From: Phycisphaerae bacterium
GTDB taxonomy: Bacteria; Planctomycetota; Phycisphaerae; UBA1845; Fen-1342
Reading direction: 5' to 3'
NCBI GenBank assembly: GCA_050115495.1
Contig: JASFQK010000008.1
Location: forward strand, 32,001-96,000
DNA length: 64,000 bases
In this document: positions 1 through 64,000 of the stretch, piece by piece
Layout of the letters: each line of letters opens with the position of its first letter
How positions within the stretch are numbered: the stretch's first letter is position 1
Notes under the pieces: generated by a model
Seen by the model: only the letters and a program-made list of their open reading frames with translations
Told to the model about the DNA's origin: nothing
The model's database searches: none
Position numbers and translations under genes: made by a program

Positions 1-24
1 GTACGTGCCCGCGCGAGAGCTACA

Positions 25-57
25 CATGCCGGCGCCTTCGGCTTCAGCATGCCACAC
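25..57. repeat. REP-like palindrome family A (GTGTGGCATGCTGAAGCCnnnGGCGCCGGCATG), reverse orientation
   Basis: Related copies at ~4969-5056 (inverted pair), ~15283-15370, ~16032-16058, ~18851-18883 and ~25970-26002. Confidence 0.75.
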
Positions 58-80
58 CTCTGCTTCGTACGCGAAGGCCG

Positions 81-1460
81 CTACGCCAGCGCCGTTAGAC
101 CGTGGTCCACGCAATCCGCGAGGAAATCCACGTCCGCCTTCGTCAGGCACATCGGCGGGGCGAAGCGTATCGTGTTCCAGTAGCTGCCCGACTTGCCCAC
201 CAGCAGGCCGAGGTTGCGCACGTGCTCGACGAGGCGCTTCGTCTCTTCCGTCGCGGGGGCTTTCGTCCGCCGATCTTTGACGAGCTCGATGGCCTGGAGC
301 AGCCCCATGCCGCGCACGTCGCCGATGAGGGCGTGCTTCTCCTGGAGTTCGAGCAGCCGCTGATGCAGATAGCCGCCGATCTCCTTCGCCCGCTGCTGGA
401 TGTTCTCCTGATCGATCACGTCCAGCGTGGCCAGGCCGGCGGTGACGGACACAGGGTTGCCGCCGAACGTATTGAAGTGCAGCTTCTTCGCCAGGTGGAC
501 GGCGATCTCCGGCCGCGTGGTGACGGCTGATAGCGGCGCTCCGTTGCCGATACCCTTGGCCATCGTTACCATGTCGGGCACGACGCCGAAGTTCTCGAAG
601 CCCCAGAAATGCTCGCCCGTCCGGCCCCAGCCGGTCTGCACCTCGTCCGCGATGAACAACCCGCCATGTCGGTGGACGATCTCGCTGGCGACCTGGAAAT
701 ACTCCGGCGGCGGCACAATCACGCCGCCGACGCCCTGGATCGGTTCGGCGATCAGGCAGGCGACGCGGCCGGCCGTCTCCGTCTGGATCAGCGATTCGAG
801 CCCGTGGGCGCATTGAAGATCGCAGTCGGGGTAATTCAGCCCGAGCGGGCAGCGGTAGCAGTAGCCGGGACAGGCGTACTTCACGTCGAGCCCGCCGTCG
901 GCGCTGAACTTCCAGTCGCCGATCGCGGTCAGGCGCATCGTGCAGCCGGTGCCGCCGTGGTAGCCGTTACGCAGGCCGAGCACGGTGTTGCTGCCGGTGT
1001 GCAGCCGGGCCAGCAGCACGGCGTATTCGTTCGCTTCGCTGCCCGAGTTGCCGAAATACGTCTGTTGCAGCGACGAGTTGGCGGGCATGTGCTCGGCGAT
1101 CCGCCGGCCGTACTGGGCGACCGTTGGGTGCAGGTACAGCGTCGTCGTGTGGACCAGCCGGCCAACCTGCTCCTGCACGCGCCCCGTCACTTCGGGGTGA
1201 CAGTGGCCGACGGAAACGGTCACGATGCCGCCGGCGGCGTCGAGGTATTGCCGACCCCGCTCGTCCCAAACGTACTGCATGTGCCCCTCGACGACGCACA
1301 ACGGCTCGTCGTAATAGGCCAGCATGCCCGGATTCAGATACTCCCGGCGGAGGGCCAGGATCTCCTCGCGTGACGGCCCATCGTACGCCCGGGGCTTGTG
1401 CGGACTCGGGGGGAGCGTGGGTGTGCTGCTCTGGCTGCTCTGGCGGCTATGGCTCGACAT
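81..1460 (-). CDS. Class III PLP-dependent aminotransferase (AGXT2 / beta-alanine-pyruvate aminotransferase-like)
   Basis: Motifs SGSEANE, EPIQGVGG, FIADEVQTGWGRTG, TMAKGIGNG (PLP lysine), NTFGGNP. Confidence 0.9.
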   Translation of the reverse strand: MSSHSRQSSQSSTPTLPPSPHKPRAYDGPSREEILALRREYLNPGMLAYYDEPLCVVEGHMQYVWDERGRQYLDAAGGIVTVSVGHCHPEVTGRVQEQVGRLVHTTTLYLHPTVAQYGRRIAEHMPANSSLQQTYFGNSGSEANEYAVLLARLHTGSNTVLGLRNGYHGGTGCTMRLTAIGDWKFSADGGLDVKYACPGYCYRCPLGLNYPDCDLQCAHGLESLIQTETAGRVACLIAEPIQGVGGVIVPPPEYFQVASEIVHRHGGLFIADEVQTGWGRTGEHFWGFENFGVVPDMVTMAKGIGNGAPLSAVTTRPEIAVHLAKKLHFNTFGGNPVSVTAGLATLDVIDQENIQQRAKEIGGYLHQRLLELQEKHALIGDVRGMGLLQAIELVKDRRTKAPATEETKRLVEHVRNLGLLVGKSGSYWNTIRFAPPMCLTKADVDFLADCVDHGLTALA

Positions 1461-1521
1461 TCGCGTCCTTTCGTGTTTCCTGCGCGACGGACAGCATCTT
1501 AACGCGCGCCGCGTGGTCTGT

Positions 1522-1657
1522 CCGAGCCGCGACCGGCAGGGAGCAGTCTGGTTTGCCGGTGGCCTCTCGCTTCCGCGCAGTGACCCGTCGCTACCGCTCA
1601 GGGCTCGGATTCACGTGATGGGGCGCGCAGGTGCCACTGGTGGCTTGCCCACTAGTG
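1522..1657. repeat. Intergenic REP-like palindromes
   Basis: CCGAGCC...GGCTCGG terminal inverted repeat (1522-1608) and CACTGGTGGCTTGCCCACTAGTG hairpin (~1635-1657). Confidence 0.5.
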
Positions 1658-1676
1658 TCTTCGCCGCCCGTACAAT

Positions 1677-2192
1677 ATGCCTGTGAACGACGACACATCC
1701 TCCCAGCCGATACGCGTGGCGTGCGACGCGATGTGCGGGGGACTGGCTCGCTGGCTGCGCGCGCTCGGCGTCGACGCCAGCTACACGCCCGGCATCGACG
1801 ACAGCGATCTCGTCGCCCACGCCCAGACCGAGGGGCGCCTCGTCGTCTCCTCCGATCACAAGCTCTTCGAGCGGCGGGTTTTCACGATGCACGAGCTGCC
1901 CGGCCTGCTGATGCCTGTCGGGCTGCGTCTGCGCGAACAGCTCCGCTTCACCGTCCGCGAACTCGCGCTCACCGTCGGCTTCCCGCGCTGCACACTTTGC
2001 AACGGTGAACTCGCCCCGGTCCGCCGGGCTGAGGTCGGCGACGTCGTCCCCGCCCGTAGCCTCGTCTGGGCCCGCACGTTCTACCAATGCCAGGGCTGCG
2101 GCCACGTCTTCTGGGAAGGTACGCACTGGCGGCGGATCGGCGCCGTCCGGTCGGCGATGCAGGCGATCGCCGACGACGATCCGCCGACCTAA
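1677..2192 (+). CDS. Mut7-C RNase domain protein (DUF82 / PIN-like with Zn ribbon)
   Basis: DAMCGGLARWLRALGVD N-terminus; RCxxCNGEL and CxxCGHVFWEGTHW C-terminal motifs. Confidence 0.88.
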   Translation: MPVNDDTSSQPIRVACDAMCGGLARWLRALGVDASYTPGIDDSDLVAHAQTEGRLVVSSDHKLFERRVFTMHELPGLLMPVGLRLREQLRFTVRELALTVGFPRCTLCNGELAPVRRAEVGDVVPARSLVWARTFYQCQGCGHVFWEGTHWRRIGAVRSAMQAIADDDPPT

Positions 2193-2248
2193 GTCGTGTA
2201 GCCGTACGCGTTTGCCGCAGCGGCCTCGCCGACCGGGCCACATTTCGA

Positions 2249-2278
2249 TTGACGCTCGGCCCGCCAACGTGACATAAT
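2249..2278 (+). promoter_or_regulatory. Putative sigma70 promoter of the methyltransferase gene
   Basis: TTGACG-N18-CATAAT with an extended -10 TG. Confidence 0.5.
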
Positions 2279-2307
2279 ACACGCTCTCTCGGCGAGTTTG
2301 ACCCCAT

Positions 2308-3420
2308 ATGGAGGGTGCCATGCCCGACGCGAACACAATATATTGTGGTGACGCCTGCAAGCTGCTCGAAAGCTGGCCCGAGGGCACGTTCAACCTCGTC
2401 TTCGCCGACCCGCCGTTCAATATTGGGTACGTCTACGACAAGTACAGCGACGACCTGCCCAACGAGAAGTACGTCGACTGGTCGACGCAGTGGATGTCCG
2501 CCTGCCAGCGCGTGCTGAAGCCGGACGGCTCGTTCTATATCGCGATCGGGGACGACTTCGCGGCGGACATCCGCATGATCGGCCGAGAGATCGGCCTGCA
2601 CCTGCGGAACTGGATCATCTGGCGGTACTCGTTCGGCCAGCATATGCGGGCCAAGTTCTGCCGGTCGCACACGCACATCTTCTATTTCACAAAGAGCCCC
2701 GACGACTTCACCTTCAACGATGACCTGCTCCGCTTCCCCAGCGCCCGGCACACCGAGTACCAGGACCTGCGGGCCAATCCGGCGGGGCGGCTGCCCGACG
2801 ATGTGTGGGACGAGTTCCCCCGCGTCTGTGGCACGTTCAAGGAGCGGGCCGGCTTCCACGGGTGCCAGATGCCCGAGGCCCTGCTCATGCGCATCGTCGC
2901 CGCCAGCAGCAATCCCGGCGACTGGGTCCTCGACCCGTTCGTCGGCAGCGGCACGACGGTCGTCGCCGCCCAGCGGCTCGGCCGCAAGTACGTCGGCGTC
3001 GACGTTTCGAAGCAGTACGTCAAGCGCACCGAGCAGCGCCTGGCGGACACGCAGGCCCGCGACGAGGCCGAGCCGGCGGACGGTGCCTGGCCGACGCTGC
3101 ACGTGGACATGCTGGCCCAGCTTTACCGTGAGACGCGCGTCTCCGCCGCCAACCTGATCAATAACGACGTGGCCATGCGCGTGGTCGCCGCCTCGCTGAG
3201 CACGCGCACAGGTTGCGCGTATGACGTCGAGGCCGTCCGTGGACAGTTGGAGCGGATGGCGTCGGCGGGTCAGCTTCCGAAGCTGCCCAATGACGTGCCG
3301 TTCACGCCGCGCAAACACGTAACCTCCGAGGGCAAGCGCTACGTGCGGAAGACGGTCCGCTGGAAAGGGCGCAAAGATGCCGCCGGCACGCCGCGAAAAC
3401 GAGCGCGGCGGGCCTCGTAG
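2308..3420 (+). CDS. Site-specific DNA methyltransferase (N6-adenine/N4-cytosine, beta class) with C-terminal extension
   Basis: Catalytic DPPF near the N-terminus precedes the SAM-binding DPFVGSGTT; no adjacent nuclease gene. Confidence 0.88.
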   Translation: MEGAMPDANTIYCGDACKLLESWPEGTFNLVFADPPFNIGYVYDKYSDDLPNEKYVDWSTQWMSACQRVLKPDGSFYIAIGDDFAADIRMIGREIGLHLRNWIIWRYSFGQHMRAKFCRSHTHIFYFTKSPDDFTFNDDLLRFPSARHTEYQDLRANPAGRLPDDVWDEFPRVCGTFKERAGFHGCQMPEALLMRIVAASSNPGDWVLDPFVGSGTTVVAAQRLGRKYVGVDVSKQYVKRTEQRLADTQARDEAEPADGAWPTLHVDMLAQLYRETRVSAANLINNDVAMRVVAASLSTRTGCAYDVEAVRGQLERMASAGQLPKLPNDVPFTPRKHVTSEGKRYVRKTVRWKGRKDAAGTPRKRARRAS

Positions 3421-3471
3421 CTTGCCAGTAGGGGGGTAGGGCGGGAATAATACCGCTGGCTCAGGCGGCCA

Positions 3472-4620
3472 GTGGAGATGCAATCTGTGATGGTAGAAAC
3501 AGAGACACGCGCCGGCGAGGCGACCGAACCGGTCGAACTGAACAAAGCCCACCTCCTGACGATCCTGCTGACGTTGGGCGGCATTCTCGTGGGGCTGGTC
3601 ACGGTGTGCTGGGCGCTGGCCCGCTATGGCGAACTGGCCAAGGCCAGCGACGCCACGGCGTCCGATTTCCTGCGCACGACCGCGCTGATGTTCATTGGTC
3701 TGGGGCTAGGCTGCGCGCTGGGCGTTGCCGGCGAAGTGCTCCGCCGGCTGGACGCCGTGCTCGAAGCGCTGCGGGCGTTGCCTGCTGCCGGGCCGGCGAC
3801 GCTGAGCCTGGCCGCGCGCCACGATCAGGCCGCGCCGACGACGGACAACTCCGGGGCCCTGTTGCGCGAGCTGGTCGTCCTGACCCGCGAGCTACGCGAT
3901 GTGTCCCTGCTCGACGATGAGGAGCGGCAGGCGCGCGTGCGGGCGCAGGGGCAGGCGCTGGCTCGCCAGCTTACCGAGGAAATCCCGGCCATGCTCCGCG
4001 AGCATGACTGGCTCGAAGCCCGGCAGCGCGTCCAGGCGGCCCGCGAGCGCTTCCCGACTTTCTCCGAGTGGGATCACCTCGAAGAGCAGATCGAGAAGAT
4101 GCGCAGCACGGTCGAGACGCGCGACATCGAAACGGCCACGCGGCAGGTGGACGACCTGGCCGCGCTCGGCGCATGGGAGCGGGCCGCGAGCGTGGTCAGC
4201 GAATTGCGCGAGCGGCATCCCGATTCGGCGCCGGCCCGCGAATTGGCCCGTCGCGTGCGGATCCAGCGGGACAAGGCCAGTGCCGAGCATCGGGCCCGCC
4301 TGATGGCCCAGGCGCAGGAGGCCGTCGGCCGCCGCGAGTGGAACCAGGCCCTCGCGTTGGCGAACGACGTGATTCGCCGCTTCCCGCGGTCACCGGAAGC
4401 GGAAGCGTTGCGGCAACAGCTTCCCACGCTGGCGGAGAACGCCGAGATCCAGACGCGTCAGCACATGGAGCAGGAATTCCGCGGTCTGATGCAGCGGCAC
4501 CGTTACCGGGACGCCCTGCGTCTGGCCCGCGACCTGATCGCCCGCTACCCCGCCTCGCCGCAGGCGGAGGTCCTCCGCGCCCAGCTAGCCCGTCTGGAAG
4601 CCAAAGCCGCCGGGCGGTAG
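3472..4620 (+). CDS. Membrane-anchored helical-repeat (TPR/BamD-like) hypothetical protein
   Basis: Two N-terminal hydrophobic helices; repeated motifs RHPDSAPA, RFPRSPEA, RYPASPQA. Confidence 0.65.
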   Translation: MEMQSVMVETETRAGEATEPVELNKAHLLTILLTLGGILVGLVTVCWALARYGELAKASDATASDFLRTTALMFIGLGLGCALGVAGEVLRRLDAVLEALRALPAAGPATLSLAARHDQAAPTTDNSGALLRELVVLTRELRDVSLLDDEERQARVRAQGQALARQLTEEIPAMLREHDWLEARQRVQAARERFPTFSEWDHLEEQIEKMRSTVETRDIETATRQVDDLAALGAWERAASVVSELRERHPDSAPARELARRVRIQRDKASAEHRARLMAQAQEAVGRREWNQALALANDVIRRFPRSPEAEALRQQLPTLAENAEIQTRQHMEQEFRGLMQRHRYRDALRLARDLIARYPASPQAEVLRAQLARLEAKAAGR

Positions 4621-4660
4621 CGTCCCGTAGCGGCCGGGCTCTGTGGCGGACGTCTTCGGA

Positions 4661-4720
4661 CAGTCATCAGCCGTCAGCTTCGGGCCACGAGCCTTGGGCC
4701 ACGAGCCGTGAGCCCTGAGC
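4661..4720. repeat. Degenerate 7-bp tandem repeat (GAGCCnT/GAGCCAC)
   Basis: gggccac gagcctt gggccac gagccgt gagccct gagcc; similar run at ~9716-9747. Confidence 0.55.
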
Positions 4721-4968
4721 CGGAGCAGCCGCACGACCTCGCAGCAACGCGACGGTGTGTCACTGCTCTTGAGCAGTGCTTTTCATCTTTCGCAACAAGG
4801 CACGTGCGTCGATAACCGATCGCCGGTGCGGGGGTCGAACGGTCCACGCGTGCTGATATGTCGATCGTTGGTTGTCGACACACCCGCGCTGTCACCGTGG
4901 ACCACCTGCACTGCTCAAGAGCAGCGGCACGCACGTGCGTTCATCACTGGGACCGACGTTCGATGCGG

Positions 4969-5227
4969 AGTGGGCATGCCGAAGCCTTTGGCGCCGGCAT
5001 GTAGAGCTTCTGCGCGGGTACGTTCATGCCGGCGCTGCGCTTCAGCATGCCACACCGCGCTGCGAAAGTCGTTTGGCGTTCGACGTCGGCCAGAGGTGGC
5101 CGACGCTGCGGGACGGCCGGCACGGAGACCGGCCGCTACGGGACGGTCGGTACGGAGCCCGGATGCTGCGCGACGTCCGGTACGGAGCCCGGCCGCTGCC
5201 GGACTCGACACGCGGCCAGGGTGCTAC
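4969..5227. repeat. REP cluster downstream of rny: family A inverted pair plus four ~29-30 bp degenerate tandem palindromes ending GCTAC/GCTGC
   Basis: Units GACGGCCGGCACGGAGACCGGCCGCTAC, GACGGTCGGTACGGAGCCCGGATGCTGC, GACGTCCGGTACGGAGCCCGGCCGCTGC; same unit at ~28396-28454. Confidence 0.7.
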
Positions 5228-6846
5228 GCTTCGGTGGCGCGGTGGCGGCCGCTGATGGCGTACTCGATCGAGCGCACCTCGCGCAGCACCGTCACCTTGA
5301 TCTCCCCGGGGAACGTCACCATGTCGCTCTCGATCTTCAGCGCCACGTCGCGGGCCAGCTTCAGCGACGACGGATCGTCGATCCGGCCGGCGTCCACGAT
5401 CACGCGCACCTCGCGACCGGCCTCGATCGCGTAGGCCTGCTCCACGCCGGAGAACGACGTGGCGATCTTCTCGAGGTCCTGCAATCGCTTGATGTAGCGT
5501 TCGAGCGACTCCCGCCGGCCGCCGGGACGGGCCGCACTGATGGCGTCCGCCGCCGTCACCAGCGGCGTGTACGGATGCGTCGCCGGCACGTCGCCGTGAT
5601 GCCCCAGAATCGCGTTGAGAACGGCGGGCGGCTCGTTGAACCGTCGGGCGAACTCGTGTCCGGTCTTCGTGTGCGCCCCTTCGTGCTCGTGGTCGAGGGC
5701 CTTGCCGATGTCGTGCAGCAGGGCACAACGCCGGGCCAACTCGCCGTCCAGCCCCAATTCGTCGGCCATCATCCCGCACAGGAACGACACCTCGACGCAG
5801 TGTCGGAGCACGTTCTGGCCATAGCTCGTCCGGAACTGCAGCCGGCCGAGCGTCTCCACCAGCTTCTTGTGCAGCCCGTTGACGTTCACTTCCGCCACGG
5901 CTGCCTTGCCGGCGGCGAGAACCTGCTGGTCAACTTCCTTCGTGACCTCGGCGACGATCTCCTCGATCCGCGTTGGGTGAATCCGGCCGTCCCGGATCAG
6001 CCGATCCAGCGATAGCCGGGCGACCTCCTTCCGCACCGGGTCGAAGCAGGAAACGCTCACGATGCCCGGCGTGTCGTCGACGATCACCGTCGCGCCGGTG
6101 GCCTTTTCGAACGCACGGATGTTCCGCCCCTCACGCCCGATAATCCGACCTTTCATATCGTCCGACGCAACGTCCACCGTTGCGACCGTCGTCTCGCACG
6201 TGTGCTCGGCGGCGTAGCGCTGGATGGCAGAGATGGTGATGTAGCGGGCCTTCTCACGGGCGTTCTCCTCGGCCCGCGAAATGATCTGGTCCACGAGCTC
6301 GCCGGCTTCACGCTCGACGTCCTGCTCGATGCGGTTGAGGCACATCGCCTTGGCCTGTTCGGGTGTCAGCCGGGCGATGCGCAGCAATTCCGCCCGCTGC
6401 TGTCCGATGAGCTCTTCGAGCTCCTGACCCTTGGCGGTGATTTCCTGGTCGCGCTGGCTGAGCTGCACCTCGAGCGTGTCGATCTTGCGCTCCTTGGTGG
6501 TCAGCACGTCCAGTTTCTTGTCGAGGGAGTCTTCGCGTTTGCTCAGGCGCCGCTCGATTCCCTTGAGCTCGGACCGCGTTTCGGCGGTTTCCCGCTCAAA
6601 ACGCTCCATGCTCTCGAGATACTTCTGTTTAGCCCCTACGTCGGCCTCGTCCAGGAGCTTGCTGGCCTGGTCGCGGGCCTCGGCGAGGTGCTGCTCGGCC
6701 TCTGCCCGGCGGGTAGCCTGTTCCCGGGTTGCCTGCCAGCGATTGAGGACCCAGACGACGCCTGCGCCGACGCACAACGCCACGACTGCAATGAGCGCAG
6801 CCGTACCGAAGTCGACTGCCGCGAGGGAGTATGCTTGAGGTGCCAT
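5224..6846 (-). CDS. rny: Ribonuclease Y
   Basis: N-terminal TM plus coiled coil, KH motif [25 protein letters not shown] motif [19 protein letters not shown]. Confidence 0.95.
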
Positions 6847-6859
6847 GGGCTCATCCGTC

Positions 6860-7190
6860 TGCCTTTTGTTACCAGGGGCTTTGCGCTAAGCCCCGAACGC
6901 GTGGGCGCGATGGCAGGCGTGAGCCGGGAAACCCGGCGGGAGTGGCTTTTCTTTCACGCAACCGGCCGGCAGCGGGACGGCACGACACTGGCGACGCGGA
7001 GGGAAGATCGGGCTTGAACGGGAATTATGATGCACATAGGCGAACGTATGATCTGCAAGCCTTATTCGGCCCGGCAATTGCCGGACCACTTTGAGCGGGC
7101 CCGAAGCGCGCTCGTATCGCTTCCCCGGACGTATCCAGGCACACACCGTTACCCCCGTGTCCAGCCGGCTCGAAGCGGCCGGTCTCGGCC
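6860..7190 (-). ncRNA. Candidate structured RNA in the rny upstream region (possibly 6S RNA or a leader)
   Basis: Non-coding gap with several hairpins, a possible GGGAAG/CTTCCC long-range stem and a GTTCAAG word; 6S genes often lie near rny; boundaries uncertain. Confidence 0.25.
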
Positions 7191-7408
7191 ACGGACGCAA
7201 CCATCGGCGCCGCAACATACTGCGCACGTTACCGGAGTATAAGCGCAGTGGTAGCGTTTGACCAGCCCCCGAAACGGGTGGGTATGTCGTTTGCTTGGGC
7301 GGGCCGTCGACCGCCGCTCCGCCGGTTGCGGGCCCCTTGACGGCCGGCTAACATAATTCTTTTGGCGAGTTGAACTTGCCGCTCCTGGCCCGCATCAGGA
7401 ACCACCGG

Positions 7409-7852
7409 ATGAACCCCGAGAGCCGCCCCCCGGCCGCTGCGAACCAGACGGTGTATTGGATCATCGCCATTCTCCTGGCGGTCATCGCCACGGCCCTGTG
7501 GATGCGGGGGCCCGATCGCCTGCTGCCGACGGCCCTGGCCCAGGGGCAGCCGCTGGCCGGTGCCCGCGGCGTGTTCGCTTTCACCGGGCAATTGGATCAC
7601 AACCGGTTCGGCCTCTTCATGCTCGACGTGGATTCGGGTACGATCTGGTGCTACGAGTTGGCCAGTGCCGACGGCATGCGCAAGCTCCGTCTGGTGGCCG
7701 CCCGTACGTGGATTTACGACCGCTACTTGCAGGATTTCAACTGCGCCCCGCCTGACTTCCGGATGGTGCAGCAACTGGTCGCCGAGCAACGAGCGCGAAG
7801 CGAGGAAGCCGATGAATCCCCGCCGGAAAGCATCGGCGAGCCCGCCCCGTAG
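7409..7852 (+). CDS. Hypothetical exported/membrane protein
   Basis: N-terminal hydrophobic helix; GC-biased codon usage; operon-like with the next two genes. Confidence 0.65.
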   Translation: MNPESRPPAAANQTVYWIIAILLAVIATALWMRGPDRLLPTALAQGQPLAGARGVFAFTGQLDHNRFGLFMLDVDSGTIWCYELASADGMRKLRLVAARTWIYDRYLQDFNCAPPDFRMVQQLVAEQRARSEEADESPPESIGEPAP

Positions 7853-7908
7853 CCCGGTGGAAAGCCCGCAGGGGATTGAGTGAGGATTGCCGCTAGCAGG
7901 AGCGTTTC

Positions 7909-8805
7909 ATGGCCAAGCCGTTCTACTCGATGGACGAAGTATGCAAGACCCTCGGCAAGTCGCCCGACGAGATCCGTGAACTCGTGCGCGCCGGCACGCT
8001 CCGCGAGTTCCGCGACGCCGGCAAGATCTTCTTCAAGGCCGAGGACGTCAATCAGCTCGCTGGCGGCGCCAAGGGTGACACGTCCGAAATCGAGCTCGAA
8101 CCCGCCGAAGAGACGGTGGGCGAGTTGATGGACGAGCTGCCCCCGCTCACCTCCGGTTCCGGCGGCACCAGCGTCATCGGCCTCGAACCCGTCGAGGAAG
8201 AGCCCGAGGAAGAGAAAGAGGACACGGTCATCAGCGCCAGCGGCATCGGCGTCTTTGACGACGACGAGCTCGAGATCGACGCTGACCCGATGGCCAAGAC
8301 GCAGATTACGACCGGCCCGGTCGACGATCAGGTCTCGCTCGAAAGCTCCGGCAGCGGCTCCGGCCTGCTCGACCTGACCCGCGAGTCCGACGATACGTCG
8401 CTCGGCGCCGAGCTGCTCGACGAGATTTATCCCGGCGAAGACGAAGCCGCCACCGCCGAAGCCGAGCCTCAGGCCGCCGCCGAAGAGGAAGAGGAGGAGG
8501 CTGAGGAAGAAGCGGAGATCGCCCAGGTCGATGCGGGCGAAGTGCTCGCGCCCGTCATCGTCGCCACGGGCGATCCGGCGGAGGGCATCTTCTCCGGTTT
8601 CCTGGTGGGCGCTTTGATTCTGCTGGGTGTGTCCGGGGCCGTCGTTGGCGGCGTGCTGCAAGGCTACCTGCCGGACTACGCCCTGCTGCTGACCAATAGC
8701 ATCGGTGGTTTCTGGGGCTTCCTCGGCGCGTCCGTGGGCGTGGTGGCCGCGGCCGTCGTCGCCGGCTGGTTCATCGGGCGGGCCATGGCGCCTCGCCGGG
8801 CGTAA
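7909..8805 (+). CDS. MerR/excisionase-like HTH protein with acidic linker and two C-terminal TM helices
   Basis: MAKPFYSMDEVCKTLGKS...LREFRDAGK HTH; long D/E-rich region; hydrophobic C-terminus; AGGAG RBS. Confidence 0.75.
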   Translation: MAKPFYSMDEVCKTLGKSPDEIRELVRAGTLREFRDAGKIFFKAEDVNQLAGGAKGDTSEIELEPAEETVGELMDELPPLTSGSGGTSVIGLEPVEEEPEEEKEDTVISASGIGVFDDDELEIDADPMAKTQITTGPVDDQVSLESSGSGSGLLDLTRESDDTSLGAELLDEIYPGEDEAATAEAEPQAAAEEEEEEAEEEAEIAQVDAGEVLAPVIVATGDPAEGIFSGFLVGALILLGVSGAVVGGVLQGYLPDYALLLTNSIGGFWGFLGASVGVVAAAVVAGWFIGRAMAPRRA

Positions 8806-8858
8806 CGCCGGCGCCAGGGCAAGCCGGGCGCGCCGCGAGCGCGCTCGGGAGGGTGGAC

Positions 8859-9677
8859 ATGCAACGCTGCGCTTCGTTTCTTGCGGGGCTGCTGCTGGTC
8901 GCGCTCGCCGGGTGCGTGCCCGCCCAGCAGCACCAGGATACCGAGTTCCAACTGCACCGGGTCGAGGCCGAGCGCGACAGCTATCGCCGCGCCGGCGACG
9001 ATGAACGGGCCCGCAGCGCCGCCCTGGCCGCGCAGCTCAAGACTGAGCAGCGCAAGGCGGCTTCCGCGGAGGCGGAGATCAACGCGCTGCGCTCGCGGCT
9101 CGAAACGTTGCAGACCGAGCGCGACGAGTACGCTGCCCTCATCGAGCAGCGGGCCGCGGCGCCGCTATCCCGGCCGGAGGTGCCCGCTTCGCCGTTGCCG
9201 CCCGAGGTGGACGAGGCGCTGACCTCCTTCGCGGCGAAGTACCAGCAGCGCGTCTGGTACGATCGCAGCCGTGGGGCGATGAGCTTCGCCAACGACCGCC
9301 TGTTCGATTCCGGCAGCGACGTGGTGCGATCCGATGCGCACGCGGCGTTGCACGAATTGGCCGAGCTCGCCATTCGCCTGTTGCCCCAGCGATTCGAGAT
9401 CGTTGTGGTCGGGCACACCGACGACACGCCGATCCGCCAGGAACAGACCAAGGCGCAGCATCCGACGAACTGGCATCTGTCGGTGCACCGAGCCGTCGCT
9501 GTCCGTGCTGTGCTGGAGCAGGCCGGTGTGCCGGCGGCCCGCCTCGGTGTGATGGGCTACGGCGCCGAGCGGCCCATCAGCGGCGACCGCGCCCGCAACC
9601 GCCGGGTCGAGGTCTTCTTCGTTCCCCGCGGCGACATTCGCAACTTCGACCCCGTCCGCCCCCCGGGCAATCAGTAG
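8859..9677 (+). CDS. OmpA/MotB-family lipoprotein
   Basis: Lipobox LAGC, coiled coil, LFDSGS, VVGHTDDTPI, NWHLSVHRA, RNRRVEV. Confidence 0.88.
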   Translation: MQRCASFLAGLLLVALAGCVPAQQHQDTEFQLHRVEAERDSYRRAGDDERARSAALAAQLKTEQRKAASAEAEINALRSRLETLQTERDEYAALIEQRAAAPLSRPEVPASPLPPEVDEALTSFAAKYQQRVWYDRSRGAMSFANDRLFDSGSDVVRSDAHAALHELAELAIRLLPQRFEIVVVGHTDDTPIRQEQTKAQHPTNWHLSVHRAVAVRAVLEQAGVPAARLGVMGYGAERPISGDRARNRRVEVFFVPRGDIRNFDPVRPPGNQ

Positions 9678-9770
9678 CGTCTCCCGGCGTGGCGGGATAC
9701 CGGACGTTTTCAGGAAGCCATGAGCCGTGAGCCTTGGGCCTTGAGCCGGAACGGCCGCCCGGCCTGGCGT

Positions 9771-11606
9771 CTACTTCCCGTTCAGCTCGTCGAGATCTCT
9801 CCTGATCTTCTGCAGATCAACCTTCATCACGTACAGGTCCGGTGCACCGTTGCGCGTGCTCATGAAGACGATGCGGCTGCCGTCGGGCGACCAGCGCGGC
9901 TCCATGTTCCGGCCCTGACCCGAGGTTAGCCGCAGCGACTCGCCGCCGGCGAACGGCATGATCCACAGATCCCATTCGCGTTCCGCGAGCGTTCGCCCTT
10001 CACCCACGGAGGCATAGACGAAGCAGGATTCGTCGGGCGCCGGGCTCGCCTGCGTGACGCGCGGCGTGAACGTCAGTTGCGTCGGCTCGCCGCCGCCGAG
10101 CGGCAGCCTCCACACCTGGGCGGTCTTGTCTTCCGGGTTGAGCAGGCTGACCAGCAGGCACTCCTCCGTCTTCGACCAGTGCAGCGGTATCGGGATCCGC
10201 GCTTCGTTCTCGTAGATCTTCGAGAACTCGCCGGAACCGAGATCCAGCACGTAGATTGCGTGAATGGAGCGGAAGGCGATCTTCGGCCCGTCGGGTGACC
10301 AGATCGGGTTGCCGCTGTTCTCGACCGGGACCGACGCCGGCACGATGCGGATGGGCACGCCGCCGGTCGCCGGCATGATGCGTACGACCGAGCCCGCGTC
10401 GCCGTCGAACACGATGTACTTGCCGTCCGGCGAGAAGCGGCCGTGGTGGGCGTGGAACTCGGTGATCCGGACCGACTCGCCGCCGTCGGGGCTCACCCGC
10501 CACAAGTTGTAGTCCTCGCGAGCCGACGTGTAGATGATGTACGAGCCGTCGGGGAACCACTCGGAGTAGCCGTTCAGGTGGCGATCGTCGGTGAGCTGGA
10601 CGAGCGCGGGGGGTTCAGCGGCGGCCTCCTTCTTTTCGACGTTCACGCGGGCGACGCGGAAGCCGGCGAGTTGGTGCTCCATCACCGGCTCGAGGGCGAA
10701 GTGCCGATCGGCTGCTTGCAGGTGGACGGGGACCGTGAAGTATGATGCGCCGCGCACGCCGCGACGGCTCTGACCCTGCTGCGTTTGCACGGCCTCGATC
10801 CACTCCCACAGGTTCCCGTCCTGATCGAACGTGCCGTACGGGCTCTTCGACTTCTCGAACGCTCCGACCGGCGTCCGCCAGTACGGCGGGCCGAGCGTGT
10901 AGCTGCCGCTCTCCTTGTCCTGGTAGTTCGCGGTGTTGCCCGGGTCGGGCGATTGCATCTTGTTGGTCGGGAGCGTGTCGGAGCTGGTGGCGTAGTCCCA
11001 GTAGTTGCCGGTCACGCCGTCGTTGCGATGAAACGCGGCCTTGTACCATTCATCCTCCGACGGGATCACCCACGTCGCGCTCGCCCGGCGGTTGATCTTC
11101 AGCAGCGCCGCATTGTCCATGGCGCCGTTGAGACGATAGGAACCATCTTCGGTCGTGGTGCGGTCCTGGTCGCCGGTCGGCTGCCCGTTGTGCAGCCAGT
11201 TGGCGAAGCGGGCCGCATCGCCCCAGGAGACGAAGTTCACCGGCCGCCTGGCCCAGTCTTCGGCGACGGCATATGTGTAGCTGTCCGGCTCGCCGCTGCG
11301 CGTGATCTGGCAACCCTCGGCCTCCGACGACATGGCCGGGTTGTGTAGCCCGTACGTGTCGGTCCGGGCGACGGCGTTGAGGAATGCTGTGTACTGTTCG
11401 GCGGTGACCTCGAACGTACCCATCTCGTACGCGTAGTCCACCTTGCCGCACCGGCGGTCCTCCCCCAGCCCGCCGGCGCCCTTCCCGGACAGTTCGGGCT
11501 TGTTGCCCGGGTTACCTACCGGGACGGTGTCGATCTTGATCTCGGCGAGCGCACTGGCGGCGAGGCAGAGTATGGCCGCCACAGCAACCAGTCGAATCGT
11601 CTTCAT
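9771..11606 (-). CDS. Secreted FGE-sulfatase (SUMF1/C-type lectin fold) domain fused to a TolB-like PD40 beta-propeller
   Basis: Signal peptide; PSEDEWYKAA, GTFDQDGNLWEW, GFRVAR; repeats FSPDGK, WSPDGPKIAF, WSPDGSRIVF; AAGGAG RBS before ATG 11606. Confidence 0.82.
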   Translation of the reverse strand: MKTIRLVAVAAILCLAASALAEIKIDTVPVGNPGNKPELSGKGAGGLGEDRRCGKVDYAYEMGTFEVTAEQYTAFLNAVARTDTYGLHNPAMSSEAEGCQITRSGEPDSYTYAVAEDWARRPVNFVSWGDAARFANWLHNGQPTGDQDRTTTEDGSYRLNGAMDNAALLKINRRASATWVIPSEDEWYKAAFHRNDGVTGNYWDYATSSDTLPTNKMQSPDPGNTANYQDKESGSYTLGPPYWRTPVGAFEKSKSPYGTFDQDGNLWEWIEAVQTQQGQSRRGVRGASYFTVPVHLQAADRHFALEPVMEHQLAGFRVARVNVEKKEAAAEPPALVQLTDDRHLNGYSEWFPDGSYIIYTSAREDYNLWRVSPDGGESVRITEFHAHHGRFSPDGKYIVFDGDAGSVVRIMPATGGVPIRIVPASVPVENSGNPIWSPDGPKIAFRSIHAIYVLDLGSGEFSKIYENEARIPIPLHWSKTEECLLVSLLNPEDKTAQVWRLPLGGGEPTQLTFTPRVTQASPAPDESCFVYASVGEGRTLAEREWDLWIMPFAGGESLRLTSGQGRNMEPRWSPDGSRIVFMSTRNGAPDLYVMKVDLQKIRRDLDELNGK

Positions 11607-11945
11607 GGTCTCTCCTTGATGTAGGCCTTCCCGTGCGTCGAACACATGTGTCAACCAGCACGGGTTCGCCGCCCCCGAGACATGGCAGTCGATTCCCGAT
11701 CCACAGACAACGTACCGACCCGCCGCCCCGTCGGCAAGCACCAGCCCGGCCCCGCGCTCCCCGTGTGGGCCGTTCTCCCCGGCTACTGTAGGAGCCCGGG
11801 ACAAGACGCCAGGGCCGCCACTGGCAAGACAAGGCAGGCGAACGCCTGACGTTGGCGGCACGCGCTGGCCGCCGCGAGGCGCGATAGATGACCCTACCGG
11901 CGTCCGCAGTCTATCGTGGCGTCCATTCCCGTGGCCCTTTATCGC

Positions 11946-11975
11946 TTGACATGGCCGGCCGCGGCATGCGATAAT
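11946..11975 (+). promoter_or_regulatory. Putative sigma70 promoter
   Basis: TTGACA-N18-GATAAT with an extended -10 TG. Confidence 0.5.
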
Positions 11976-12192
11976 CAACCTAACATGGTCCTGGTGCCAC
12001 GCGCGGGGTGTTGTGTTTGGGAGGTCTATCGGTGCCAGGCCAGCGGTTGACGTGATGGGCGTGGTCGCTACGTTGAGCGACGAGCTTCCCAGAGAGGGTC
12101 CGGCGGGATGATTCGTCGAGCCAAGCATTTGACGATGGGGTCATGGCGGTGATGTGGAACGTGCAGCCCACGCTGCGCTAAGGGGTACAAAC

Positions 12193-12582
12193 GTGGGGAG
12201 AAGATGCGGGTTCTCGTTCTCCTGGAAGCGTGCGAGTGGGCTCTCCGGAGTGAAGAGCAGAATCTCACACAAGACTGGTATTCCTCTCACGCGATCTGGC
12301 CGCCAGCGCAAGATTGGTCGCATCATGACAGGGGGCAAGTGTTTTGTTGCCACTGCGTGCTGTGGAAGTGCTGAGCACCGGGATGTCAGGAGGTTGCGCG
12401 CATTTCGGGATGACGTGCTTCGACGCTACGCACCCGGTCGTCGGTTCATCGGGTGGTACTACAAGTGCGGGCCAGGGTTGGCCAGCATCATCGCGATTGT
12501 TCCATCGCTTCGTCTTCTGTGCCGGATACCGATTGCTGTGTTCGCGTTGGTGCTTCGCGGATGTGGAGTCCGTGGAAGGTGA
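12193..12582 (+). CDS. Small basic protein with CFI-box-CTERM-like C-terminal domain
   Basis: GGKCFVATAC...V..LR.FRD..L.....GR.FI..YY..GP..A motif followed by a hydrophobic tail; GTG start after AGGGG. Confidence 0.72.
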   Translation: MGRRCGFSFSWKRASGLSGVKSRISHKTGIPLTRSGRQRKIGRIMTGGKCFVATACCGSAEHRDVRRLRAFRDDVLRRYAPGRRFIGWYYKCGPGLASIIAIVPSLRLLCRIPIAVFALVLRGCGVRGR

Positions 12583-12624
12583 TGCGTGGCTGCGTATACC
12601 TGTCTGAGACACAGAGGAGGACAG

Positions 12625-13434
12625 ATGATCTACGACGTGACGGCACCAAGCATCGGCAGGGCCGCGCAGAGCAACACGCGATCACGACGCATGACGCACC
12701 CAGGGGCTTCCCTGACAGTCTTCCTGAGCCTCGCAGTGGCTTGCTCGACACAGACTCTCCTTCTTGGCTGTGGGCGGTCGGACACGCAATCGAGTGAGCA
12801 GCGTGAGGCACAGAACGTGCAAGGGGAGCAAGCCGCGTCGAAGCTGGAATCGCCGGTTGCTCCCAGCGAAGGGACCTACACGATCATCCGCTCATCCACC
12901 ATCCCCGGCGTCAAACGCACTGTGGACGTCTGCGTCAGCAAGCGAATCTCCGAGGCGGAGCTCAGGACCATGGCCCTGGAGATCAAAGCCCAAGATCTGG
13001 GACAGTACGAACGCACGTTCATTTCGTACTACCTTCGTGGTATGGAAGTCGGCCACGGAGCGTGGGCAACGACCCATTTCAATCCAGATCTGGAGGTGTG
13101 CATTCTCGGCTTGACAGCAGAGGAAGAGCAGCAGTCGTCGACTTCAAGACCATCGGCCGCCCGGGAGGTCATCGGGTGCTGGCTTGATGACAGGCCGCAC
13201 GCCGGCGGTCGAATCACGATCTTCACCGAAGGCGGCAAGCTGTTTATCGAGCGGGCGTTCAAAGACGGTACGGTTTTGAAGAAGGAACTTGTGGAGAAGA
13301 GATCCCCACTTGGTCGCCGGTTCGATGAGGCGGAGGGGGCATGGGCAGGAAATCACTGGCTCATAGGGGCTGATGGCAACTTACAGCTTCGCGACAACGA
13401 CGGCCTGATATCGACGGCCAAGAAGATCGAGTAA
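12625..13434 (+). CDS. Hypothetical lipoprotein-like protein
   Basis: GAGGAGG RBS; hydrophobic stretch ending LLGC; long ORF. Confidence 0.6.
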   Translation: MIYDVTAPSIGRAAQSNTRSRRMTHPGASLTVFLSLAVACSTQTLLLGCGRSDTQSSEQREAQNVQGEQAASKLESPVAPSEGTYTIIRSSTIPGVKRTVDVCVSKRISEAELRTMALEIKAQDLGQYERTFISYYLRGMEVGHGAWATTHFNPDLEVCILGLTAEEEQQSSTSRPSAAREVIGCWLDDRPHAGGRITIFTEGGKLFIERAFKDGTVLKKELVEKRSPLGRRFDEAEGAWAGNHWLIGADGNLQLRDNDGLISTAKKIE

Positions 13435-13707
13435 GCGGCTTTCGACTAGCGCCGGGGTGATTGCCAGCCTTTGGGAGGGAGTGGTTGCCGCTGCGCCGAA
13501 GGCGATAGCGGCCGACAACCTGAGCCTGGAAGCCGTTCAAGCCGCGTCGCCTCGGCAGTTCACTGCCGACAGCCGGGATGCACGCATCCGCCTGTGTCAG
13601 CTCCGTCGTCGTCAGTGATTCTCGAACGCGGCCACCACCGTTACACTGCCTCACGCCGCTCGTACGTGATGGGAACATACAAGCAAACCGGGACGGGAGC
13701 GCGTGAT

Positions 13708-14577
13708 ATGACGGGAACCATCGCCAGTTCAAACCGGCTCCGTTGTCTGGTCCTCACGATCCTGCCGGCAGTGGCTGCGCTCGGCACTGCGCAGGCGCCG
13801 CCGCCGAGTAAAGCGGTGGACGGGGGGAAGCTGCCGCCGGCGGTGGACTTGCGGCCGCGGTTTGCGGGGGCGGGGCTGACGGTGCGGGCGCAGGGTGGGC
13901 GGAATACGTGCTCCGTCTTCGCCGTCGTCGGGGCGATGGAGTACGCCCTCGCTCGCCACGACGGCACCGGCACGCGGCTGAGCGTTGAGTTCCTCAACTG
14001 GGCGTCCAACGCCGCCACGAACAACTCCGCCGACGGCTCGTTCTTCTCGGATCTGTGGAAGGGCTTCGAAGCCTACGGCGTCTGCGACGAGGCCGACCAG
14101 CCCTACCAGAAGAAGTTCGACCAGCAGTTCCGCCCGAGCGACGAAACGCTGCAACGGGCAGCGCGTCGGCGGGACGCCGGCCTGCGGCTGCACTGGATCA
14201 AGCCGTGGGACGTGACCACCGGGCTGACCGACGCCGAGTTTGTCGAGATTAAGCGCACGCTGTCGCAGAATTGGCCCGTCTGCGGCGGTTTGCGCTGGCC
14301 GAAGAAGGAGCACTGGACCGCCGGCGTGCTCGATATGGCTCCGCCCGAAGGCGTCCGCGACGGGCACAGTGTTCTTCTTGTCGGCTATCGCGACGATCCG
14401 GCCCTCGCCGGGGGCGGCGCGTTCCTGATTCGCAACTCGGGCAAGGGCCAGCCCGAAGGGTGGATGACCTACGAGTACGCCCGCGCGTACATGAACGACG
14501 CGATCTGGATCGAGAGCCCCGCGCCGCCAGCGCGGCCAGCTTCACAGCCGGCTGACGCAGTTCTTCCAAGCGAGTGA
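13708..14577 (+). CDS. Secreted papain-like C1 family cysteine peptidase
   Basis: LPPAVDLR, QGGRNTCSVFA (Gln/Cys), GHSVLLVGY (His), FLIRNS (Asn). Confidence 0.85.
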   Translation: MTGTIASSNRLRCLVLTILPAVAALGTAQAPPPSKAVDGGKLPPAVDLRPRFAGAGLTVRAQGGRNTCSVFAVVGAMEYALARHDGTGTRLSVEFLNWASNAATNNSADGSFFSDLWKGFEAYGVCDEADQPYQKKFDQQFRPSDETLQRAARRRDAGLRLHWIKPWDVTTGLTDAEFVEIKRTLSQNWPVCGGLRWPKKEHWTAGVLDMAPPEGVRDGHSVLLVGYRDDPALAGGGAFLIRNSGKGQPEGWMTYEYARAYMNDAIWIESPAPPARPASQPADAVLPSE

Positions 14578-14836
14578 GGTGGGGAGTCTGGCGATCGGTT
14601 GTTCTCGAAGTCCTCTTGCTCGTTGCGTTTACTGTTGAGAGTCCGCGCGCCGGCCGTGCGCGTCGCTCTGCACATACCGCCTTTCCGGGTGACAGTTGAA
14701 GGGGGATGTTCATGAGCCGATGTGAGGTGACGCGCCCGATTGGCCGAGCATAGTGATAGGCACGATGATCGTATCGGAGCGTGACGACTCGTGTGTGGCG
14801 GATTCCGTATCCGTAACACATGCAGGGGCCAATGCC

Positions 14837-15205
14837 ATGCGCACGATTGACCACCGCGAGAATCTGAGCATCCTGAGGGAGAAGGTTGCGGCGTTTCTTG
14901 AAGGCTGGGCGGCGGCAGTACGCGCGGCCGAGTTGAGTGGGCGTTCACCCGCTTGCCCTGAATACGAGAACTCGCTTCGTTTGCCTGATGATCGGTTCGT
15001 CGCCGTCTTGCAGGGCGAGGGCGATCGAAACGGTGTGACCCTGCAATACTGTGTCGGCTCTGGCTCGCGAGTGAACGTGCGCGGTGAGCCCTTTGACCGG
15101 CACGCTCCTCGTGAGAGCTGGGAATCAATCGCGCGCATGCAGACCCCTTGGGTGGTGAACGCGCTGTTGGTGACGGCGCTCTCCGACTGGAACCGTAGCG
15201 CGTAG
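14837..15205 (+). CDS. Hypothetical protein
   Basis: ORF with plausible composition; start uncertain. Confidence 0.4.
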   Translation: MRTIDHRENLSILREKVAAFLEGWAAAVRAAELSGRSPACPEYENSLRLPDDRFVAVLQGEGDRNGVTLQYCVGSGSRVNVRGEPFDRHAPRESWESIARMQTPWVVNALLVTALSDWNRSA

Positions 15206-15394
15206 CGGTCTCTGCGGCCGCCGCTGCCGCGCCGACTGCGTTCTGCACCGGCCTCAGATGGCAACGAGGCGCGCCTCCCGGTGTGTGGTATGCCGAGGGC
15301 AAAGACGCCGGCAGGTCGGCTTGGCGACAACGGGCTACATGCCCGTGCCCAGGGGTTGGGCATGCCACACTCTGGGACGCTTGCCGGGTCCCTA

Positions 15395-15946
15395 CTACCG
15401 CCGGCGTCCAACAGCCAGCGGCGCGGCGAGCGCCAGCAGCGACAACGTCGCCGGTTCGGGCACGAAGATGGTTCCGGTGCCGTAGTGGACCGTCGCGAAC
15501 TCACCGCCAAGGTCGGTGTCGATGGCGAAGCCTTCGGTGAGGTCGTCCGGCTGACTGTCGGTGAGAATGGTGATGGTTAAACCTACGCCGTGATACTCGT
15601 AGGTGACCGTGGCCAGCAGGACGTCGCAGCCCCAGACGTTCCCGCCGAGCGGTGCGAGACCGGCGAGACCGTCGCCATCGGGGTTCTGGACCGCTGCATC
15701 GAACAGCGGACCGATCGATACACCCGCCACGCCGGCCACGCCCGTGTCCTCGACGATCACGTCCAGGCCCCAACCCACGATGGCCTCCATCTCGGGAATG
15801 TCCGCGCAGATGTCCACGTCCGTCGTCTGGTCTGGTCCGCTGAACGTCGCGTCGGCCGGCACGAAGCACACGTCGATGGCAGCGCTCGCACTGCTGACGA
15901 GACCCACCGCCAGAGACACGGCAGCCAGTTTGCCGAGAGTCATCAT
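15395..15946 (-). CDS. PEP-CTERM protein (cohesin-like beta domain)
   Basis: Signal peptide; C-terminal VPEPATLSLLALAAPLAVGRRR; AGGAGG RBS. Confidence 0.82.
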   Translation of the reverse strand: MMTLGKLAAVSLAVGLVSSASAAIDVCFVPADATFSGPDQTTDVDICADIPEMEAIVGWGLDVIVEDTGVAGVAGVSIGPLFDAAVQNPDGDGLAGLAPLGGNVWGCDVLLATVTYEYHGVGLTITILTDSQPDDLTEGFAIDTDLGGEFATVHYGTGTIFVPEPATLSLLALAAPLAVGRRR

Positions 15947-16070
15947 CCCCGGCCTCCTGCGTTTGGAGAGGACCCCTGGTTGCACACCACATGAGTATAG
16001 CGCACTTCCTGGAGGGACGCCGTAGGTTCGAGTGCGGCATGCCGAAGCCGAAGGCATGTGCAGCCCAGTC

Positions 16071-16110
16071 AAAACAGCCGCCGGCCTCGGCGTAGCGAGA
16101 CCGGCGGCCG
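16071..16110 (-). terminator. Rho-independent terminator
   Basis: GGCCGCCGGTCTCG/CGAGGCCGGCGGCT stem followed by TTTT on the minus strand, just after the stop at 16149. Confidence 0.6.
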
Positions 16111-16148
16111 TCCCTGAGGCGGAGTGGTCACTTCGTCAGCGCGTTCGG

Positions 16149-17285
16149 TTAGCGGCGGCGGCGAGCCGCGAGCAGGCCGGCGAGTGCCAGCAGCGTGAGC
16201 GTCGCCGGCTCCGGAATCGTGGCGACCCACGCCTGCGTGTTGCCCTCGTAGGACCCCACGCCGCAGATGGTCCTGCCGTCGGCGGAGATGCCATAGGCGT
16301 ATTTCAGTTGCCAGCCGGTCAAGTCAAGACCGAGGTCGTTGGTGAGCAGGTCTTGTATTGAGCGCATGCCGTCGTCGGCGGTCCACAGGAACGCTTCGGG
16401 GCCGGACGGGCCGGTGCCGAAGCCGACGATCGTGGAGCCGTCGGCGGAGGCCGCCTTGGCGTCGCTCGAGGTGGCTCCGCCGGGGAAGTCGCCGAGCGAG
16501 ATCATGCCGTCGGCCGCCGTCCAGACGAAGGCCTGCAAGCCGTCGCCCAAGGCGGCCTGGCCCACGATGGTCGAGCCGTCGGCGGAAATGCCGCTCGCCT
16601 GGCTGAAAGTGCCGCCGCCCGCCAGGTACCCCAGACCGGTCATCCCGTCTTCGGCGGTCCAGATGAAGGCCTGCGTCCCTTGATCGCCCTGGCCGAAGCC
16701 TGCGATGGTGAGGCCGTCGGCGGAGATGGCACTCGCCCGGCTGGACATGGCACCGCCCGGCAGGTCGCCCAGCCCCACCATCCCACCGGCCTCGGTCCAC
16801 ATGAAGGCCTCGGGGCCGTACATGGAGAAGCCCTGACCCACGACGATTGAGCCGTCAGCGGAGCAAGCGTGGGCCTGGCTCATCGGGGCGCTTTCCGGCA
16901 GGTCGCCGATGCCCACCATGCCGCCAGTCGCGGTCCAGACAAACGCCTCGTCGCCCAGCAGGCCGCTGCCGCGACCCACGACGGTCGAGCCGTCCGCCGA
17001 CACGCCGAAACCTCGGCTCTGGAAGCCTCCGCCGGCGAGGTCGCCAAGACCGACCATGCCGCCGGTCCAGGTCCAGCGGAAGGCCTCCGGGCCGGACGCG
17101 CTGGTGCCGAAGCCAATGACGGTCGAGCCGTCGGCGGAGACGCCGTAGGCCTGGCTGTCGAAGATGCCGCCGGGCAGGTCACCGAGTCCGATGAAGACGG
17201 GCGCCGTGTTCGCCAGGGCGATGGGCGTCGTCACGATCAGCAAGGCGGCGAGACCCGCCGCCGCGTACCGGGTGCGATTGATCAT
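16149..17285 (-). CDS. PEP-CTERM protein with HAF-family extracellular repeats
   Basis: About 8 repeats of GLGDLPGG...S.A.GVSADGS.VVG...EAF.WT; IPEP-TM-RRRR tail. Confidence 0.88.
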   Translation of the reverse strand: MINRTRYAAAGLAALLIVTTPIALANTAPVFIGLGDLPGGIFDSQAYGVSADGSTVIGFGTSASGPEAFRWTWTGGMVGLGDLAGGGFQSRGFGVSADGSTVVGRGSGLLGDEAFVWTATGGMVGIGDLPESAPMSQAHACSADGSIVVGQGFSMYGPEAFMWTEAGGMVGLGDLPGGAMSSRASAISADGLTIAGFGQGDQGTQAFIWTAEDGMTGLGYLAGGGTFSQASGISADGSTIVGQAALGDGLQAFVWTAADGMISLGDFPGGATSSDAKAASADGSTIVGFGTGPSGPEAFLWTADDGMRSIQDLLTNDLGLDLTGWQLKYAYGISADGRTICGVGSYEGNTQAWVATIPEPATLTLLALAGLLAARRRR

Positions 17286-17594
17286 GGGTGTTTCCCCTTG
17301 CTCCTCAAATCCTCCACGGCCGCGAGTTTGCGGGACGGAGCGGACGCGAGTGGTGCACCGTTCTCGTCGCCGTCCCGTGCTGGCGGCCATACTCCGCCGC
17401 GGGCACGGTGCCCACGGCTACCTCTCATGGCCCCAGCGTATCAATCGCGCCGGGCAGTGTCAAGGAAGTTTCCCGGCACATTCCGGGTACGCTCAGTGTT
17501 CGGTAGATTGTAGCTTGTGCCGATCGCGTAGACCGCTATAATGGCTTGCAAAATAAGCATCTGCGGGAGACGTCGTCTGCCGCCGGAGGTCGGC

Positions 17595-18806
17595 ATGAAA
17601 CCAGAAGACGCCAGTTTCGGACAAGGACCAGACCCACGTCTCCTGTCCGTCGGTGAGGGCCTCGTCCGCGCCATCGGGGCGGCGATCGACGCCGTCCCAG
17701 GTGACCCGCACGGGCCGGCTGAGCTCGCCCGGGCCCTGGGCATCGACCGTGTCCTTGCCAGCCGCGTACTCAAAGCCTCCCACCACAAGGACCCCATCGC
17801 CGCCCTCCACCTCATGCCGGGCCCCGATCCGCTCCGCCGGTTCATTCGCGGCGCTCGAAAACGCGGCGTGCCGGCGGGCGTCGTTCAAAGCGCCGAAGAG
17901 GCCGTCCAGGACTTCGACGACTTCATCCGCAAGGAGGCCGGCGGCCGCAGCGCCCTCGACGCCATGATCAGCACCTGGCTGCCTGAGCGGCGTGCCGCAT
18001 TCGAGCTGCGGCGCAAGCAGAGCATTTTCCGGGCGATCAGCCAGCTCAAAGGCGCGGAAGTCGATCTGTACATGTGCACCACCCTCTTGCACCCCTCCGC
18101 CGACGGCGAGCACCTCGACGTCGCCTGGCTCCGAGGGCTGATCGGCCTGCATCGCCTCCGCCCGAACATCAAGCTGCGCTTCGCCACCCGGCGGATCACG
18201 CGCGACGACAACCGCCGCCAGCCGCAGACGCTGGACGGCGAGCCGCTCGACGGTCTGACCGGCCTGCGACTGGATGCCTTCTGCTCCCAGCCGTTGCCGC
18301 GCATCGAAGTGGACTGTGTCGGGGAGAGCGTGCACTACGTTCTCGCCGAAGACGGCTTCGGCCCGCGCGACGCACACGACGTGGTGCTCGTCGAAGTCTA
18401 CATGTGCGAAATGCGGCGGACGATTCCGCGGGAGATCCAGCCCAAGCGGCACGTCTACGCCGGTGCCTCCGTGCCGGCGAAAGTGCTGCTGTTTGACGCC
18501 CTCGTTCACAAGGACGTCTTCGCGGGCCGGGATCCGTCGCTGCTCTTCTACGACACGTCGTACTGGGGCGTGGCCGATCCGAACGACCCGACGCGGGATG
18601 CCGACCGCCTGGAGCTGTCGGAGACCATCCAGCCGCTCGGCTGGGGAATGGACAAGTTCCGCAGCAGCGAGGAGCCGCGTTACGCCGAGATCCTCCAGAC
18701 TATCTGCCGCAAGCTCGGTTGGAGTTCCGAGGACTTCCGCGGCTACCGCTGCCGCGTCGAATACCCCCTGTACGGCTCGCAGACCGTGATGGTTTGGGAT
18801 TCCTGA
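17595..18806 (+). CDS. Uncharacterised protein with putative N-terminal HTH (paralog A)
   Basis: PAELARALGIDRVLASRVLK; C-terminal FRGYRCRVEYP; GGAGG RBS. Confidence 0.72.
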   Translation: MKPEDASFGQGPDPRLLSVGEGLVRAIGAAIDAVPGDPHGPAELARALGIDRVLASRVLKASHHKDPIAALHLMPGPDPLRRFIRGARKRGVPAGVVQSAEEAVQDFDDFIRKEAGGRSALDAMISTWLPERRAAFELRRKQSIFRAISQLKGAEVDLYMCTTLLHPSADGEHLDVAWLRGLIGLHRLRPNIKLRFATRRITRDDNRRQPQTLDGEPLDGLTGLRLDAFCSQPLPRIEVDCVGESVHYVLAEDGFGPRDAHDVVLVEVYMCEMRRTIPREIQPKRHVYAGASVPAKVLLFDALVHKDVFAGRDPSLLFYDTSYWGVADPNDPTRDADRLELSETIQPLGWGMDKFRSSEEPRYAEILQTICRKLGWSSEDFRGYRCRVEYPLYGSQTVMVWDS

Positions 18807-18945
18807 CTGCGGGCGACGAAGACGGCAACTTGCTCGTCGAATGAGGCCGTGTGTGGCCTGCTGAAGCCTTCGGCGCCGGCATGACGAGCGCCAAGTCGGT
18901 CACATTCTGCGCTGATCCACCCGAGTGTGTTGGTGTGATGGGCGC

Positions 18946-20289
18946 TTAACCTGGCGTGTCGGGGGCCGTACTGCCGGTGAAGTCCAGGGCGATGCGATAA
19001 CCGGCGCGCCAGATCGGGTATTCCTCGTGGCAGCGGTAGCCGATGAATTCGTCCGCGTTCCAGCCGGCCTCCTCGAAGAGGAAGCGGGTCAGTTCGGCCT
19101 GCCGTGGATAGACCGGCGAGGCGGCCGACCCCGTCCCGAAGCCGAGCATCTGAAGCTGCGGGCTGCGCGGCAGGCGCGTCGTCCAGCGATAGGCTATCGT
19201 CTGGAACAGGTTGGGGCCCCACAGATGCACGTCCAGTGTCTGGATCGAGATGCGGGCCAGGTCGCGGTGCAGGTAGACGTCGAGCAAGCCATGCCGCGCG
19301 GGCATGGTGATGATCATCCAGACTTCTTCCAGTTGGGGGCTGCGCAGCGCCGGGTGCGGTGCCGGCTCCGTCGGCCGGTTCGCCGTGACGATATCGACGG
19401 CGTCGCCGGGGGGCAGGTCGACGACCTGCCACAGGTGTGTTTCGTCAGGGTTCTGCGCGTGCACGGGGGTGAGCCGCATCGCATCGCCGCTGCTGAATTG
19501 GGGGAGCAGGGGATTGCCGGGCCCGAGCGGCTCGTTCTGGAGCGTGGCGAAACGCGCGGAGAACGAGCGCGTGTGGAACAGCACCAGCGGCAGGGCCTCC
19601 GGCCCTGCGCGATGGCCGATGTAGCCAAACGCGCTGACGTACTCGACCTGTCGCGGGTTGTCCGGTACGGGGCGAATGGCCTGGAGCGCGACGAACGTTT
19701 CCGAGGAACGTCCGACCACGCCGCTGGCCAGCTCGAATAGCCGCCGGCGGCCGGTGGGCTCGAGATTCCGCTCGCTCACCAATTCCCGTGCGCTCGTCGT
19801 CTCTTCCGCTGGCGGCGGCGGCGTTGTAGTCCGCGGCGTGCGCAGTCGGCGGCAGAGCTTCGCCTGGCTGCCGGCGAGTCGTTTCACCATCGTGCGGAAA
19901 CGCTCGACGGTGGCACTAGCCGCAGCCAGCGCGTCGTTGTCGCCCACGATCCGGCTTAGCGCTGCGATGAACAGCCGCATGCCGCGCACGCCCGGCAGAC
20001 CGAGTAGCACATCCGCGCCGGTACCCGGTCGGCGGATCGTGTTCAACACACGCTGGCACGTGGCCCGGTCGATTTCGAGATGTCGGCAAAGCTGACTGGC
20101 TCCCGACGCCGCCTCCGGCGGCACGAGCCGCACAAGCGCCCGCAAGTCGGCGTGCAGACGCTGGCACATCTGTGTGACTTCGGCGTGTTCGGCAGCGGAA
20201 AGGGGAACGGAAGCTCGACGTCGCGCACCTGCGGACGCAGATGTTGAGTCCGGCGAGGATTCGGTCTGATTGTCTCCCGCCAGCGACAT
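18946..20289 (-). CDS. Uncharacterised protein with putative N-terminal HTH (paralog B)
   Basis: SQLCRHLEIDRATCQRVLN; C-terminal FIGYRCHEEYP; start could alternatively be 20409. Confidence 0.7.
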   Translation of the reverse strand: MSLAGDNQTESSPDSTSASAGARRRASVPLSAAEHAEVTQMCQRLHADLRALVRLVPPEAASGASQLCRHLEIDRATCQRVLNTIRRPGTGADVLLGLPGVRGMRLFIAALSRIVGDNDALAAASATVERFRTMVKRLAGSQAKLCRRLRTPRTTTPPPPAEETTSARELVSERNLEPTGRRRLFELASGVVGRSSETFVALQAIRPVPDNPRQVEYVSAFGYIGHRAGPEALPLVLFHTRSFSARFATLQNEPLGPGNPLLPQFSSGDAMRLTPVHAQNPDETHLWQVVDLPPGDAVDIVTANRPTEPAPHPALRSPQLEEVWMIITMPARHGLLDVYLHRDLARISIQTLDVHLWGPNLFQTIAYRWTTRLPRSPQLQMLGFGTGSAASPVYPRQAELTRFLFEEAGWNADEFIGYRCHEEYPIWRAGYRIALDFTGSTAPDTPG

Positions 20290-20807
20290 ATCGTGCAGCC
20301 CGCCGATCAAGTGCTCAGTGCCCTCAGTGCGCGGGAGTTGCGCTCGCCGCCGCAGATCGTGGCTGGTGTTCTCGGTTGATCCTGATTGTGACAGATGATC
20401 TGCGTTCATCTTTGCACGGTAATCCTTTCTTGATCTTCGGTCAACAGCGTTTTTGGGCAAGCTAGGCTGTATTATTCCATTTCATTCGTCCGATATTCGC
20501 GGTATGAACTCAGAATATTCTGGTTACGAATTGAGCGCATATGATTGATTCTGCGTGATGATCGTAGTACAATACACGCTACGCGGTGCTAGGTTTCGGA
20601 TCGCGATACTCGAAGTGACTGGGGCGATCGAGTCGTAGACCCGCTGGGACCGGTTTCGGCGATGTGGCAGGCGACTGGCACACCCGTGCGTGCTCGGTCG
20701 CTCAGGGGACCCGCCGCTGACGGCGGGTGACGGAGGCGAAGGAGCGTCATGGGTGGCACGCGCGTGTCGCCAGCTTGTTCAGGGCACTTCAAGTGAGGAT
20801 TAGGAAG

Positions 20808-21626
20808 ATGAGAGAAGCGAATGGATGGCTGTTGGCGGCATTGGCGTGGGCGATGATGGTCGCGCCGGCTACAGCGGGGCGGCTGGTCACGATCAACAAC
20901 CGGGGTGAGGTCTGTGAAGTCGACGCGGCCACCGGTCGCACGCTCGCGATCAGTACCCTTGATGTCGGCGCCATCGTTTCCAACGCACTGGCTTACGATC
21001 CCACGAGCGACACGGTCTATCTTAACGATACGAGCAACAACGTCATCCGCACGTTGAATCCGGACACGGGCAAAACCACCGTCGTCGGCACTCCGTTCCC
21101 GGGCGCAGATTGCTATTTTGTCGATCTCGCCTACAACTCGGCGACAGGGAAGCTGTACGCCAGCCAGAATACCGATTTCGTGAGCACCCTTTATGAGGTC
21201 AACACCACGACCGGCTTGGCCTCGTTAATCGGAACGAACGAGCTGTGTCAACCGGCCATCGGTTACGAGACGACGACGAACACGATGTACGCGACGGGAA
21301 TAGCAGCGCCACGCGGCTTGTACACGATCGATTGCGAGACGGCCGCCGCGACGTTTGTCGGTGATAGCGGTGTCGCCACAAGGCGGCCGCTGGAGCTGAC
21401 GTATGATTGGGACACACGCACGATGTTCCTGCTCTCACAGCAGGGGGGCACCAACTACCTAGAGACGATCGACTTGGAGACCGGAGCTCGTACCCTCGTG
21501 GGTAGCATGGGCACGGCTTTGAACATGCGGTCCCTGGTACACATCCCGGAGCCGGCGAGCTTCGCAGCATTAGCGACGGGCGCCCTGGCAGTTCTGCACC
21601 GTCGCAGAACGCGCTCTCTGCAATAG
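20808..21626 (+). CDS. PEP-CTERM protein, beta-propeller type
   Basis: Signal peptide; LAYD/LAYN/LTYD...LY..D..TG repeats; IPEP-TM-RRR tail. Confidence 0.8.
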   Translation: MREANGWLLAALAWAMMVAPATAGRLVTINNRGEVCEVDAATGRTLAISTLDVGAIVSNALAYDPTSDTVYLNDTSNNVIRTLNPDTGKTTVVGTPFPGADCYFVDLAYNSATGKLYASQNTDFVSTLYEVNTTTGLASLIGTNELCQPAIGYETTTNTMYATGIAAPRGLYTIDCETAAATFVGDSGVATRRPLELTYDWDTRTMFLLSQQGGTNYLETIDLETGARTLVGSMGTALNMRSLVHIPEPASFAALATGALAVLHRRRTRSLQ

Positions 21627-21707
21627 GTCCTTTCGGTTGATCATTCGGCGGCGGTGTCCAGATACAAGGGTAAGCTGGACCGGCCCACATGGATAGGAGT
21701 TCTGAAC

Positions 21708-22679
21708 GTGGCAAACACAACCAGAATCTGGGCAATGGCGCTGAGCGTGGCCACTATGGCGGTGCCCGTCATGGCGGGCCGCATGATCGCCATGACTCGA
21801 TACGGTGCCGTGTTCGAGGTGGACGTGAACGACGGGACGGCGACACAGGTTGGCCAATTGGACTGGGGAGACAACCATGCCGGCTATACGCTGACTTATG
21901 ACGGCGGCCGCGACGCGCTCTATCTCACCGGGCAGGAACCCGGAGTCATCCGCACCCTATATACGATCGACCCGAAAACGTGGACGGTCGTTGACCAAGT
22001 GAACATCGGTCAAGGGGCATTCGCCATCGAGTATGACCCCAGCACCGGCACGATTTACCATGCCAACACCCTGCACAACCCCATCTTCTCGACGCTCAAT
22101 CCCGAGACTGGCGCGTTGACTTGGTGGGGTTTCAATGAGATTTCGACCGACACCGATTGCGAATCGTTCGCTTACATGCCTGATCTGGACACGTTGTTCA
22201 TGTTTACGTCGGGTGGATTGATTGCCGGCAACCAGCAGGCGTTCTATCGCGTCAATCGACAGACGGGGTTGGCCATTCGGATTTCTTGGGAATACACCTA
22301 TCGATGGATGTCTGACATGGCCTACGATCCGGAAACCAAGGGGCTCTACGCAATTAGTCTTGGAGGGAAATTCTGCCAAATCGAGCCGCGCAACGGCGAA
22401 GTGACGTTGCTTGGCGAGTTTGGCCTCCCCCCGAGCGGCGAGTATTGGGGCGGATTGGTCCACCTTCCCGACGATGCGGGCGTCCGGGCGTGCAAGCGTG
22501 ACACGGCGCGTTCCAAGACTTCAGAAGACACGGCGACCAAGGCTGAGTCCTTGAATTCCAGAGTTAGCCGGAAAACAAGCGCGAGCAGCGAGGCGGAGGG
22601 CCGGGCGCCCGATTCTTCCGCCAACCCACACCTGTCCCTCGAAGCGGCTTCCGCCCGGGAATCCAGAGGCAAAGAGTGA
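21708..22679 (+). CDS. Secreted beta-propeller protein, paralog of the upstream gene lacking an intact PEP-CTERM
   Basis: AGRM...V.EVDV..G.A start; LTYD/IEYDP/MAYDP repeats; AGGAG RBS. Confidence 0.72.
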   Translation: MANTTRIWAMALSVATMAVPVMAGRMIAMTRYGAVFEVDVNDGTATQVGQLDWGDNHAGYTLTYDGGRDALYLTGQEPGVIRTLYTIDPKTWTVVDQVNIGQGAFAIEYDPSTGTIYHANTLHNPIFSTLNPETGALTWWGFNEISTDTDCESFAYMPDLDTLFMFTSGGLIAGNQQAFYRVNRQTGLAIRISWEYTYRWMSDMAYDPETKGLYAISLGGKFCQIEPRNGEVTLLGEFGLPPSGEYWGGLVHLPDDAGVRACKRDTARSKTSEDTATKAESLNSRVSRKTSASSEAEGRAPDSSANPHLSLEAASARESRGKE

Positions 22680-22741
22680 GTCGATAATGGCAGAGCTGGC
22701 GTCACACTGCGGGCGCCGGCTTAACGAGATAAAGGTGATTT

Positions 22742-25540
22742 GTGAAAAGAACCCAGGGAACTTCGCTCTTGCGGGCCGTCGTACTATACGGGGCTCTGGC
22801 AGTATCCGCGGGCTTGGCCGGCGGAATTGATCCGCGGTTGGAGGATGAGCTGTACAATGCTGCGCCTGGCGAGCCGGTTACCGCCTTGTTTGTTCTGAAC
22901 GATCAGGTCGACGTCAGACAATTGAGCAACACTCTGCGCGCGGCGAAGGCCACGCGCGACCAGCGGCACCAAGCCGTCGTGCTGGCGCTTCAGGGCGCCG
23001 CCAAGGGGCAGGATCAGTTCATTGCCGACGTGGACGGGCGCTCGGCCGCGAAACCGGTGATCCGGTCGCGGCCGTTCTGGATTCTGAACTCCGTCGTGGT
23101 CGAAGCGACGCCGGATGTGATCCGCGAACTGGCGCTGCGGCCTGATGTCGCCATGGTGTACTCCAACCACATGTTCTCGCTGCCGACCCCGGAGAAATCG
23201 GACGGAACGGCACGGACTTCGCGCGACATCACACCGGGCCTGCAGGCGGTCAATGCCCCGATGGCCTGGGCGGAGAACATCGACGGCGACGGCGTGCTCG
23301 TCGCGACGATTGACACAGGCGTGGATGGCGATCACCCCGCGCTGGCCAATCGTTGGGCGGGTTTGCTGCCCCAGTATGCCGGTCACCCCGATTGGGCCTG
23401 GATGTGGCGTTCCGGCAGCGCTAACGACGACTTCCCGGTGGACGGTGACTATCACGGCACACACACGATGGGAACGATTTGCGGCGGGGCGCCGGGCGAG
23501 CAGATCGGCGTCGCTCCGGGCGCGACCTGGATCGCCGCGGGAATCCCGGATTTGGAGACGGAGTATATCCTGGAAGCCTTTCAGTGGTTGATGGATCCGG
23601 ACGGCGATCCCAGCACAAGTTGGGATGTTCCCCGAGTGTGCTCTAATTCCTGGAGCGGATCCTACCTCTATGGCTGCAGGGATGTCTTCAATACGTCGAT
23701 CAATGCGTGCGAGGCGGCCGGTGTTCTCGTCGTATTTTCCGCCGGCAACGACGGTGACCACGGGACGGAGACGATCGGCAGTCCCGCCAATAATGCGATG
23801 GACGACTATAGTACCCTCGCCATCGGCGCCGTGGATGCCACAGACTACAGTTATCCGTGGCCGCGAGCTGGCTCCTCCTCGATGGGGCCCAGTTATTGCA
23901 CGCCCGATGGCAGTGCCGCGATCAAGCCCGATCTGGCCGCGCCCGGTGTGAAGGTGTGGTCCGCCGCCCCGGGCGGCGACTACCAGTTTCTCAGCGGCAC
24001 GTCGATGGCCACGCCGCACGTGGCCGGCGCCTTTGCGCTGATGTTCCAGGCCAATCCGGAACTAGGTATTGAAGACGCCAAACAGATCTTGTACGACACG
24101 GCCCGCGATCTGGGGACGACGGGCAAGGACAACGAGTATGGTTGGGGCATGATCGACGCCTACGCCGCGGTGAACCTGGCCATGGAGCTGCTGGATCCCG
24201 CGGCGCCGTACGTACGGAACAAGACCTGGTTTGTGACCGCCAACGAAGTGGGCACGCTTGACCTTCCCGTTCGGGATTACGACCACCGCCCTGATGACCT
24301 GACGGTCGAGATTCTCAGCTTGCCGACGGACGGCGTGCTGCGTGACGTCGGGAACGGCTCCGCGATTACGTCGTCCGATCTGCCCTACACACTGGTCAAT
24401 CATGGTGTGTCGGTGGAGTACGAACCCGAAACCGGATACCACGGGACAACGGAGTTCACGTTCTGGGCGACGGACGGCGGCACGCCCCCCGAAGGCGGAT
24501 ATTCAGAGGTTGCGACGATCACCGTCCTGGTGCGTTTCCTGTCGCCAAGGATCACTCAAGACATCGTATTGCCCGACGCCCGAGCCGGCGTACCGTATAC
24601 GCCGCTTCAGATCGCCTCGCAGTACGGCGAGCCGCCGCTCGCCTGGAAGGTGAACATGGCGGGTAATGGTTGGGCGCTGCGGGAGGAAAACCTGGGAGAG
24701 TGTCTCTACCGGCCGGTGGGCCAGCCCATGGGATGGCAGGGCGACGAACAGACCTGGGTCTACTACTTCCCATCCGACTTCGTGTTCCCGTTCGCGGGGA
24801 CCACGTTCGTCGGCGTCGTCGTGGCCGCCAACGGGTACCTGGATTTCGCTAACACGGTTAGCGATCCGTACAACGACATCGATACGCTGTTGGAATCGGA
24901 AACCCGCATCGCCCCGCTTTGGGCGGATCTCCGTACCGATCTCGGCGGCGACATCTTCATCGATGAGTCCGTGGCCGGCCAGATCACCATCCGCTGGGTC
25001 GGCGAACGCTGGCATTACGGCGAGCCGGTGGAGTTTTCCTGCACGCTGTTCAGCGACGGCCACATGCGGTTCGACTACGGCCCCGGTAACACTGGCTTCA
25101 GTCCAACGGTCGGTTACTACCGACATCGCAGTACCTATAATGAACTCACCACGCTCACCTATGCGAACTCGCTGGACTACAGGCCGCTGCTGTCGATCCC
25201 ACGCGGTATGTCGATTTCGCCCGACGGCGTCCTCGGCGGCACGCCCGATCCGCGCGACGCCGGTCCGTGGCCGATTCCGGTCAAGGTAACCGACGCCTGC
25301 GGGCGCTACGACGAGAAGCGGTTCCTCCTGTGGGTGGAGCCCGCGGGAAGCGTGCAGCCCGGCGATGCCAATTGCGACGGCGCCGTCGACAACTTCGACA
25401 TCTCCGCGTTCATCCTCGCGGTGACGAATCCCGAGGGATACGCAGGGCAGTACGACTGCTTGGTCAATTGCGATATCAACGGCGACGGTGACGTCAATAA
25501 CTTCGACATCTCGCCGTTCATCACGCTGCTGACGAAGTAA
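22742..25540 (+). CDS. Secreted S8 subtilisin-like serine peptidase with Ig-like domains and C-terminal dockerin-type domain
   Basis: Triad IDTGVD, HGTHTMGT, SGTSMATPHVAG; oxyanion SAGNDG; GDANCDG.VDNFDI and DINGDGDVNNFDI repeats. Confidence 0.92.
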   Translation: MKRTQGTSLLRAVVLYGALAVSAGLAGGIDPRLEDELYNAAPGEPVTALFVLNDQVDVRQLSNTLRAAKATRDQRHQAVVLALQGAAKGQDQFIADVDGRSAAKPVIRSRPFWILNSVVVEATPDVIRELALRPDVAMVYSNHMFSLPTPEKSDGTARTSRDITPGLQAVNAPMAWAENIDGDGVLVATIDTGVDGDHPALANRWAGLLPQYAGHPDWAWMWRSGSANDDFPVDGDYHGTHTMGTICGGAPGEQIGVAPGATWIAAGIPDLETEYILEAFQWLMDPDGDPSTSWDVPRVCSNSWSGSYLYGCRDVFNTSINACEAAGVLVVFSAGNDGDHGTETIGSPANNAMDDYSTLAIGAVDATDYSYPWPRAGSSSMGPSYCTPDGSAAIKPDLAAPGVKVWSAAPGGDYQFLSGTSMATPHVAGAFALMFQANPELGIEDAKQILYDTARDLGTTGKDNEYGWGMIDAYAAVNLAMELLDPAAPYVRNKTWFVTANEVGTLDLPVRDYDHRPDDLTVEILSLPTDGVLRDVGNGSAITSSDLPYTLVNHGVSVEYEPETGYHGTTEFTFWATDGGTPPEGGYSEVATITVLVRFLSPRITQDIVLPDARAGVPYTPLQIASQYGEPPLAWKVNMAGNGWALREENLGECLYRPVGQPMGWQGDEQTWVYYFPSDFVFPFAGTTFVGVVVAANGYLDFANTVSDPYNDIDTLLESETRIAPLWADLRTDLGGDIFIDESVAGQITIRWVGERWHYGEPVEFSCTLFSDGHMRFDYGPGNTGFSPTVGYYRHRSTYNELTTLTYANSLDYRPLLSIPRGMSISPDGVLGGTPDPRDAGPWPIPVKVTDACGRYDEKRFLLWVEPAGSVQPGDANCDGAVDNFDISAFILAVTNPEGYAGQYDCLVNCDINGDGDVNNFDISPFITLLTK

Positions 25541-26070
25541 GCCATCCCAGGTGCGCCGCGGGGTGCCGGACGCGGACCCCGCGACGTGCAGCGTGTTTCT
25601 CGCGCCGCCGGGGGCAGTGGCCACATCACCGCTACGGGTCATGCCTCCTCCGGGCCCGTCGGCGGAACGATCGGGCCCTGCCCCCGCGGCGGCGCAGTTC
25701 TCATCCGCGGCTCCGAACCGTGGGGGGCGGAGCCGCCTTCGTGCCCTTCTCTTCGTAAACGACACCTCCGTGTCGAACCCTCCGCGCCGGCGCCTCCAGC
25801 TTCATCCCCCGCCGGCGCACTCCTATTCTCCTCACAGTGGCGGACCCGGCCTTACCGCGACTCACGCGCCGCGCGCGGCATGTCTCCTGCTCCACTCTCT
25901 CCTGCTCGCCTTTCTCGCGCAGCGCGTGTGGCAAGCTGGGGTCAGCAGTGTTGCATGCTGAAGGGAGGAGTGTGGCATGCTGAAGCCTTAGGCGCCGGCA
26001 TGAAGGATCTCAAGGCGGCCAGACCCGCGCACCAGCCTCGGGCGTGCTACGTTCCTGGTGGCTCGCCGCA

Positions 26071-26631
26071 TCAAGGCCGGCGGGCCGCCTCGATGTCCTC
26101 GGGCCGCCGCTTGTCTGGCATGCAGGCGTAGCCACACTCGGGGCAGACTCCGCTCGTATTGCCCGTCAGGTTGTACCCGCACTCTTTGCAGGCGTACGGA
26201 TCACGCGATCGTACGAGCCACAGCCGCCCGCCGACGAGCCCGAACAGCACGAGGAACATCCACAGCGGAACGCGGATGGGGTAGCCGAAGACCCCCGCTC
26301 GCAGCAGGGCAGCCGTGATTTGCTCAATCACCGGCGGCGTGACGACTACGCCAGAGCCGTTGCCGCCGGATTGGAGCAGTGGGTTGACGCTGCTGGGCAT
26401 CCAGAAGCCCGGCACGACCCACACGTTGCCCTCCCACAGCAGAAATCGGACCCGGTTGCATGAATCAGTGTACTTCACCGAAACGCCGAACGAACCGGCG
26501 TAGACCGCCGCGAACAGGAGAAAAGCGACGGTGCAGAACCACTTCACCCGCCGCAACCAGTCCGGCGGTCGACGTCGCCTCTGTGGTTGCGCCTGCCGTT
26601 CGCTCTCTGTGCGCTCACTCAATACGGCCAC
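26071..26631 (-). CDS. Membrane protein with C-terminal zinc ribbon
   Basis: Two TM segments; CKECGYNLTGNTSGVCPECG. Confidence 0.7.
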   Translation of the reverse strand: MAVLSERTESERQAQPQRRRRPPDWLRRVKWFCTVAFLLFAAVYAGSFGVSVKYTDSCNRVRFLLWEGNVWVVPGFWMPSSVNPLLQSGGNGSGVVVTPPVIEQITAALLRAGVFGYPIRVPLWMFLVLFGLVGGRLWLVRSRDPYACKECGYNLTGNTSGVCPECGYACMPDKRRPEDIEAARRP

Positions 26632-26815
26632 TGCTTCTCCTAACCTTCGTCACTGATTGCCTCTAACGTGGCCTGACTGATGCCGTGCGCTTTCTGTAGG
26701 TCTTGAAGAAATTGCTGCTTCAGTCTCTGCACGCACGCATACTGCAGTTCCCGGCGTTCGTCGGGCGTGCACCGACTATTCGGGACAATGAGCCGATATG
26801 TCCCTCGACGGGCCG

Positions 26816-28111
26816 TCAGCACTCACCCTCGCCACAATCTTGTTCTTCCTCTGCTGGGCGTCCCGCCGATATGGCCCAAGATACTTCGATTGAACTGACT
26901 GACACCCACTCCCCGCCGCGATCGATGTACAGATCCGGTACACTAAAGGCACCCCTCCTCTTCTCTCGGTCATGCGGCCCGCGAAACCACGCATGCATTG
27001 ATATTCCCTTATGGATCTCCCCAACCAGCAAGTCATCGAGGCGCCCGCGTGCTCCGTTCTGCAAGACGGTATCGTCCAGGTGCCCTGGTTCACGTCGGAC
27101 GCCTCCGGAATCCACCAGTTCCAGTGTGATATCCAGTATGCTGATACTGAGACGTCTCGTGCCAGCCACGCCCTCCACGATGTGCTCCGTTTGCTTGCCA
27201 GTCTTGGGGTCCACGGTTGTTACTTGTAGCGTGCCGGCAATCACGTACGGCTCACGACTGTGAGGCCCCGCGATCATGATCAAGTCCTTACCCGTCTCAA
27301 GATCATGACCAGCAAAGGCCTCAAGCTCTCCCACCTGAGTAATGATCGTGCTTTGCGCGAATACTTGGCGAGCTGCATTGCTCTCTAGATCCAACAATCG
27401 CTGGACGGGAGAGCAGTGTCCGGACGCGAACGACACTGCAATCTCGACTGCCGCGCACTCCACGCTCTGGTTGCCCACTGTCGCGACGTACCGTCCGGGC
27501 GGCAATTTGAAGCGGCCGCAGCGCCGACCGCCTTCCGCCGTCTCCGGCGGAGGGCACTTCTCCAGCACGAGTCGCGCAAACACCTCAAGTGTTATATGTC
27601 CGCCTGTCTCGGTGTCCATTATCTGCGTATGGGCCGATACTTGGGCCAGGCCCACGTCTTGCGCCGCCACCAGACGCACCTCACTAATCAAGGGCCTGGG
27701 GGTATCGGCCACTGCGCGCAAGATGTCGATCGCCGTGTGGCGTGTTGGAGTGTCCTTGCGAAGCTCGTCCACGGTTAGCGTAGCAACACCTTGTGCCTGG
27801 GCGAGCTTGATGGCTGACGCCGTGAACCCACGTGAGTGAACCGCGACCACCCTGTCCAGTCCGCATTGCTCTCGCTTCCCGCAGAGGTGGTCGATCCACT
27901 CCGGTCCAGCCCTGCGCTTATGATCTCGGCACTCGAATGCGCAACGGTACTCCTCGGCGCCGGTAGCCTCCACAAGTACGTCGACCTCGGTCTCTTTCTC
28001 TGTTACGCGATTGAAGACCATCGCGGACTCTGTGACGCGCACGTTCGGGTCGCTGGACCAGCGCTGAAGCCAACCTATCAACGCTTGAAAGGCGTTTGTC
28101 CGTCGAGGCAT
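26816..28111 (-). CDS. PD-(D/E)XK restriction-endonuclease (Mrr-like) domain fused to an unknown C-terminal region
   Basis: EVDVLVE...FECRDH and VHSRGFTASAIKLA motifs; less GC-biased codons. Confidence 0.75.
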   Translation of the reverse strand: MPRRTNAFQALIGWLQRWSSDPNVRVTESAMVFNRVTEKETEVDVLVEATGAEEYRCAFECRDHKRRAGPEWIDHLCGKREQCGLDRVVAVHSRGFTASAIKLAQAQGVATLTVDELRKDTPTRHTAIDILRAVADTPRPLISEVRLVAAQDVGLAQVSAHTQIMDTETGGHITLEVFARLVLEKCPPPETAEGGRRCGRFKLPPGRYVATVGNQSVECAAVEIAVSFASGHCSPVQRLLDLESNAARQVFAQSTIITQVGELEAFAGHDLETGKDLIMIAGPHSREPYVIAGTLQVTTVDPKTGKQTEHIVEGVAGTRRLSISILDITLELVDSGGVRREPGHLDDTVLQNGARGRLDDLLVGEIHKGISMHAWFRGPHDREKRRGAFSVPDLYIDRGGEWVSVSSIEVSWAISAGRPAEEEQDCGEGEC

Positions 28112-28450
28112 AATGCTGACATCCTAAACCGCACCAGGGCCTGCGGGCAAACGCGGGTGGGTGCCCTCCTGTCTGCCGGCGCAGAATCCGCCAGAATCCA
28201 ACAGGCTCCGCCAGCTTGCGACAATCTCACAGTCTTGCTTTGCCCCGCCCCCATCGCGCGTCTATGTTCCTTGTGCGCATGTGCACCGCCAAGAATCTCA
28301 TTTACGTCGCGCGCAGAGAGGAGACGCTTGAGACCCTTGCCCCCGCGAACACGCCGTCGTCGGCGTCTGTGCCTCGTTGTCTTCTCCCGGCTTTCGACGT
28401 CGGCCACGGGGGGCCGACGCTACGAAGACGTGCGGTACGGAGCCCGGACG

Positions 28451-29836
28451 CTACACGTCTGCCGACGGCGCGGTCATGCGCTGCGGATCGAGCGCCTCGT
28501 TGAGACGCGCTTCATCCAGCACGTTGCGCTCGCGGGCGATTTCGCGGACGGTGCGGCCGGTGCGGTAGGCTTCCTTGGCGATCGCCGCCGCCGCGTCGTA
28601 GCCGATCAGTGGAGCCAGACTGGTGCACATGGCCAGCGATTGTTCGATCGTCGCCGCGCAGCGCTGCCGATCGGCCTGCAAGCCGGCGATGCATTTGTCC
28701 ACGAACACGCGGCAGACGTTGCTGAGCAGCCGCATCGCCTCGAGCACGTTGTGGGCCATCACGGGCATGCCCACGTGCAGGTCGAAATTGCCCAGCACCG
28801 CGCCGGCGTGGGCGACCGCCGCCTCGGCCCCGATGACCTGGGCGCAGACCTGGAGCACGGCCTCGCAGATGACCGGGTTCACCTTGCCGGGCATGATGGA
28901 GCTGCCGGGCTGCGTCGCCGGCAGGAGCAGTTCGCCGAAGCCGCAGCGTGGCCCGCTGCCGAGCCAGCGGATGTCGTTGGCGATCTTGGTGAGGCTGAGG
29001 GCGATGGTCTTGAGTGTGCCGGCCAGGCCGATCAGGCCGTCGCGGGCGGCCTGGGCCTCGAAGTGGTTCGGCGTCTCGCGGAAGGCTTCGCCGGTCAGCG
29101 TGCTGAGCAGCGTGCAGACGCGGGCGGCGAACTCGGGGTGTGTGTTCAGGCCGGTGCCGACGGCTGTCCCGCCGATGGGCAGGTCGCGCAGCATGGCCAG
29201 CGGGCACTGCAGGCGGTGGATGGCGTGCGTGATCTGTGTGGCGTAGCCGCTGAACTCCTGGCCGAGGCGGATCGGTGTGGCGTCCATGAGGTGTGTCCGC
29301 CCGATCTTGATGACGTCGGCGAACTCCTCCGCCTTCGCCGCCAGCGCCTGTTGCAGCGTCTCCAGTGCCGGCAGCAGGTCCCCGCGCAACGCCTCAACGC
29401 CGGCGACGTGAATCGCCGTGGGGATGACATCGTTCGAGGATTGTCCCATGTTGACATGGTCGTTGGGGTGAACAGTCTCGCTGGTGAGCTGACGGCAGCG
29501 GTGGGCGATCACCTCGTTGGCGTTCATGTTCGTACTGGTGCCCGAGCCCGTCTGGAACACGTCGAGGACGAAGTGCTCGTCGAGTTGGCCGTCGACGATC
29601 TCCTGCGCCGCCTGACGGATGGCGGCGGCCCGGGCGCTGTCGAGCCGGCCGAGATCCTCGTTGGCCGTCGCCGCCGCGTGCTTGATCAGGCCGAGGGCCC
29701 GGATGAACCGGCGGCCGAAGCGGTAGCCGCTGACGGGGAAGTTGAGCACAGCCCGTTGTGTCGAGGCCCCGTAGAACGCCTCGGCCGGCACTTCCATTTC
29801 GCCCATCGAGTCTCGTTCGATGCGTGTCGCTGACAT
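28451..29836 (-). CDS. fumC: Fumarate hydratase class II
   Basis: RIERDSMGE, FQTGSGTSTNMNANE, HPNDHVN, IGRTHLMDA, GSSIMPGKVNP. Confidence 0.93.
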   Translation of the reverse strand: MSATRIERDSMGEMEVPAEAFYGASTQRAVLNFPVSGYRFGRRFIRALGLIKHAAATANEDLGRLDSARAAAIRQAAQEIVDGQLDEHFVLDVFQTGSGTSTNMNANEVIAHRCRQLTSETVHPNDHVNMGQSSNDVIPTAIHVAGVEALRGDLLPALETLQQALAAKAEEFADVIKIGRTHLMDATPIRLGQEFSGYATQITHAIHRLQCPLAMLRDLPIGGTAVGTGLNTHPEFAARVCTLLSTLTGEAFRETPNHFEAQAARDGLIGLAGTLKTIALSLTKIANDIRWLGSGPRCGFGELLLPATQPGSSIMPGKVNPVICEAVLQVCAQVIGAEAAVAHAGAVLGNFDLHVGMPVMAHNVLEAMRLLSNVCRVFVDKCIAGLQADRQRCAATIEQSLAMCTSLAPLIGYDAAAAIAKEAYRTGRTVREIARERNVLDEARLNEALDPQRMTAPSADV

Positions 29837-30092
29837 GGTCTGCCCTTCTGTGCCTCGGATGTGTCACAGGCCCGGCCCGATCCGCGCCATTCCACCAGTA
29901 GGAGTGTAGTCGGCGAGTTGGCGGGGGCAAAACCAGGGTCGCGATCCGCCGGCGGCGGGGCAGTTTGCCGTTGAGGGACAGTCGGGCAATGGCCTATACT
30001 GGGTTTCGAGGAGGACTCCGTGGCGCCACGCGGCGATTCGCGCCACCGTCCGCAACTTACGCGCATTTCAGGACTTGCAGAGGAGGAGATCC

Positions 30093-31247
30093 GTGGAGCG
30101 ACTGCGCCCATTTCCGATCTTCGTGACTGCGCTCGTGACGGCCGGCCTGGCTGTGCTGGCTCCGGCTGACGGGCTGTTCATCGGCATCGGTGATCTGCCC
30201 GGTGGCCAGGAGAACAGCAAAGCCCTGGGCATCTCCGCCGACGGCTCGACCGTGGTCGGCATCTGCAACATGCACATCATCAGCGGCGACGGCAACGCGT
30301 TCCGCTGGCGCCCGTCGGAGGGCATGATCAACCTGGGCAGCCTCGGCGGCGGCTCGTTCCCGCACTCGGCGGCGTACGGCGCCAGCGCCGACGGTTCATG
30401 GGCCGCCGGCTTCTCGCAATCTCCCGAGTCGTTGCCGTACGACGAGGCCTTCCGCTGGTCCGCTGGTGCCGGCATGGTCGGGCTGGGAGACTTCGGGGGC
30501 GGCACCTACGACAGCAGGGCGTACGGGATCTCCGGCGACGGCTCAGTTGTCGTCGGGTCCAGCCAGAGCAGCGCGGGCCGGATGGCCTTTCGCTGGACGG
30601 AGGCCGACGGGTTGCAGCCTGTCCCCGGTCTTCCCAGCGGCGACACCTACCGGGAGGCGCTGGCCATTTCGACGGATGGCACGACGGTGGTCGGCTACAG
30701 CGGGCCGGAGATCTGCCGCGCGTTTCGCAGTCGCAACGGCCTGAACGCGCAGTTCCTCGGCGATCTGCCCGGCGGGTCGACGTACAGCAAGGCGTACGGT
30801 GTCTCCGCCGACGGATCGTGCATCGTGGGGATGAGCTCGTCCGAGAACGGCATGGAGGCGTTTCGCTGGACGCAAAGCACGGGGATGGTCGGGCTCGGTG
30901 ATCTGGAGGGTGACTCGTTCCATAGCTGGGCCAACGGCGTGTCGGCGGATGGCTTGGTCATCGTCGGTTGCGGCGACGGCGAGGACTACTACGGCGAAGC
31001 CATGATCTGGACCGCGGATCTGGGCGCACGGACCTTGAGGTCGTTTCTCGTCGACGAGCACGGGATGGAGCTGAGCACGTGGCAGCTTCGCGAGGCGACG
31101 GCGATCTCGGCGGATGGCACGGCTATCGTGGGCTGGGGCATCAACCCCTCCGGCCGGCACGAAGGATGGGTGGCGTACATCCCGGAGCCGTCGGCGATCA
31201 GCCTGCTACTCGCAGCGCTGGCCGCGGGCGCGCTGCGCCGGCGATAA
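30093..31247 (+). CDS. PEP-CTERM protein with HAF-family repeats
   Basis: GDLPGG...SADGS.VVG...AFRW repeats; IPEP-TM-RRR tail; AGGAGGAG RBS before GTG. Confidence 0.88.
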   Translation: MERLRPFPIFVTALVTAGLAVLAPADGLFIGIGDLPGGQENSKALGISADGSTVVGICNMHIISGDGNAFRWRPSEGMINLGSLGGGSFPHSAAYGASADGSWAAGFSQSPESLPYDEAFRWSAGAGMVGLGDFGGGTYDSRAYGISGDGSVVVGSSQSSAGRMAFRWTEADGLQPVPGLPSGDTYREALAISTDGTTVVGYSGPEICRAFRSRNGLNAQFLGDLPGGSTYSKAYGVSADGSCIVGMSSSENGMEAFRWTQSTGMVGLGDLEGDSFHSWANGVSADGLVIVGCGDGEDYYGEAMIWTADLGARTLRSFLVDEHGMELSTWQLREATAISADGTAIVGWGINPSGRHEGWVAYIPEPSAISLLLAALAAGALRRR

Positions 31248-31277
31248 GACGAACTGCCGGTGTGAAGCGGCTACGGG

Positions 31278-31895
31278 CTACTGGGCGAGCAGGGCCTGCA
31301 ACGCGTGGCGGGACTTGTCCATCACCGCGTCGTGCAGGCTCTGGCCGTGTGAATCCATCGTAACCACGCAGGGGAAGTCCTCGACGCGGATTTGCCAGAA
31401 GGCCTCGGGTACGCCGAAGTCGAGCTTGTGCACGGCGAGGACCTCTTTGCAGCTCTCGGCGATGAGTGTGGCCGCGCCGCCGATGGCGTGCAGGTAGGCG
31501 GCGCCGTACTGCTGGCAGGCGGCGAGCGTGCGGGCGCCCATGCCACCCTTGCCGATAACGGCCCGCAGGCCGAAGTGCTGGATGACGTCGGCCTCGTAGG
31601 GCTCCTCGCGGATGCTGGTCGTGGGGCCGGCGGCGACGAACTCGTACTTGCCGTCGTCGCGCTTACGGACGACGGGGCCGCAGTGATATATGACGCCGCC
31701 GGTCAGCCCGGCGCGCAGTATGTCGTAGAGCGGTCGCTCGGTGGGCGGACACTTGCCGCGTATGAAGCTTTCGACCATGTACTTGTGGGCGGCGTCACGG
31801 CCGGTGAAGACCACGCCGCTCAGCAGGACCTGGTCGCCGATCTTGAGGCTGCGAATCTGCTCTTCGCTAATGGGGACGGTGAATTTAGTCGCCAT
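31278..31895 (-). CDS. Class I fumarate hydratase / tartrate dehydratase beta subunit
   Basis: TGRDAAH, IYHCGPV, AGPTTSIR, IGKGGMG, DSHGQSLH. Confidence 0.9.
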   Translation of the reverse strand: MATKFTVPISEEQIRSLKIGDQVLLSGVVFTGRDAAHKYMVESFIRGKCPPTERPLYDILRAGLTGGVIYHCGPVVRKRDDGKYEFVAAGPTTSIREEPYEADVIQHFGLRAVIGKGGMGARTLAACQQYGAAYLHAIGGAATLIAESCKEVLAVHKLDFGVPEAFWQIRVEDFPCVVTMDSHGQSLHDAVMDKSRHALQALLAQ

Positions 31896-31961
31896 GCGTT
31901 CCACTCCGTGACCCGGCTTGCCCGAGGCATCGCGCGGGTTGCTTCTGTCCGGCGCCCGCGC

Positions 31962-32843
31962 CTACGGCGCGGTGATCTCGACCTGGCCGTCGTTGATCGT
32001 CATGATCTTTCGGCGATCGGCCCAGCACATGTAAGCGATCGAGACGAAGAATGATGCTGGCAGGCGGTGCAGCTCGGCCACCTTGACGCTGAGGACCGTC
32101 GTGCGGCCGCCGAAGCCCATGGGGCCGATGCCAAGCGCGTTGATTTCGCGGTGAAGCTGCTTCTCGAGCTCGTCCAGTTGGAGGTCGGCGTTGTGGTCGC
32201 CGAGGGGACGGAAGAGTTGCTCCTTGGCCTTGACCATACTGGTGCCGCGATCGCCGCCGATGCCGACGCCGAGAATGCCCGGGGCACAACCGAAGCCCTG
32301 GGCCTGGAAGGCGGCGTCGAGGATGGCCTGGCGGACCCCCTTGAGGTCGCGACTGGCAGCGAACTGGGGCGAGGGAATGCTGTACTGGGCCCCGCAGTTC
32401 TCCGAACCGCCACCCTTGAGCATCAGGCCGATGCGCAGCCAGGCGTGCTCGTGTTCGTGGAAGTGGATGGTGGGGAAGTCGATGCCCGTGTTGTCGCCGG
32501 AGTTCTTGCCCGACAGGGCGGCGACAGCGTTGGGCCGCAGGTAGGCGGCTTTGGTCGCGATGCGCAGGGCGTCCTGGATCTGGACGGCCATTTGTCGTTG
32601 GGAAAACCCCTCCGGGTGCCAGATGTGAAAGTTGGGCGTGCCGGTGTCCTGGCAGATGGGCCGGCCGGTCTCCCGCGACAGGCGCACGTTTTCCAGGATG
32701 GTTTCGAGGGCGCCGCGGGCCGCCGAGTCGGGCGCTTCAGCAGCACAGGCGTCGCGAAGGGCCTGCTCGACGTCGGGCGATAGATCGGTGGAGGTGGATT
32801 TGATGAGCTCCACCAGATGGTCCGTGATGTTGTCCATGGTCAC
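31962..32843 (-). CDS. Class I fumarate hydratase / tartrate dehydratase alpha subunit (Fe-S)
   Basis: PICQDTG, LKGGGSEN, GCAPG, GIGPMGFGG, CWADR. Confidence 0.9.
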   Translation of the reverse strand: MTMDNITDHLVELIKSTSTDLSPDVEQALRDACAAEAPDSAARGALETILENVRLSRETGRPICQDTGTPNFHIWHPEGFSQRQMAVQIQDALRIATKAAYLRPNAVAALSGKNSGDNTGIDFPTIHFHEHEHAWLRIGLMLKGGGSENCGAQYSIPSPQFAASRDLKGVRQAILDAAFQAQGFGCAPGILGVGIGGDRGTSMVKAKEQLFRPLGDHNADLQLDELEKQLHREINALGIGPMGFGGRTTVLSVKVAELHRLPASFFVSIAYMCWADRRKIMTINDGQVEITAP

Positions 32844-32907
32844 CTCTTACCAGAATGACCCCGGCACCTCCCCACGGACCGTCATTATGGGGCCATCCGT
32901 CGTCGGG

Positions 32908-33624
32908 TCAACCGCGGTATTCGCCACGGACGGGGCGGTCGGTGATGCCGAGATACTGCTCGATGCGTTGTTCGAGGAAGAGGGCGTGTTCAGGGTCATC
33001 GAGCATGCCGAGTAGCTTGATTCGCCCGCCGCCGACGGTGGCGGCATGCAGTTCGTACTGCACGCTGGTTCTGCCGCGGTTGCTGTGCCGCAGGCGCTCA
33101 CGGCAATAGAGCTGTTCGAGATCGCCGGTGGGCACGACGCGGTTGCCCGGCCAGGGTAACGGACCGTGGCGGATGGCCAGTTGCCCGGCGTCGACCGTGA
33201 TGACCGTGCGGTTCACAAAGCCGCAGAGGGTGAAGTAGGTCAGCCCAATGCCGACCGCGACGTGCAAGATGGGGAAGACGGCCATGATCCAGGGGGCGTC
33301 TCCGCCGAAGGCTATCGAGTACCAGAACACGAGAAACTCGTCCCAGAAGGCGCAGAAGAAAACGAGGAAGATGAAGGCTGGCGAGAACCAACGGCGAGTG
33401 ATGCGGAGGTTGCCGTCCCAGTCTTCGACGTGCAGGCCGCGGGGTTGGGGGACGGGCACCTCGTCAGACGCCGCTGACCGGGTCACCGGGCCGCCGCGCT
33501 CCCGGTCCAGGGCGTCGGCGAAGCTGAAGACGGCGTTGCAGGTGCGGCAGCGGGCGATGGCCGAGTCGACGTTCAGGTCGTCCGCCGGAATCTGCGCGCC
33601 GCAGTGTGGGCAGTGTACGTGCAT
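32908..33624 (-). CDS. Hypothetical membrane protein with N-terminal zinc ribbon
   Basis: CPHCG...CRTC; two TM helices. Confidence 0.7.
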   Translation of the reverse strand: MHVHCPHCGAQIPADDLNVDSAIARCRTCNAVFSFADALDRERGGPVTRSAASDEVPVPQPRGLHVEDWDGNLRITRRWFSPAFIFLVFFCAFWDEFLVFWYSIAFGGDAPWIMAVFPILHVAVGIGLTYFTLCGFVNRTVITVDAGQLAIRHGPLPWPGNRVVPTGDLEQLYCRERLRHSNRGRTSVQYELHAATVGGGRIKLLGMLDDPEHALFLEQRIEQYLGITDRPVRGEYRG

Positions 33625-33666
33625 GGCCAACCTCCGGAGGCGCCGGCCGCCCGGCGCCGCGGGCGG

Positions 33667-34482
33667 CTACGGCGACGGTGTATCTTCCGGCGAAAGGAGC
33701 AGGGGGGCCAGGATGTGCTCGACGAACGCCGCCGAGGTGCCGTCCGTGTGCATGCCGTCGTAGCCGTAATCCCGGTAGTGCTTGCGATAGGGCATGTTGC
33801 GCAGGCGCGGGCCGTACACTTCGGCGACCGGCGTGTCTTCGCCGGTGGGCGCGGCGAAGCCGAAGAGGCCGGCGACGTTGATGCCGCGCGTCCGCCGATC
33901 GACCGAGCCGGTGATCGGCACGGCGTGAAGGAGGACGGGGTCATCGGGAGAATAGAAGTTGTATAGGCGGCCGCGCACGTGCCGCAGGGCCGGTCGCAGG
34001 TCGTAGTCGCGGGACATGCTGCTGCCGAGGAAGACGACGTTGTTCACCTGGAGTTCGTCGGGCAGATTTTCGAGGGCCCAGGTCGTGATTCCTGTTCCCG
34101 CGGACAGGGCGATGATGTTCACCGGGCACGCCGGATGATGGCGCAGATAGGCTTCGACGCGTTGGGCCAGCCGGTGCGCCTGCTCCTCGTTGCGCGAACG
34201 GTCAATCTGGTCGCGCAGGTGGCTGGGGATGAGACCCTGCCAGCCGAAGACTTCGAGCGAGCCCTCGTAGCCGGCTTGGCGCAGGCCGTGCGGCACGTCG
34301 ATCGTGCCGATGTGGCCGAAGGGCCCGGCGCCGCCGACGTAGTAGGTGCGGCCGTGCTCGCTGCCCGTGGCGTCGGTGCCGAGATAGGTGATCCAGGTGC
34401 AGCCGGTCAGGCAGCAGAGACCGGCGCAAAGCAGGAGGGTGAACCACCCCGCCAGCCTGTGGCGAACGCACCTCAACAACAC
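33667..34482 (-). CDS. Alpha/beta hydrolase-fold lipoprotein
   Basis: Lipobox LTGC; nucleophile-elbow-like ALSAG; D and H downstream. Confidence 0.65.
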   Translation of the reverse strand: MLLRCVRHRLAGWFTLLLCAGLCCLTGCTWITYLGTDATGSEHGRTYYVGGAGPFGHIGTIDVPHGLRQAGYEGSLEVFGWQGLIPSHLRDQIDRSRNEEQAHRLAQRVEAYLRHHPACPVNIIALSAGTGITTWALENLPDELQVNNVVFLGSSMSRDYDLRPALRHVRGRLYNFYSPDDPVLLHAVPITGSVDRRTRGINVAGLFGFAAPTGEDTPVAEVYGPRLRNMPYRKHYRDYGYDGMHTDGTSAAFVEHILAPLLLSPEDTPSP

Positions 34483-34546
34483 AGAGTGAAACCTCCCGTG
34501 GACGGTTCCGGTCAGCGATCCGGGGACCGTCGGCCGAGTCGGTGGA

Positions 34547-34942
34547 TCAGGGTCCGGCGGCGTCCAGCACCTCGTCTTCGACGTAGATGGGCACGTCGCT
34601 GGCCACCCCGAGGGCGATGGCGTCGGACGGGCGACTGTCGACGTCCACGAGCTCGCCGTGACTGCGGAGGATCAGTTGGGCGTAGAAGGTGCCTTCGTGC
34701 AGGTCGTTGACGACGATCTTCTCCAGTTCGGCGGAGAGGGTGTCAATGACGTTGGCCAGGAGGTCGTGCGTCATGGGCCGCTGCGTGCGCAGGCCCTTGA
34801 GACGCCGGTCGATGGCGAGGGCTTCGGTCAGGCCGATGACGATGTGTAGTGTCCGGGAGCCGTTGCGTTCGCGCAGGACGATTAGCTGACGCTCGCGCGT
34901 CTCGCAGATCACGATCCTGGCCAGGTCCATCCGGACTTCCAT
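34547..34942 (-). CDS. Bifunctional nuclease family protein (DUF151)
   Basis: IVIGLTEA, RPMTHDL, DSRPSDAIAL. Confidence 0.9.
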   Translation of the reverse strand: MEVRMDLARIVICETRERQLIVLRERNGSRTLHIVIGLTEALAIDRRLKGLRTQRPMTHDLLANVIDTLSAELEKIVVNDLHEGTFYAQLILRSHGELVDVDSRPSDAIALGVASDVPIYVEDEVLDAAGP

Positions 34943-35105
34943 ACGCCGCCTCACCTTGGGCCGAACCGCAAGCTATCCCTGCCGCCGGGGGCTGTCAAGG
35001 AAAGCTGTGGTGGCGTGGCGGCGTGCGATTGACCGCGCTCCGCCGGGCTTCCTATGCTGGGCGCCGGTTGTTGCCGATAACCTGCATTCTGCGAGGCCGA
35101 TCGCC

Positions 35106-36824
35106 GTGCTGCGTCTGCTGGCTATCCTGGTTCTTGTGCCGATGGCGGCACTACTCGTCTGGCTGGGGCTTGGCCCGGCTCCCGAGCGTGCCGACTTCGT
35201 GCTCACGTCCGACGAGCCGCGCACGCTGGACCCGCATGGCGTGAGCTGGATTCCCGAAATCCAGATCGCCAACGCCCTGTTCGAGGGGCTGACGCGGGCG
35301 GGGGCGGAGACGTTCCTGCCGGAGCCGGCGGTCGCCGAGTCGTGGGAGGTCAGCCCGGACCAAACCGAGTGGACGTTTCACCTGCGGCCGGAGGCCCGCT
35401 GGTCGAACGGCGATCCGGTGACGGCGGAGGACTTCCGGTTCGCCTGGCTGCGCGTGCTCGACCCGCACGTGGCTGCGCAGTACGCGAGCCTGCTGTTCGT
35501 CGTGCGCGGTGCCGAGGCATACTACCGCTCGCGGGCGGATGATGATCCGGGCAACGATGTGCCTGCGGGCGAGGTGGGCGTGAGCGTCGACGACGCGCAG
35601 ACGTTGCGCGTGACGCTGGCGGCGCCGTGTTCGTACTTCCTGGACCTGACGTCGTTTCCGACGTTGGCTCCGGTGCATCGGCCGACGATCGAGCGCTGGG
35701 CGTACCGCGACGGGCGCGTGCTGACGGTAACGCAACATCTCTGGACGCGGCCGGAGAATATGGTCTGTAACGGGGCGTTCGTGCTGGCCCGCTGGACGTT
35801 CAAGAAGCGGATACTGCTGGAACGCAATCCGTTCTACTGGGACCCGGCGGGCACCAACGTCAACACGATCGAGGTGTACATCTCGAACGATCCGAATGCG
35901 GCGCTGATGGCGTACGAGGCGGGGCGGGTGGATTTGATCCGCGGCATGGAAACGCCGGTGGCGCGGGCTCTGCTGGCGGCACAGCAGGCGGGGCAGCGGA
36001 ACGACTTTCACATCGGCGATCGGTTCGCGACGTTTTTCTATCGCGTGAATTGTCGCCGGCCGCCGCTGGATGATGCGGATTTGCGGCGGGCGTTGTCGCT
36101 GGCAATCGACCGGGAGGCGATTTGTGCGCATGTGATGGGGTTGGGGGAGGCGCCGGCGCGGACGTACGTGCCGCCGGGAGCGGTGCCGCTCATGCCGCGG
36201 CAGACGCCGGACGGGAGGACGGTTTACTACGCGCCGCCGGCGGGGCTGGGTGAGGGGTTGAGTCAGGCGCAGCGTGAGGTGCTGGCGCGCGAGTACCTGG
36301 AGCGGCACCTGCGGCGGGCGGGGCTGGACGGGCCGGGGGCGCTGCGGCCGTTGGAGCTGGCCTTCGGAGCGGACCCGGAGCAACGCCGCGTCGCCGAGGC
36401 TGTGCAGCAGATGTGGGTGAGCGCGCTCGGTATTCGCGTGGATCTGCGGGCGATCGAGGGCAAGGTGCTGAGCACGCGCATTCGCGAGTTGGATTATGAC
36501 CTGGCTCGCAGCAACTGGTACGGCGACTACCTCGACCCGAGCACGTTCCTGAACATGTTCGCTACCGGCGACGGGCAGAATCGTACGGGGTGGTCGGACT
36601 TGCGCTACGACGAGCTGATCGCCGCCGCGGCGCGGGAGCCGGACAACGAACGCCGTTACGAGCAACTGGCCGAGGCGGAACGCATCCTCTGCACCGAGGG
36701 CGTACCGATCATTACGGTCTTTCATCGGCGGGGGAACTTCCTGCTACGGCCGGGCTTCGCCGGTCTGAACGATCACGTGCGCGATCTGCTGCCGATCCAC
36801 CGGGTTCGGCGGGTTGCGGAGTGA
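35106..36824 (+). CDS. Oligopeptide ABC transporter substrate-binding protein (OppA family)
   Basis: EPRTLDP, LFEGL, AESWEVS...WTFHLR.EARWSNGDPVTAEDF, WYGDYLDP. Confidence 0.88.
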   Translation: MLRLLAILVLVPMAALLVWLGLGPAPERADFVLTSDEPRTLDPHGVSWIPEIQIANALFEGLTRAGAETFLPEPAVAESWEVSPDQTEWTFHLRPEARWSNGDPVTAEDFRFAWLRVLDPHVAAQYASLLFVVRGAEAYYRSRADDDPGNDVPAGEVGVSVDDAQTLRVTLAAPCSYFLDLTSFPTLAPVHRPTIERWAYRDGRVLTVTQHLWTRPENMVCNGAFVLARWTFKKRILLERNPFYWDPAGTNVNTIEVYISNDPNAALMAYEAGRVDLIRGMETPVARALLAAQQAGQRNDFHIGDRFATFFYRVNCRRPPLDDADLRRALSLAIDREAICAHVMGLGEAPARTYVPPGAVPLMPRQTPDGRTVYYAPPAGLGEGLSQAQREVLAREYLERHLRRAGLDGPGALRPLELAFGADPEQRRVAEAVQQMWVSALGIRVDLRAIEGKVLSTRIRELDYDLARSNWYGDYLDPSTFLNMFATGDGQNRTGWSDLRYDELIAAAAREPDNERRYEQLAEAERILCTEGVPIITVFHRRGNFLLRPGFAGLNDHVRDLLPIHRVRRVAE

Positions 36825-36854
36825 GAGGGGCGGCCGTCACGGTGGGTGGGCGGA

Positions 36855-37121
36855 TCAGGCCGGCCGGCGGAAGTGGTCGGCGTTGATTTCCATGAAACGC
36901 CGCCATTTCTCGGGCAGCTCGTCCTCGGCGAAGATGGCCTTCACGGGGCACTCGTCGACGCAGAGGCCGCAGTCGATGCAGATGTCGGGGTTGATGAAGA
37001 GCTGCTCGGCGGCGTCGAAGTCGGGCTCGTCGGGTCGCGGGTGGATGCAGTCGACCGGACAGACCTCGACGCACGAGGCGTCCTTCACACCACGGCACGG
37101 CTCGGCGATGTAATGCGACAT
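36855..37121 (-). CDS. Ferredoxin (FdxA-type, 7Fe/8Fe)
   Basis: CVEVCPVDCI and CIDCGLCVDECP. Confidence 0.92.
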   Translation of the reverse strand: MSHYIAEPCRGVKDASCVEVCPVDCIHPRPDEPDFDAAEQLFINPDICIDCGLCVDECPVKAIFAEDELPEKWRRFMEINADHFRRPA

Positions 37122-37405
37122 GCAGGTTGCTCCGTGATAGTGGTACCGCCGGCGGCGGCACCACGCGGCCCGGCTCAGTTGCGGTGATTATAGCAGGGGG
37201 CGGGCGGGGAGGCAGAGGGGGCCGCGCGTCGGACGCCGCTCGTGGCAGATGTGCTACTGCGGCCTCGTTGCGTGGCGGTACTTGATGGGTGCTCGGCATC
37301 CGGGCGTTGATTCGAGCTGTATATTCTGGGTACGATCACGGGTGGTTAGTCGAGAAGGCGCGGTCGCCGGCGAGGTCGCCGGGTGACGGCGGAGGGTGGT
37401 GACGC

Positions 37406-38614
37406 GTGATGGCTCTTGGTTCGCGTATCGTGGGGAGTTGGCCGCGGCTGTGGCTCGGCGTGGCCAGTCTCGTCGTGGCGGCGGTGATCTGGCTGCCGCT
37501 GGTGCACTACCTCTTCCGGTGCGATCCCGCGGAGTACCGGTCGGTCGCCGATGTCCCGCCTCGGGCCGTCAAGCTGGCGGCGCGGCACGTGCGCCTGTGG
37601 GATGATCCCGCACAGCGCCGGCGTGCTACGGACGTGCTGCGGGCGTGCAATCCTGAATGGGACCTCATGTCGCGCGGCTACCTCGTGCTGTCGCTGGCCA
37701 ACATGTCGCTGCGTGAGCCGGCCAGGCAGGAGGCGGATCTGGCCACCATCGATCAGATCATCGACGACACGCTCGCCGCCGAGCGGGAACACGGCCACGG
37801 TCATTTCCTGCTGCCTTATGCGCACGCGCGGCCGTTCGTGCTCCGGCCGGCCCGCAGTCAGCATGTGGACAGCCAGATTGGGCTGATGCTGGCGGCGCGC
37901 TGCGTGCTGAAACGTAGCGAGAGTTATGGTGAACTCCTGCGCGAGCGGGTCGAGATCATGCAGCAACGCATGGAAGCCAGTCCGGTGCTGGCCGCGGAGA
38001 GCTACCCCGACGAGTGCTGGATGTACGACAACGTCAACGCTCTGGCGGTGATGCGGCTGTCCGATGTGCTGTTCGGGACTGACCACGCGGACTTCCTGAA
38101 GCGGTGGCGCGAGGTGGCGCCGCCGCGGCTGAGCGATCCGGGCTCGAAGCTGCTCATCTCGAGCTTCACGTGTTCGGGGACGGCGTTGGACGGGCCGGAG
38201 GGATCGACGATCTGGATGGTCGCGCATGCGCTTCAGCTTGTGGATGCGGATCTGGCTCGCGAGCAGTACCGGCTGGCCCGACGGGAACTGTCGCGGACGC
38301 TGCTCGGCTTCGGCTATGCGCGGGAGTGGCCGGACTCGTGGGTCGGGCCGGCGGATGTGGACAGCGGACCGCCGATTCCGGGGCTCGGCGTCAGTGCGGG
38401 GTCCAGCGGAACCGCCCTGATCGCGGCGAGCGCGTTCGACGATACGGTGTACCTGGCGGAGCTGTTCACGACGCTGGATTTCGCCGGCTTCCCCCAGGAG
38501 GACGAGCGTACGCTGCGCTACTGTGCGAGTAACGAGTTGGGCGACGCGGTCACGCTCTATGCGACGGTGCTGGGGCCGCTGTGGGATTGGGCCCTGTCGG
38601 AGGGGCGGCCATGA
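37406..38614 (+). CDS. Exported alpha-helical barrel protein, possibly linalool dehydratase/isomerase-like
   Basis: N-terminal TM; ESYPDECWMYDN, AREWP and DVDSGP motifs; family call from memory. Confidence 0.5.
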   Translation: MMALGSRIVGSWPRLWLGVASLVVAAVIWLPLVHYLFRCDPAEYRSVADVPPRAVKLAARHVRLWDDPAQRRRATDVLRACNPEWDLMSRGYLVLSLANMSLREPARQEADLATIDQIIDDTLAAEREHGHGHFLLPYAHARPFVLRPARSQHVDSQIGLMLAARCVLKRSESYGELLRERVEIMQQRMEASPVLAAESYPDECWMYDNVNALAVMRLSDVLFGTDHADFLKRWREVAPPRLSDPGSKLLISSFTCSGTALDGPEGSTIWMVAHALQLVDADLAREQYRLARRELSRTLLGFGYAREWPDSWVGPADVDSGPPIPGLGVSAGSSGTALIAASAFDDTVYLAELFTTLDFAGFPQEDERTLRYCASNELGDAVTLYATVLGPLWDWALSEGRP

Positions 38615-38952
38615 AGAAGCTGTCACTGGCGGGGTTGCTGTCGCCGGTCAGCCTGCTCATGGTGGCGGCGCTGCTGATGGCGGCCTATGCGGTCTGTCAC
38701 GCCGCCGGCTGGCGGGAGTATGTGGGCGTCATCTCGGGGACGTACTCGACGACGGCGGGTTCGGTCGACACGCAGATCGTGAAGGCTGGTGTGTACGCGG
38801 GTCTGTACTTCGCCGTTGTGCTGCTGGTTCCCGTGCTGGTATTGGCGGCGTTGCTGCAAGTGCTGGTGCTGCGGGTGTTTCGCCGTCGGCATCTGCGGGC
38901 GTCGGGACAGCTCGGCGAGGTTTCGGGCGACGGTGCCGATGGGGCGGAATAG
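38611..38952 (+). CDS. Small membrane protein, translationally coupled to the upstream gene
   Basis: ATGA overlap; two hydrophobic helices. Confidence 0.65.
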   Translation: MKKLSLAGLLSPVSLLMVAALLMAAYAVCHAAGWREYVGVISGTYSTTAGSVDTQIVKAGVYAGLYFAVVLLVPVLVLAALLQVLVLRVFRRRHLRASGQLGEVSGDGADGAE

Positions 38953-39150
38953 CCGGCAGTGACGGGGTCGCGGCGCCGTCCGGACGCCACTGCGGATTCG
39001 TCTGCCCGGGCAGAAAAACGGCTGTACAACGCGGGGGCGGCAGGGCATATTACTAGTGAAGACCTATCTGAGGGGTTCCACGGCGTGGGTTCCGTGGACA
39101 CGATCGGCACAGGAGGGCCTTCGGCTCAGGCCGAGAAACAGGAGATCGAC

Positions 39151-40182
39151 ATGTTGAAGGGGACTTTCAGCCTATTGGCCGTGGTGGCGGTTTGCGCCTG
39201 CGCCGTTGTGGTGCAGGCGGCCGTGGTGATCGAAACCGTACCCGTCGGCAACCCGCGCAACGCTGGCGAGCTCTCCGGCGGCGGCTCGGGCGGAGTTGGC
39301 CCGAGTCGAACCTGCGGCTCGGTGTATTACACGTACAACATGGGTAAGTACGAGGTGACGGCAGCGCAGTACACCGAGTTCCTCAACGCCGTGGCTGCGA
39401 CCGACACGTACGGCTTGTACAACACGAACATGTGGTCGAACGGTAGCGGCTGCAAGATCGAGCGCTACGCCGGCAGCGGCACTCCCGGCGACCCGTACCA
39501 GTATCGCGTGGCGGACGACTGGGCGAACCGCCCGGTGAATTACGTGAGCTACTGGGATGCCTGCCGGTTTGCGAACTGGCTGCACAACGGGCAGCCGACG
39601 GGGGCGCAGGGCGATGGCACGACGGAGACGGGGGCCTACACACTCGACGGCTACAACGGCATAGACGGGCGGGAGATCCACCGCAACGGCGAGGCCACCT
39701 GGGCGGTGCCGAGCGAGGACGAGTGGTACAAGGCGGCGTATCACAAGAACGACGGGGTGACGGGCAACTTCTACAAATTCCCAACGCGCCGCAATGCTCC
39801 TCCGTGCAACGACCTGGTCGACCCTGATCCCGGCCACAACGCGACGTACTACGACGATGGCCAGACGATCGGCAGTCCCTACTACCGCACGGAAGTGGGG
39901 GCCCACGAGAACTCCGGCAGCATGTACGGCACCTTCGACCAGGGCGGGAACGTCATGGAGTGGAACGAGGCGATCATAGTCACGGCATTCGACTATACAC
40001 GGCGCGGCGTGCGGGGTGGGTGCTACTTCAACGAGGACCGCTACCTATCCGCGCGGCGCCGCGACCTGCAGATCCCGGCGGACGAGTCCTCCGCCTGCGG
40101 GTTCCGTGTCGCCGAGGTTCCTGAGCCCGCGTCGATAGTGATGCTGGCCCTGGCGGGCATGGGGCTCATGCGGAGGAGATAG
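39151..40182 (+). CDS. FGE-sulfatase domain PEP-CTERM protein
   Basis: PSEDEWYKAA, GTFDQGGNVMEW, GFRVA then VPEP-TM-RRR; AGGAG RBS. Confidence 0.85.
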   Translation: MLKGTFSLLAVVAVCACAVVVQAAVVIETVPVGNPRNAGELSGGGSGGVGPSRTCGSVYYTYNMGKYEVTAAQYTEFLNAVAATDTYGLYNTNMWSNGSGCKIERYAGSGTPGDPYQYRVADDWANRPVNYVSYWDACRFANWLHNGQPTGAQGDGTTETGAYTLDGYNGIDGREIHRNGEATWAVPSEDEWYKAAYHKNDGVTGNFYKFPTRRNAPPCNDLVDPDPGHNATYYDDGQTIGSPYYRTEVGAHENSGSMYGTFDQGGNVMEWNEAIIVTAFDYTRRGVRGGCYFNEDRYLSARRRDLQIPADESSACGFRVAEVPEPASIVMLALAGMGLMRRR

Positions 40183-40690
40183 GGCGGCGGTCTGACTCCT
40201 GGCCCCTCGGTTCGCTTGCTCTTCAATCGCGGCGGGTGGCAGTTCGCGTGAGCGGGCACTCGTGGAGCGAGACGGCGGCCTTCCTGGCGTCGCCCGCGGC
40301 CAAGACGGCGGTCGCCGCACTGCGGACGATGTCGCCGGTCTGGCACGAACTCTTTACAGGGACCGGATGACGAACGCGCGGCTGACGAACGAGTTAGCGG
40401 GCTCCTGACCGCTACAGGCGTGACGTTCGCCTGCGGTGCAGGCGCCGGGATTGTCATCGTGAGGGGCGCCTGCTAGTATCAGGCAGTGGGCAAGGCAAGT
40501 CGAGGCGTTGCGACGGTGCTTGGGCGTCGGCTGCACGCGCAGCGTTCAGGTTGTCCGGGTCCGTTGGGGACCGTCCAGGCAACGCCCGTCGTGGCAGCCG
40601 GATACGAGTTGCCACGATTGCGACAGCGGATGCTCGTCAGAAGCACGTCGATGTTGGTCTTCCAGTGGTCTCGTATGCAGGGGAAGAGAA

Positions 40691-41479
40691 ATGACCGATC
40701 GCGGCTGGCGGACCGTGTACGGCGTCATTCGTGACCCGCTCAGGAAACGGTTTTCAGTGCAGGAACTGCGCGCCGTGTTGGGCAAAGCCGGCTTCGATAT
40801 AGTGGCGCTGCCTCGCGACGATGATCGCGCGAAGATCTTCGCAAAGGTCGACGCAGCGTTTGAGAAGATGTCGGAGCGTGAGAAGGCCGCCGCGCTGTCG
40901 ATCCTCGCGGAGGAACTCACGAAAGGGGACGACGGGCTGCTCCAGGAGTCTCGAACTGCGTTGGAAAGGCATGGCTTCGACTACTTCGACGGCGTGTTCT
41001 CGTATGTGGAGCTATTCGACGAACGAGACCGCCCGTTCGTTCCCGAAAGCGCTATCCCGGATCTTTCCAAAGCACTGACCCGGCTTGCTGACCACGACTA
41101 CAGCGGTGCGATCGGCGCGGCATGTGGTGCTGTCGATTCGGTCACACAGAGAATCTACGCGGCTGCGGGAAGACCAGTTCCTGATGGTTTTCAAGGGAAG
41201 GTGTGCTCAGTGCTCAAGCCCCTTTGGAGCGGACTTGTTTCGCGACTCGTCGATGAAATCGGCATGAGTCAGAGCGATGCGGCCGATCTGGTGAAGTGCC
41301 TGCGAGGCAGCTGTACGTCGTCGTCGAACGCACTGCAGATCATGCGCAGGACCCTCGGAGACGTGCATGGCGATAAGCCTGCCACCGCCCAAACCGCCTA
41401 TTACGCAATCAAATCCGCTGCTGCGCTTTGCGGAATGATGAGCGAAGGTCTGCTTGGAGCACATCCAGTGCCAGCTTAA
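40691..41479 (+). CDS. Putative abortive-infection family (Abi_C-like) protein
   Basis: DYSGAIGAACGAVDSV helix and RRTLGDVHG (HEPN-like R-x4-6-H) motif; atypical codon usage. Confidence 0.55.
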   Translation: MTDRGWRTVYGVIRDPLRKRFSVQELRAVLGKAGFDIVALPRDDDRAKIFAKVDAAFEKMSEREKAAALSILAEELTKGDDGLLQESRTALERHGFDYFDGVFSYVELFDERDRPFVPESAIPDLSKALTRLADHDYSGAIGAACGAVDSVTQRIYAAAGRPVPDGFQGKVCSVLKPLWSGLVSRLVDEIGMSQSDAADLVKCLRGSCTSSSNALQIMRRTLGDVHGDKPATAQTAYYAIKSAAALCGMMSEGLLGAHPVPA

Positions 41480-41752
41480 GGGATCAGGTTCCTCCGCCGG
41501 AGGCGCCGTGGAGAACGGATCTCGGAGAATGCGGCGCGTTCCTGCACTTCCGTCCATACGGCGAAGCCCCTTCGCCGGAAGGCTGGGGGGGTACGGCGTA
41601 GGCCCGAGACAACTCGGGCAGGTGCAACTCGATCAACGGGCTACGATATTGTATGATGGACAAGGAGACTGGTAAGGGTTCTCAAGGTGCGGCGCGGTCG
41701 ACACATCGAGCCGCAGATGAGCGCGAGTCCAGTTGGAGTGAGGAGGCCTCTG

Positions 41753-42868
41753 ATGACGGGGCGGCGGTATGTGCCATTGGTCCTACTCGTGGCATATGGT
41801 TGTTCTGCGAGTCCAGTGGGGGATCGCTCCGCATCCGGGCGTAGTGAAACGGTGAGATCGGCGCGCGGCAATCCGGAAGCAGAAAGGCGCGGCACGGAGC
41901 AGTTGCACGGAGAGCGCAGCTATGCAGCCGACCTTGACGGGCTGCAGGCGTGGGCCGACGCGCTCCAGGAGACAAGAGCGTACTTCGACCTGCGATACGG
42001 ACCGTGTCCGGTCTGCGAAGGCACGGGAAGAGTGAGGAATACGGACCCGGCGCGGCCGCTACTGGTTCCATGCGACTTCTGCGGCGGACGCGGTCGCGTC
42101 CTCGATCTCACGGAGTTGGATGATTTCCTCATGCACGTGCTGTTCGGCTTACCGTTCGCCGTGTGGGACGTAACGACCGAGTATTTGGAGCGCATGCAAC
42201 AGCGAATGGAAAGCGACGCCGATTTCGCCATTGCTGTACGGCGCGCCTCGGCGGTGCTGGGCGTTTCGCTGAACCCATGGGGCCTCGAAGCGGATACACT
42301 CGCCTTGCACGGCGAAGTCGCACAGATCGTAGCGATCAATCTGGGCGAGCTGAATCGTCATGTGATGGAAGTGCATAGGCGAGTAGCGAGCGCAACGCTG
42401 TCTCTCTATGTGGTGGCAGGAGGAGTCAGGCAGATCCTGAGCGATGGGGATCATCTTGTATTTGTCTTGGACGGAATGGCGACCAATCGTATTGATAGGT
42501 CGGCAGAAAGCGTGTCGTTCTTGGTGTGCGCGCCGAGCGCCGATGCTCTACCGGGGCTCAGAGATATACAGCGTTTTCGGCCGCTGATAATCGTCGGCAG
42601 CATTGGCGCCCCAGATTGGCTGGCTGAGGATTGCCCGCTCATCATCGACAATATGCGGTGTGGAGACTGGGAGACGGATGCCTACGCCGAGTTGACGAGG
42701 GCGGTCAGACGGTCCCGCGACCGGTCGGCAGACCGGTTGGTCGGGCTGATTCGTGAATCGGACGTGCCCGTGATTACGGTACGTTCTTCCCAACCACACG
42801 GCGTTGAACGCTTGCTCCAGTTGCTCGGCCAGCGCAGAGCAGACATGTCGCGTTCTGCGGAGCCGTGA
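41753..42868 (+). CDS. Hypothetical lipoprotein with two CxxCxGxG zinc-finger motifs
   Basis: GAGGAGG RBS; LLVAYGC lipobox; CPVCEGTG and CDFCGGRG. Confidence 0.6.
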   Translation: MTGRRYVPLVLLVAYGCSASPVGDRSASGRSETVRSARGNPEAERRGTEQLHGERSYAADLDGLQAWADALQETRAYFDLRYGPCPVCEGTGRVRNTDPARPLLVPCDFCGGRGRVLDLTELDDFLMHVLFGLPFAVWDVTTEYLERMQQRMESDADFAIAVRRASAVLGVSLNPWGLEADTLALHGEVAQIVAINLGELNRHVMEVHRRVASATLSLYVVAGGVRQILSDGDHLVFVLDGMATNRIDRSAESVSFLVCAPSADALPGLRDIQRFRPLIIVGSIGAPDWLAEDCPLIIDNMRCGDWETDAYAELTRAVRRSRDRSADRLVGLIRESDVPVITVRSSQPHGVERLLQLLGQRRADMSRSAEP

Positions 42869-42974
42869 AAGGGTCACCGTTCCATTCGCAATCTCCTCTG
42901 CTGTGCTTGTGCGGTCTATTGCTCGGCGGGAGCACGTCCGGCGGTCCACCGTGAGGGAGGGGAGGCAGCCAACG

Positions 42975-43037
42975 TAGGGCGGGTCTCACCCTCCGAGATG
43001 AACTGCAGAACGAATCGGTGGGTGGAACCCACCCTAC
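42975..43037. repeat. GTAG-type REP doublet (family B: GTAGGGCGGGTnTCACCC ... GGGTGnAACCCGCCCTAC)
   Basis: Further copies at ~49895-49915, ~50784-50806, ~50870-50890, ~61393-61413 and ~62727-62836. Confidence 0.75.
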
Positions 43038-43135
43038 ACACTCGGCGGCTTGGCGTGCTTGGCGCGTAGCAACAAACCGGCCCGGGCGGCCGTCGCCGCG
43101 CGGGCCGGGTGGTGTTACTGGTCGTGTGCCGGGGC

Positions 43136-44572
43136 TTAGGAGGCCGCGGCGGCTTTGGCTTTGGGGGTTTGCGTGAGCAGCCATTCGTGCATTGAGCCGG
43201 CGGCTTTCTTGCCGTCGCCCATGGCCAGAATGACCGTCGCCGCGCCGCGGACAATGTCGCCGCCGGCGAAGACGCCGGGCATGCTCGTGGCGAGCTTGTC
43301 GTCGGCCTCGATATAGCCCCACTTGTTCGTCTTCAGTTCGGGGGTGGCGGCGGTCAGCAGGGGGTTGGCCTTGGTGCCGATCGCCGGGATGGCGACGTCG
43401 CAGGGGACGATGAACTCGGAGCCCTTGATGGGGACCGGCCGCCGGCGGCCGGAGTCGTCGGGTTCGCCGAGCTCCATCTGGATGCACTCGACGCCGGTGA
43501 CCCAACCGGATTCGTCGCCGACGTAGCGGATCGGGTTCGTCAGCAACTTGAAGATGATGCCCTCTTCCTCGGCGTGCTTCACCTCTTCGGCACGGGCGGG
43601 CATTTCGGTGCGGCTGCGGCGGTAGACGAGCGTGGCCGTCTCGGCGCCGAGGCGCTTGGCGGTGCGGACGGAGTCCATGGCCACGTTGCCGCCGCCGATG
43701 ACGACGGCGTTCTTCGGGCGGATGATGGGCGTGTCGAAGTCGGGGAACTCGTAGGCCCGCATGAGGTTCGAGCGGGTGAGGTACTCGTTCGCCGAGTAGA
43801 CGCCCTTGAGGTTCTCGCCGGGGATGTTCATGAAGACGGGCAGGCCGGCGCCGTTGGCGATGAAGAGGGCGTCGAAGCCCTCCTCGCCCAGCAGCTCCTG
43901 GACGGTGAACGTGCGGCCGACGACGACGTTGCAGATGATCTTGACGCCCATCTCGCGCAGGCGGCCGACCTCGGCGTCGATGATCTTGTTGGGCAGGCGG
44001 AACTCGGGGATGCCGTAGGTGAGCACGCCGCCGGGCTGATGCAGGGCCTCGAAGATGGTGACGTCGTGGCCCTTCTTGGCGAGCTCGCCGGCACAGGTCA
44101 GCCCCGCCGGTCCGGAGCCGACGACGGCGACGCGATAGCCGGTGGAGGCGGCGAGGATGGTTTTGATGTCGAGGTTTTCGCGGGCCCAGTCGGCAACGAA
44201 GCGCTCGAGGTGGCCGACGGCGACCGGCGTGCCCTTCTTGCCGCGGATGCAGACCTGCTCGCACTGCTCCTCCTGGGGGCAGACGCGGCCGGTGATGCCG
44301 GGCAGGGCGTTGGCGTCGAGCAGGATGCGGGCGGCACCTTCGAGGTTGCCCTCGGCGATCTGCTCGAGGAAGCCGGGGATGTCGATACCGACGGGGCAGC
44401 CGTAGACGCACTTGCCGTCCTTGCAACGGAGGCAGCGGTCCGCCTCGAGCTTGGCGATGCTCTGCTGGAAGCCGAGGTTGACTTCCTGGAAATCGCGGTT
44501 GCGCACCGTGGCTTCACGTTCGGGCATGTGCTGCCGCTCGATGGCCATCCGCTCTTTGGGGGTCATTGCCAT
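43136..44572 (-). CDS. nfnB: NfnB/SudA-like subunit (annotated in many genomes as homotetrameric NADPH glutamate synthase)
   Basis: EADRCLRC...C...CP, GRVCPQEEQCE, VVGSGPAGL, VIGGGNVAMD, GVFAGGDIVRG. Confidence 0.85.
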   Translation of the reverse strand: MAMTPKERMAIERQHMPEREATVRNRDFQEVNLGFQQSIAKLEADRCLRCKDGKCVYGCPVGIDIPGFLEQIAEGNLEGAARILLDANALPGITGRVCPQEEQCEQVCIRGKKGTPVAVGHLERFVADWARENLDIKTILAASTGYRVAVVGSGPAGLTCAGELAKKGHDVTIFEALHQPGGVLTYGIPEFRLPNKIIDAEVGRLREMGVKIICNVVVGRTFTVQELLGEEGFDALFIANGAGLPVFMNIPGENLKGVYSANEYLTRSNLMRAYEFPDFDTPIIRPKNAVVIGGGNVAMDSVRTAKRLGAETATLVYRRSRTEMPARAEEVKHAEEEGIIFKLLTNPIRYVGDESGWVTGVECIQMELGEPDDSGRRRPVPIKGSEFIVPCDVAIPAIGTKANPLLTAATPELKTNKWGYIEADDKLATSMPGVFAGGDIVRGAATVILAMGDGKKAAGSMHEWLLTQTPKAKAAAAS

Positions 44573-44611
44573 GATGGAGTCACCTGTTAGCGTTGACGGT
44601 CGTGGCCGTGG

Positions 44612-45466
44612 TCAGCGCCCCGCCGCGGCGCCGAGCCTGCACTTGTGCTCGGCGCGGTCGAGGGCTTCCTTCTCCTGCCTGCGGTAGGCGGTGAGACGGT
44701 CGGCCAACTCGGCGAAATTGACGAGGTGGCCGTCGAACTCGGGCCCGTCGACGCAGGCGTACTTGGTTTCGTCGCCGATCGTGACGCGACAGCCGCCGCA
44801 CATGCCGGTGCCGTCGATCATGATGGGGTTGAGCGAGACGATGGTTTTGATGCCGGACTCGCGGGTCAGGTCGCAGATGGCCCGCATCATGGGCACGGGG
44901 CCGGCACAGTAGATGATCTCGATGGGCCGCGATTTGTCGGCCATCATGTCGCGGAGCTTGTCGGCGACGGTGCCCTTGTAGCCGTAGCTGCCGTCGTCGG
45001 TGGTGGCGTAGACGACGTCGGAGACTTCGCGGAGCTCGTCTTCGAGGACGACCAGCTCCTTGGTGCGGCCGCCGGTGATGGAGGAGACGTAGCAGCCGAT
45101 CTCGCGGAGGGCGCGGGCCAGGGGGTAGATGACCGCGGTGCCGACGCCGCCGCCGACGAGGACGGCATGCCCGACCTTCTCGATCTCGGTGGGCTGGCCG
45201 AGGGGGCCCATGACGTCATTGATGAAATCGCCGGTGTTCTTGAGGAAGAGCTCGCGGGTGGTCTTGCCGATGGCCTTGACGATGAGCTCGATGGTGCCGG
45301 CTTGGGGGTCGGCGTGAGCCATGGTCAGGGGGATGCGCTCGCCGGTCTCGCCGAGGCGGATGATGACGAACTGGCCGGGCTTGCGGTGCTTGGCCACCAG
45401 GGGGGCATCGATACGGTACCATTTGACGTCAGAGGCCAGTTGCCTGGCGTCGAGGATCTTGAACAT
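44612..45466 (-). CDS. nfnA: NfnA/SudB-like FAD/[2Fe-2S] subunit
   Basis: PGQFVI, GERIPLT, GPLG, GGGVG, DGTGMCGGCRV...CVDGPEF. Confidence 0.88.
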   Translation of the reverse strand: MFKILDARQLASDVKWYRIDAPLVAKHRKPGQFVIIRLGETGERIPLTMAHADPQAGTIELIVKAIGKTTRELFLKNTGDFINDVMGPLGQPTEIEKVGHAVLVGGGVGTAVIYPLARALREIGCYVSSITGGRTKELVVLEDELREVSDVVYATTDDGSYGYKGTVADKLRDMMADKSRPIEIIYCAGPVPMMRAICDLTRESGIKTIVSLNPIMIDGTGMCGGCRVTIGDETKYACVDGPEFDGHLVNFAELADRLTAYRRQEKEALDRAEHKCRLGAAAGR

Positions 45467-45641
45467 AGGCTGCTCCCGGGCGGGCTGGGCACGGATCTCG
45501 TCAGGGCGCAGTCCAAGAGCCCGCCGACGGCGGAGGGTGAGCAAGAACCGTGCCACCGGGAATGGGGGTTTAGCGCCGGCGACCCCGGGATATCCGGCCT
45601 CGGCTGGGGGATTTTCCCCATCGGCGGTGGCCAGAATGCCG

Positions 45642-46769
45642 TTACGCGCGGAACGTGACCGAGACCGCTTGCAGGGGCTGCGGTCCGTCGGCGGCGAGTC
45701 GGTCGGCGAGGTCGCGGGCCTCCTCCGCCGACGTGCACAGCGTGAAGAACGCCGACCCGGAGCCGGTCATGCGGACGGGGCCGGGGCAGAGTCGGCGGAT
45801 GGCAGTTATCCAGACCCGCAGGTCGGGGTAGGTGGCCAGGGCGGGCTCTTCGAGGTCGTTGAAGAGGATCGCCGACAGGGCGGGCGGGTCGGCGAGGCGG
45901 GCGAGGACGTTGGCGAGGGGCGGGCGGGGCTCGGTCGGCGGGTCGCGGTCCCAGGCGGCATAGACCGCCGGCGTGCGACAGAATCCGCCACCGAGCAGCA
46001 GTATGGCGTGGGTGGTGAGGGGGTCGGCGGCTGGGGCGGCAGGTCGAAGAAGGGGACTGGCGCCGAGCCGGGGGGCCTCGCTGTGCTCAGTTGCCGCCGC
46101 GGGCGAGGTGCCTGTCCCCTCTTCCGACCGTTTGTCGGGGACGTCACGATCGCCGGCGCGCTGGCTTGGTTCGGCGGCGGGCACGCTTGCCGGCGGGCGC
46201 TCAAGCTGCTCGCCGGCAGCGGCAGGTCGGCTTCGGTCGGCGCCGGACTCACTGTCGGTCCGGTCGACGCCCGCGTCGCCTCGTGCCTGACCGGCGAAGA
46301 CGTCCTCGATCTGGTCGCCGCGGCCGCGGAGGATACAGAGCGGGCTGTGGAAGAAGAGTGGCACGTCCGAGCCGAGGGCGGCGCCGATGCGAGCGAGGTC
46401 GGCGACGCCGAGCGACCACAGGTCGTTGAGCAGGGCGAGCGTCGTGGCGGCGTTCGAGCTCCCGCCGCCGAGCCCCGCGCCGGCGGGGATCCGCTTGGCG
46501 AGTTCCAGGTGCACGCCGAAGTCGCTGCCCGTGGCCCGGGCCAGCTCATCGGCGGCCCGAAGGGCCAGGTTCCCCCGGTCGGTCGGCAGGCTCGGGTCGT
46601 CGCAGGAGAGCGTCCGGCGGCCGTCCGGAGCCGGGTGAGCGGTGATCGTGTCGTGCAGCGAGACCCGGGCGACGAGCGACTCGATCTCGTGAAACCCATC
46701 CGGCCGCAAACCAACGACGCGGAGCGTCAGATTGATCTTCGCCGGCGATGAGCGGGTGAGTGGGGGCAT
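45642..46769 (-). CDS. ispE: 4-diphosphocytidyl-2-C-methyl-D-erythritol kinase with a ~90-aa in-frame insertion
   Basis: PAKINLTL, GFHEIES, KRIPAGAGLGGGSSNAA, LGSDVP, NDLE, MTGSGS. Confidence 0.88.
   Translation of the reverse strand: MPPLTRSSPAKINLTLRVVGLRPDGFHEIESLVARVSLHDTITAHPAPDGRRTLSCDDPSLPTDRGNLALRAADELARATGSDFGVHLELAKRIPAGAGLGGGSSNAATTLALLNDLWSLGVADLARIGAALGSDVPLFFHSPLCILRGRGDQIEDVFAGQARGDAGVDRTDSESGADRSRPAAAGEQLERPPASVPAAEPSQRAGDRDVPDKRSEEGTGTSPAAATEHSEAPRLGASPLLRPAAPAADPLTTHAILLLGGGFCRTPAVYAAWDRDPPTEPRPPLANVLARLADPPALSAILFNDLEEPALATYPDLRVWITAIRRLCPGPVRMTGSGSAFFTLCTSAEEARDLADRLAADGPQPLQAVSVTFRA
46046..46124. repeat. Palindromic element inside ispE
   Basis: Terminal inverted repeats GAAGAAGGGGACTGGCGCC / GGTGCCTGTCCCCTCTTC. 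Confidence 0.65.
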
Positions 46770-46929
46770 GGGGGGATTATACGGGAAGTCACCGGCGCAG
46801 GCAGTTGGGATGCGGACGCGCGTGGACTCTCTTGCCGCGGCGTTGGCTGGGAGACTTGAGAAGTGCGGGGGGCCACCAGTCCTGAGCGATTCCGACGAGT
46901 GTCGGGCGACGTTCTCCGACGAAGTCACT

Positions 46930-47973
46930 TCACGCGGTCATGCGCGTGTCCCAGGCTTGCGCCAAGCGTCGCGGCTCGTTTCGCTTCTTCGAGGTAATCC
47001 ACCACTTGCCTCGGCGGGCAGACAATCCTCGGCTGGCCAGCGCGCGCATCACGTGTCGGTCACCGGCTTCAAGTAGTCGCTTGATGTGACGGGCGGGACC
47101 GAAATCGGCCTGCCGGGTGTAGTACATCCAGCCCGCCACCTGCGCTCGTTTGCGTGCAAGCCCTTCGAGGGAATCCGCGCTGACCACCTTCGCCCCACGG
47201 AGGTATGCTTCGGCCAGCGCAAGGGCCTTCGCGGTCTGCTCTGCCACGATCTTCACGCCGCGCCGGTTGTTCACGCGCAGGTTGTGCACTCGTTGCTCGC
47301 GGTGCTGGGCCGCGAATCCGTTCATCCGTAGCTTTCGGGCGTTGATCGACAGACCGTGACCTTCGATTTGCCTCCGCATCGCGTCGCCTGGCCATTCAGC
47401 TAGGCTCGGCGATTGGACCGAGATCACCATGTCGTCATAGGTGCGCGAGTACCGCGAACCGTTCCGCCCGCACGCGGCCGACAGCGCACGATCGGCGTCG
47501 TAAAGGAAGAGGTTCAGCGCATCAGAGCTTACCGGTGAACCTTGTGCCATACGACCACGCACGGTGCACAAGAATGACAGGAGCAGCGCCACGTCCGATC
47601 CAAAACCCATGCCCAGCAGTCGTTTCTTCAATTCAAGCTGGGAGATCGACGGGTAGCAGTCTCGTACGTCTCGTGTGACCACGTAGCGTCGGCCGAGGTG
47701 CCGCCGAGCACTCGTGAAGCATGATCGCGACTTTGCGCCGCCGTGGGCACATGGGTGGGGTGGAACGGCCCGAACCAGGAATCGGTGTAGCTTTCGGAGT
47801 ATCGACTTGGTCTGAGGCTTGGGTGCGTCGATCTCCCTGATCTTCCCGCACACGCGCTTCTGACGCGTCGGTAGAAACGCGGCGTCCATGTTCTTGGCTA
47901 GCGTCCACAGTCTCGCCTCGGACATGCCGACAGCTTTGGCTATGTCAGCGCCCCTCATCGCTTCTGGTTTCAT
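46930..47973 (-). CDS. Retron-like reverse transcriptase (divergent motifs)
   Basis: REIDAP, AHGG, SARRH, DVRDCYPSI, QGSPVS, YSRTYDDMVIS, IN..K, QRVHNLRVN; RT domain only, 347 aa. Confidence 0.88.
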   Translation of the reverse strand: MKPEAMRGADIAKAVGMSEARLWTLAKNMDAAFLPTRQKRVCGKIREIDAPKPQTKSILRKLHRFLVRAVPPHPCAHGGAKSRSCFTSARRHLGRRYVVTRDVRDCYPSISQLELKKRLLGMGFGSDVALLLSFLCTVRGRMAQGSPVSSDALNLFLYDADRALSAACGRNGSRYSRTYDDMVISVQSPSLAEWPGDAMRRQIEGHGLSINARKLRMNGFAAQHREQRVHNLRVNNRRGVKIVAEQTAKALALAEAYLRGAKVVSADSLEGLARKRAQVAGWMYYTRQADFGPARHIKRLLEAGDRHVMRALASRGLSARRGKWWITSKKRNEPRRLAQAWDTRMTA

Positions 47974-48295
47974 CCGTCTCCGTCTCCGACGACAACGTTG
48001 ATCTCAGCTCGTCCTCGACAGACAGCATCTTCTGAATCATTGCGACAAGTGCCTGGCTCACTTGGTCTTCGCTCTGCAAACGTCCGTTAGCAGGTTGCGC
48101 GAGAATGATGAGCACCTCCGGCGGAATCCGCAGGGCATTCGCGAGCCGTCGCAACACATCCAGTGACGGCTGCCGCTCGCCGTTTTCGACGAGGCTTAGA
48201 AACGGAATGCTGACGCCTGCATTGTCGGCGAGCGTAGACAGCCGCATCCCTTTTGCAGCCCGCACTATACGAATGGCCTTGCCAAGCTCTAGCAT
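47945..48295 (-). CDS. XRE/Cro-C1 family HTH protein, overlapping the RT start
   Basis: LGKAIRIVRAAKGM...LADNAGVS..FLSLVENGERQPSLDVLRRLANAL. Confidence 0.88.
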   Translation of the reverse strand: MLELGKAIRIVRAAKGMRLSTLADNAGVSIPFLSLVENGERQPSLDVLRRLANALRIPPEVLIILAQPANGRLQSEDQVSQALVAMIQKMLSVEDELRSTLSSETETDETRSDEGR

Positions 48296-48351
48296 TGGCA
48301 GTCCCTTGAGTTCGATCTGTGAGCACACGCGTTACCCATCGCGCGCTGATA

Positions 48352-48648
48352 TCAGGATGCGAGGAGTGTATCGACCTCTGCCTGGAGTTGATCGAACAGC
48401 AGTTCGAGCTTCTCCGCGAGGTCCATAGCCTCCGCCGCGGCCAGGGTCCGACCGTACCGACCGAGTTCTTCGATCAGCGTGGCCAGAGCGACCGCGTCAT
48501 CCATCGACCCCGAAGTCCCCGAGGCTCTCCGCCGCGCCATTTCTGACGAGAGGAGCTTGCGAATCCGGATGGCGCCATCTTCAACGACGCGAAAGAACTC
48601 GCAGGGCCTGGAGGAACTCCCCGACCACACCAACTCATGATGCTGCAT
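48352..48648 (-). CDS. Small alpha-helical protein (98 aa), candidate effector of the RT system
   Basis: ATG at 48648 preceded by GGAGG; amphipathic helical C-terminal half; co-oriented with HTH and RT. Confidence 0.6.
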   Translation of the reverse strand: MQHHELVWSGSSSRPCEFFRVVEDGAIRIRKLLSSEMARRRASGTSGSMDDAVALATLIEELGRYGRTLAAAEAMDLAEKLELLFDQLQAEVDTLLAS

Positions 48649-48649
48649 A

Positions 48650-48900
48650 CGCAGCCTCCATTGGGTTTGGCGGGAAGAGCATCGCTTCCCGTCGGGGTCC
48701 GACCAGCCGGGGACAGTCCCCGGACTCACGATCGGCAGGCCTGGCAGGGGCCAGGCTCCCGCGGCTAGCGCCGCTCCCGGACGAGCCGGGCAACCTCCCC
48801 GCGACACGAGATCCCGGGGCAGGTGAGGGGTTTGGAGGCTTGGTGCGATCGGTTATTCAGTTTTCAACTGGGCGCGGACAAGCCGGTGGCCCACTAAACT
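48650..48900 (-). ncRNA. Structured non-coding leader / candidate RT-associated ncRNA
   Basis: About 9 consecutive hairpins, most of them enclosed by the AGCCTCCA/TGGAGGCT inverted repeat, between the promoter and the small ORF. Confidence 0.6.
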
Positions 48901-48906
48901 GCGGGT

Positions 48907-48935
48907 ATTATACCACACAAGTAAAATGGAGTCAA
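48907..48935 (-). promoter_or_regulatory. Near-consensus sigma70 promoter driving the RT operon
   Basis: Minus strand TTGACT-N17-TATAAT, extended -10 TG, A/T-rich upstream tract. Confidence 0.8.
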
Positions 48936-49221
48936 CTTTGGTTAAATAATTTTCTCTTTTTCGGACGATCACCTCGCTGCACCGATTGCGCGGTGTGGTG
49001 GTCCTGCAGCGTACACGGCTGCGGGTCAACTCCCTCGCTTTCCGGCGTCAGGACGCCGTAGACGCATTCGTGCACGCGGCGGAGGAGAACTCGGGCCAAG
49101 GCGATCGCGGGTATGGCGCGGCGGGTGGGCTGCGGAGGGGGCACGGCCGGGCGGCAGCGTGTTGGCTGCGGCGCTGTTTTGCTTCTCAGCAGGCGAAAGG
49201 GGTACGTTGCGCCGCGGGGCG

Positions 49222-49788
49222 CTACAGCTCGTCGTCGGGTTGCAGGGGGGAGTGGTGCCAGGGCCAGTAGCTCATGACCGCTGCTTCGTCTTCGTCGAGG
49301 CTGGCGTGGTAGTGATGTGCGTGCGGGCAGGGGAAGCGGAATTCCTGTTGCGTGAAGCCGCGCAGGCGGAGGGTTGCCTCGAACTCGTCCAGCGGGCCGT
49401 AGGCGTAGATCACGTTGTGCTGGTCGTAGACGAGCAGGCCGGGGCCGCTGAAGGACTCCACCCAGACGTGGTGCCGACCGTCCTGCTCGAAGAACGTGCG
49501 GTATGTTTCGAGGAAGCCGCGGACCGCCGCCGGCGAGATGTCGGCGGCCGCGTATCGTCCTGGTGGCCGTTCCTCCCGGCGGGGAGTGAGCAGGACGTAC
49601 AGGACGCCGAACGGGCCAGGGAGCAGGTCGAGCAGGGCCAGGATCAGGTTGATGTGGTCGCGCGACGGACCGATAACGAGGCGCATGGGCCCCGTGGTCT
49701 GCTCGCGATACCAGAGGTCGCCGTATTCGTGCGGCTGCGGCGGCTGGCGCCAGCGGGGGCTGGACAGTTTCGGCAATCTGATCTTCAC
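49222..49788 (-). CDS. Hypothetical protein
   Basis: Clean ORF with GC-biased codons; motifs FFEQDGRH, LVYDQHN, PHAHHYH. Confidence 0.7.
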   Translation of the reverse strand: MKIRLPKLSSPRWRQPPQPHEYGDLWYREQTTGPMRLVIGPSRDHINLILALLDLLPGPFGVLYVLLTPRREERPPGRYAAADISPAAVRGFLETYRTFFEQDGRHHVWVESFSGPGLLVYDQHNVIYAYGPLDEFEATLRLRGFTQQEFRFPCPHAHHYHASLDEDEAAVMSYWPWHHSPLQPDDEL

Positions 49789-49960
49789 GGTTCCACCGGT
49801 ATAGCAGCCGCAGGGCGAGCCTCGCCCGGCGATCGTTCGATTGTCAGTTCGCGGTCACGCCGCGTCGATGGCGTTTCTGGGCGTTCGATTGTGCGGCGGG
49901 TGAGACCCGCCCTACGTGCGGTGTGATCGGCGGGGTGGGAGTGGCGACGTGGCGTGGTGT

Positions 49961-50722
49961 TCATGGCCGGGGCTCGGTGCTGCTGAGACGCAGGCGGAGG
50001 AGGAGGTCGTTGAGGGCGGGGGCGGCGGTGGGGTCGGGTGGTAGGGGGCTGGTGGCGGAGGCGGCTTCGAGGGTGGCGGTCAGGCGGCGGTATTCGTGCT
50101 CGTGGAAGGCGAGATCGGTGTCGGCCAGGGGGTCGTGCTCGCCGCCGGCGGTCTTGCGGGCGATGAGGTCGTCGACGTGCGGGAGGCGGTGGGCCTCGTT
50201 CAGACGGGGGAGGTTCGCCTCGATCTCGCCGGTACGCATTAGGTGCAGGCCGGCCAGCAGCACGCGGTACGTGTAGAGCAGCGGCTTGAGGCGGCGGTGC
50301 TGCTCGACGAGCCGCCACTGCGTGCGGGCGAAGCCGAGGTAATGCAGCGCGTGCTGCTTCGTGACGCAGCCGCGGGCGATGGCCTTCAACTCGTCGTGGA
50401 CGGGCGTCGTGTGCAACACGAGCGGCGAGTAGAGCTGCTCGAGCACGTACCCGTTCGGGCGGAGCAGCAGGCGGAAGAACTTGCGGACGTCGTGCGTGAC
50501 GAGGTCGAGATCGACGCCGGCGGGGCCCGTGGTGCACTCGATCGTCTCGGGCGGCGGCGTTAGACCGATAACTTCGCGGAGCGGCAGCACGTGGACGCCG
50601 CGAAGGTCGTAGTCGGAGTCCGCCGACGGGAAGCCGTAAAGGTGGGCGCCGCTGATGGTGACGAAGAGGAGCGGGTAGGGCTGGGCGGCGATCACGCTTT
50701 GAAGTTGTGGCGGGGCCGGCAT
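49961..50722 (-). CDS. DNA polymerase beta-superfamily nucleotidyltransferase (RlaP/YcgL family)
   Basis: SGAHLYGFPSADSDYDLRGVH, NGYVLEQL, KPLLYTYRVLL. Confidence 0.85.
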   Translation of the reverse strand: MPAPPQLQSVIAAQPYPLLFVTISGAHLYGFPSADSDYDLRGVHVLPLREVIGLTPPPETIECTTGPAGVDLDLVTHDVRKFFRLLLRPNGYVLEQLYSPLVLHTTPVHDELKAIARGCVTKQHALHYLGFARTQWRLVEQHRRLKPLLYTYRVLLAGLHLMRTGEIEANLPRLNEAHRLPHVDDLIARKTAGGEHDPLADTDLAFHEHEYRRLTATLEAASATSPLPPDPTAAPALNDLLLRLRLSSTEPRP

Positions 50723-50973
50723 GTGGATGAGTCCTTGGGGGCGTTTCGCTCGATCACGCTGGCGTTTCTCGGCGTTCGGTCGTGCGGCGGGTGGAACCCG
50801 GCCTACGCGGCTCGATTGTCAGTTCGCGCTCACATCCCGTTCATGGCGTTTCTCGGCGTTCGATTGTGCGGCGGGTGAAACCCGCCCTACCCGGTTGTGG
50901 TTGCCGGCTGTGTGCGGCGCCTTCGGCTCGGAGGCAGTCCGCTTCTTCAACCGCGTGATCGGTCGCGCTTGCG

Positions 50974-51750
50974 TTAGTCAAGGTCGCTGGCGATATTCGA
51001 GACCAATCGGCACTTCTCGCAGCGGAAGTCATAGCGGTCGAGCCACTGCTCGTCGAGCTTCCAGGCTCCGCCGCAGTCCGGACAGCGACGCTGAAGCTCG
51101 GCCCGGCGGCTGCGCCCGTAGTAACGCATCAGGTCGTAATACGTCGGCACGCCGGTGTTGGCTTCGATTAGTCGGCAGACGTCGCGGCCCTCCTCCGCCA
51201 GTTCGCTGTGCGGTTCCGACAACTGTCGATAGGCCAACCGTTCCCCGGCGCCGCTGGCGATCCAGATTGAGTCGAGGTCGCGGTAGTGGTAGGCCCAGAA
51301 TCGCAGGTCCTCGAAGTTGCCGTACTCGCTCGTCGGCGGGATGCGGTACAGCGGCACGACGCCGCCGCATCCGCCGCAACGCAGCGGCGTCTCGCACGAG
51401 AGGAAGTCCGTGGAGAGGATCAGCGCCGGCGGCTTGCGGCAGGTGCAGACCGGGTCCGACTCGGGGTCAGGGCCGAGCACGCGTGTCGAACGCCATTCGA
51501 CGCCGGCTTTGCGCAGAGCGCGTATGGCATCGCGAACCCGCTTGCTGCGATGTTTGGGGTGCAGCGAGTCGGCGTCCGGCAACGACACGTACCAGCGCCA
51601 GCCGCCGCGGATCTCCACAACGGGGGCGTCCTGCTCGATCAACTGCCCGTTTCGCCGGAGTGAGAACAACAACTCGTCGATCGCCCAGCGCACCTCTTCC
51701 GGGTCCGCCTTTCGTTTCTGCCAGGTGAAGGTCAGTTCCGCCGTGTGCAT
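50974..51750 (-). CDS. Zn-ribbon-containing, possibly nucleic-acid-binding protein (DUF2310-like)
   Basis: LRRNGQ, CGGCGGVVPLY, PTYYDL, CPDCGGAW, FRCEKCRLVSN. Confidence 0.75.
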   Translation of the reverse strand: MHTAELTFTWQKRKADPEEVRWAIDELLFSLRRNGQLIEQDAPVVEIRGGWRWYVSLPDADSLHPKHRSKRVRDAIRALRKAGVEWRSTRVLGPDPESDPVCTCRKPPALILSTDFLSCETPLRCGGCGGVVPLYRIPPTSEYGNFEDLRFWAYHYRDLDSIWIASGAGERLAYRQLSEPHSELAEEGRDVCRLIEANTGVPTYYDLMRYYGRSRRAELQRRCPDCGGAWKLDEQWLDRYDFRCEKCRLVSNIASDLD

Positions 51751-51809
51751 GCTGGGCCTCCCTGGGCGACCGCGGCCCTGTTTCCGCAGGGTCCGTCGAA
51801 TCGCCGGTG

Positions 51810-52637
51810 CTACATATTGTCGTTTCCGAACGTCCGCTGGAACAGGGCCGGGACGATTTCGCCGGCGGTGCCGCGCAACCACACGTCACCGCCACCGGGT
51901 TCGTCCGGATCGATCACGATCAGCTTGGCGCCGGCGGCGCGGGCCCTGGCGGGCAACATGGCCGCGGGCAGGACGACGCCGGACGTGCCGATGATCAGCA
52001 TCACGTCGCAGCGCCGGCTGTCGGACAGGGCTTGGCTCCAGTCCGGCTCGGTCAGCGGCTCGCCGAAAAGCACGGCGCTCGGACGCACCAACCCGCGCCA
52101 GGAGAGACCGGCCAGCGGGCGGATCGCCAGGGCCACACGCAGCAGCGCCATCCAGCTCAGCTCGGCGGCCTCCAGGCGGCGGACGATCCTGGCCAGACCG
52201 GCCCGGGTTAGCAGCCGCACGAAACGCTTGCGCAGCGTAACGACCCGCAGCAGCGAGCCGTGGATCTCGCGGACGGTGGTGCTCCCGGCTTCCTGATGCA
52301 GGCCGTCGACGTTCTGCGTGACCACGGTCACGTTGACGTGCTTCTCGGCGTGGGCGATGGCCTGGTGGGCGGCGTTGGGCTTCGCCTGCGCCAGCGGCCG
52401 CAGCAGCCGGGCCAGGAAGTGGGCGAGTCGCCGCGGACGCCACAGGGCCGTTCGCACCAACCCGGTCCACGTCGCGAACTCGTCGGGCGAGAACTCTGTC
52501 CAGAGTCCGCCGGCAGTGCGGAAGGTGTCGATGCCGCATTCGGCGGAGACGCCCGCGCCGGTGAAGACGACCAGACGCTCGGCGGAGCGCAGGTAGTCGG
52601 CGGCGAGATCCAGATTGTCGCCGGCTGGCGTTATGTC
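51810..52637 (-). CDS. Sir2/CobB-family NAD-dependent deacylase lacking the Zn-binding cysteines (start codon unclear)
   Basis: FTGAGVSAECGIDTFR, PNAAH, TQNVDGLH, EIHGS, VLFGE, IIGTSGVV. Confidence 0.8.
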   Translation of the reverse strand, partial: DITPAGDNLDLAADYLRSAERLVVFTGAGVSAECGIDTFRTAGGLWTEFSPDEFATWTGLVRTALWRPRRLAHFLARLLRPLAQAKPNAAHQAIAHAEKHVNVTVVTQNVDGLHQEAGSTTVREIHGSLLRVVTLRKRFVRLLTRAGLARIVRRLEAAELSWMALLRVALAIRPLAGLSWRGLVRPSAVLFGEPLTEPDWSQALSDSRRCDVMLIIGTSGVVLPAAMLPARARAAGAKLIVIDPDEPGGGDVWLRGTAGEIVPALFQRTFGNDNM

Positions 52638-52686
52638 TCGCGTACACTCGTTGGCTGGCGTGATATGGCACGCTCTCCGGTCGCGG

Positions 52687-53625
52687 TCACGTGATGCAAC
52701 TCCGCCGGGCTTTGATGAGGAAGGCGTTGACGCGGGTGTAGTCGGGGCGGTCCGGTAATGTTGTTCGTTCGTACGCCGCATCGAATCGACGATGTAGCTC
52801 CAGCCGCCAGGCGTCGACGTCGGGCCAGGGGACCTCGCCGCGGCGGATGGCCAGCAGGCGGTCGCGATGCTCGTCGACGGCCACGGGGACCGTCGCTTCG
52901 CGCAGGGCGACGATTCCCGCCAGCAGCAGCCGGATCAGGTGCATGGCGTGCTTCCATTTGATGTCGCGCTGGCTGTTGAGGCGGGCGGAGAGCTTGCGGA
53001 ACTGGCTGAGCACGTAGCCGCCGTAGGTCTGGTAGATGAGCTTCGAGAGGAACGCGGTGCGCAAGTCGAGCAGTTCGCGGGCCAGCGGCGTGGCATGCTC
53101 GACGAGCGGCGTGTAGAGGCACTCGAGGACGTTCGGGTTGGCCTTCAGGGCGAGCGTGAGGAACTTCTGCAATTCCCAGTAGCACTCCTGCGACTGGGCG
53201 TTTTCGAGCTGCTCCGGTACGCCGTAGAGCGACCAGTGCATCTCCGCCGGCGGGAGGTAGACGCCGCGGCGGTCGACGTCGGAGCCTTCGTGGTCGAGGC
53301 CATACGCCCGCGAGCCGACCACGCAGCGGTAGATGACGCAGTCGAGCAGGTCGTAGTCGTCGAGGACGTTGGCGGCGGACCAGATCTGTTCGCGCAATAA
53401 CTGCTTGAGGACGGCGAACTGGTTGCGGCGCAGGGTGGCCTCGCTGCCGTCGGCGAAGCGGACGCGGTAGGAGTGCGTGTGGTCCGCCGGCGACTTGACG
53501 ATGAGGCCGACCGCGCCGGGCGGATGCTGCACGTCGCTGCCGGCGGCCTGGACGCCGATGCGGCTGACGACCTGCGTCCCGGGCGGGACGATGGCGTTCG
53601 GGTCGTAAGCGATCCTGCGGGGCAA
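52687..53625 (-). CDS. RlaP/YcgL-family nucleotidyltransferase with N-terminal SH3-like extension
   Basis: VGSRAYGL...SDVDRRGVY, KANPNVLE, KHAMHLIRLL. Confidence 0.85.
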   Translation of the reverse strand: MPRRIAYDPNAIVPPGTQVVSRIGVQAAGSDVQHPPGAVGLIVKSPADHTHSYRVRFADGSEATLRRNQFAVLKQLLREQIWSAANVLDDYDLLDCVIYRCVVGSRAYGLDHEGSDVDRRGVYLPPAEMHWSLYGVPEQLENAQSQECYWELQKFLTLALKANPNVLECLYTPLVEHATPLARELLDLRTAFLSKLIYQTYGGYVLSQFRKLSARLNSQRDIKWKHAMHLIRLLLAGIVALREATVPVAVDEHRDRLLAIRRGEVPWPDVDAWRLELHRRFDAAYERTTLPDRPDYTRVNAFLIKARRSCIT

Positions 53626-53711
53626 GGGGGTACTCCTGTCTGTGCGGGTGGTGCGCTATTGTCGTCCGCGGCGGGGCGGAGGCAACGGGGGCTCCCTCGA
53701 CGACGCTGGTG

Positions 53712-54377
53712 TCATCGCCTCAACCTCGCCCCCCAGTCCTGGAGCTCGCGTTGCATGTTTGTTCGGGCGGCCGCTTCGTACTTCTCCCGGAATCGGGCCG
53801 TGTGGAAGATGTGGTCCTTGGCGAGCATGCTGCGCAGGAACGCCTGGCGGTGTGGTCCGAGTTCCTGGTCGGGGAGGCCGACCTCGCGGCGGATCGCGTC
53901 GGCGTAGCGGTCGTAGACCGCCGGCTCGCGACCCAGGATGCTGAGGTCGATGTCGCAGATGATTCGCTCGCGGTCGTCGTGTAGCGGACGGCGGTGGTCC
54001 GTGGCCAGAATCAGATGCACGACGCCGGTTACGAACTCGGGAGCGGCCCCGAGCGACGTCAGCGCGGTGCGAGCCAGCTCGGCGCTGCGCTCTTCGCTGT
54101 CCTTGGCGCCGATCGCGTACACCGCATCGTGGAAGAGAATGGCCGCCTCGATGTCCAGTGGCTCTTCGAGGGCTGTGTCGCGGCGCAGGATGTCGAGGCA
54201 ATCCTCAACGTGCGCCAGATTGTGGTAGGCGCGCCAAGGCTCGGTGTGCCGGCGGTACAGCTCTTCGCAGACCGCCTCGGTGTCGCCGGTCAGGTCGAGC
54301 CCTTCGCAGATGCGAGCCCAGTGCCGGCGCAGTCGCTCTCGCTGATTCGCAGGTTGGTCCGAGCTGTCTGCGGGCAT
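53712..54377 (-). CDS. HD-superfamily metal-dependent phosphohydrolase (COG4339-like)
   Basis: RAYHNLAHV, LFHDAVY, SEERSA, ILATDH, DIDLSILG. Confidence 0.82.
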   Translation of the reverse strand: MPADSSDQPANQRERLRRHWARICEGLDLTGDTEAVCEELYRRHTEPWRAYHNLAHVEDCLDILRRDTALEEPLDIEAAILFHDAVYAIGAKDSEERSAELARTALTSLGAAPEFVTGVVHLILATDHRRPLHDDRERIICDIDLSILGREPAVYDRYADAIRREVGLPDQELGPHRQAFLRSMLAKDHIFHTARFREKYEAAARTNMQRELQDWGARLRR

Positions 54378-54497
54378 CGCTTGGACTCCGTCGCATCGCA
54401 ATGAGGTGCACGGCCGTTCGCGCCAGATCCGGCCGCTACGTCAACTGCCGGCCCGCCTGAGCCACGTCAAGCCGGCGACCGAGCATACCGCTCCGCG

Positions 54498-55496
54498 CTA
54501 GTCGCCGGCGTCATCGTCGGCGGGCTGTGTCGTGGGCGGTGCGATCGTCACGGTGAAGCTCTTCACCATGGCCTGCACGTCCGGCCAGATCGCATCCTCC
54601 AATTCCGGGGCCATCGCAGTGAAGATCGCGAAGCACATGCCGTGCTTCAGGAAGACCCACTGCCGCAGGATCACGTGCGTCTCCGGATGTTGCCCTTCCC
54701 AGAACAGCGCGTCCGCGCCGTCCACCTGGACCGTCGTCATGGCGTCGACCGTGCACTGCGGATCGAGCATGTGCGCCCAGGAGAGGGCCCATTCGCGGCG
54801 AACACGCTCGAAGAGCGCCGCCTCATCCTCGCCCGGCTCGGCCGAATACTCGCCGAGCATATAGACGTCCATGCCGACCGGAGCCTGCGGTGGAACGAAC
54901 TTGATCCAGTGGCCATAGTTCTCCACCTCCCACCCGTCGGCCACCTCCAGAAAGAACGGAAGCGGCAGCGACGGCTCGACGAACATGAAGCCGAGACGCG
55001 CGTCCTTGTAGTACCAATGCGTGTAGGTCTGACGAGCCACGGCGTTGAAGTACTCCGTCCAGGTGGGCTGGTAGAACTCGGGGAAGTTCGTCCACATCTC
55101 GGTTTCGGCCACTTCTTCGGTCTCGCACGATACCGGTACATCGTGCACGGCGAGCCAGAAGCTCACCATCGCGTCGAACGACCCCATCATCATGGGGGAC
55201 CGGCGGCGGGAACTCAGGAAGCGGGCCCGCCGGTCGGGATCGTCGAGCCACGCGCTGGTGGGCGTCGCGTCTTCCGTGGACGAGGTGGGAGCGGACGTGG
55301 TGGTGGGGCTGGCGCTGGGGGCATTGTCGGTTGCAGGCGGCGCTGGTGTCTCGGCAGCGGCCGAAGCCGTCGCTTGTTGCTGGCTGGATGCGCCGGGCGC
55401 AGGCTTCGGTGGGGAATTGGAGTCGCATGCGGTGCACGTGATCAGCGCGAGCAGGGCAGCCGCCAGGACGACGTGGGCGATACGCGCGGTGCTCAT
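54498..55496 (-). CDS. Hypothetical lipoprotein
   Basis: Lipobox CTAC, P/T/S/A-rich linker, GAGGAGG RBS. Confidence 0.7.
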   Translation of the reverse strand: MSTARIAHVVLAAALLALITCTACDSNSPPKPAPGASSQQQATASAAAETPAPPATDNAPSASPTTTSAPTSSTEDATPTSAWLDDPDRRARFLSSRRRSPMMMGSFDAMVSFWLAVHDVPVSCETEEVAETEMWTNFPEFYQPTWTEYFNAVARQTYTHWYYKDARLGFMFVEPSLPLPFFLEVADGWEVENYGHWIKFVPPQAPVGMDVYMLGEYSAEPGEDEAALFERVRREWALSWAHMLDPQCTVDAMTTVQVDGADALFWEGQHPETHVILRQWVFLKHGMCFAIFTAMAPELEDAIWPDVQAMVKSFTVTIAPPTTQPADDDAGD

Positions 55497-55695
55497 TGAT
55501 GCCTCCTCAGTCGGATTGTTGTGGCCTTTCGACAATAGAAGCCGCCGACAAACGGGCTTCTTCCTCGCCGGGGGCCGCCCCCCCGAGTGTGCACATAGTA
55601 TACACGGACCGGTCTGTCGTTCGGTTGGCCCGCGTGCCAGATTCCGCCTGCGTCCGCGTGGGTGACCTGTGCGGGCTTACCGATCGACGAGCTCG

Positions 55696-56547
55696 CTACT
55701 CTTCGACATTCGCTCCCCAGCCGTCGTACTCGCCGCCGTGATCACGGGCGAGGTGGAACAGGCGGATCGTTACCTCAGTGATCTTGTCGGGCTCGACCGA
55801 GTCCACGCGGGTGACGTGCAGGGTCCAGCGTGACTCTTCATCGGACGGCGGCGTTCGGTCGACGACGCGAAAGCCGTCCGCGACGAGGATCTCAGCGACG
55901 CGGTCCAGGCCGTCGCGGCTCTCAAAGTAGAGCCAGTGGTCGACCTCCCGCGGCTTGGTGAGATCGTCACCGTGCGCGCGCAGTCGTGCCAGGACTCTCT
56001 CGTCCTTGATGCGCTGCCAATCATCGTTCGTCGGGTGCAGTGTTCTGCGGTAGACCTCCCAGTCGGGATCTTCACGCAGGTCCAGGCGTGGCCGACGCGA
56101 CGCCAGGTTGGACGTCAACTTACGCAGCAATTCCTGCGTGTGCTCCGGCTGCTCCGTATATATGTAGAGCACGTAGCTCTGCCCATTCACCTGCCGTCCG
56201 GCGTAGCGCTCTGTGTGCGCGTCGAGGCCCTTGTCCAGCGAGTCTTCCAACGCGTAAACGTCCTCGAAATCGTCTGCGCTCGGGAACCCGTTCTCTCGCC
56301 AGGCGCGGGCATCCAGCCGCAGGGTGATTAAGTGCCGGAGATGACCGCCGGCAGAAGGCATTGCTCCCGCGTCGACGTGGATTACCGTGGCTGCATCATC
56401 GGACGCCCGCATGAATGTGACCCAGTCAGCGCTTGGCATTCCTGCCCGTGCCGGCGGCGCTGGCCGCCGCCGGTTCAACTGCCACACGACTAACGCTGCG
56501 GCGACGACGACCGCGAGCGCCAGCATCGCCGGGATTGCCGTCTTCAC
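55696..56547 (-). CDS. DUF695 / RraB-like domain protein with N-terminal anchor
   Basis: NGFP, EDPDWEVY, GDDLTKPREVDHWLYF, GGEYDGWG. Confidence 0.78.
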   Translation of the reverse strand: MKTAIPAMLALAVVVAAALVVWQLNRRRPAPPARAGMPSADWVTFMRASDDAATVIHVDAGAMPSAGGHLRHLITLRLDARAWRENGFPSADDFEDVYALEDSLDKGLDAHTERYAGRQVNGQSYVLYIYTEQPEHTQELLRKLTSNLASRRPRLDLREDPDWEVYRRTLHPTNDDWQRIKDERVLARLRAHGDDLTKPREVDHWLYFESRDGLDRVAEILVADGFRVVDRTPPSDEESRWTLHVTRVDSVEPDKITEVTIRLFHLARDHGGEYDGWGANVEE

Positions 56548-56656
56548 TTGAGTTCCTCCGCTTGGCGGGCGGATGCCCTTGTCGTTGGGGGCTGCCCCGA
56601 GTGCGTGCAGTATACACGAACGGGGCGACGTCCGGCCGGCTCATGGTTCGGGACTC

Positions 56657-58483
56657 CTACCTCATCCGGAAGATGGGCCCCTTGGGTACGAAGGGCAGGC
56701 TGCGGCCTTCGGGAAGCAGGAAGGCGTGCGGACGCCGGGTGCGGAGGCGGTCGCACCAGCCGTCGGTGATGATCAGGATGGGACCGGCGCGGGGGAAGTC
56801 CTCCGCCTTCTCCAGCAACGTGATGCCCGGTTGCAGGATGGTTCCGCCGCGACCACGCACTTTCACGCGGTCGGCGATCGCATCGGGCGGTAGGTAGCCC
56901 TGGTCGTAGGCGGCGGCATCGCAGAAAACGACACGGACCGTGGGCACATCGCGGCTGACGGCGTACGAGGCGACCGCGCCGAGGGCCTTGCCGAGCAGCT
57001 TGTGGTCCATGGAGTCCGAGGTGTCGATGATCACGCCGAATGTGCGACCGTCCTCGGCACCCTCGATCGGACACCAGCTCGGCCGCGGGATGTCCGGCGT
57101 GGCGGACTGCCGGCGGCTGGGTCGGGCGTACGTGCGGCGTTTCTCCAGCGGGGAGAAGTAGCCGTCGAACCATCGGGCCAGCTCCACCTCCCAGGGAATG
57201 GCTGGCTGCTGGAGTGCGCGGATCTCTTCCACGAGGCCCGCTGGCAGGAAGCCGCGGTTCTCCTGCTCGTGATAGACGAGGCCCTGCGCGAGGCAGTTTC
57301 GGCAGAAGTCGTCGAGAGACATGCCGGTACCCGTTGTTCGCCAGTCCGGAGCACGCGGTTCGATGATGTCGCATTGCTCGATGCCGGCGAGTGTGGCGAG
57401 CTTGCGGTAGCGCCGCAGGTCCGTGACGATCCGATCGTAGACCGCCTCCGCCGACAGGCCCTTCAGTTCGGCGTCGTGGAGCCCGCCGAAGGTCGGGATG
57501 TCGCCGATCTGCATCTCGATGAGCCAGCCGTTGATGACGTAATCGCAGGCGACGTTCCAGAGATACGGTTCGCGGCCGAGGCGTCGCGCACCATGCTGCA
57601 GCCCGACGTGAAGCAGTTCGTGGGCGAGCACGAAGCGCGCCTCCTCCAGCGAAAGGGCCGCCGCCGGATTGATGAGGATTTCGGTATTCTCGATATCGAC
57701 GGCGGCCACGGAGATGCGGAGGCGCTGGCAGATCTTGGGGTCCTCAGTGATTTCGAACGCTTCGGCGAGGGCCCCGAGCAGCGGGTAGCTGCTGATGAAC
57801 CAACTGCGAGCCAGTTGGGCGTTGGTTTGGGTTTGCTTCTGACCGCTCAGACTGTCGAGGCTGCCGGCGGCGACCTGGACCGCCTGGCGGACGGCCTCGG
57901 CGATGCCATCCCTGAGGCAGTCGGGCCAGGGGCGGGGCTGTGCGATCCAGGGGCGGTAGACGCGGTGGCACTTGCGCTCGATGACCATGTCGTTCGTGTT
58001 GCCGGCGGTCCCGAAGTGGCTGAACTCGGGCGGGATGCCCGCGGTGTCGAAGAGCCGATACAGCTCGTGTTCGTCGCGGGCCGGCAGGTCGAGTCGGCCG
58101 CGCATCTCCTCGGGAACTCGGCCGAGCTTCAGGTCGCTCAGGAAGCGGGCGACCACGCAGTCGCAGGCGGTGTTCCAGGCCCGCTGGTTCTCATGCGTCT
58201 GGAAGTGTTCGAGGCCGAGGTGAAGCAGGCAGTGTGCCAGGACGTACGTCCACTCCTCGGGCGTCGCCCGCCGCGTGGGATGAACGTGGATTGCGCCGTT
58301 GGAGGTGACCTGTGCCCAGCCGTCCGCGGGACAGCGCGAATGCTGTTTGCGGTGTACGTCGGCGCGCATCCAGAGCGGGGTGAACATCGGATGTTGCCTG
58401 ATGGCCGCGGCGGCCTGCTCGAAGTTGCGCGTCGCCGGATCGAGCCTGTCTTGCTGTGATTTGCGTCTACTTCGACGTGCCAT
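56657..58483 (-). CDS. DUF2201-type metallopeptidase-like + vWA domain protein
   Basis: HCLLH and HELLH motifs, WNVACDYVIN, RPSRR, MIDAS-like DTSDSM, GRGGT, ITDG. Confidence 0.85.
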   Translation of the reverse strand: MARRSRRKSQQDRLDPATRNFEQAAAAIRQHPMFTPLWMRADVHRKQHSRCPADGWAQVTSNGAIHVHPTRRATPEEWTYVLAHCLLHLGLEHFQTHENQRAWNTACDCVVARFLSDLKLGRVPEEMRGRLDLPARDEHELYRLFDTAGIPPEFSHFGTAGNTNDMVIERKCHRVYRPWIAQPRPWPDCLRDGIAEAVRQAVQVAAGSLDSLSGQKQTQTNAQLARSWFISSYPLLGALAEAFEITEDPKICQRLRISVAAVDIENTEILINPAAALSLEEARFVLAHELLHVGLQHGARRLGREPYLWNVACDYVINGWLIEMQIGDIPTFGGLHDAELKGLSAEAVYDRIVTDLRRYRKLATLAGIEQCDIIEPRAPDWRTTGTGMSLDDFCRNCLAQGLVYHEQENRGFLPAGLVEEIRALQQPAIPWEVELARWFDGYFSPLEKRRTYARPSRRQSATPDIPRPSWCPIEGAEDGRTFGVIIDTSDSMDHKLLGKALGAVASYAVSRDVPTVRVVFCDAAAYDQGYLPPDAIADRVKVRGRGGTILQPGITLLEKAEDFPRAGPILIITDGWCDRLRTRRPHAFLLPEGRSLPFVPKGPIFRMR

Positions 58484-59537
58484 CACCCCGCTCCGCCAAA
58501 CGAGGCAGGTCGCGGACGATCTCGACCATGAGCCAGCCGGGGAGGCCGGCGTCCGTGTCGGATTTCGCCACGACCATCTGCGCAATCTCCAGGCTGATCG
58601 ACGCCAGGTCTTTCATCAGGGCCTTGGCCCGGTGGGCGAGTTGCCGCTGCTGACCGGTGACGGCCGCCGTCTCGGCCGGGAGTTCCTTGATCAACTGGGC
58701 CCGGAACGACTGGGCGAGGAAGTACAAGACGTCGCGGTCGCCGGCGTCGTGCGGCCAGCCGACGTCGCCCTTGAGAATGGCGGCGAGCTGGTAGCGGCTG
58801 CGGATCTGCTTCACGAACGCCTTGAACTGCCCAGCGTGGTGTGGCGAGAGGCAGCCGAAGGCCAGCACTTCGAGCTGTCGATCGCCGAGCCGGTCGCCGT
58901 ACTCCCTCATGGCGTCGCTGAGGATGTGCCAAGCTCGGGGCGAGGAAAAGGGCTCTTCATGCTTGGGCGGTTGGCTCCACAGGTGGTCGGGTCGGTTCTG
59001 GATGTACTCGACGATCGTCTGGTGCACCTCGTTTTGATAGGCCCAGTCGAGCCAGTCGCGGTGCGACACGGTGAGGTGCACGTGCACCATGCGATTCAGG
59101 AGGGCCGACGACATGGGTTTGACGATGGCGCTGTCCTGCGATCGGTTGCCCGCTCCGATGACGATCGAACCTTGTGGAAGCTCGAAGTCGCCCACGCGCC
59201 GGTCCTGAATGAGGCTATAGAACGACTTCTGCACTTCGTGCGTGCAGGCGTTCAACTCGTCCAGGAACAGGCAGTACGGCTCTTCCCGGGCGATCATGCT
59301 GGGCGGGCAGAACCGGCTCTTGCCGTCCGTGATCTGGGGCACGCCGATGATGTCCTCCGGGGCCAATTGGCTGCCGAGGAGGGAGACGCAGGGCATGCCG
59401 AGGTGGGCCGCGAACTGCTGCACGATCGACGATTTGCCGATGCCGGGCGCGCCCCAGATGAAGACGGGGCGCACGATCGCAACGTTTAACAGGAAATCAG
59501 AGAGCTCTTTCTGCGTAACCGTTCTTGCCGGATTCAT
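58467..59537 (-). CDS. MoxR-type AAA+ ATPase
   Basis: Walker A GAPGIGKS, Walker B LFLDELN, AGNR, ALLNR, SPRAW. Confidence 0.9.
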   Translation of the reverse strand: MNPARTVTQKELSDFLLNVAIVRPVFIWGAPGIGKSSIVQQFAAHLGMPCVSLLGSQLAPEDIIGVPQITDGKSRFCPPSMIAREEPYCLFLDELNACTHEVQKSFYSLIQDRRVGDFELPQGSIVIGAGNRSQDSAIVKPMSSALLNRMVHVHLTVSHRDWLDWAYQNEVHQTIVEYIQNRPDHLWSQPPKHEEPFSSPRAWHILSDAMREYGDRLGDRQLEVLAFGCLSPHHAGQFKAFVKQIRSRYQLAAILKGDVGWPHDAGDRDVLYFLAQSFRAQLIKELPAETAAVTGQQRQLAHRAKALMKDLASISLEIAQMVVAKSDTDAGLPGWLMVEIVRDLPRLAERGDGTSK

Positions 59538-60095
59538 TCAATACTCGCGCGGTGGTCGTGACGTATTCCGGGTACCCCCATCTGTGTTGACGGGCTGGCG
59601 TGCTTCGATGATGTGGTCTGCTGTCGGGGTGCGTGCAGTATAGCAGAACGAGTTGGCGTTTCCACCGGTCTGTCTCGGAATTCACCGGGCGTGGAAGGCC
59701 ATAGGGCGGGCTTCGCCCGGCGCTGCGTTGAATGCCGGTGGACTCTCGCGATTCGTCGATGGGATCGTTTGGCGGTCGGGCGTTCGGTGGGCAGAAGCAG
59801 CGCTATGCGGTTCGATCGTAGCGGTCGTGGTTGCAGTCTGTCCTGCAGCCAACATGCTAAGGTCTCCTGTAACAAGGAGTTGAGAAAACAGAGAAGCCGG
59901 AGCGCAGCGCGGCGGTCCCGTTGCGTGCACGGCTCGCGTGGGTCAATCACGGTTTCGGAATCGCGTTGTTGGCACAGGATCGAGCGGTTCACGTGCTGAG
60001 CTACGTTTCAGGCGTGGTACACTTGGCGTATCGCAAGGGCGCGGCACACGGCCCTCGTAGACACAGCGGTCCACTTCAACTCAGGGAGATCATCG

Positions 60096-61115
60096 ATGAG
60101 ACGAGAATCCTCGGGAGCAGCAGTTGCGGCGTTCCTGTTCGTCGGCACCGCCACCGTGTCGCTTGCGCAGAGCATCGACTTCGAGACCGTGTTCGACGGC
60201 GTGGGGACGATAGAGAGACAGCCGATCTTCAATCAGTACGAAGCCAGCCATGGCGTGACATTCACGATGCGCGATGCGGCAACCGGAGACTTCGTTGGAT
60301 ATCCGCTCATCGCCAAGAGAGGTGAGCCGCAGGTCGGTTTCACCGGATGCGCCGGAGCCGACATGCCGCTGGAGGGACAAGGCGTTGGCGATTCCTACTT
60401 GGCTACATCAATATCTGGTGGTGGTGATCCGTATGATCTGCTTGTCGAGTACAGTACGCCGGTCTCCGCCGCGTCGGGCGTGCTCATCGATCTTGACTAC
60501 CAAAGCTCCTGGCCCGACCCGCATGAGCGGTGGGAGATAATCGCGTACGACACGAGCGGAAGCGAACTCGCCTGCATCACCATGGAGGCGGAAGAGGGTC
60601 CCTCGAATCCAGATTGCGGCTGCGTCGACTGTGGTCCAGGCGATGGACGCGCAGATCCATGGGAGTTCAATATTCCAGGCGGACAGATAAAGTCAATTCT
60701 CTTTCACAGGATTGGCGACCCTCCAACTCCAGTTGTGTTCGACAACTTCAGCCCGGCCACGGGGTTTCAGTGTCCGGAGGTCTCGGTACACGCAGATCCA
60801 TGGTCCAAGCTGTGCTGCGGAGACAGCACCGAGCTGATTGCTGATCTCTTCGGTGGAAGGCCACCCTTCACGTATCAGTGGCAGCAGGAGGCAACCCCCG
60901 GCGTCTGGACGGATCTCGACACCGATCCAACGCAGACGGTATTACCTATAGAGACCACGAGCTACCGCGTCGTCGTCACGGACAGCAACGAGTGCGAAGT
61001 GACAAGCGATCCGTTCGAGCTTGCCGTTTGCGGTGGGAGTGCTGACATGAACTGCGATGGGAAGGTGGATATGGCCGACTTCGGGCAGTTTCAGTTGCAG
61101 TTCACCGGCCCGTAG
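60096..61115 (+). CDS. Secreted protein with Ig-like and C-terminal dockerin-type domain
   Basis: Signal peptide; GGRPPFTYQW...YRVVVTDSN; ADMNCDGKVDMADF...FTGP. Confidence 0.75.
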   Translation: MRRESSGAAVAAFLFVGTATVSLAQSIDFETVFDGVGTIERQPIFNQYEASHGVTFTMRDAATGDFVGYPLIAKRGEPQVGFTGCAGADMPLEGQGVGDSYLATSISGGGDPYDLLVEYSTPVSAASGVLIDLDYQSSWPDPHERWEIIAYDTSGSELACITMEAEEGPSNPDCGCVDCGPGDGRADPWEFNIPGGQIKSILFHRIGDPPTPVVFDNFSPATGFQCPEVSVHADPWSKLCCGDSTELIADLFGGRPPFTYQWQQEATPGVWTDLDTDPTQTVLPIETTSYRVVVTDSNECEVTSDPFELAVCGGSADMNCDGKVDMADFGQFQLQFTGP

Positions 61116-61567
61116 GTTGGTCATCGATGCACCACCGCCGGCAGAGCCGCCAGCGGAGTCACTCAGTGGACCGCCGCTCTTATCGTGAAGATGTACGCCC
61201 TGGACGCTGCCGTGTTCGATGCACGCGGTTCTGTTGGAGAGTCTGACGTATGCGAAACACGTGCCGTTTCGGCCGGGTTCGACTTTCCGGGTCCCGGCGA
61301 TCACATAGTCGGGCGGGCTTCGCCTGGCCGATGTATCGGTGGTCGGCCCAACTCGGCGATTCGTCGATGGAATCGTCTGGCGGTCCACCGTTCGGCGGGT
61401 GAAACCCGCCCTACATTCCTTCACGCAGGTATTGGCGGGTTGTATAATGGCCGGTGTCCGTTGTTGCTCGAAGCGCGGCCTCGCCGGTCTGGACACGTTG
61501 TCCGCGGCGGGGTCCCACACAGGCCGGCGCTCATAACAGGGCCTTCCAATCTTGAGCGCACCCTTCC

Positions 61568-62671
61568 ATGAAACCATCGCAGATGCGGCGGCGGATCGCC
61601 GTCGAAGCCGCCCGGCTCATGTACGAGCGGCTGGAGTCCGAGTATTTCACCGCCAAACGTAAGGCCGCCGCCCGCCTGGGCGTCAATCCGCGGCACCAAC
61701 CCCAGGAGCTCCCCTCGAACCGGGAGATCCGCGACGAGTTGCAGGTCTTCGCCCGCGTGCACGAAGGCGAAGCCCGCACGACCAACCTGCAGGAAATGCG
61801 CGTCGCCGCCCTGCACATGATGCGCAAGCTCGAACGCTTTCACCCGCGCCTGATCGGCAGCGTCATGACCGGGCACATCCGCGAGGGCTCGGACATCGAC
61901 CTGCACGTGTTCAGCGCGAGCGTCGCGAACGTCGTGCACACGCTGGAGCAGCAGGGCCACACGTGCGAGGTCGAGCGCAAGCGGGTTCTCAAGCACAACG
62001 AGGAGCGTATCTTCACGCACGTGCACTTGCACGACCGGTTCACGTTCGAGTTGACCGTGTACGGGCTCGACCAGCTCTCGTACGTGTTCAAGAGTTCGAT
62101 CACGGGGCAGGCGATCGAGCGGGCGTCGCTGGACGAACTGGAGGCGATGATCGCCCGCGAGTACCCGGACGTCGATCTGGCGGCGGAGGGCGACGAGCCG
62201 GAGATCGAGCCCGGCGTGTTGTGGCCGGTGCTGCTGGTGCCGCTGGCGGATGTGAAGCAGGACCCGCAGTGGCATCCGGAGGGTGACGCTCTGTACCACT
62301 CGTTGCAGGCCTTCGAGGTGGCCCGGGCGACGTGTCCGTACGATGAGGAGCTGATCGCGGCGGCGCTGCTGCACGACGTCGGCAAGGCGATCGATCCGCA
62401 CGATCATGTCGCCGCCGGCCTGGAAGCGTTGGAGGGCACGCTTACGCCGCGCGAGGCGTTCCTGATCGCGCATCATATGGATGCGCAGGCGTTGAAAGCG
62501 GGCACGCTCGGCGTGCGCGCCGCCCGGCGGCTGCGCGAGTCCGAGTGGTTCGAGGACCTCATGCTGCTGCGCGACATCGACGATCAGGCCCGCCGGCCGG
62601 GTGCTGCCGTGTGCAGCGTCGAGGAGGCGATTGCGTACATCGAGTCGTTGGAAGGTGATTTGGCGTTCTGA
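61568..62671 (+). CDS. Pol-beta nucleotidyltransferase fused to an HD phosphohydrolase
   Basis: IGSVMTG...SDIDLHVF; HPEGDALYHS...LLHDVGK. Confidence 0.85.
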   Translation: MKPSQMRRRIAVEAARLMYERLESEYFTAKRKAAARLGVNPRHQPQELPSNREIRDELQVFARVHEGEARTTNLQEMRVAALHMMRKLERFHPRLIGSVMTGHIREGSDIDLHVFSASVANVVHTLEQQGHTCEVERKRVLKHNEERIFTHVHLHDRFTFELTVYGLDQLSYVFKSSITGQAIERASLDELEAMIAREYPDVDLAAEGDEPEIEPGVLWPVLLVPLADVKQDPQWHPEGDALYHSLQAFEVARATCPYDEELIAAALLHDVGKAIDPHDHVAAGLEALEGTLTPREAFLIAHHMDAQALKAGTLGVRAARRLRESEWFEDLMLLRDIDDQARRPGAAVCSVEEAIAYIESLEGDLAF

Positions 62672-63000
62672 AGTCAGCCGCTGGGCGGTGATGGCGGCGC
62701 GCAGCGCCCGGGTTATCGCGGGAGTTGTAGGGCGGACTTCGCCCGCCGATTGCGTTGACTGCTGGTGGTTCGTCGTCGTGCTTCGTCAACAACGTCCCTC
62801 GGCGGTCGATCGAGCAGCGGGTAGAACCCGCCCTACGACTCGGCGACGAGCACAACCGGCCGGTCGGCGGGCATCTCGTTCGGAAATGCCGCCAGCAGTC
62901 GTCCGTACGACCTCCGGCGGTCGGGCGGATAGCTCACGGCGCGGTGACGACACGCCGGTGGCAGGCTGTGGATGAACAGCTCTGACAGCGTCGCTGCTCG

Positions 63001-63173
63001 CGCTGCCTGGCGGTGTCGGCTGAGTCGGCACGCCGGCGTTGGATGAACTGGAAGCCCGGGTGGGACAACACGACACGCAGTTTGTCGCCGTGGTTCAAGC
63101 AATTCGCGAATTGATGGAGCCGTCGGCCCGGAAGAAGGGCCGTATCGGCTTTCGGCCGACTGATGAGGATTGA
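63001..63173 (+). pseudogene. Remnant of an ORF6N-family protein C-terminus
   Basis: Frame from 63039 reads LDELEARVGQHDTQFVAVVQAIRELMEPSARKKGRIGF; closed upstream by a TGA at 63021. Confidence 0.55.
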
Positions 63174-63176
63174 CCG

Positions 63177-63215
63177 ATGGGCACCGTGTACCGCGAAACC
63201 TACACGAAGCCGCTG
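63177..63215 (+). pseudogene. Possible N-terminal remnant of a tyrosine recombinase/integrase
   Basis: GAGGA RBS then MGTVYRETYTKPL, resembling starts of planctomycete integrases as I recall them; no catalytic domain follows. Confidence 0.35.
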
Positions 63216-63422
63216 CGGAGAGTAAGACGGTACATGTGTGGCCCCCAAGGTCAGGGAGACGCGGGAAGCACAGGCTGCCACGACGCGTCACCATTATACG
63301 GACTATCGTGCCCCACGGCGTGTCACGCGAACAACGCCGGGCCCACGCGGCGGCCCGGTTCCCAAGCCCCTTCTGCCCCACGCCCCGCTCCCGGCGGGCG
63401 TCAGGCACGCCTCGGGCGGGTA

Positions 63423-63495
63423 AGCCACCGGGGGGACTCGAACCCTCAACCTGCGGTTTACAAAACCGCTGCTCTGCCAATTGAGCTACGGTGGC
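63423..63495 (-). tRNA. tRNA-Thr(UGU)
   Basis: GCCACCG acceptor stem, AGCTCAATTGGCAGAGC D-arm, GCGGT-TTTGTAA-ACCGC anticodon arm, GGTTCGAGTCC T-loop; no encoded CCA. Confidence 0.95.
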
Positions 63496-64000
63496 AAGGT
63501 ATTGATAATAAACAACTTAGGCGCCAGGCTCGCCGCGCGAGCGACAACCATGACGACGGCCGCTTCCTGGGCGTATACCAAGGATAATGGTACCAGAATG
63601 CCGCTTGGAAGCCAGCAAACGGGGTCGTGGCCGGCGGTTTTTCGATCCGCTGCTCTCGCCGCATAGGCGGTTGGGATTCGCCGCCACGGACTGGCGGCAA
63701 ACAGCCTATCCGCGTGCCTTACTCCGTCCTTCTGGTTGGGGGACGCGGCTCGTAAACTGACCGCAAATGCCCCGAACGCTCACACTGCATTCGCGCAGCA
63801 GCACGAGAGCCCGTCGCAGCGCAGTAGTACGAGATCTGTGGAGCTTCGCCACAGCTCGATTGGGCCAGGGGAGCCGAGGCCTATTCCCCCTCCTCAATTC
63901 GGAACGTGTGCGGGACCATCGTAGCTGAATCGGTCACCGCACTCGATGCACGTAGGCCCTTGACGTGCAGGAAGGACGGAATCATCGGCAGGCGCAACGG

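Follow-up and report, generated by a model that had tools for sequence, protein, structure and literature searches.

The locus at positions 46930 to 48935 of the window (the whole 64,000-nucleotide stretch of DNA that was analysed) is very probably an anti-phage module of the abortive-infection type, a Type VI retron whose host is a Phycisphaerae-like planctomycete. Judged from its sequence, it is a divergent branch of the known Type VI system and belongs to a clade that is mostly planctomycete. The Type VI architecture described in the literature consists of an ncRNA, a small protein (SP), an HTH protein and a reverse transcriptase (RT) (Mestre 2020, PMC7736814; 10.1101/2025.10.22.683967; 10.64898/2026.04.27.721009). 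The premise of the original prediction, that an HTH partner together with a small protein marks Type VI retrons, was correct, and the Type VI-like retron that it proposed is supported by best matches to the PADLOC models HTH_VI and RT_VI and by the order ncRNA, SP, HTH and RT. The locus can be accounted for without the other option that it offered, a new defence-associated RT system.

A compact operon behind a single promoter

All parts of the locus lie on the minus strand, in the order promoter, leader, small ORF, HTH and RT. The features are given below in the direction of transcription.

48907..48935, minus strand: sigma-70 promoter, TTGACT, 17-nt spacer and TATAAT with a TG extended -10
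48649..48900, minus strand: msr-msd-like leader, the part of the candidate hybrid RNA that does not code; a hairpin at the 5’ end, then a conserved motif and six hairpins enclosed by a basal stem
48858..48873, minus strand: conserved 5’ motif, GCGCCCAGUUGAAAACUG here, with the family consensus G-N-UC-UUUGA(C/A)AAU
48832..48839, minus strand: 5’ arm of the basal stem (a1-like), AGCCUCCA, paired with 48660-48653 in the MFE and centroid structures
48725..48735, minus strand: IR1, the leader-side arm of the long-range pairing, CCGAUCGUGAG, between hairpins P4 and P5
48653..48660, minus strand: 3’ arm of the basal stem (a2-like), UGGAGGCU, which includes the Shine-Dalgarno sequence GGAGG of the small ORF
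48352..48648, minus strand: SP, 98 aa, candidate toxic effector; ATG at 48648, stop at 48354-48352, GGAGG 6 nt upstream
48313..48323, minus strand: IR2, the arm after the SP stop, paired with IR1
47945..48295, minus strand: XRE/Cro-C1 HTH protein, 116 aa, with a C-terminal helix behind its HTH domain; candidate repressor and antitoxin
46930..47973, minus strand: retron-type RT, 347 aa, with the catalytic box TYDD and a C-terminal extension of ~45-65 aa

The near-perfect sigma-70 promoter that had been predicted ahead of four co-oriented parts was found where it had been placed, with a match to the consensus at 11 of 12 bases. It is the sole promoter-like site in 46000-50000 (one found against 0.4 expected from shuffles), transcription is predicted to start at ~48900, and, by hand count, 13 of 18 related loci have TTGAC-type -35 hexamers that line up upstream. 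The four parts themselves were recovered as described, namely a hairpin-rich leader of ~250 nt, a helical ORF of 98 aa, and an XRE HTH gene that overlaps a stand-alone RT of 347 aa by 29 bp. The host was thought to be a planctomycete, and this is supported by the neighbouring GltD-like protein, whose named relatives (9 named among the 120 listed) all belong to Phycisphaerae, Phycisphaerales or Planctomycetota.

The small protein and its predicted HTH partner

The 98-aa SP is also present as such in the protein collection, and every related locus with sufficient upstream DNA (35 of 35) encodes a homologue. Neither Pfam nor PADLOC has a family that matched the SP, none of its relatives is named by any source, and no detectable sequence is shared with any named family. 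AlphaFold2 modelled the protein as a three-helix bundle (pLDDT 85.3, pTM 0.75), for which Foldseek returned 0 matches in the PDB at E <= 0.001 and generic helical bundles only. The accessory proteins of Type VI retrons were predicted to adopt the same three-helix fold (Mestre 2020, PMC7736814), and the SP is longer than the Type VI small proteins reported in the literature, which measure 55-79 aa.

The HTH ORF occupies 47945-48328, with a likely start at ATG 48295 behind the Shine-Dalgarno sequence AAGGGA that yields a protein of 116 aa, and overlaps the start of the RT gene (47973). The protein matched Pfam HTH_3 (E = 3e-12) and PADLOC HTH_VI, the latter at 66.6 bits across profile positions 2-89 of 92, with the next family at 27.9 bits. 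HTH_VI was also the top match in 17 of 17 related loci (56.5-75.4 bits). A model of the HTH-SP complex scored 0.80, a value reached by 116 of 157 solved complexes and by 2 of 215 mismatched pairs, whereas the best control scored 0.00. Model runs shared at least 95% of their contacts, with a partner pLDDT of at least 78. Binding between the HTH protein and the SP is thus supported by the complex model.

Structure and covariation of the leader RNA

Over 266 nt, the leader region folded with an MFE of -121.7 kcal/mol, a value that only 1 of 200 shuffles equalled (z = -2.18). The segment from the conserved motif to the ATG gave z = -2.78 at this locus, and the same segment in the unique related leaders scored below 0 in 28 of 28 and below -2 in 24 of 28, with a mean of -3.24. 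The whole 605-nt RNA gave z = -4.29. Because the hairpins are out of register between loci, MAFFT with RNAalifold, applied to the whole leader, the 3’ domain and the 5’ hairpin region, found little or no consensus structure. Alignment-free tests of cognate against non-cognate pairs were therefore used instead. The duplex tests were run as position-restricted scans; RNAduplex on long windows and on the whole leader against the post-SP region was too noisy.

The 5’ arm of the basal stem is the predicted anti-Shine-Dalgarno of the small ORF. Across 28 loci the pairing of cognate arms exceeded that of non-cognate arms (permutation p = 0.0007). At the present locus the Shine-Dalgarno sequence lies inside the stem, whereas in many related loci the stem does not contain it; there the 3’ arm lies 15-35 nt upstream of a separate Shine-Dalgarno sequence and covaries with the 5’ arm, as in UGGACUUCA/UGAAGUCCA and GCCGCAGAU/GUCUGCGGU. 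Retrons in general prime their RT-dependent multicopy ssDNA at the 2’-OH of a branching G of the ncRNA; no conserved G directly follows the 5’ arm in the compared loci.

The second pairing is long-range. IR1 forms the best duplex with the region past the small ORF, and by pairing with IR2 it brackets the SP coding sequence. Among the 28 loci, cognate duplexes averaged -16.40 kcal/mol against -14.36 kcal/mol for non-cognate ones, and 0 of 20000 permutations were as low. Related loci carry a conserved box 15-45 nt past the SP stop with compensatory changes, the IR1-IR2 pairs reading CAGUC/GACUG, CGGUC/GACCG and UGGUC/GACCA in some, and AGGAC/GUCCU, AGGGAC/GUCCCU and AAGAAAC/GUUUCUU in others. 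In both covariation tests, for the basal stem and for IR1-IR2, only 2 of 28 loci had the cognate partner ranked alone at the top of its row, so the covariation signal is statistical and does not hold locus by locus.

All 34 of 34 loci contain the conserved 5’ motif, at a distance of 174-290 nt on the upstream side of the small ORF, two of the matches being weak (E = 1.8 and 8.2), and an invariant G stands just upstream of it in the compared loci. The function of the motif is putative. In some loci it is complementary to the Shine-Dalgarno region of the HTH gene, which is suggestive of pairing.

Leader-SP RNA in an environmental library

RNA of the leader and SP is present in an environmental RNA library. 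A wetland metatranscriptome contained a 550-nt contig of depth 35.1 that spans 48337-48886 and corresponds to the leader and small ORF. This is ~11 times deeper than the HTH/RT contig of the same metatranscriptome (depth 3.1), where depth is one figure per contig and the RNA library may contain DNA. The 550-nt contig stops before IR2, and contigs cannot reveal RNA ends; the intervals 46400-46866, 47023-47823, 48300-48336 and 48887-49400 were left uncovered by the metatranscriptome contigs, and these gaps carry no evidential weight. The transcript data suggest that the hybrid RNA is a stable species in its native setting. An environmental DNA run contained small pieces of the locus only.

The reverse transcriptase and its phylogeny

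The RT matched Pfam RVT_1 (E = 1e-9). The catalytic residues D102, D180, D181 and K214 do not vary among the 36 aligned RT sequences, which argues for an active polymerase, and the first Tyr of YxDD is absent, the box reading TYDD here and xADD in relatives. VTG is the retron-typical RT motif. At this position most aligned retron RTs have VTG and the RTs of the clade read VH[NS] (VHN), while five VI-typed references read VTG or CTG in three cases, VNG in one and VHD in one (P0250), so VTG is not universal within Type VI. A C-terminal extension specific to the clade bears KWW..RNEP.RLA..W. The C-terminal domain and the VHN motif, together with the six-hairpin ncRNA and a near-invariant 5’ motif for which the HTH ribosome-binding site may be a pairing partner, could mark a distinct retron subtype in place of a peripheral Type VI branch, a possibility that we regard as the less likely by some distance. 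If it were true, one RNA would gate translation of both toxin and antitoxin, and the environmental RNA would be the first sign of a hybrid RNA accumulating in nature, without a laboratory host or overexpression.

Among the PADLOC models, RT_VI gave the best match to the RT at 129.5 bits, followed by RT_III-A at 115.4 bits. It was also the best model in 32 of 35 homologues, with the other three slightly higher on other retron models, although the margin is small (3-15 bits). A tblastn search of plasmids with the RT returned distant retron RTs only (22-30% identity), and these plasmid relatives are annotated as retron RTs. In a phylogenetic tree of 75 rows, among which Type IV and V references do not figure, the clade and 9 intermediates formed their own starred branch (99) apart from all typed references, and the split that unites it with the 17 VI-typed references reached a support of only 57. 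The description of the system as divergent is borne out by this separate branch and its weak attachment.

The isolation of the branch, RT_VI scores of 104-156 bits in the clade against 166-241 bits in the VI-typed references, and the motif differences (VHN and the lost Tyr) with the C-terminal extension would all be expected if the clade were a separate, undescribed retron type, sister to Type VI, that makes no canonical msDNA or a different product and whose RT is chiefly a scaffold that binds RNA and serves a toxin-antitoxin pair of HTH and SP. The HTH-SP module of Retron-Sen3 is described as functioning without RT or ncRNA (10.64898/2026.04.27.721009), which fits such a scaffold. However, the catalytic residues would not be expected to stay invariant in 36 sequences, the HTH protein is a clear HTH_VI member, the RNA architecture agrees with that of Type VI retrons as published, and VHD in the VI-typed P0250 and VNG in another VI reference weaken the motif argument. 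We consider a sister type improbable and retain the Type VI assignment.

Synteny, distribution and genomic setting

The order SP, HTH and RT was kept in 17 of 17 genome loci and in 18 of 18 metagenome loci with at least ~550 nt of upstream sequence (35 of 35 in total). The comparison of homologous loci that had been proposed as a check therefore found the small ORF and HTH gene retained throughout, with the leader motif in 34 of 34. At E <= 1e-30 the RT clade numbers at least 83 representative clusters, and Planctomycetota stands in the titles of 15 of the 18 genome loci. None of the 6 same-genus genomes searched carries the system, and a search of 40 relatives turned up no orthologue. In a search for the empty site, ispE was found in 5 relatives, and neither the retron nor the upstream genes of the window were present in the 1.5-kb flanks. 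The GC3 of the retron genes is 0.66-0.73, compared to 0.83-0.93 for neighbouring genes, and this atypical composition with the sporadic presence fits a horizontally acquired set of defence genes.

PADLOC gave no match for the three neighbouring genes scanned, so the locus is not an evident defence island, and the scan of neighbours recognised none as a phage, integrase or defence gene. Such surroundings would suit an element with no anti-phage role, be it a selfish addiction module of toxin and antitoxin or an RT-HTH operon with a regulatory task and retron ancestry, and HTH-SP binding is the sole function backed by modelling. This is nevertheless very unlikely, as defence genes typically show a sporadic distribution and an atypical GC3, and every experimentally tested system of such architecture (Vpa2 and Sen3) is described as protecting against phage. 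Moreover, the RT catalytic residues and the RNA are kept across the at least 83 representative clusters, which points to selection on the whole system and not on the toxin-antitoxin pair alone. An RT from another class (group II intron, DGR or Abi/DRT/UG) with coincidental neighbouring genes, for which the recognition by Pfam of a generic RVT_1 domain only might speak, is scarcely credible given that all 25 of the PADLOC RT matches listed are retron RT models, that Rfam returned chance-level matches only in 46000-50000 with no retron msr, group II intron or other RNA family, that all 35 informative loci keep the partner genes in synteny, and that the plasmid relatives carry retron annotations.

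Proposed mechanism

By analogy with Retron-Vpa2 and Retron-Sen3, we infer that the Type VI retron described here synthesizes cDNA, responds to a trigger, encodes a toxic SP and acts in defence. The single promoter would drive a hybrid RNA of ~590 nt, of which the 5’ part would be the multi-hairpin ncRNA that serves as RT template and the 3’ part would encode the 98-aa SP. At rest, the basal stem would lock the SP’s ribosome-binding site, and IR1-IR2 pairing would tie the leader to the region just past the SP stop. The HTH protein and RT would be translated from a far scarcer downstream message. The HTH protein would bind the SP as its antitoxin and probably restrain the RT inside an RT-HTH-RNA complex. 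A phage cue may then increase the ssDNA made by reverse transcription or make it more stable, or may titrate the HTH protein, and the SP, made or freed as a result, would halt the infected cell. In the homologues studied, the cue is described as inhibition of RecBCD or as phage recombination proteins (10.1101/2025.10.22.683967; 10.64898/2026.04.27.721009).

Comparison with known systems

Type VI retrons were catalogued by Mestre 2020 (PMC7736814), who reported 158 of them with no ncRNA identified as of 2020, placed their RTs in retron clade 3, and gave as a feature of the type a cluster 2_1 Cro/C1-type HTH protein beside or overlapping the RT. The accessory proteins listed there (clusters 2075, 2760 and 3272) are 75-79 aa long, compared to 98 aa for the SP of this study. 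The mechanism of the type remained opaque until the preprints of 2025-2026, both on systems of Gammaproteobacteria. The control logics that these describe differ, with msDNA-dependent translation in Vpa2 (10.1101/2025.10.22.683967) and post-translational HTH-SP control in Sen3 (10.64898/2026.04.27.721009).

Retron-Vpa2 of Vibrio parahaemolyticus, a Type VI system (10.1101/2025.10.22.683967), is like the present locus in its single operon of ncRNA, small protein, HTH and RT, and in an excess of leader and SP RNA over HTH and RT RNA, which here is measured as contig depth in an environmental library. The two differ in the length of the SP (55 aa in Vpa2, a figure given in the Sen3 preprint, 10.64898/2026.04.27.721009, against 98 aa) and of the hybrid RNA (~470 nt against a candidate of ~590 nt), and the RTs of the clade differ from that of Vpa2 in reading TYDD, not YADD, at this locus and in an extra C-terminal segment. 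The leader described here has six short hairpins and no long single msd-like hairpin, unlike that of Vpa2, and the conserved 7-nt direct-repeat pair described for Vpa2 was not found, nor was any pair of 7-8-nt direct repeats at a conserved position in related loci.

There is also agreement in RNA layout with Retron-Sen3 of Salmonella enterica and the cl2075 lineage, likewise Type VI (10.64898/2026.04.27.721009), where the ncRNA lies within ~280 nt of the SP start, as it does here. As described, Sen3 shares with the present locus terminal inverted repeats, a basal stem that includes the SP ribosome-binding site, a stem-loop located upstream of the 5’ repeat, an SP coding sequence bracketed by IR1-IR2 pairing, an HTH gene that overlaps or abuts the RT gene, and a helical SP. 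Some members of the present family lack the 5’ stem-loop, because their promoter abuts the conserved motif. Retron-Sen3 is reported to make ssDNA constitutively and to survey RecBCD. The antitoxin-toxin pairing of HTH and SP was demonstrated in Sen3 and is supported here by the complex model. The hosts also differ, being Beta- and Gammaproteobacteria for the Sen3/cl2075 lineage and mostly planctomycetes here, and the SP family of the planctomycete lineage is a different, longer one. Modules of an XRE-family antitoxin and a small toxin present a further parallel, in that the gene directly upstream encodes a small helical protein, and a small HTH protein is the predicted partner that binds and neutralises it. 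Unlike in those modules, the pair described here is embedded in a system of RT and ncRNA, with the toxin message inside a structured RNA.

The locus and its ~35 informative relatives extend the hybrid-RNA architecture to a deep, mostly planctomycete lineage. They also offer a name for 98-aa proteins annotated as ‘hypothetical’ and for RTs labelled only ‘reverse transcriptase domain-containing protein’, and the family alignment provides natural compensatory variants for probing the RNA switch. A basal stem containing the ribosome-binding site, the IR1-IR2 bracket, overlapping HTH and RT genes and a three-helix SP are shared across the lineages, whereas the SP family and the RT tail differ between them, which allows the core of the type to be separated from its lineage-specific parts.

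Organization of the probable retron locus

The locus lies on the minus strand in the order leader, small protein (SP), XRE-type helix-turn-helix protein (HTH) and reverse transcriptase (RT):

48935-48907, minus strand: sigma-70-like promoter, TTGACT, 17-nt spacer and TATAAT, with TG before the -10 (11/12 consensus bases)
Between promoter and small ORF, minus strand: leader of ~250 nt (266-nt stretch folded)
ATG 48648 to stop 48354-48352, minus strand: SP ORF, 98 aa, with GGAGG 6 bases 5' of the ATG
47945-48328, minus strand: XRE-type HTH ORF (Pfam HTH_3), likely start ATG 48295 after AAGGGA, giving 116 aa
46930-47973, minus strand: RT, 347 aa (Pfam RVT_1), its start overlapping the HTH gene by 29 bp

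Each part named in the original prediction was recovered, including the XRE HTH gene overlapping a stand-alone RT. The single near-perfect promoter ahead of co-oriented parts was the only sigma-70-like site found by consensus scan within 46000-50000, where shuffles predict 0.4, and the leader, anticipated to be hairpin-rich, folded with z = -2.18, with 1/200 dinucleotide shuffles folding as well. The SP, expected to be helical, was modelled by AlphaFold2 as a three-helix bundle (residues 15-43, 50-66 and 71-97; pLDDT 85.3, pTM 0.75). Searches of Pfam and PADLOC with the SP gave no match, the model had no significant match in the PDB, and no source consulted names the family, of which the protein collection contains 21 members. 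A planctomycete host, proposed as probable, agrees with the neighbouring GltD-like protein, for which the nine NCBI-named relatives among the 120 listed (73-81% identity) are all Phycisphaerae, Phycisphaerales or Planctomycetota.

Probable assignment to Type VI and divergence of the RT

In the accessible text of the defining survey, Type VI pairs a retron RT and a Cro/C1 HTH protein (91-110 aa), frequently accompanied by a 75-79-aa accessory protein predicted to be a three-helix bundle, the ncRNA being not yet known in 2020 (Mestre 2020, PMC7736814); the statement of the original prediction that an HTH partner and a small protein characterise the type matches this definition. Against PADLOC, the HTH matched HTH_VI with 66.6 bits (profile positions 2-89 of 92; runner-up family 27.9 bits). 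The RT matched RT_VI best (129.5 bits), followed by RT_III-A (115.4), and all 25 RT matches listed were retron RT models. Together with synteny and an RNA architecture as in Type VI, these matches support the proposed type VI-like reading.

RT relatives numbered 114 at E <= 0.001 in a 90%-clustered collection and 83 representatives at E <= 1e-30 in a 50%-clustered library, and those with names belong to Planctomycetota (Pirellulales, Phycisphaerae, Botrimarina, Aeoliella). RT_VI was the top PADLOC model for 32/35 RT homologues, by margins of just 3-15 bits; the others were P0037 (a tie with II-A), P0062 (XII) and P0083 (III-A), which is short at its N-terminus. Residues D102, D180, D181 and K214 were invariant in a 36-sequence alignment.

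Following PADLOC typing of 53 more distant RT representatives, a 75-row tree was built by a quick method with SH-aLRT support alone, comprising the window RT, 21 clade members chosen from the 114, nine intermediates and 44 typed references (17 VI, 8 III-A, 7 II-A, 6 XIII, 3 XI and 3 'other', chosen by query similarity, none being Type IV/V). The clade and intermediates formed one starred branch (99), and 16 VI-typed references grouped separately (90). In the best tree, which leaves out Types IV/V, the clade, the intermediates and all 17 VI references fell on one side of a branch with support 57. Relative to the VI-typed references, the clade RTs carry ~45-65 extra C-terminal residues with a conserved KWW..RNEP.RLA..W, a 3-residue insert past motif D, and a catalytic box of TYDD or xADD rather than Y/F-x-DD. 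They also have VH[NS] where most aligned retron RTs show VTG, a site that reads VHD in one VI reference and VNG in another. The RT_VI scores of the clade (104-156 bits) lie below those of the VI-typed references (166-241), and with the separate branch and four sequence differences they bear out the description of the system as divergent.

Distribution and genomic setting

With each species represented by one genome, the scan gave 18 related loci, of which 15 belong by record title to Planctomycetota lineages and three are on short contigs or in unclassified bins (Rhodobacteraceae, Paceibacterota and 'bacterium'). An SP homologue and an HTH precede the RT, with order and spacing kept, in 17/17 genome loci having upstream DNA, and HTH_VI was the top PADLOC match in all 17. 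Among 23 further metagenome loci the SP profile matched 18; the other five have <=455 nt upstream of the RT, too short for the gene. The proposed synteny check found the small ORF and HTH wherever they could be seen. All placeable SP starts carry a GGAGG- or AGGAG-type Shine-Dalgarno sequence (SD), and SP length is about 94-99 aa. Two of the complete SP-HTH-RT loci come from Rhodobacteraceae and Candidatus Paceibacterota MAGs (L006 and L008, on short contigs of 2.5 and 4.9 kb); their presence in non-planctomycete bins of an otherwise planctomycete family could reflect mis-binning or horizontal transfer.

The genome itself (5.97 Mb, 85 contigs, 92% complete) holds this single RT_VI-like gene and one weak match, on contig C34 at 41954-42670 on the plus strand (L043; RT_VI E = 5e-4, 20.4 bits), which lies within a 600-aa open frame and is probably a different RT class. 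No RT orthologue was present in 6/6 same-genus genomes, and the sole matches in 40 relatives were RTs of 27-33% identity in five genomes; an empty site was sought in relatives and not found. GC3 is 0.66-0.73 in the three retron genes versus 0.83-0.93 in adjacent genes. The retron is flanked downstream by ispE and then a GltD-like/FNR-like pair, and upstream by co-oriented genes:

49222-52781, minus strand: directly upstream of the promoter, an uncharacterised 188-aa ORF, an RlaP-family nucleotidyltransferase, a DUF2310 zinc-ribbon gene and a SIR2-family gene
45642-46772, minus strand: ispE (GHMP kinase), neighbour of the RT

The 188-aa, RlaP and DUF2310 products had no PADLOC match; the SIR2 gene was scanned with Pfam only. 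IspE matches its counterparts in five relatives (four of the same genus, one of the same family) just over residues 2-158 and about 250-370, which indicates a ~95-aa low-complexity insert (Ala, Pro, Arg, Glu-rich) absent from those relatives. In the listed ispE ORF the start is placed 52 codons too far upstream, where it would adjoin the stop of the RT. On both strands of 43500-46800 there are long overlapping ORFs (e.g. 43574-44590, 44645-45658 and 45321-46751, all plus) with low GC3, which were rejected as genes and read as shadow frames of a high-GC genome.

Structure of the leader RNA

Leaders of the related loci were compared, 28 of them unique once six duplicates had been dropped. Four elements were placed in the window locus:

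About 48873-48858, minus strand: conserved 5' motif, reading GCGCCCAGUUGAAAACUG in this locus
48839-48832 with 48660-48653, minus strand: basal stem, AGCCUCCA pairing with UGGAGGCU (MFE folds)
48735-48725, minus strand: IR1, CCGAUCGUGAG, leader-side arm of a long-range pairing, a conserved box with hairpins P4 and P5 on either side
48323-48313, minus strand: IR2, CUCACAGAUCG, the post-SP arm, a conserved box lying 15-45 nt past the SP stop across the family

The near-invariant motif, G-N-UC-UUUGA(C/A)AAU, was located in 34/34 loci, 174-290 nt ahead of the small ORF, two of the matches being weak. Some loci have a hairpin between the transcription start and the motif, and in others the promoter abuts the motif: a TTGACA...TATA-type promoter directly precedes the motif in the related loci L012, L014, L030, L032, L034, L040 and L002, so that the RNA would start at the motif, lacking the 5' hairpin. 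From motif to ATG, the MFE z-score was below 0 in 28/28 leaders and below -2 in 24/28 (mean -3.24).

In individual MFE folds the basal stem encloses six hairpins. Because its 3' arm is UGGAGGCU, the stem of the window locus contains the SD of the small ORF; in other loci the SD is separate and follows this arm by 15-35 nt. The arms co-vary between loci (UGGACUUCA/UGAAGUCCA, GCCGCAGAU/GUCUGCGGU, AUCCCCAG/UUGGGGAU), with a best-helix score of 19.04 for cognate versus 17.21 for non-cognate arms (28 loci, permutation p = 0.0007), the cognate arm being best or tied-best of its row in just 2/28 loci. An 8-mer, CCAAACCC, occurs immediately inside each arm (about 48835-48828 and 48670-48663, minus strand), and positional conservation of this repeat was not found in the other 27 leaders.

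The IR1-IR2 pairing is bipartite and covarying, the first half as CAGUC/GACUG, CGGUC/GACCG, UGGUC/GACCA or CACUUUG/CAAAGUG and the second as AGGAC/GUCCU, AGGGAC/GUCCCU or AAGAAAC/GUUUCUU. With both regions set by position alone, the mean energy was -16.40 kcal/mol for cognate versus -14.36 for non-cognate pairs (0/20000 permutations as low), the cognate partner being best of its row in just 2/28 loci. As sequence-based leader alignments reached no structural register, covariation is known from these cognate versus non-cognate tests, not per column or from a covariance model. The whole RNA of 605 nt (48900 to 48296) folded with z = -4.29 (20 shuffles); in this fold the RNA 5' end is paired to the post-ORF region, and the basal stem reaches into small-ORF codons 6-10, enclosing both SD and AUG. 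Part of the P4 3' arm, an 8-mer (AGGGTGGT, TACGGTGG or TGGTGCAC), recurs ~60-75 nt downstream, in or near P6, in L005, L024, L012 and L034; these copies, which are not shared across the family, might be the counterpart of the direct repeats reported for Vpa2.

Expression and predicted HTH-SP binding

A public wetland metatranscriptome, from another study than the probable source metagenome, contained three contigs identical to the window. The first (550 nt, 48337-48886, depth 35.1) begins 14 nt downstream of the predicted start and extends 15 nt beyond the small-ORF stop; the others cover the HTH together with the 5' end of the RT (476 nt, 47824-48299, depth 3.1) and 46867-47022 (156 nt, depth 2.9). 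Each contig has one depth figure, with no ends or strand shown, and the RNA library may hold DNA; however, an 11-fold step within one operon is not expected from uniform DNA carry-over. The pattern is as would be given by a stable hybrid RNA, a structured transcript joining ncRNA leader and SP coding sequence.

The HTH-SP complex, modelled with an 18-row alignment per protein, scored 0.80, a mark reached by 116/157 solved complexes and 2/215 mismatched pairs, whereas the best of three controls scored 0.00. At least 95% of contacts agreed between runs, with partner pLDDT of at least 78, and the modelled interface comprises the C-terminal helix of the HTH and residues 10-15. The model supports binding of the SP by the HTH.

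Proposed mechanism and comparison with known Type VI retrons

It is quite probable that the locus is a Type VI retron acting as an abortive-infection module. The promoter would give rise to a hybrid RNA that conceals the toxin RBS, the HTH would bind the toxin (SP) and, judging from Vpa2 and Sen3, restrain the RT, and a phage cue would release the toxin. Here we infer cDNA synthesis, SP toxicity, the trigger and anti-phage defence.

In the accessible text on Retron-Vpa2, RBS and AUG lie within stems, the RNA 3' end pairs to the leader, HTH joins RT and RNA in a complex and represses reverse transcription, and toxin translation requires phage-induced msDNA (Zhang 2025, 10.1101/2025.10.22.683967). 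For Retron-Sen3, the corresponding text describes an ncRNA located no more than ~280 nt from the SP start and having terminal inverted repeats, the RBS inside the basal stem, a stem-loop 5' of the 5' repeat and an SP gene bracketed by IR1-IR2; ssDNA is constitutive, the HTH is the SP antitoxin and RecBCD inhibition is the trigger (Garcia-Rodriguez 2026, 10.64898/2026.04.27.721009). The basal stem with its SD speaks for translational control as in Vpa2, and the confident HTH-SP model for post-translational control as in Sen3; the two may operate together.

The consulted part of the SPIRE survey places Type VI chiefly in Bacteroidota, Bacillota and Pseudomonadota, with low scores for many Type VI references, and no planctomycete Type VI lineage is described there or in the listed entries of the literature on retrons and Planctomycetota. 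On this reading the locus is a new, divergent representative of the very recently described Type VI retrons. Its metatranscriptome depth pattern resembles the enrichment that RNA-seq is reported to show for Vpa2 and Sen3, and it reproduces each anatomical feature described in the accessible accounts of Vpa2, Sen3 and the Type VI of Mestre.

Follow-up and report, generated by a model that had tools for sequence, protein, structure and literature searches.

The locus on the minus strand of the window (the whole 64,000-nt stretch of Phycisphaerae bacterium DNA that was analysed) is very probably a type VI retron of a divergent lineage, and very probably works like one. Computation establishes its layout, its conserved RNA pairings and its family assignment. 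A promoter, a leader of ~250 nt, a gene for a small protein (SP), a helix-turn-helix (HTH) gene and a reverse transcriptase (RT) gene follow one another, and this layout is common to all 14 loci for which the whole region is available, the window locus included. The leader hides the SP ribosome-binding site (RBS) in structure and pairs across the SP gene through two inverted repeats, IR1 and IR2, the latter pairing being the weaker part. The promoter and genes are the following.

48907..48935, minus strand: sigma-70 type promoter, TTGACT-17-TATAAT, 11/12 consensus, predicted start ~48900
48352..48648, minus strand: SP, 98 aa, a probable toxin, modelled as a three-helix bundle
47945..48295, minus strand: Cro/C1-type HTH protein, 116 aa, probably the antitoxin and a partner of the RT (PADLOC HTH_VI)
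46930..47973, minus strand: retron RT, 347 aa, active site RTYDD (Pfam RVT_1; PADLOC RT_VI)

The promoter is the sole sigma-70 site found within 46500-49400, and a TTGAC or TAGAC -35 element lies 230-340 nt 5' of the SP start in 14/14 loci. The RNA counts given below refer to these 14 loci. Left out of them are L001, L025 and L029 (upstream DNA missing), L016 (a weak SP match without HTH or RT) and L047, which was folded singly. L047 (genome G744) is a fifteenth member of the lineage, in which leader fold, SP and HTH are intact and the RT is broken after ~80 codons.

The small ORF is a real gene, as the sequence-only reading had supposed: 13 homologues share 67-83% identity with it, and 11 of the 13 are also 98 aa long. 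Its family comprises 160 representatives at 50% clustering, nearly all of 90-110 aa. SP is present ahead of the HTH gene in every one of the 14 loci, and its AlphaFold model (pLDDT 83.9) predicts helices at 15-40, 47-66 and 71-97. The window SP has no match over cut-off in Pfam or NCBIfam and none to SP_VI in PADLOC, which places it outside the type VI SP clusters described by the PADLOC SP_VI models. A single SP representative among the 135 scanned (150 listed) matches SP_VI, weakly (E 4.6e-4); three plasmid SPs match it at 3e-38, 1e-30 and 3.6e-4. Foldseek of the SP model against the PDB returns nothing at E 0.001, only generic helical bundles; a PDB sequence search gives nothing significant for SP and generic HTH domains only for HTH; an ESM Atlas search with SP gives no usable match. 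By these profile and sequence comparisons, the window SP is a new sequence family.

The HTH gene overlaps the RT start and is likewise present in 14/14 loci. Its best PADLOC model is HTH_VI (E 3e-19; runner-up E 2e-7), and the best model for the window RT is RT_VI (E 3.6e-38). RT_VI is also the best model for 21 of 22 lineage RTs, which score 102-140 bits on it, whereas six plasmid type VI RTs reach 224-338. A sharp boundary sets the lineage off, with 111 proteins at E <=1e-44 and the next at 5e-12.

Retron RTs typically carry YxDD and VTG motifs. None of the 111 homologues has tyrosine at the first YxDD position (TYDD in 31, VADD in 30, SADD in 9, FADD in 2, others in the remainder); the DD is kept in 109, and the VTG position reads VH[NSG]. 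Type V-like RTs read LLDD, so tyrosine loss is found elsewhere in clade 3 and is unusual rather than unique. In a tree of 56 rows (24 lineage, 19 type V/VI and 13 other retron RTs, assembled without Vpa2 and Sen3 and with no type IV RT knowingly included), lineage and type V/VI RTs group against the 13 others at 99/98, placing the lineage in clade 3. Lineage RTs form their own clade (100/100) on a stem of 1.32, as sister to V+VI at 90/68 only; the lineage may be a sixth type VI subclade or belong to the published 'Large' lineage. One tip, L075, is labelled VI in this tree and is type V by PADLOC. Forcing all 40 HTH-linked RTs together is rejected by an AU test (p 0.0007), a result that is uninformative on the lineage because, in the free tree, three type VI RTs already group with type V (100/100). 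A second Planctomycetota group with the order small ORF-HTH-RT (L042-L046; FVDD, WVDD or YVDD) makes up a distinct RT clade (94/90) apart from the window lineage, and three of its loci carry a boxA core.

Judged against the main texts of the two preprints on Vpa2 and Sen3, the lineage appears to be new: it is deep, centred on Planctomycetota, and has an SP family of its own and an RT motif without the tyrosine of YxDD. Newness of the boxA motif discussed below is judged on the same basis. Divergent type VI RTs were under-sampled by the cut-off of an earlier survey, according to the part of that paper available (PMC13712802).

The distribution of the operon is patchy. Queried with the window RT, it is found in 0/6 genomes of the genus and 0/71 of the family, and in 6/278 other genomes of the order; searches at class level (E 1e-25) and phylum level return 7/400 genomes, six of them of the window lineage, and 1/400, respectively. 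Among named relatives of the RT, the closest belongs to a Phycisphaerae MAG, and the named homologues are all from Planctomycetota except one, from a Chloroflexi MAG. Operon GC is 0.62 vs 0.68-0.70 in both flanks, a composition that fits horizontal gain. Among the matches listed from plasmid and phage records, only distant RTs appear, at no more than ~30% identity; none of 96 candidate stretches in viral contigs holds an SP relative, and a search with a short Sen3 primer motif gives four loci, none with an RT. An Rfam search yields two matches, both at chance level.

The flanks hold other genes. Upstream, 49961-54401 includes an RlaP-family nucleotidyltransferase (49961-50722), an ORF at 52687-53625 that resembles it as judged by eye, a DUF2310 protein, a Sir2/CobB-like deacylase and, again by eye, an HD-type ORF. 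On the other side, a GHMP-kinase gene (45642-46930; ispE-like by eye), in which a long low-complexity insert separates the two domains, has its upstream region directly adjoining the RT stop.

The RNA elements on which the argument turns lie in the leader, within SP and just beyond it.

48869..48893, minus strand: leader 5' hairpin, from the fold of the window
48854..48872, minus strand: degenerate boxA-like element, family consensus GCTCTTTGACAAnTGAATA
48840..48852, minus strand: 5' arm of helix P1, 13 nt, pairing with SP codons 6-10
48833..48840, minus strand: anti-Shine-Dalgarno (anti-SD) arm, AGCCTCCA
48735..48832, minus strand: four hairpins, candidate reverse-transcription template, from the fold and the position 5' of IR1
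48725..48734, minus strand: IR1, pairing with IR2 after the SP stop codon
48653..48660, minus strand: SP ribosome-binding site, 3' arm of the anti-SD stem, TGGAGGCT
48621..48633, minus strand: 3' arm of P1 inside the SP coding sequence, paired with 48852-48840
48325..48346, minus strand: hairpin 3' of the SP stop codon, from the RNAalifold consensus with two-sided changes
48313..48323, minus strand: IR2, paired with IR1

The octamers AGCCTCCA (48840-48833) and TGGAGGCT (48660-48653), both read on the minus strand, complement each other exactly, and the GGAGG (48659-48655) stands at six-base spacing from the ATG at 48648. The helix is present in both the minimum free energy and the centroid fold of 48900-48620, a region more stable than any of 200 shuffles (z -3.2). 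For its central pairs, the pairing probability is 0.95 when the leader is folded and 0.73-0.89 for the 611-nt transcript, and an equally good helix arises in 2/300 shuffles of the 50-nt 5' segment. A GGAG-type site precedes SP in 14/14 loci, and an anti-SD helix of 7-10 bp is kept at the same position and register in 11 of them; by shuffling, seven of these loci are matched by at most 7/300 and four by 17-48/300. The three without the long-range helix, L019, L020 and L021, form one RT subclade and retain P1. In the L020 leader, the complement of the 5' arm is a GGAG word lying upstream, and a second RBS ~30 nt on serves SP; this subclade may have rewired its clamp.

Since the Shine-Dalgarno sequence is fixed, the CCUCC:GGAGG core is unable to covary and flanking pairs alone vary. 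The flank is A-U in the window, U-A in L014, L015, L026 and L028, and G-C in L024, and L022 pairs as GAUCUCC:GGAGAUC. Complementarity by chance in a GC-rich leader, with no role at all, might be suspected of a helix of eight base pairs in a host whose starts are often as structured, and is very improbable: position and register are the same in 11/14 loci whose RTs are only 35-68% identical to that of the window, the flanking pairs have changed, and the helix also occurs in L047 and in the cl2075-type locus L037. In this leader RNA, which is of type VI retron type, the anti-SD stem forms the basal helix.

The octamers had been read correctly and the pairing incompletely, for the arm extends 5' as 48852-48840 and pairs inside the ORF. 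This longer helix, P1, arises from the same 5' arm, so that a single arm of ~21 nt covers both the SP RBS and codons 6-10. Covariation in P1 is strong. It forms a helix of 8-16 bp in 13/14 loci, each matched by at most 9/300 shuffles, with L024 failing; cognate arms score 28.0 vs 17.2 for non-cognate arms, a difference reached by 0/20000 permutations. Permutation figures of this kind overstate, because kin share sequence. Wide-window duplex folding was too noisy for P1 and the inverted repeats, and ungapped helices were used instead. From the nine closest sequences, RNAalifold recovers the anti-SD and P1 helices unaided. In the MAFFT alignment of these nine, two-sided changes occur in 12/24 named pairs (0/500 shuffles as high, and slid controls far lower), including 7 of the 11 P1 pairs; two flanking anti-SD pairs are partly misaligned there.

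The sequence-only reading likened the anti-SD stem to the a1/a2 arms of a retron, an identity that the alignment does not bear out, for no conserved G follows its 5' arm. The a1/a2-like pairing here joins 48734-48725 with 48323-48313, and IR1:IR2, spanning the SP gene, is the more likely look-alike. Its outer 5 bp are paired in 97.8% of cells, with two-sided changes in 2/5 pairs; locus by locus it is weak, with 1/14 loci beating shuffles alone and 84/20000 permutations as good. The last base of IR2, G 48313, is a candidate priming base, invariant in the nine-sequence alignment and not kept in L019. The four hairpins at 48735..48832 are a candidate template by their position and by analogy with Vpa2 and Sen3. 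Crossing of the anti-SD helix by IR1:IR2 means that the two folds would compete or form a pseudoknot; fold A lies 8.4 kcal/mol below fold B. An 8-nt direct repeat, CCAAACCC (48835-48828 and 48670-48663), was considered as a cDNA toehold and rejected as not conserved. No conserved direct repeat was found between template and start region, including a Vpa2-like 7-nt loop-to-loop match.

Folding energy alone does not mark the SP RBS as unusually closed. Opening its ribosome footprint costs 13.1 kcal/mol vs 11.6 +/- 3.4 at host control starts, 30/80 of which are as high. With the whole leader deleted, the start region becomes cheaper to open in 12/14 loci; in the window locus the cost falls only to 11.6. 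Removal of the arm had been expected to free the RBS; in silico, a local hairpin reforms at similar cost. When 25-140 nt of template 5' of IR1 are blocked as a cDNA mimic, the footprint costs 11.8-13.7 kcal/mol (from 13.1) and the Shine-Dalgarno site 7.8-9.2 (from 9.4), and with IR1:IR2 forced the footprint likewise stays within 11.8-13.7 kcal/mol. The footprint cost stays in this range because RBS and AUG refold into the local hairpin. Both folds thus hide the SP start, and release would need more than arm removal.

These calculations bear directly on unzipping in cis, the simplest form of the switch proposed from the sequence alone, in which an RT primed at IR2 copies ~100-120 nt up to the anti-SD and P1 arms and strips them, leaving a free RBS to be translated. 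The geometry is suitable: IR1 lies 98 nt from the anti-SD arm and 118 nt from the P1 5' end, in the size range of the Vpa2 (86 nt) and Sen3 (112 and 145 nt) products, and its pairing with IR2 conflicts with the anti-SD helix. A blocked template, however, leaves the footprint cost where it was through the local hairpin, and Vpa2 msDNA acts in trans (10.1101/2025.10.22.683967), making cis unzipping an unlikely route.

Predicted protein contacts would add a further layer of control. HTH is predicted to bind SP, with a complex score of 0.70 against 0.02 for the best of three controls; this mark is reached by 116/157 solved and 2/215 mismatched pairs, a benchmark that applies roughly, given custom alignments. 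Prediction runs have at least 78% of contacts in common, with partner pLDDT of at least 72. The C-terminal helix of HTH (86-101, with invariant E94) would pack against SP helices 1 and 3, where SP residues R28, I29 and L88 are invariant.

On balance, translational control as in Vpa2, with HTH as a second lock, is the probable reading. The leader would belong to the hybrid RNA made by an anti-phage operon of type VI retron kind, in the order leader-SP-HTH-RT. Its ~21-nt 5' arm would close over the RBS plus codons 6-10, and a second fold, made of IR1:IR2 and the local RBS/AUG hairpin, would likewise hide the SP start. With the start hidden in either fold, SP translation would be kept low, and HTH would bind whatever SP is made; RT and HTH would sit on the leader-SP RNA. 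On infection, RT-made ssDNA would accumulate and open the start region, through RNA binding or remodelling of the complex, until SP outruns HTH and the cell arrests. SP toxicity, phage defence, ssDNA synthesis and ssDNA release are drawn here from the analogy with Vpa2 and Sen3. The switch first proposed from the sequence survives in part: the stem is conserved, the operon is a retron operon and Vpa2 provides a precedent, while the a1/a2 identity and the freeing of the RBS by arm removal fall away. Its novelty falls as well, as msDNA-dependent SP release is already in print for Vpa2 (10.1101/2025.10.22.683967).

Sen3 offers a different model. That retron carries the same RBS stem, yet its SP is constitutive and controlled via HTH (10.64898/2026.04.27.721009). 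Applied to the window, the stem would merely scaffold the RNA or trim SP output, SP would always be made and neutralised by HTH, and the trigger would act on the RT-HTH-SP complex rather than on translation. The predicted interface, formed by the HTH C-terminal helix and SP helices 1 and 3, is like the Sen3 model; the window SP is long, as cl2075 SPs are relative to Vpa2; and the window RBS is not unusually closed. P1, however, forces covariation on coding sequence in 13/14 loci, a heavy cost for a passive scaffold, and a boxA-like element, if functional, suits an untranslated ORF. HTH-SP binding, for its part, is compatible with translational control. Constitutive SP synthesis is a possible but rather improbable account of the window, and Vpa2-like translational control remains the preferred one.

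Expression data come from a single wetland metatranscriptome study, whose contigs are blind to RNA ends, strand and level. One 550-nt contig is identical to 48337-48886, covering leader and SP; 47824-48299 and 46867-47022, pieces of HTH and RT, lie on separate contigs, and uncovered parts of the RT are uninformative. Depth, which cannot rank genes here, is 35 for the leader-SP contig vs ~3 for the others. The leader-SP contig resembles the enriched transcript of Vpa2 and Sen3, a weak hint.

No other non-coding word in the leaders is as well conserved as GCTCTTTGACAAnTGAATA. It follows the 5' hairpin, which itself recurs, with unrelated sequence, across most homologues and at L037, a cl2075-type locus. 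The host carries GATCTTTGACAA ~200 nt before its 16S gene and again after the spacer tRNA-Ala in the 16S-23S spacer; rRNA boxA occupies such leader and spacer places (PMC13753749). Leaders match GATCTTTGACAA at 9 or more of 12 bases in 11/14 cases vs 16/603 other windows, and the window's own copy matches at only 6/12, as 490/500 shuffles do. The core also opens the leader in 5/16 other HTH-RT loci, including the cl2075-type L037 and L072; the group L038, L077-L083 lacks it. The host encodes Rho and NusB. An untranslated 300-nt ORF ahead of an antitoxin gene would be a plausible Rho target, so a boxA-like element would fit translational silencing. It is tentatively proposed that part of the type VI retrons, including the window lineage and cl2075-type loci, might load the rRNA antitermination complex at the leader boxA, letting RNA polymerase cross an untranslated toxin gene and reach HTH and RT. 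The main texts of the Vpa2 and Sen3 preprints (10.1101/2025.10.22.683967; 10.64898/2026.04.27.721009) make no mention of boxA, Nus, Rho or antitermination, and full-text literature searches returned no relevant paper joining retrons with boxA, or with antitermination and NusB.

If this proposal is right, the leader would be a transcription-and-translation device, in which boxA shields the silent RNA from Rho and a two-helix clamp, covarying with toxin codons, keeps it silent. Loss of antitermination during infection could then itself starve the cell of antitoxin. A working boxA-like element would connect defence by retrons with antitermination of the rRNA type, and may account for the 5' element on which defence by Sen3 depends (10.64898/2026.04.27.721009).

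Two further observations concern related sequences. A non-coding repeat of genome G000 has eight copies (C7:62626, C8:2109, C25:2331, C30:622, C32:80003, C36:916, C46:116 and C61:17826) and ends in a boxA word of rRNA type with nnGAATA or a similar tail behind it, much as retron leaders do; parts of it recur on many contigs, and it is possibly a leader that antiterminates downstream cargo. Just 5' of the -35 element, the type VI plasmid loci L038, L077, L078, L079, L081, L082 and L083, a group without the boxA-like word, carry a palindrome, TTCGC(T)-n-(A)GCGAA, and L037 has TTTCACTGTCAGTGAAA at the matching place. The palindrome is a candidate HTH operator.

Comparison with known systems is limited to the portions of the source papers available. 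In Retron-Vpa2, SP translation is repressed, msDNA is needed for release and suffices in trans, and pairing of the 3' end to the leader is likened to a1/a2 (10.1101/2025.10.22.683967). The window locus shares its order of ncRNA, SP, HTH and RT, the joining of leader and SP in one RNA, the enclosure of RBS and start codon in stems, and the 3' end that pairs back to the leader. It differs in SP length (98 aa vs 55 aa in Vpa2), RT motif (TYDD vs YADD), RNA length (~590 vs ~470 nt), host phylum (Planctomycetota) and the hold on its RBS, which is exerted by a long-range arm together with P1; no counterpart of the conserved 7-nt loop repeats of Vpa2 was found here.

Retron-Sen3 and cl2075 offer likenesses of another kind. 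The Sen3 pairing across the SP gene is named IR1-IR2 and is placed like a1/a2, and SPs of the 'Large' type VI lineage fall outside the described clusters (10.64898/2026.04.27.721009). Common to these systems and the window are a basal stem that encloses the RBS, an IR1-IR2 pairing that spans the SP gene, a conserved 5' stem-loop, an alternative fold that hides the RBS again, structure within the SP coding sequence and a modelled contact of the HTH C-terminal helix with SP; the cl2075-type plasmid locus L037 has hairpin, boxA-like word and anti-SD in the same order. Unlike them, the window has an SP without SP_VI match and TYDD in place of YVDD, and a helix onto codons 6-10 is not described in the available text.

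In the founding classification of type VI retrons, as far as its text is available, the SP-HTH-RT order is definitional and SPs are three-helix proteins (Mestre et al. 2020; PMC7736814). The window locus agrees in its clade 3 RT, its Cro/C1 HTH and its small three-helix accessory protein, and differs in protein lengths (HTH of 116 aa vs ~91-110 aa, SP of 98 aa vs 75-79 aa) and in an RT lineage that is separate and long-branched. The leader resembles rRNA operons in that its 5' hairpin precedes a 12-nt word similar to UGCUCUUUAACA of E. coli and AUGAUCUUUGAAA of B. subtilis (PMC13753749); here the element lies in a retron leader and the window copy is degenerate (6/12).

With this lineage come an SP family of ~160 clusters, overlooked by current defence models, and an RT without the usual tyrosine in its active site. 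Natural compensatory changes single out the helices of interest, namely anti-SD, the helix onto codons 6-10 and IR1-IR2. For a switch known from Vpa2 and disputed by Sen3, the window lineage provides a third, distant test case.
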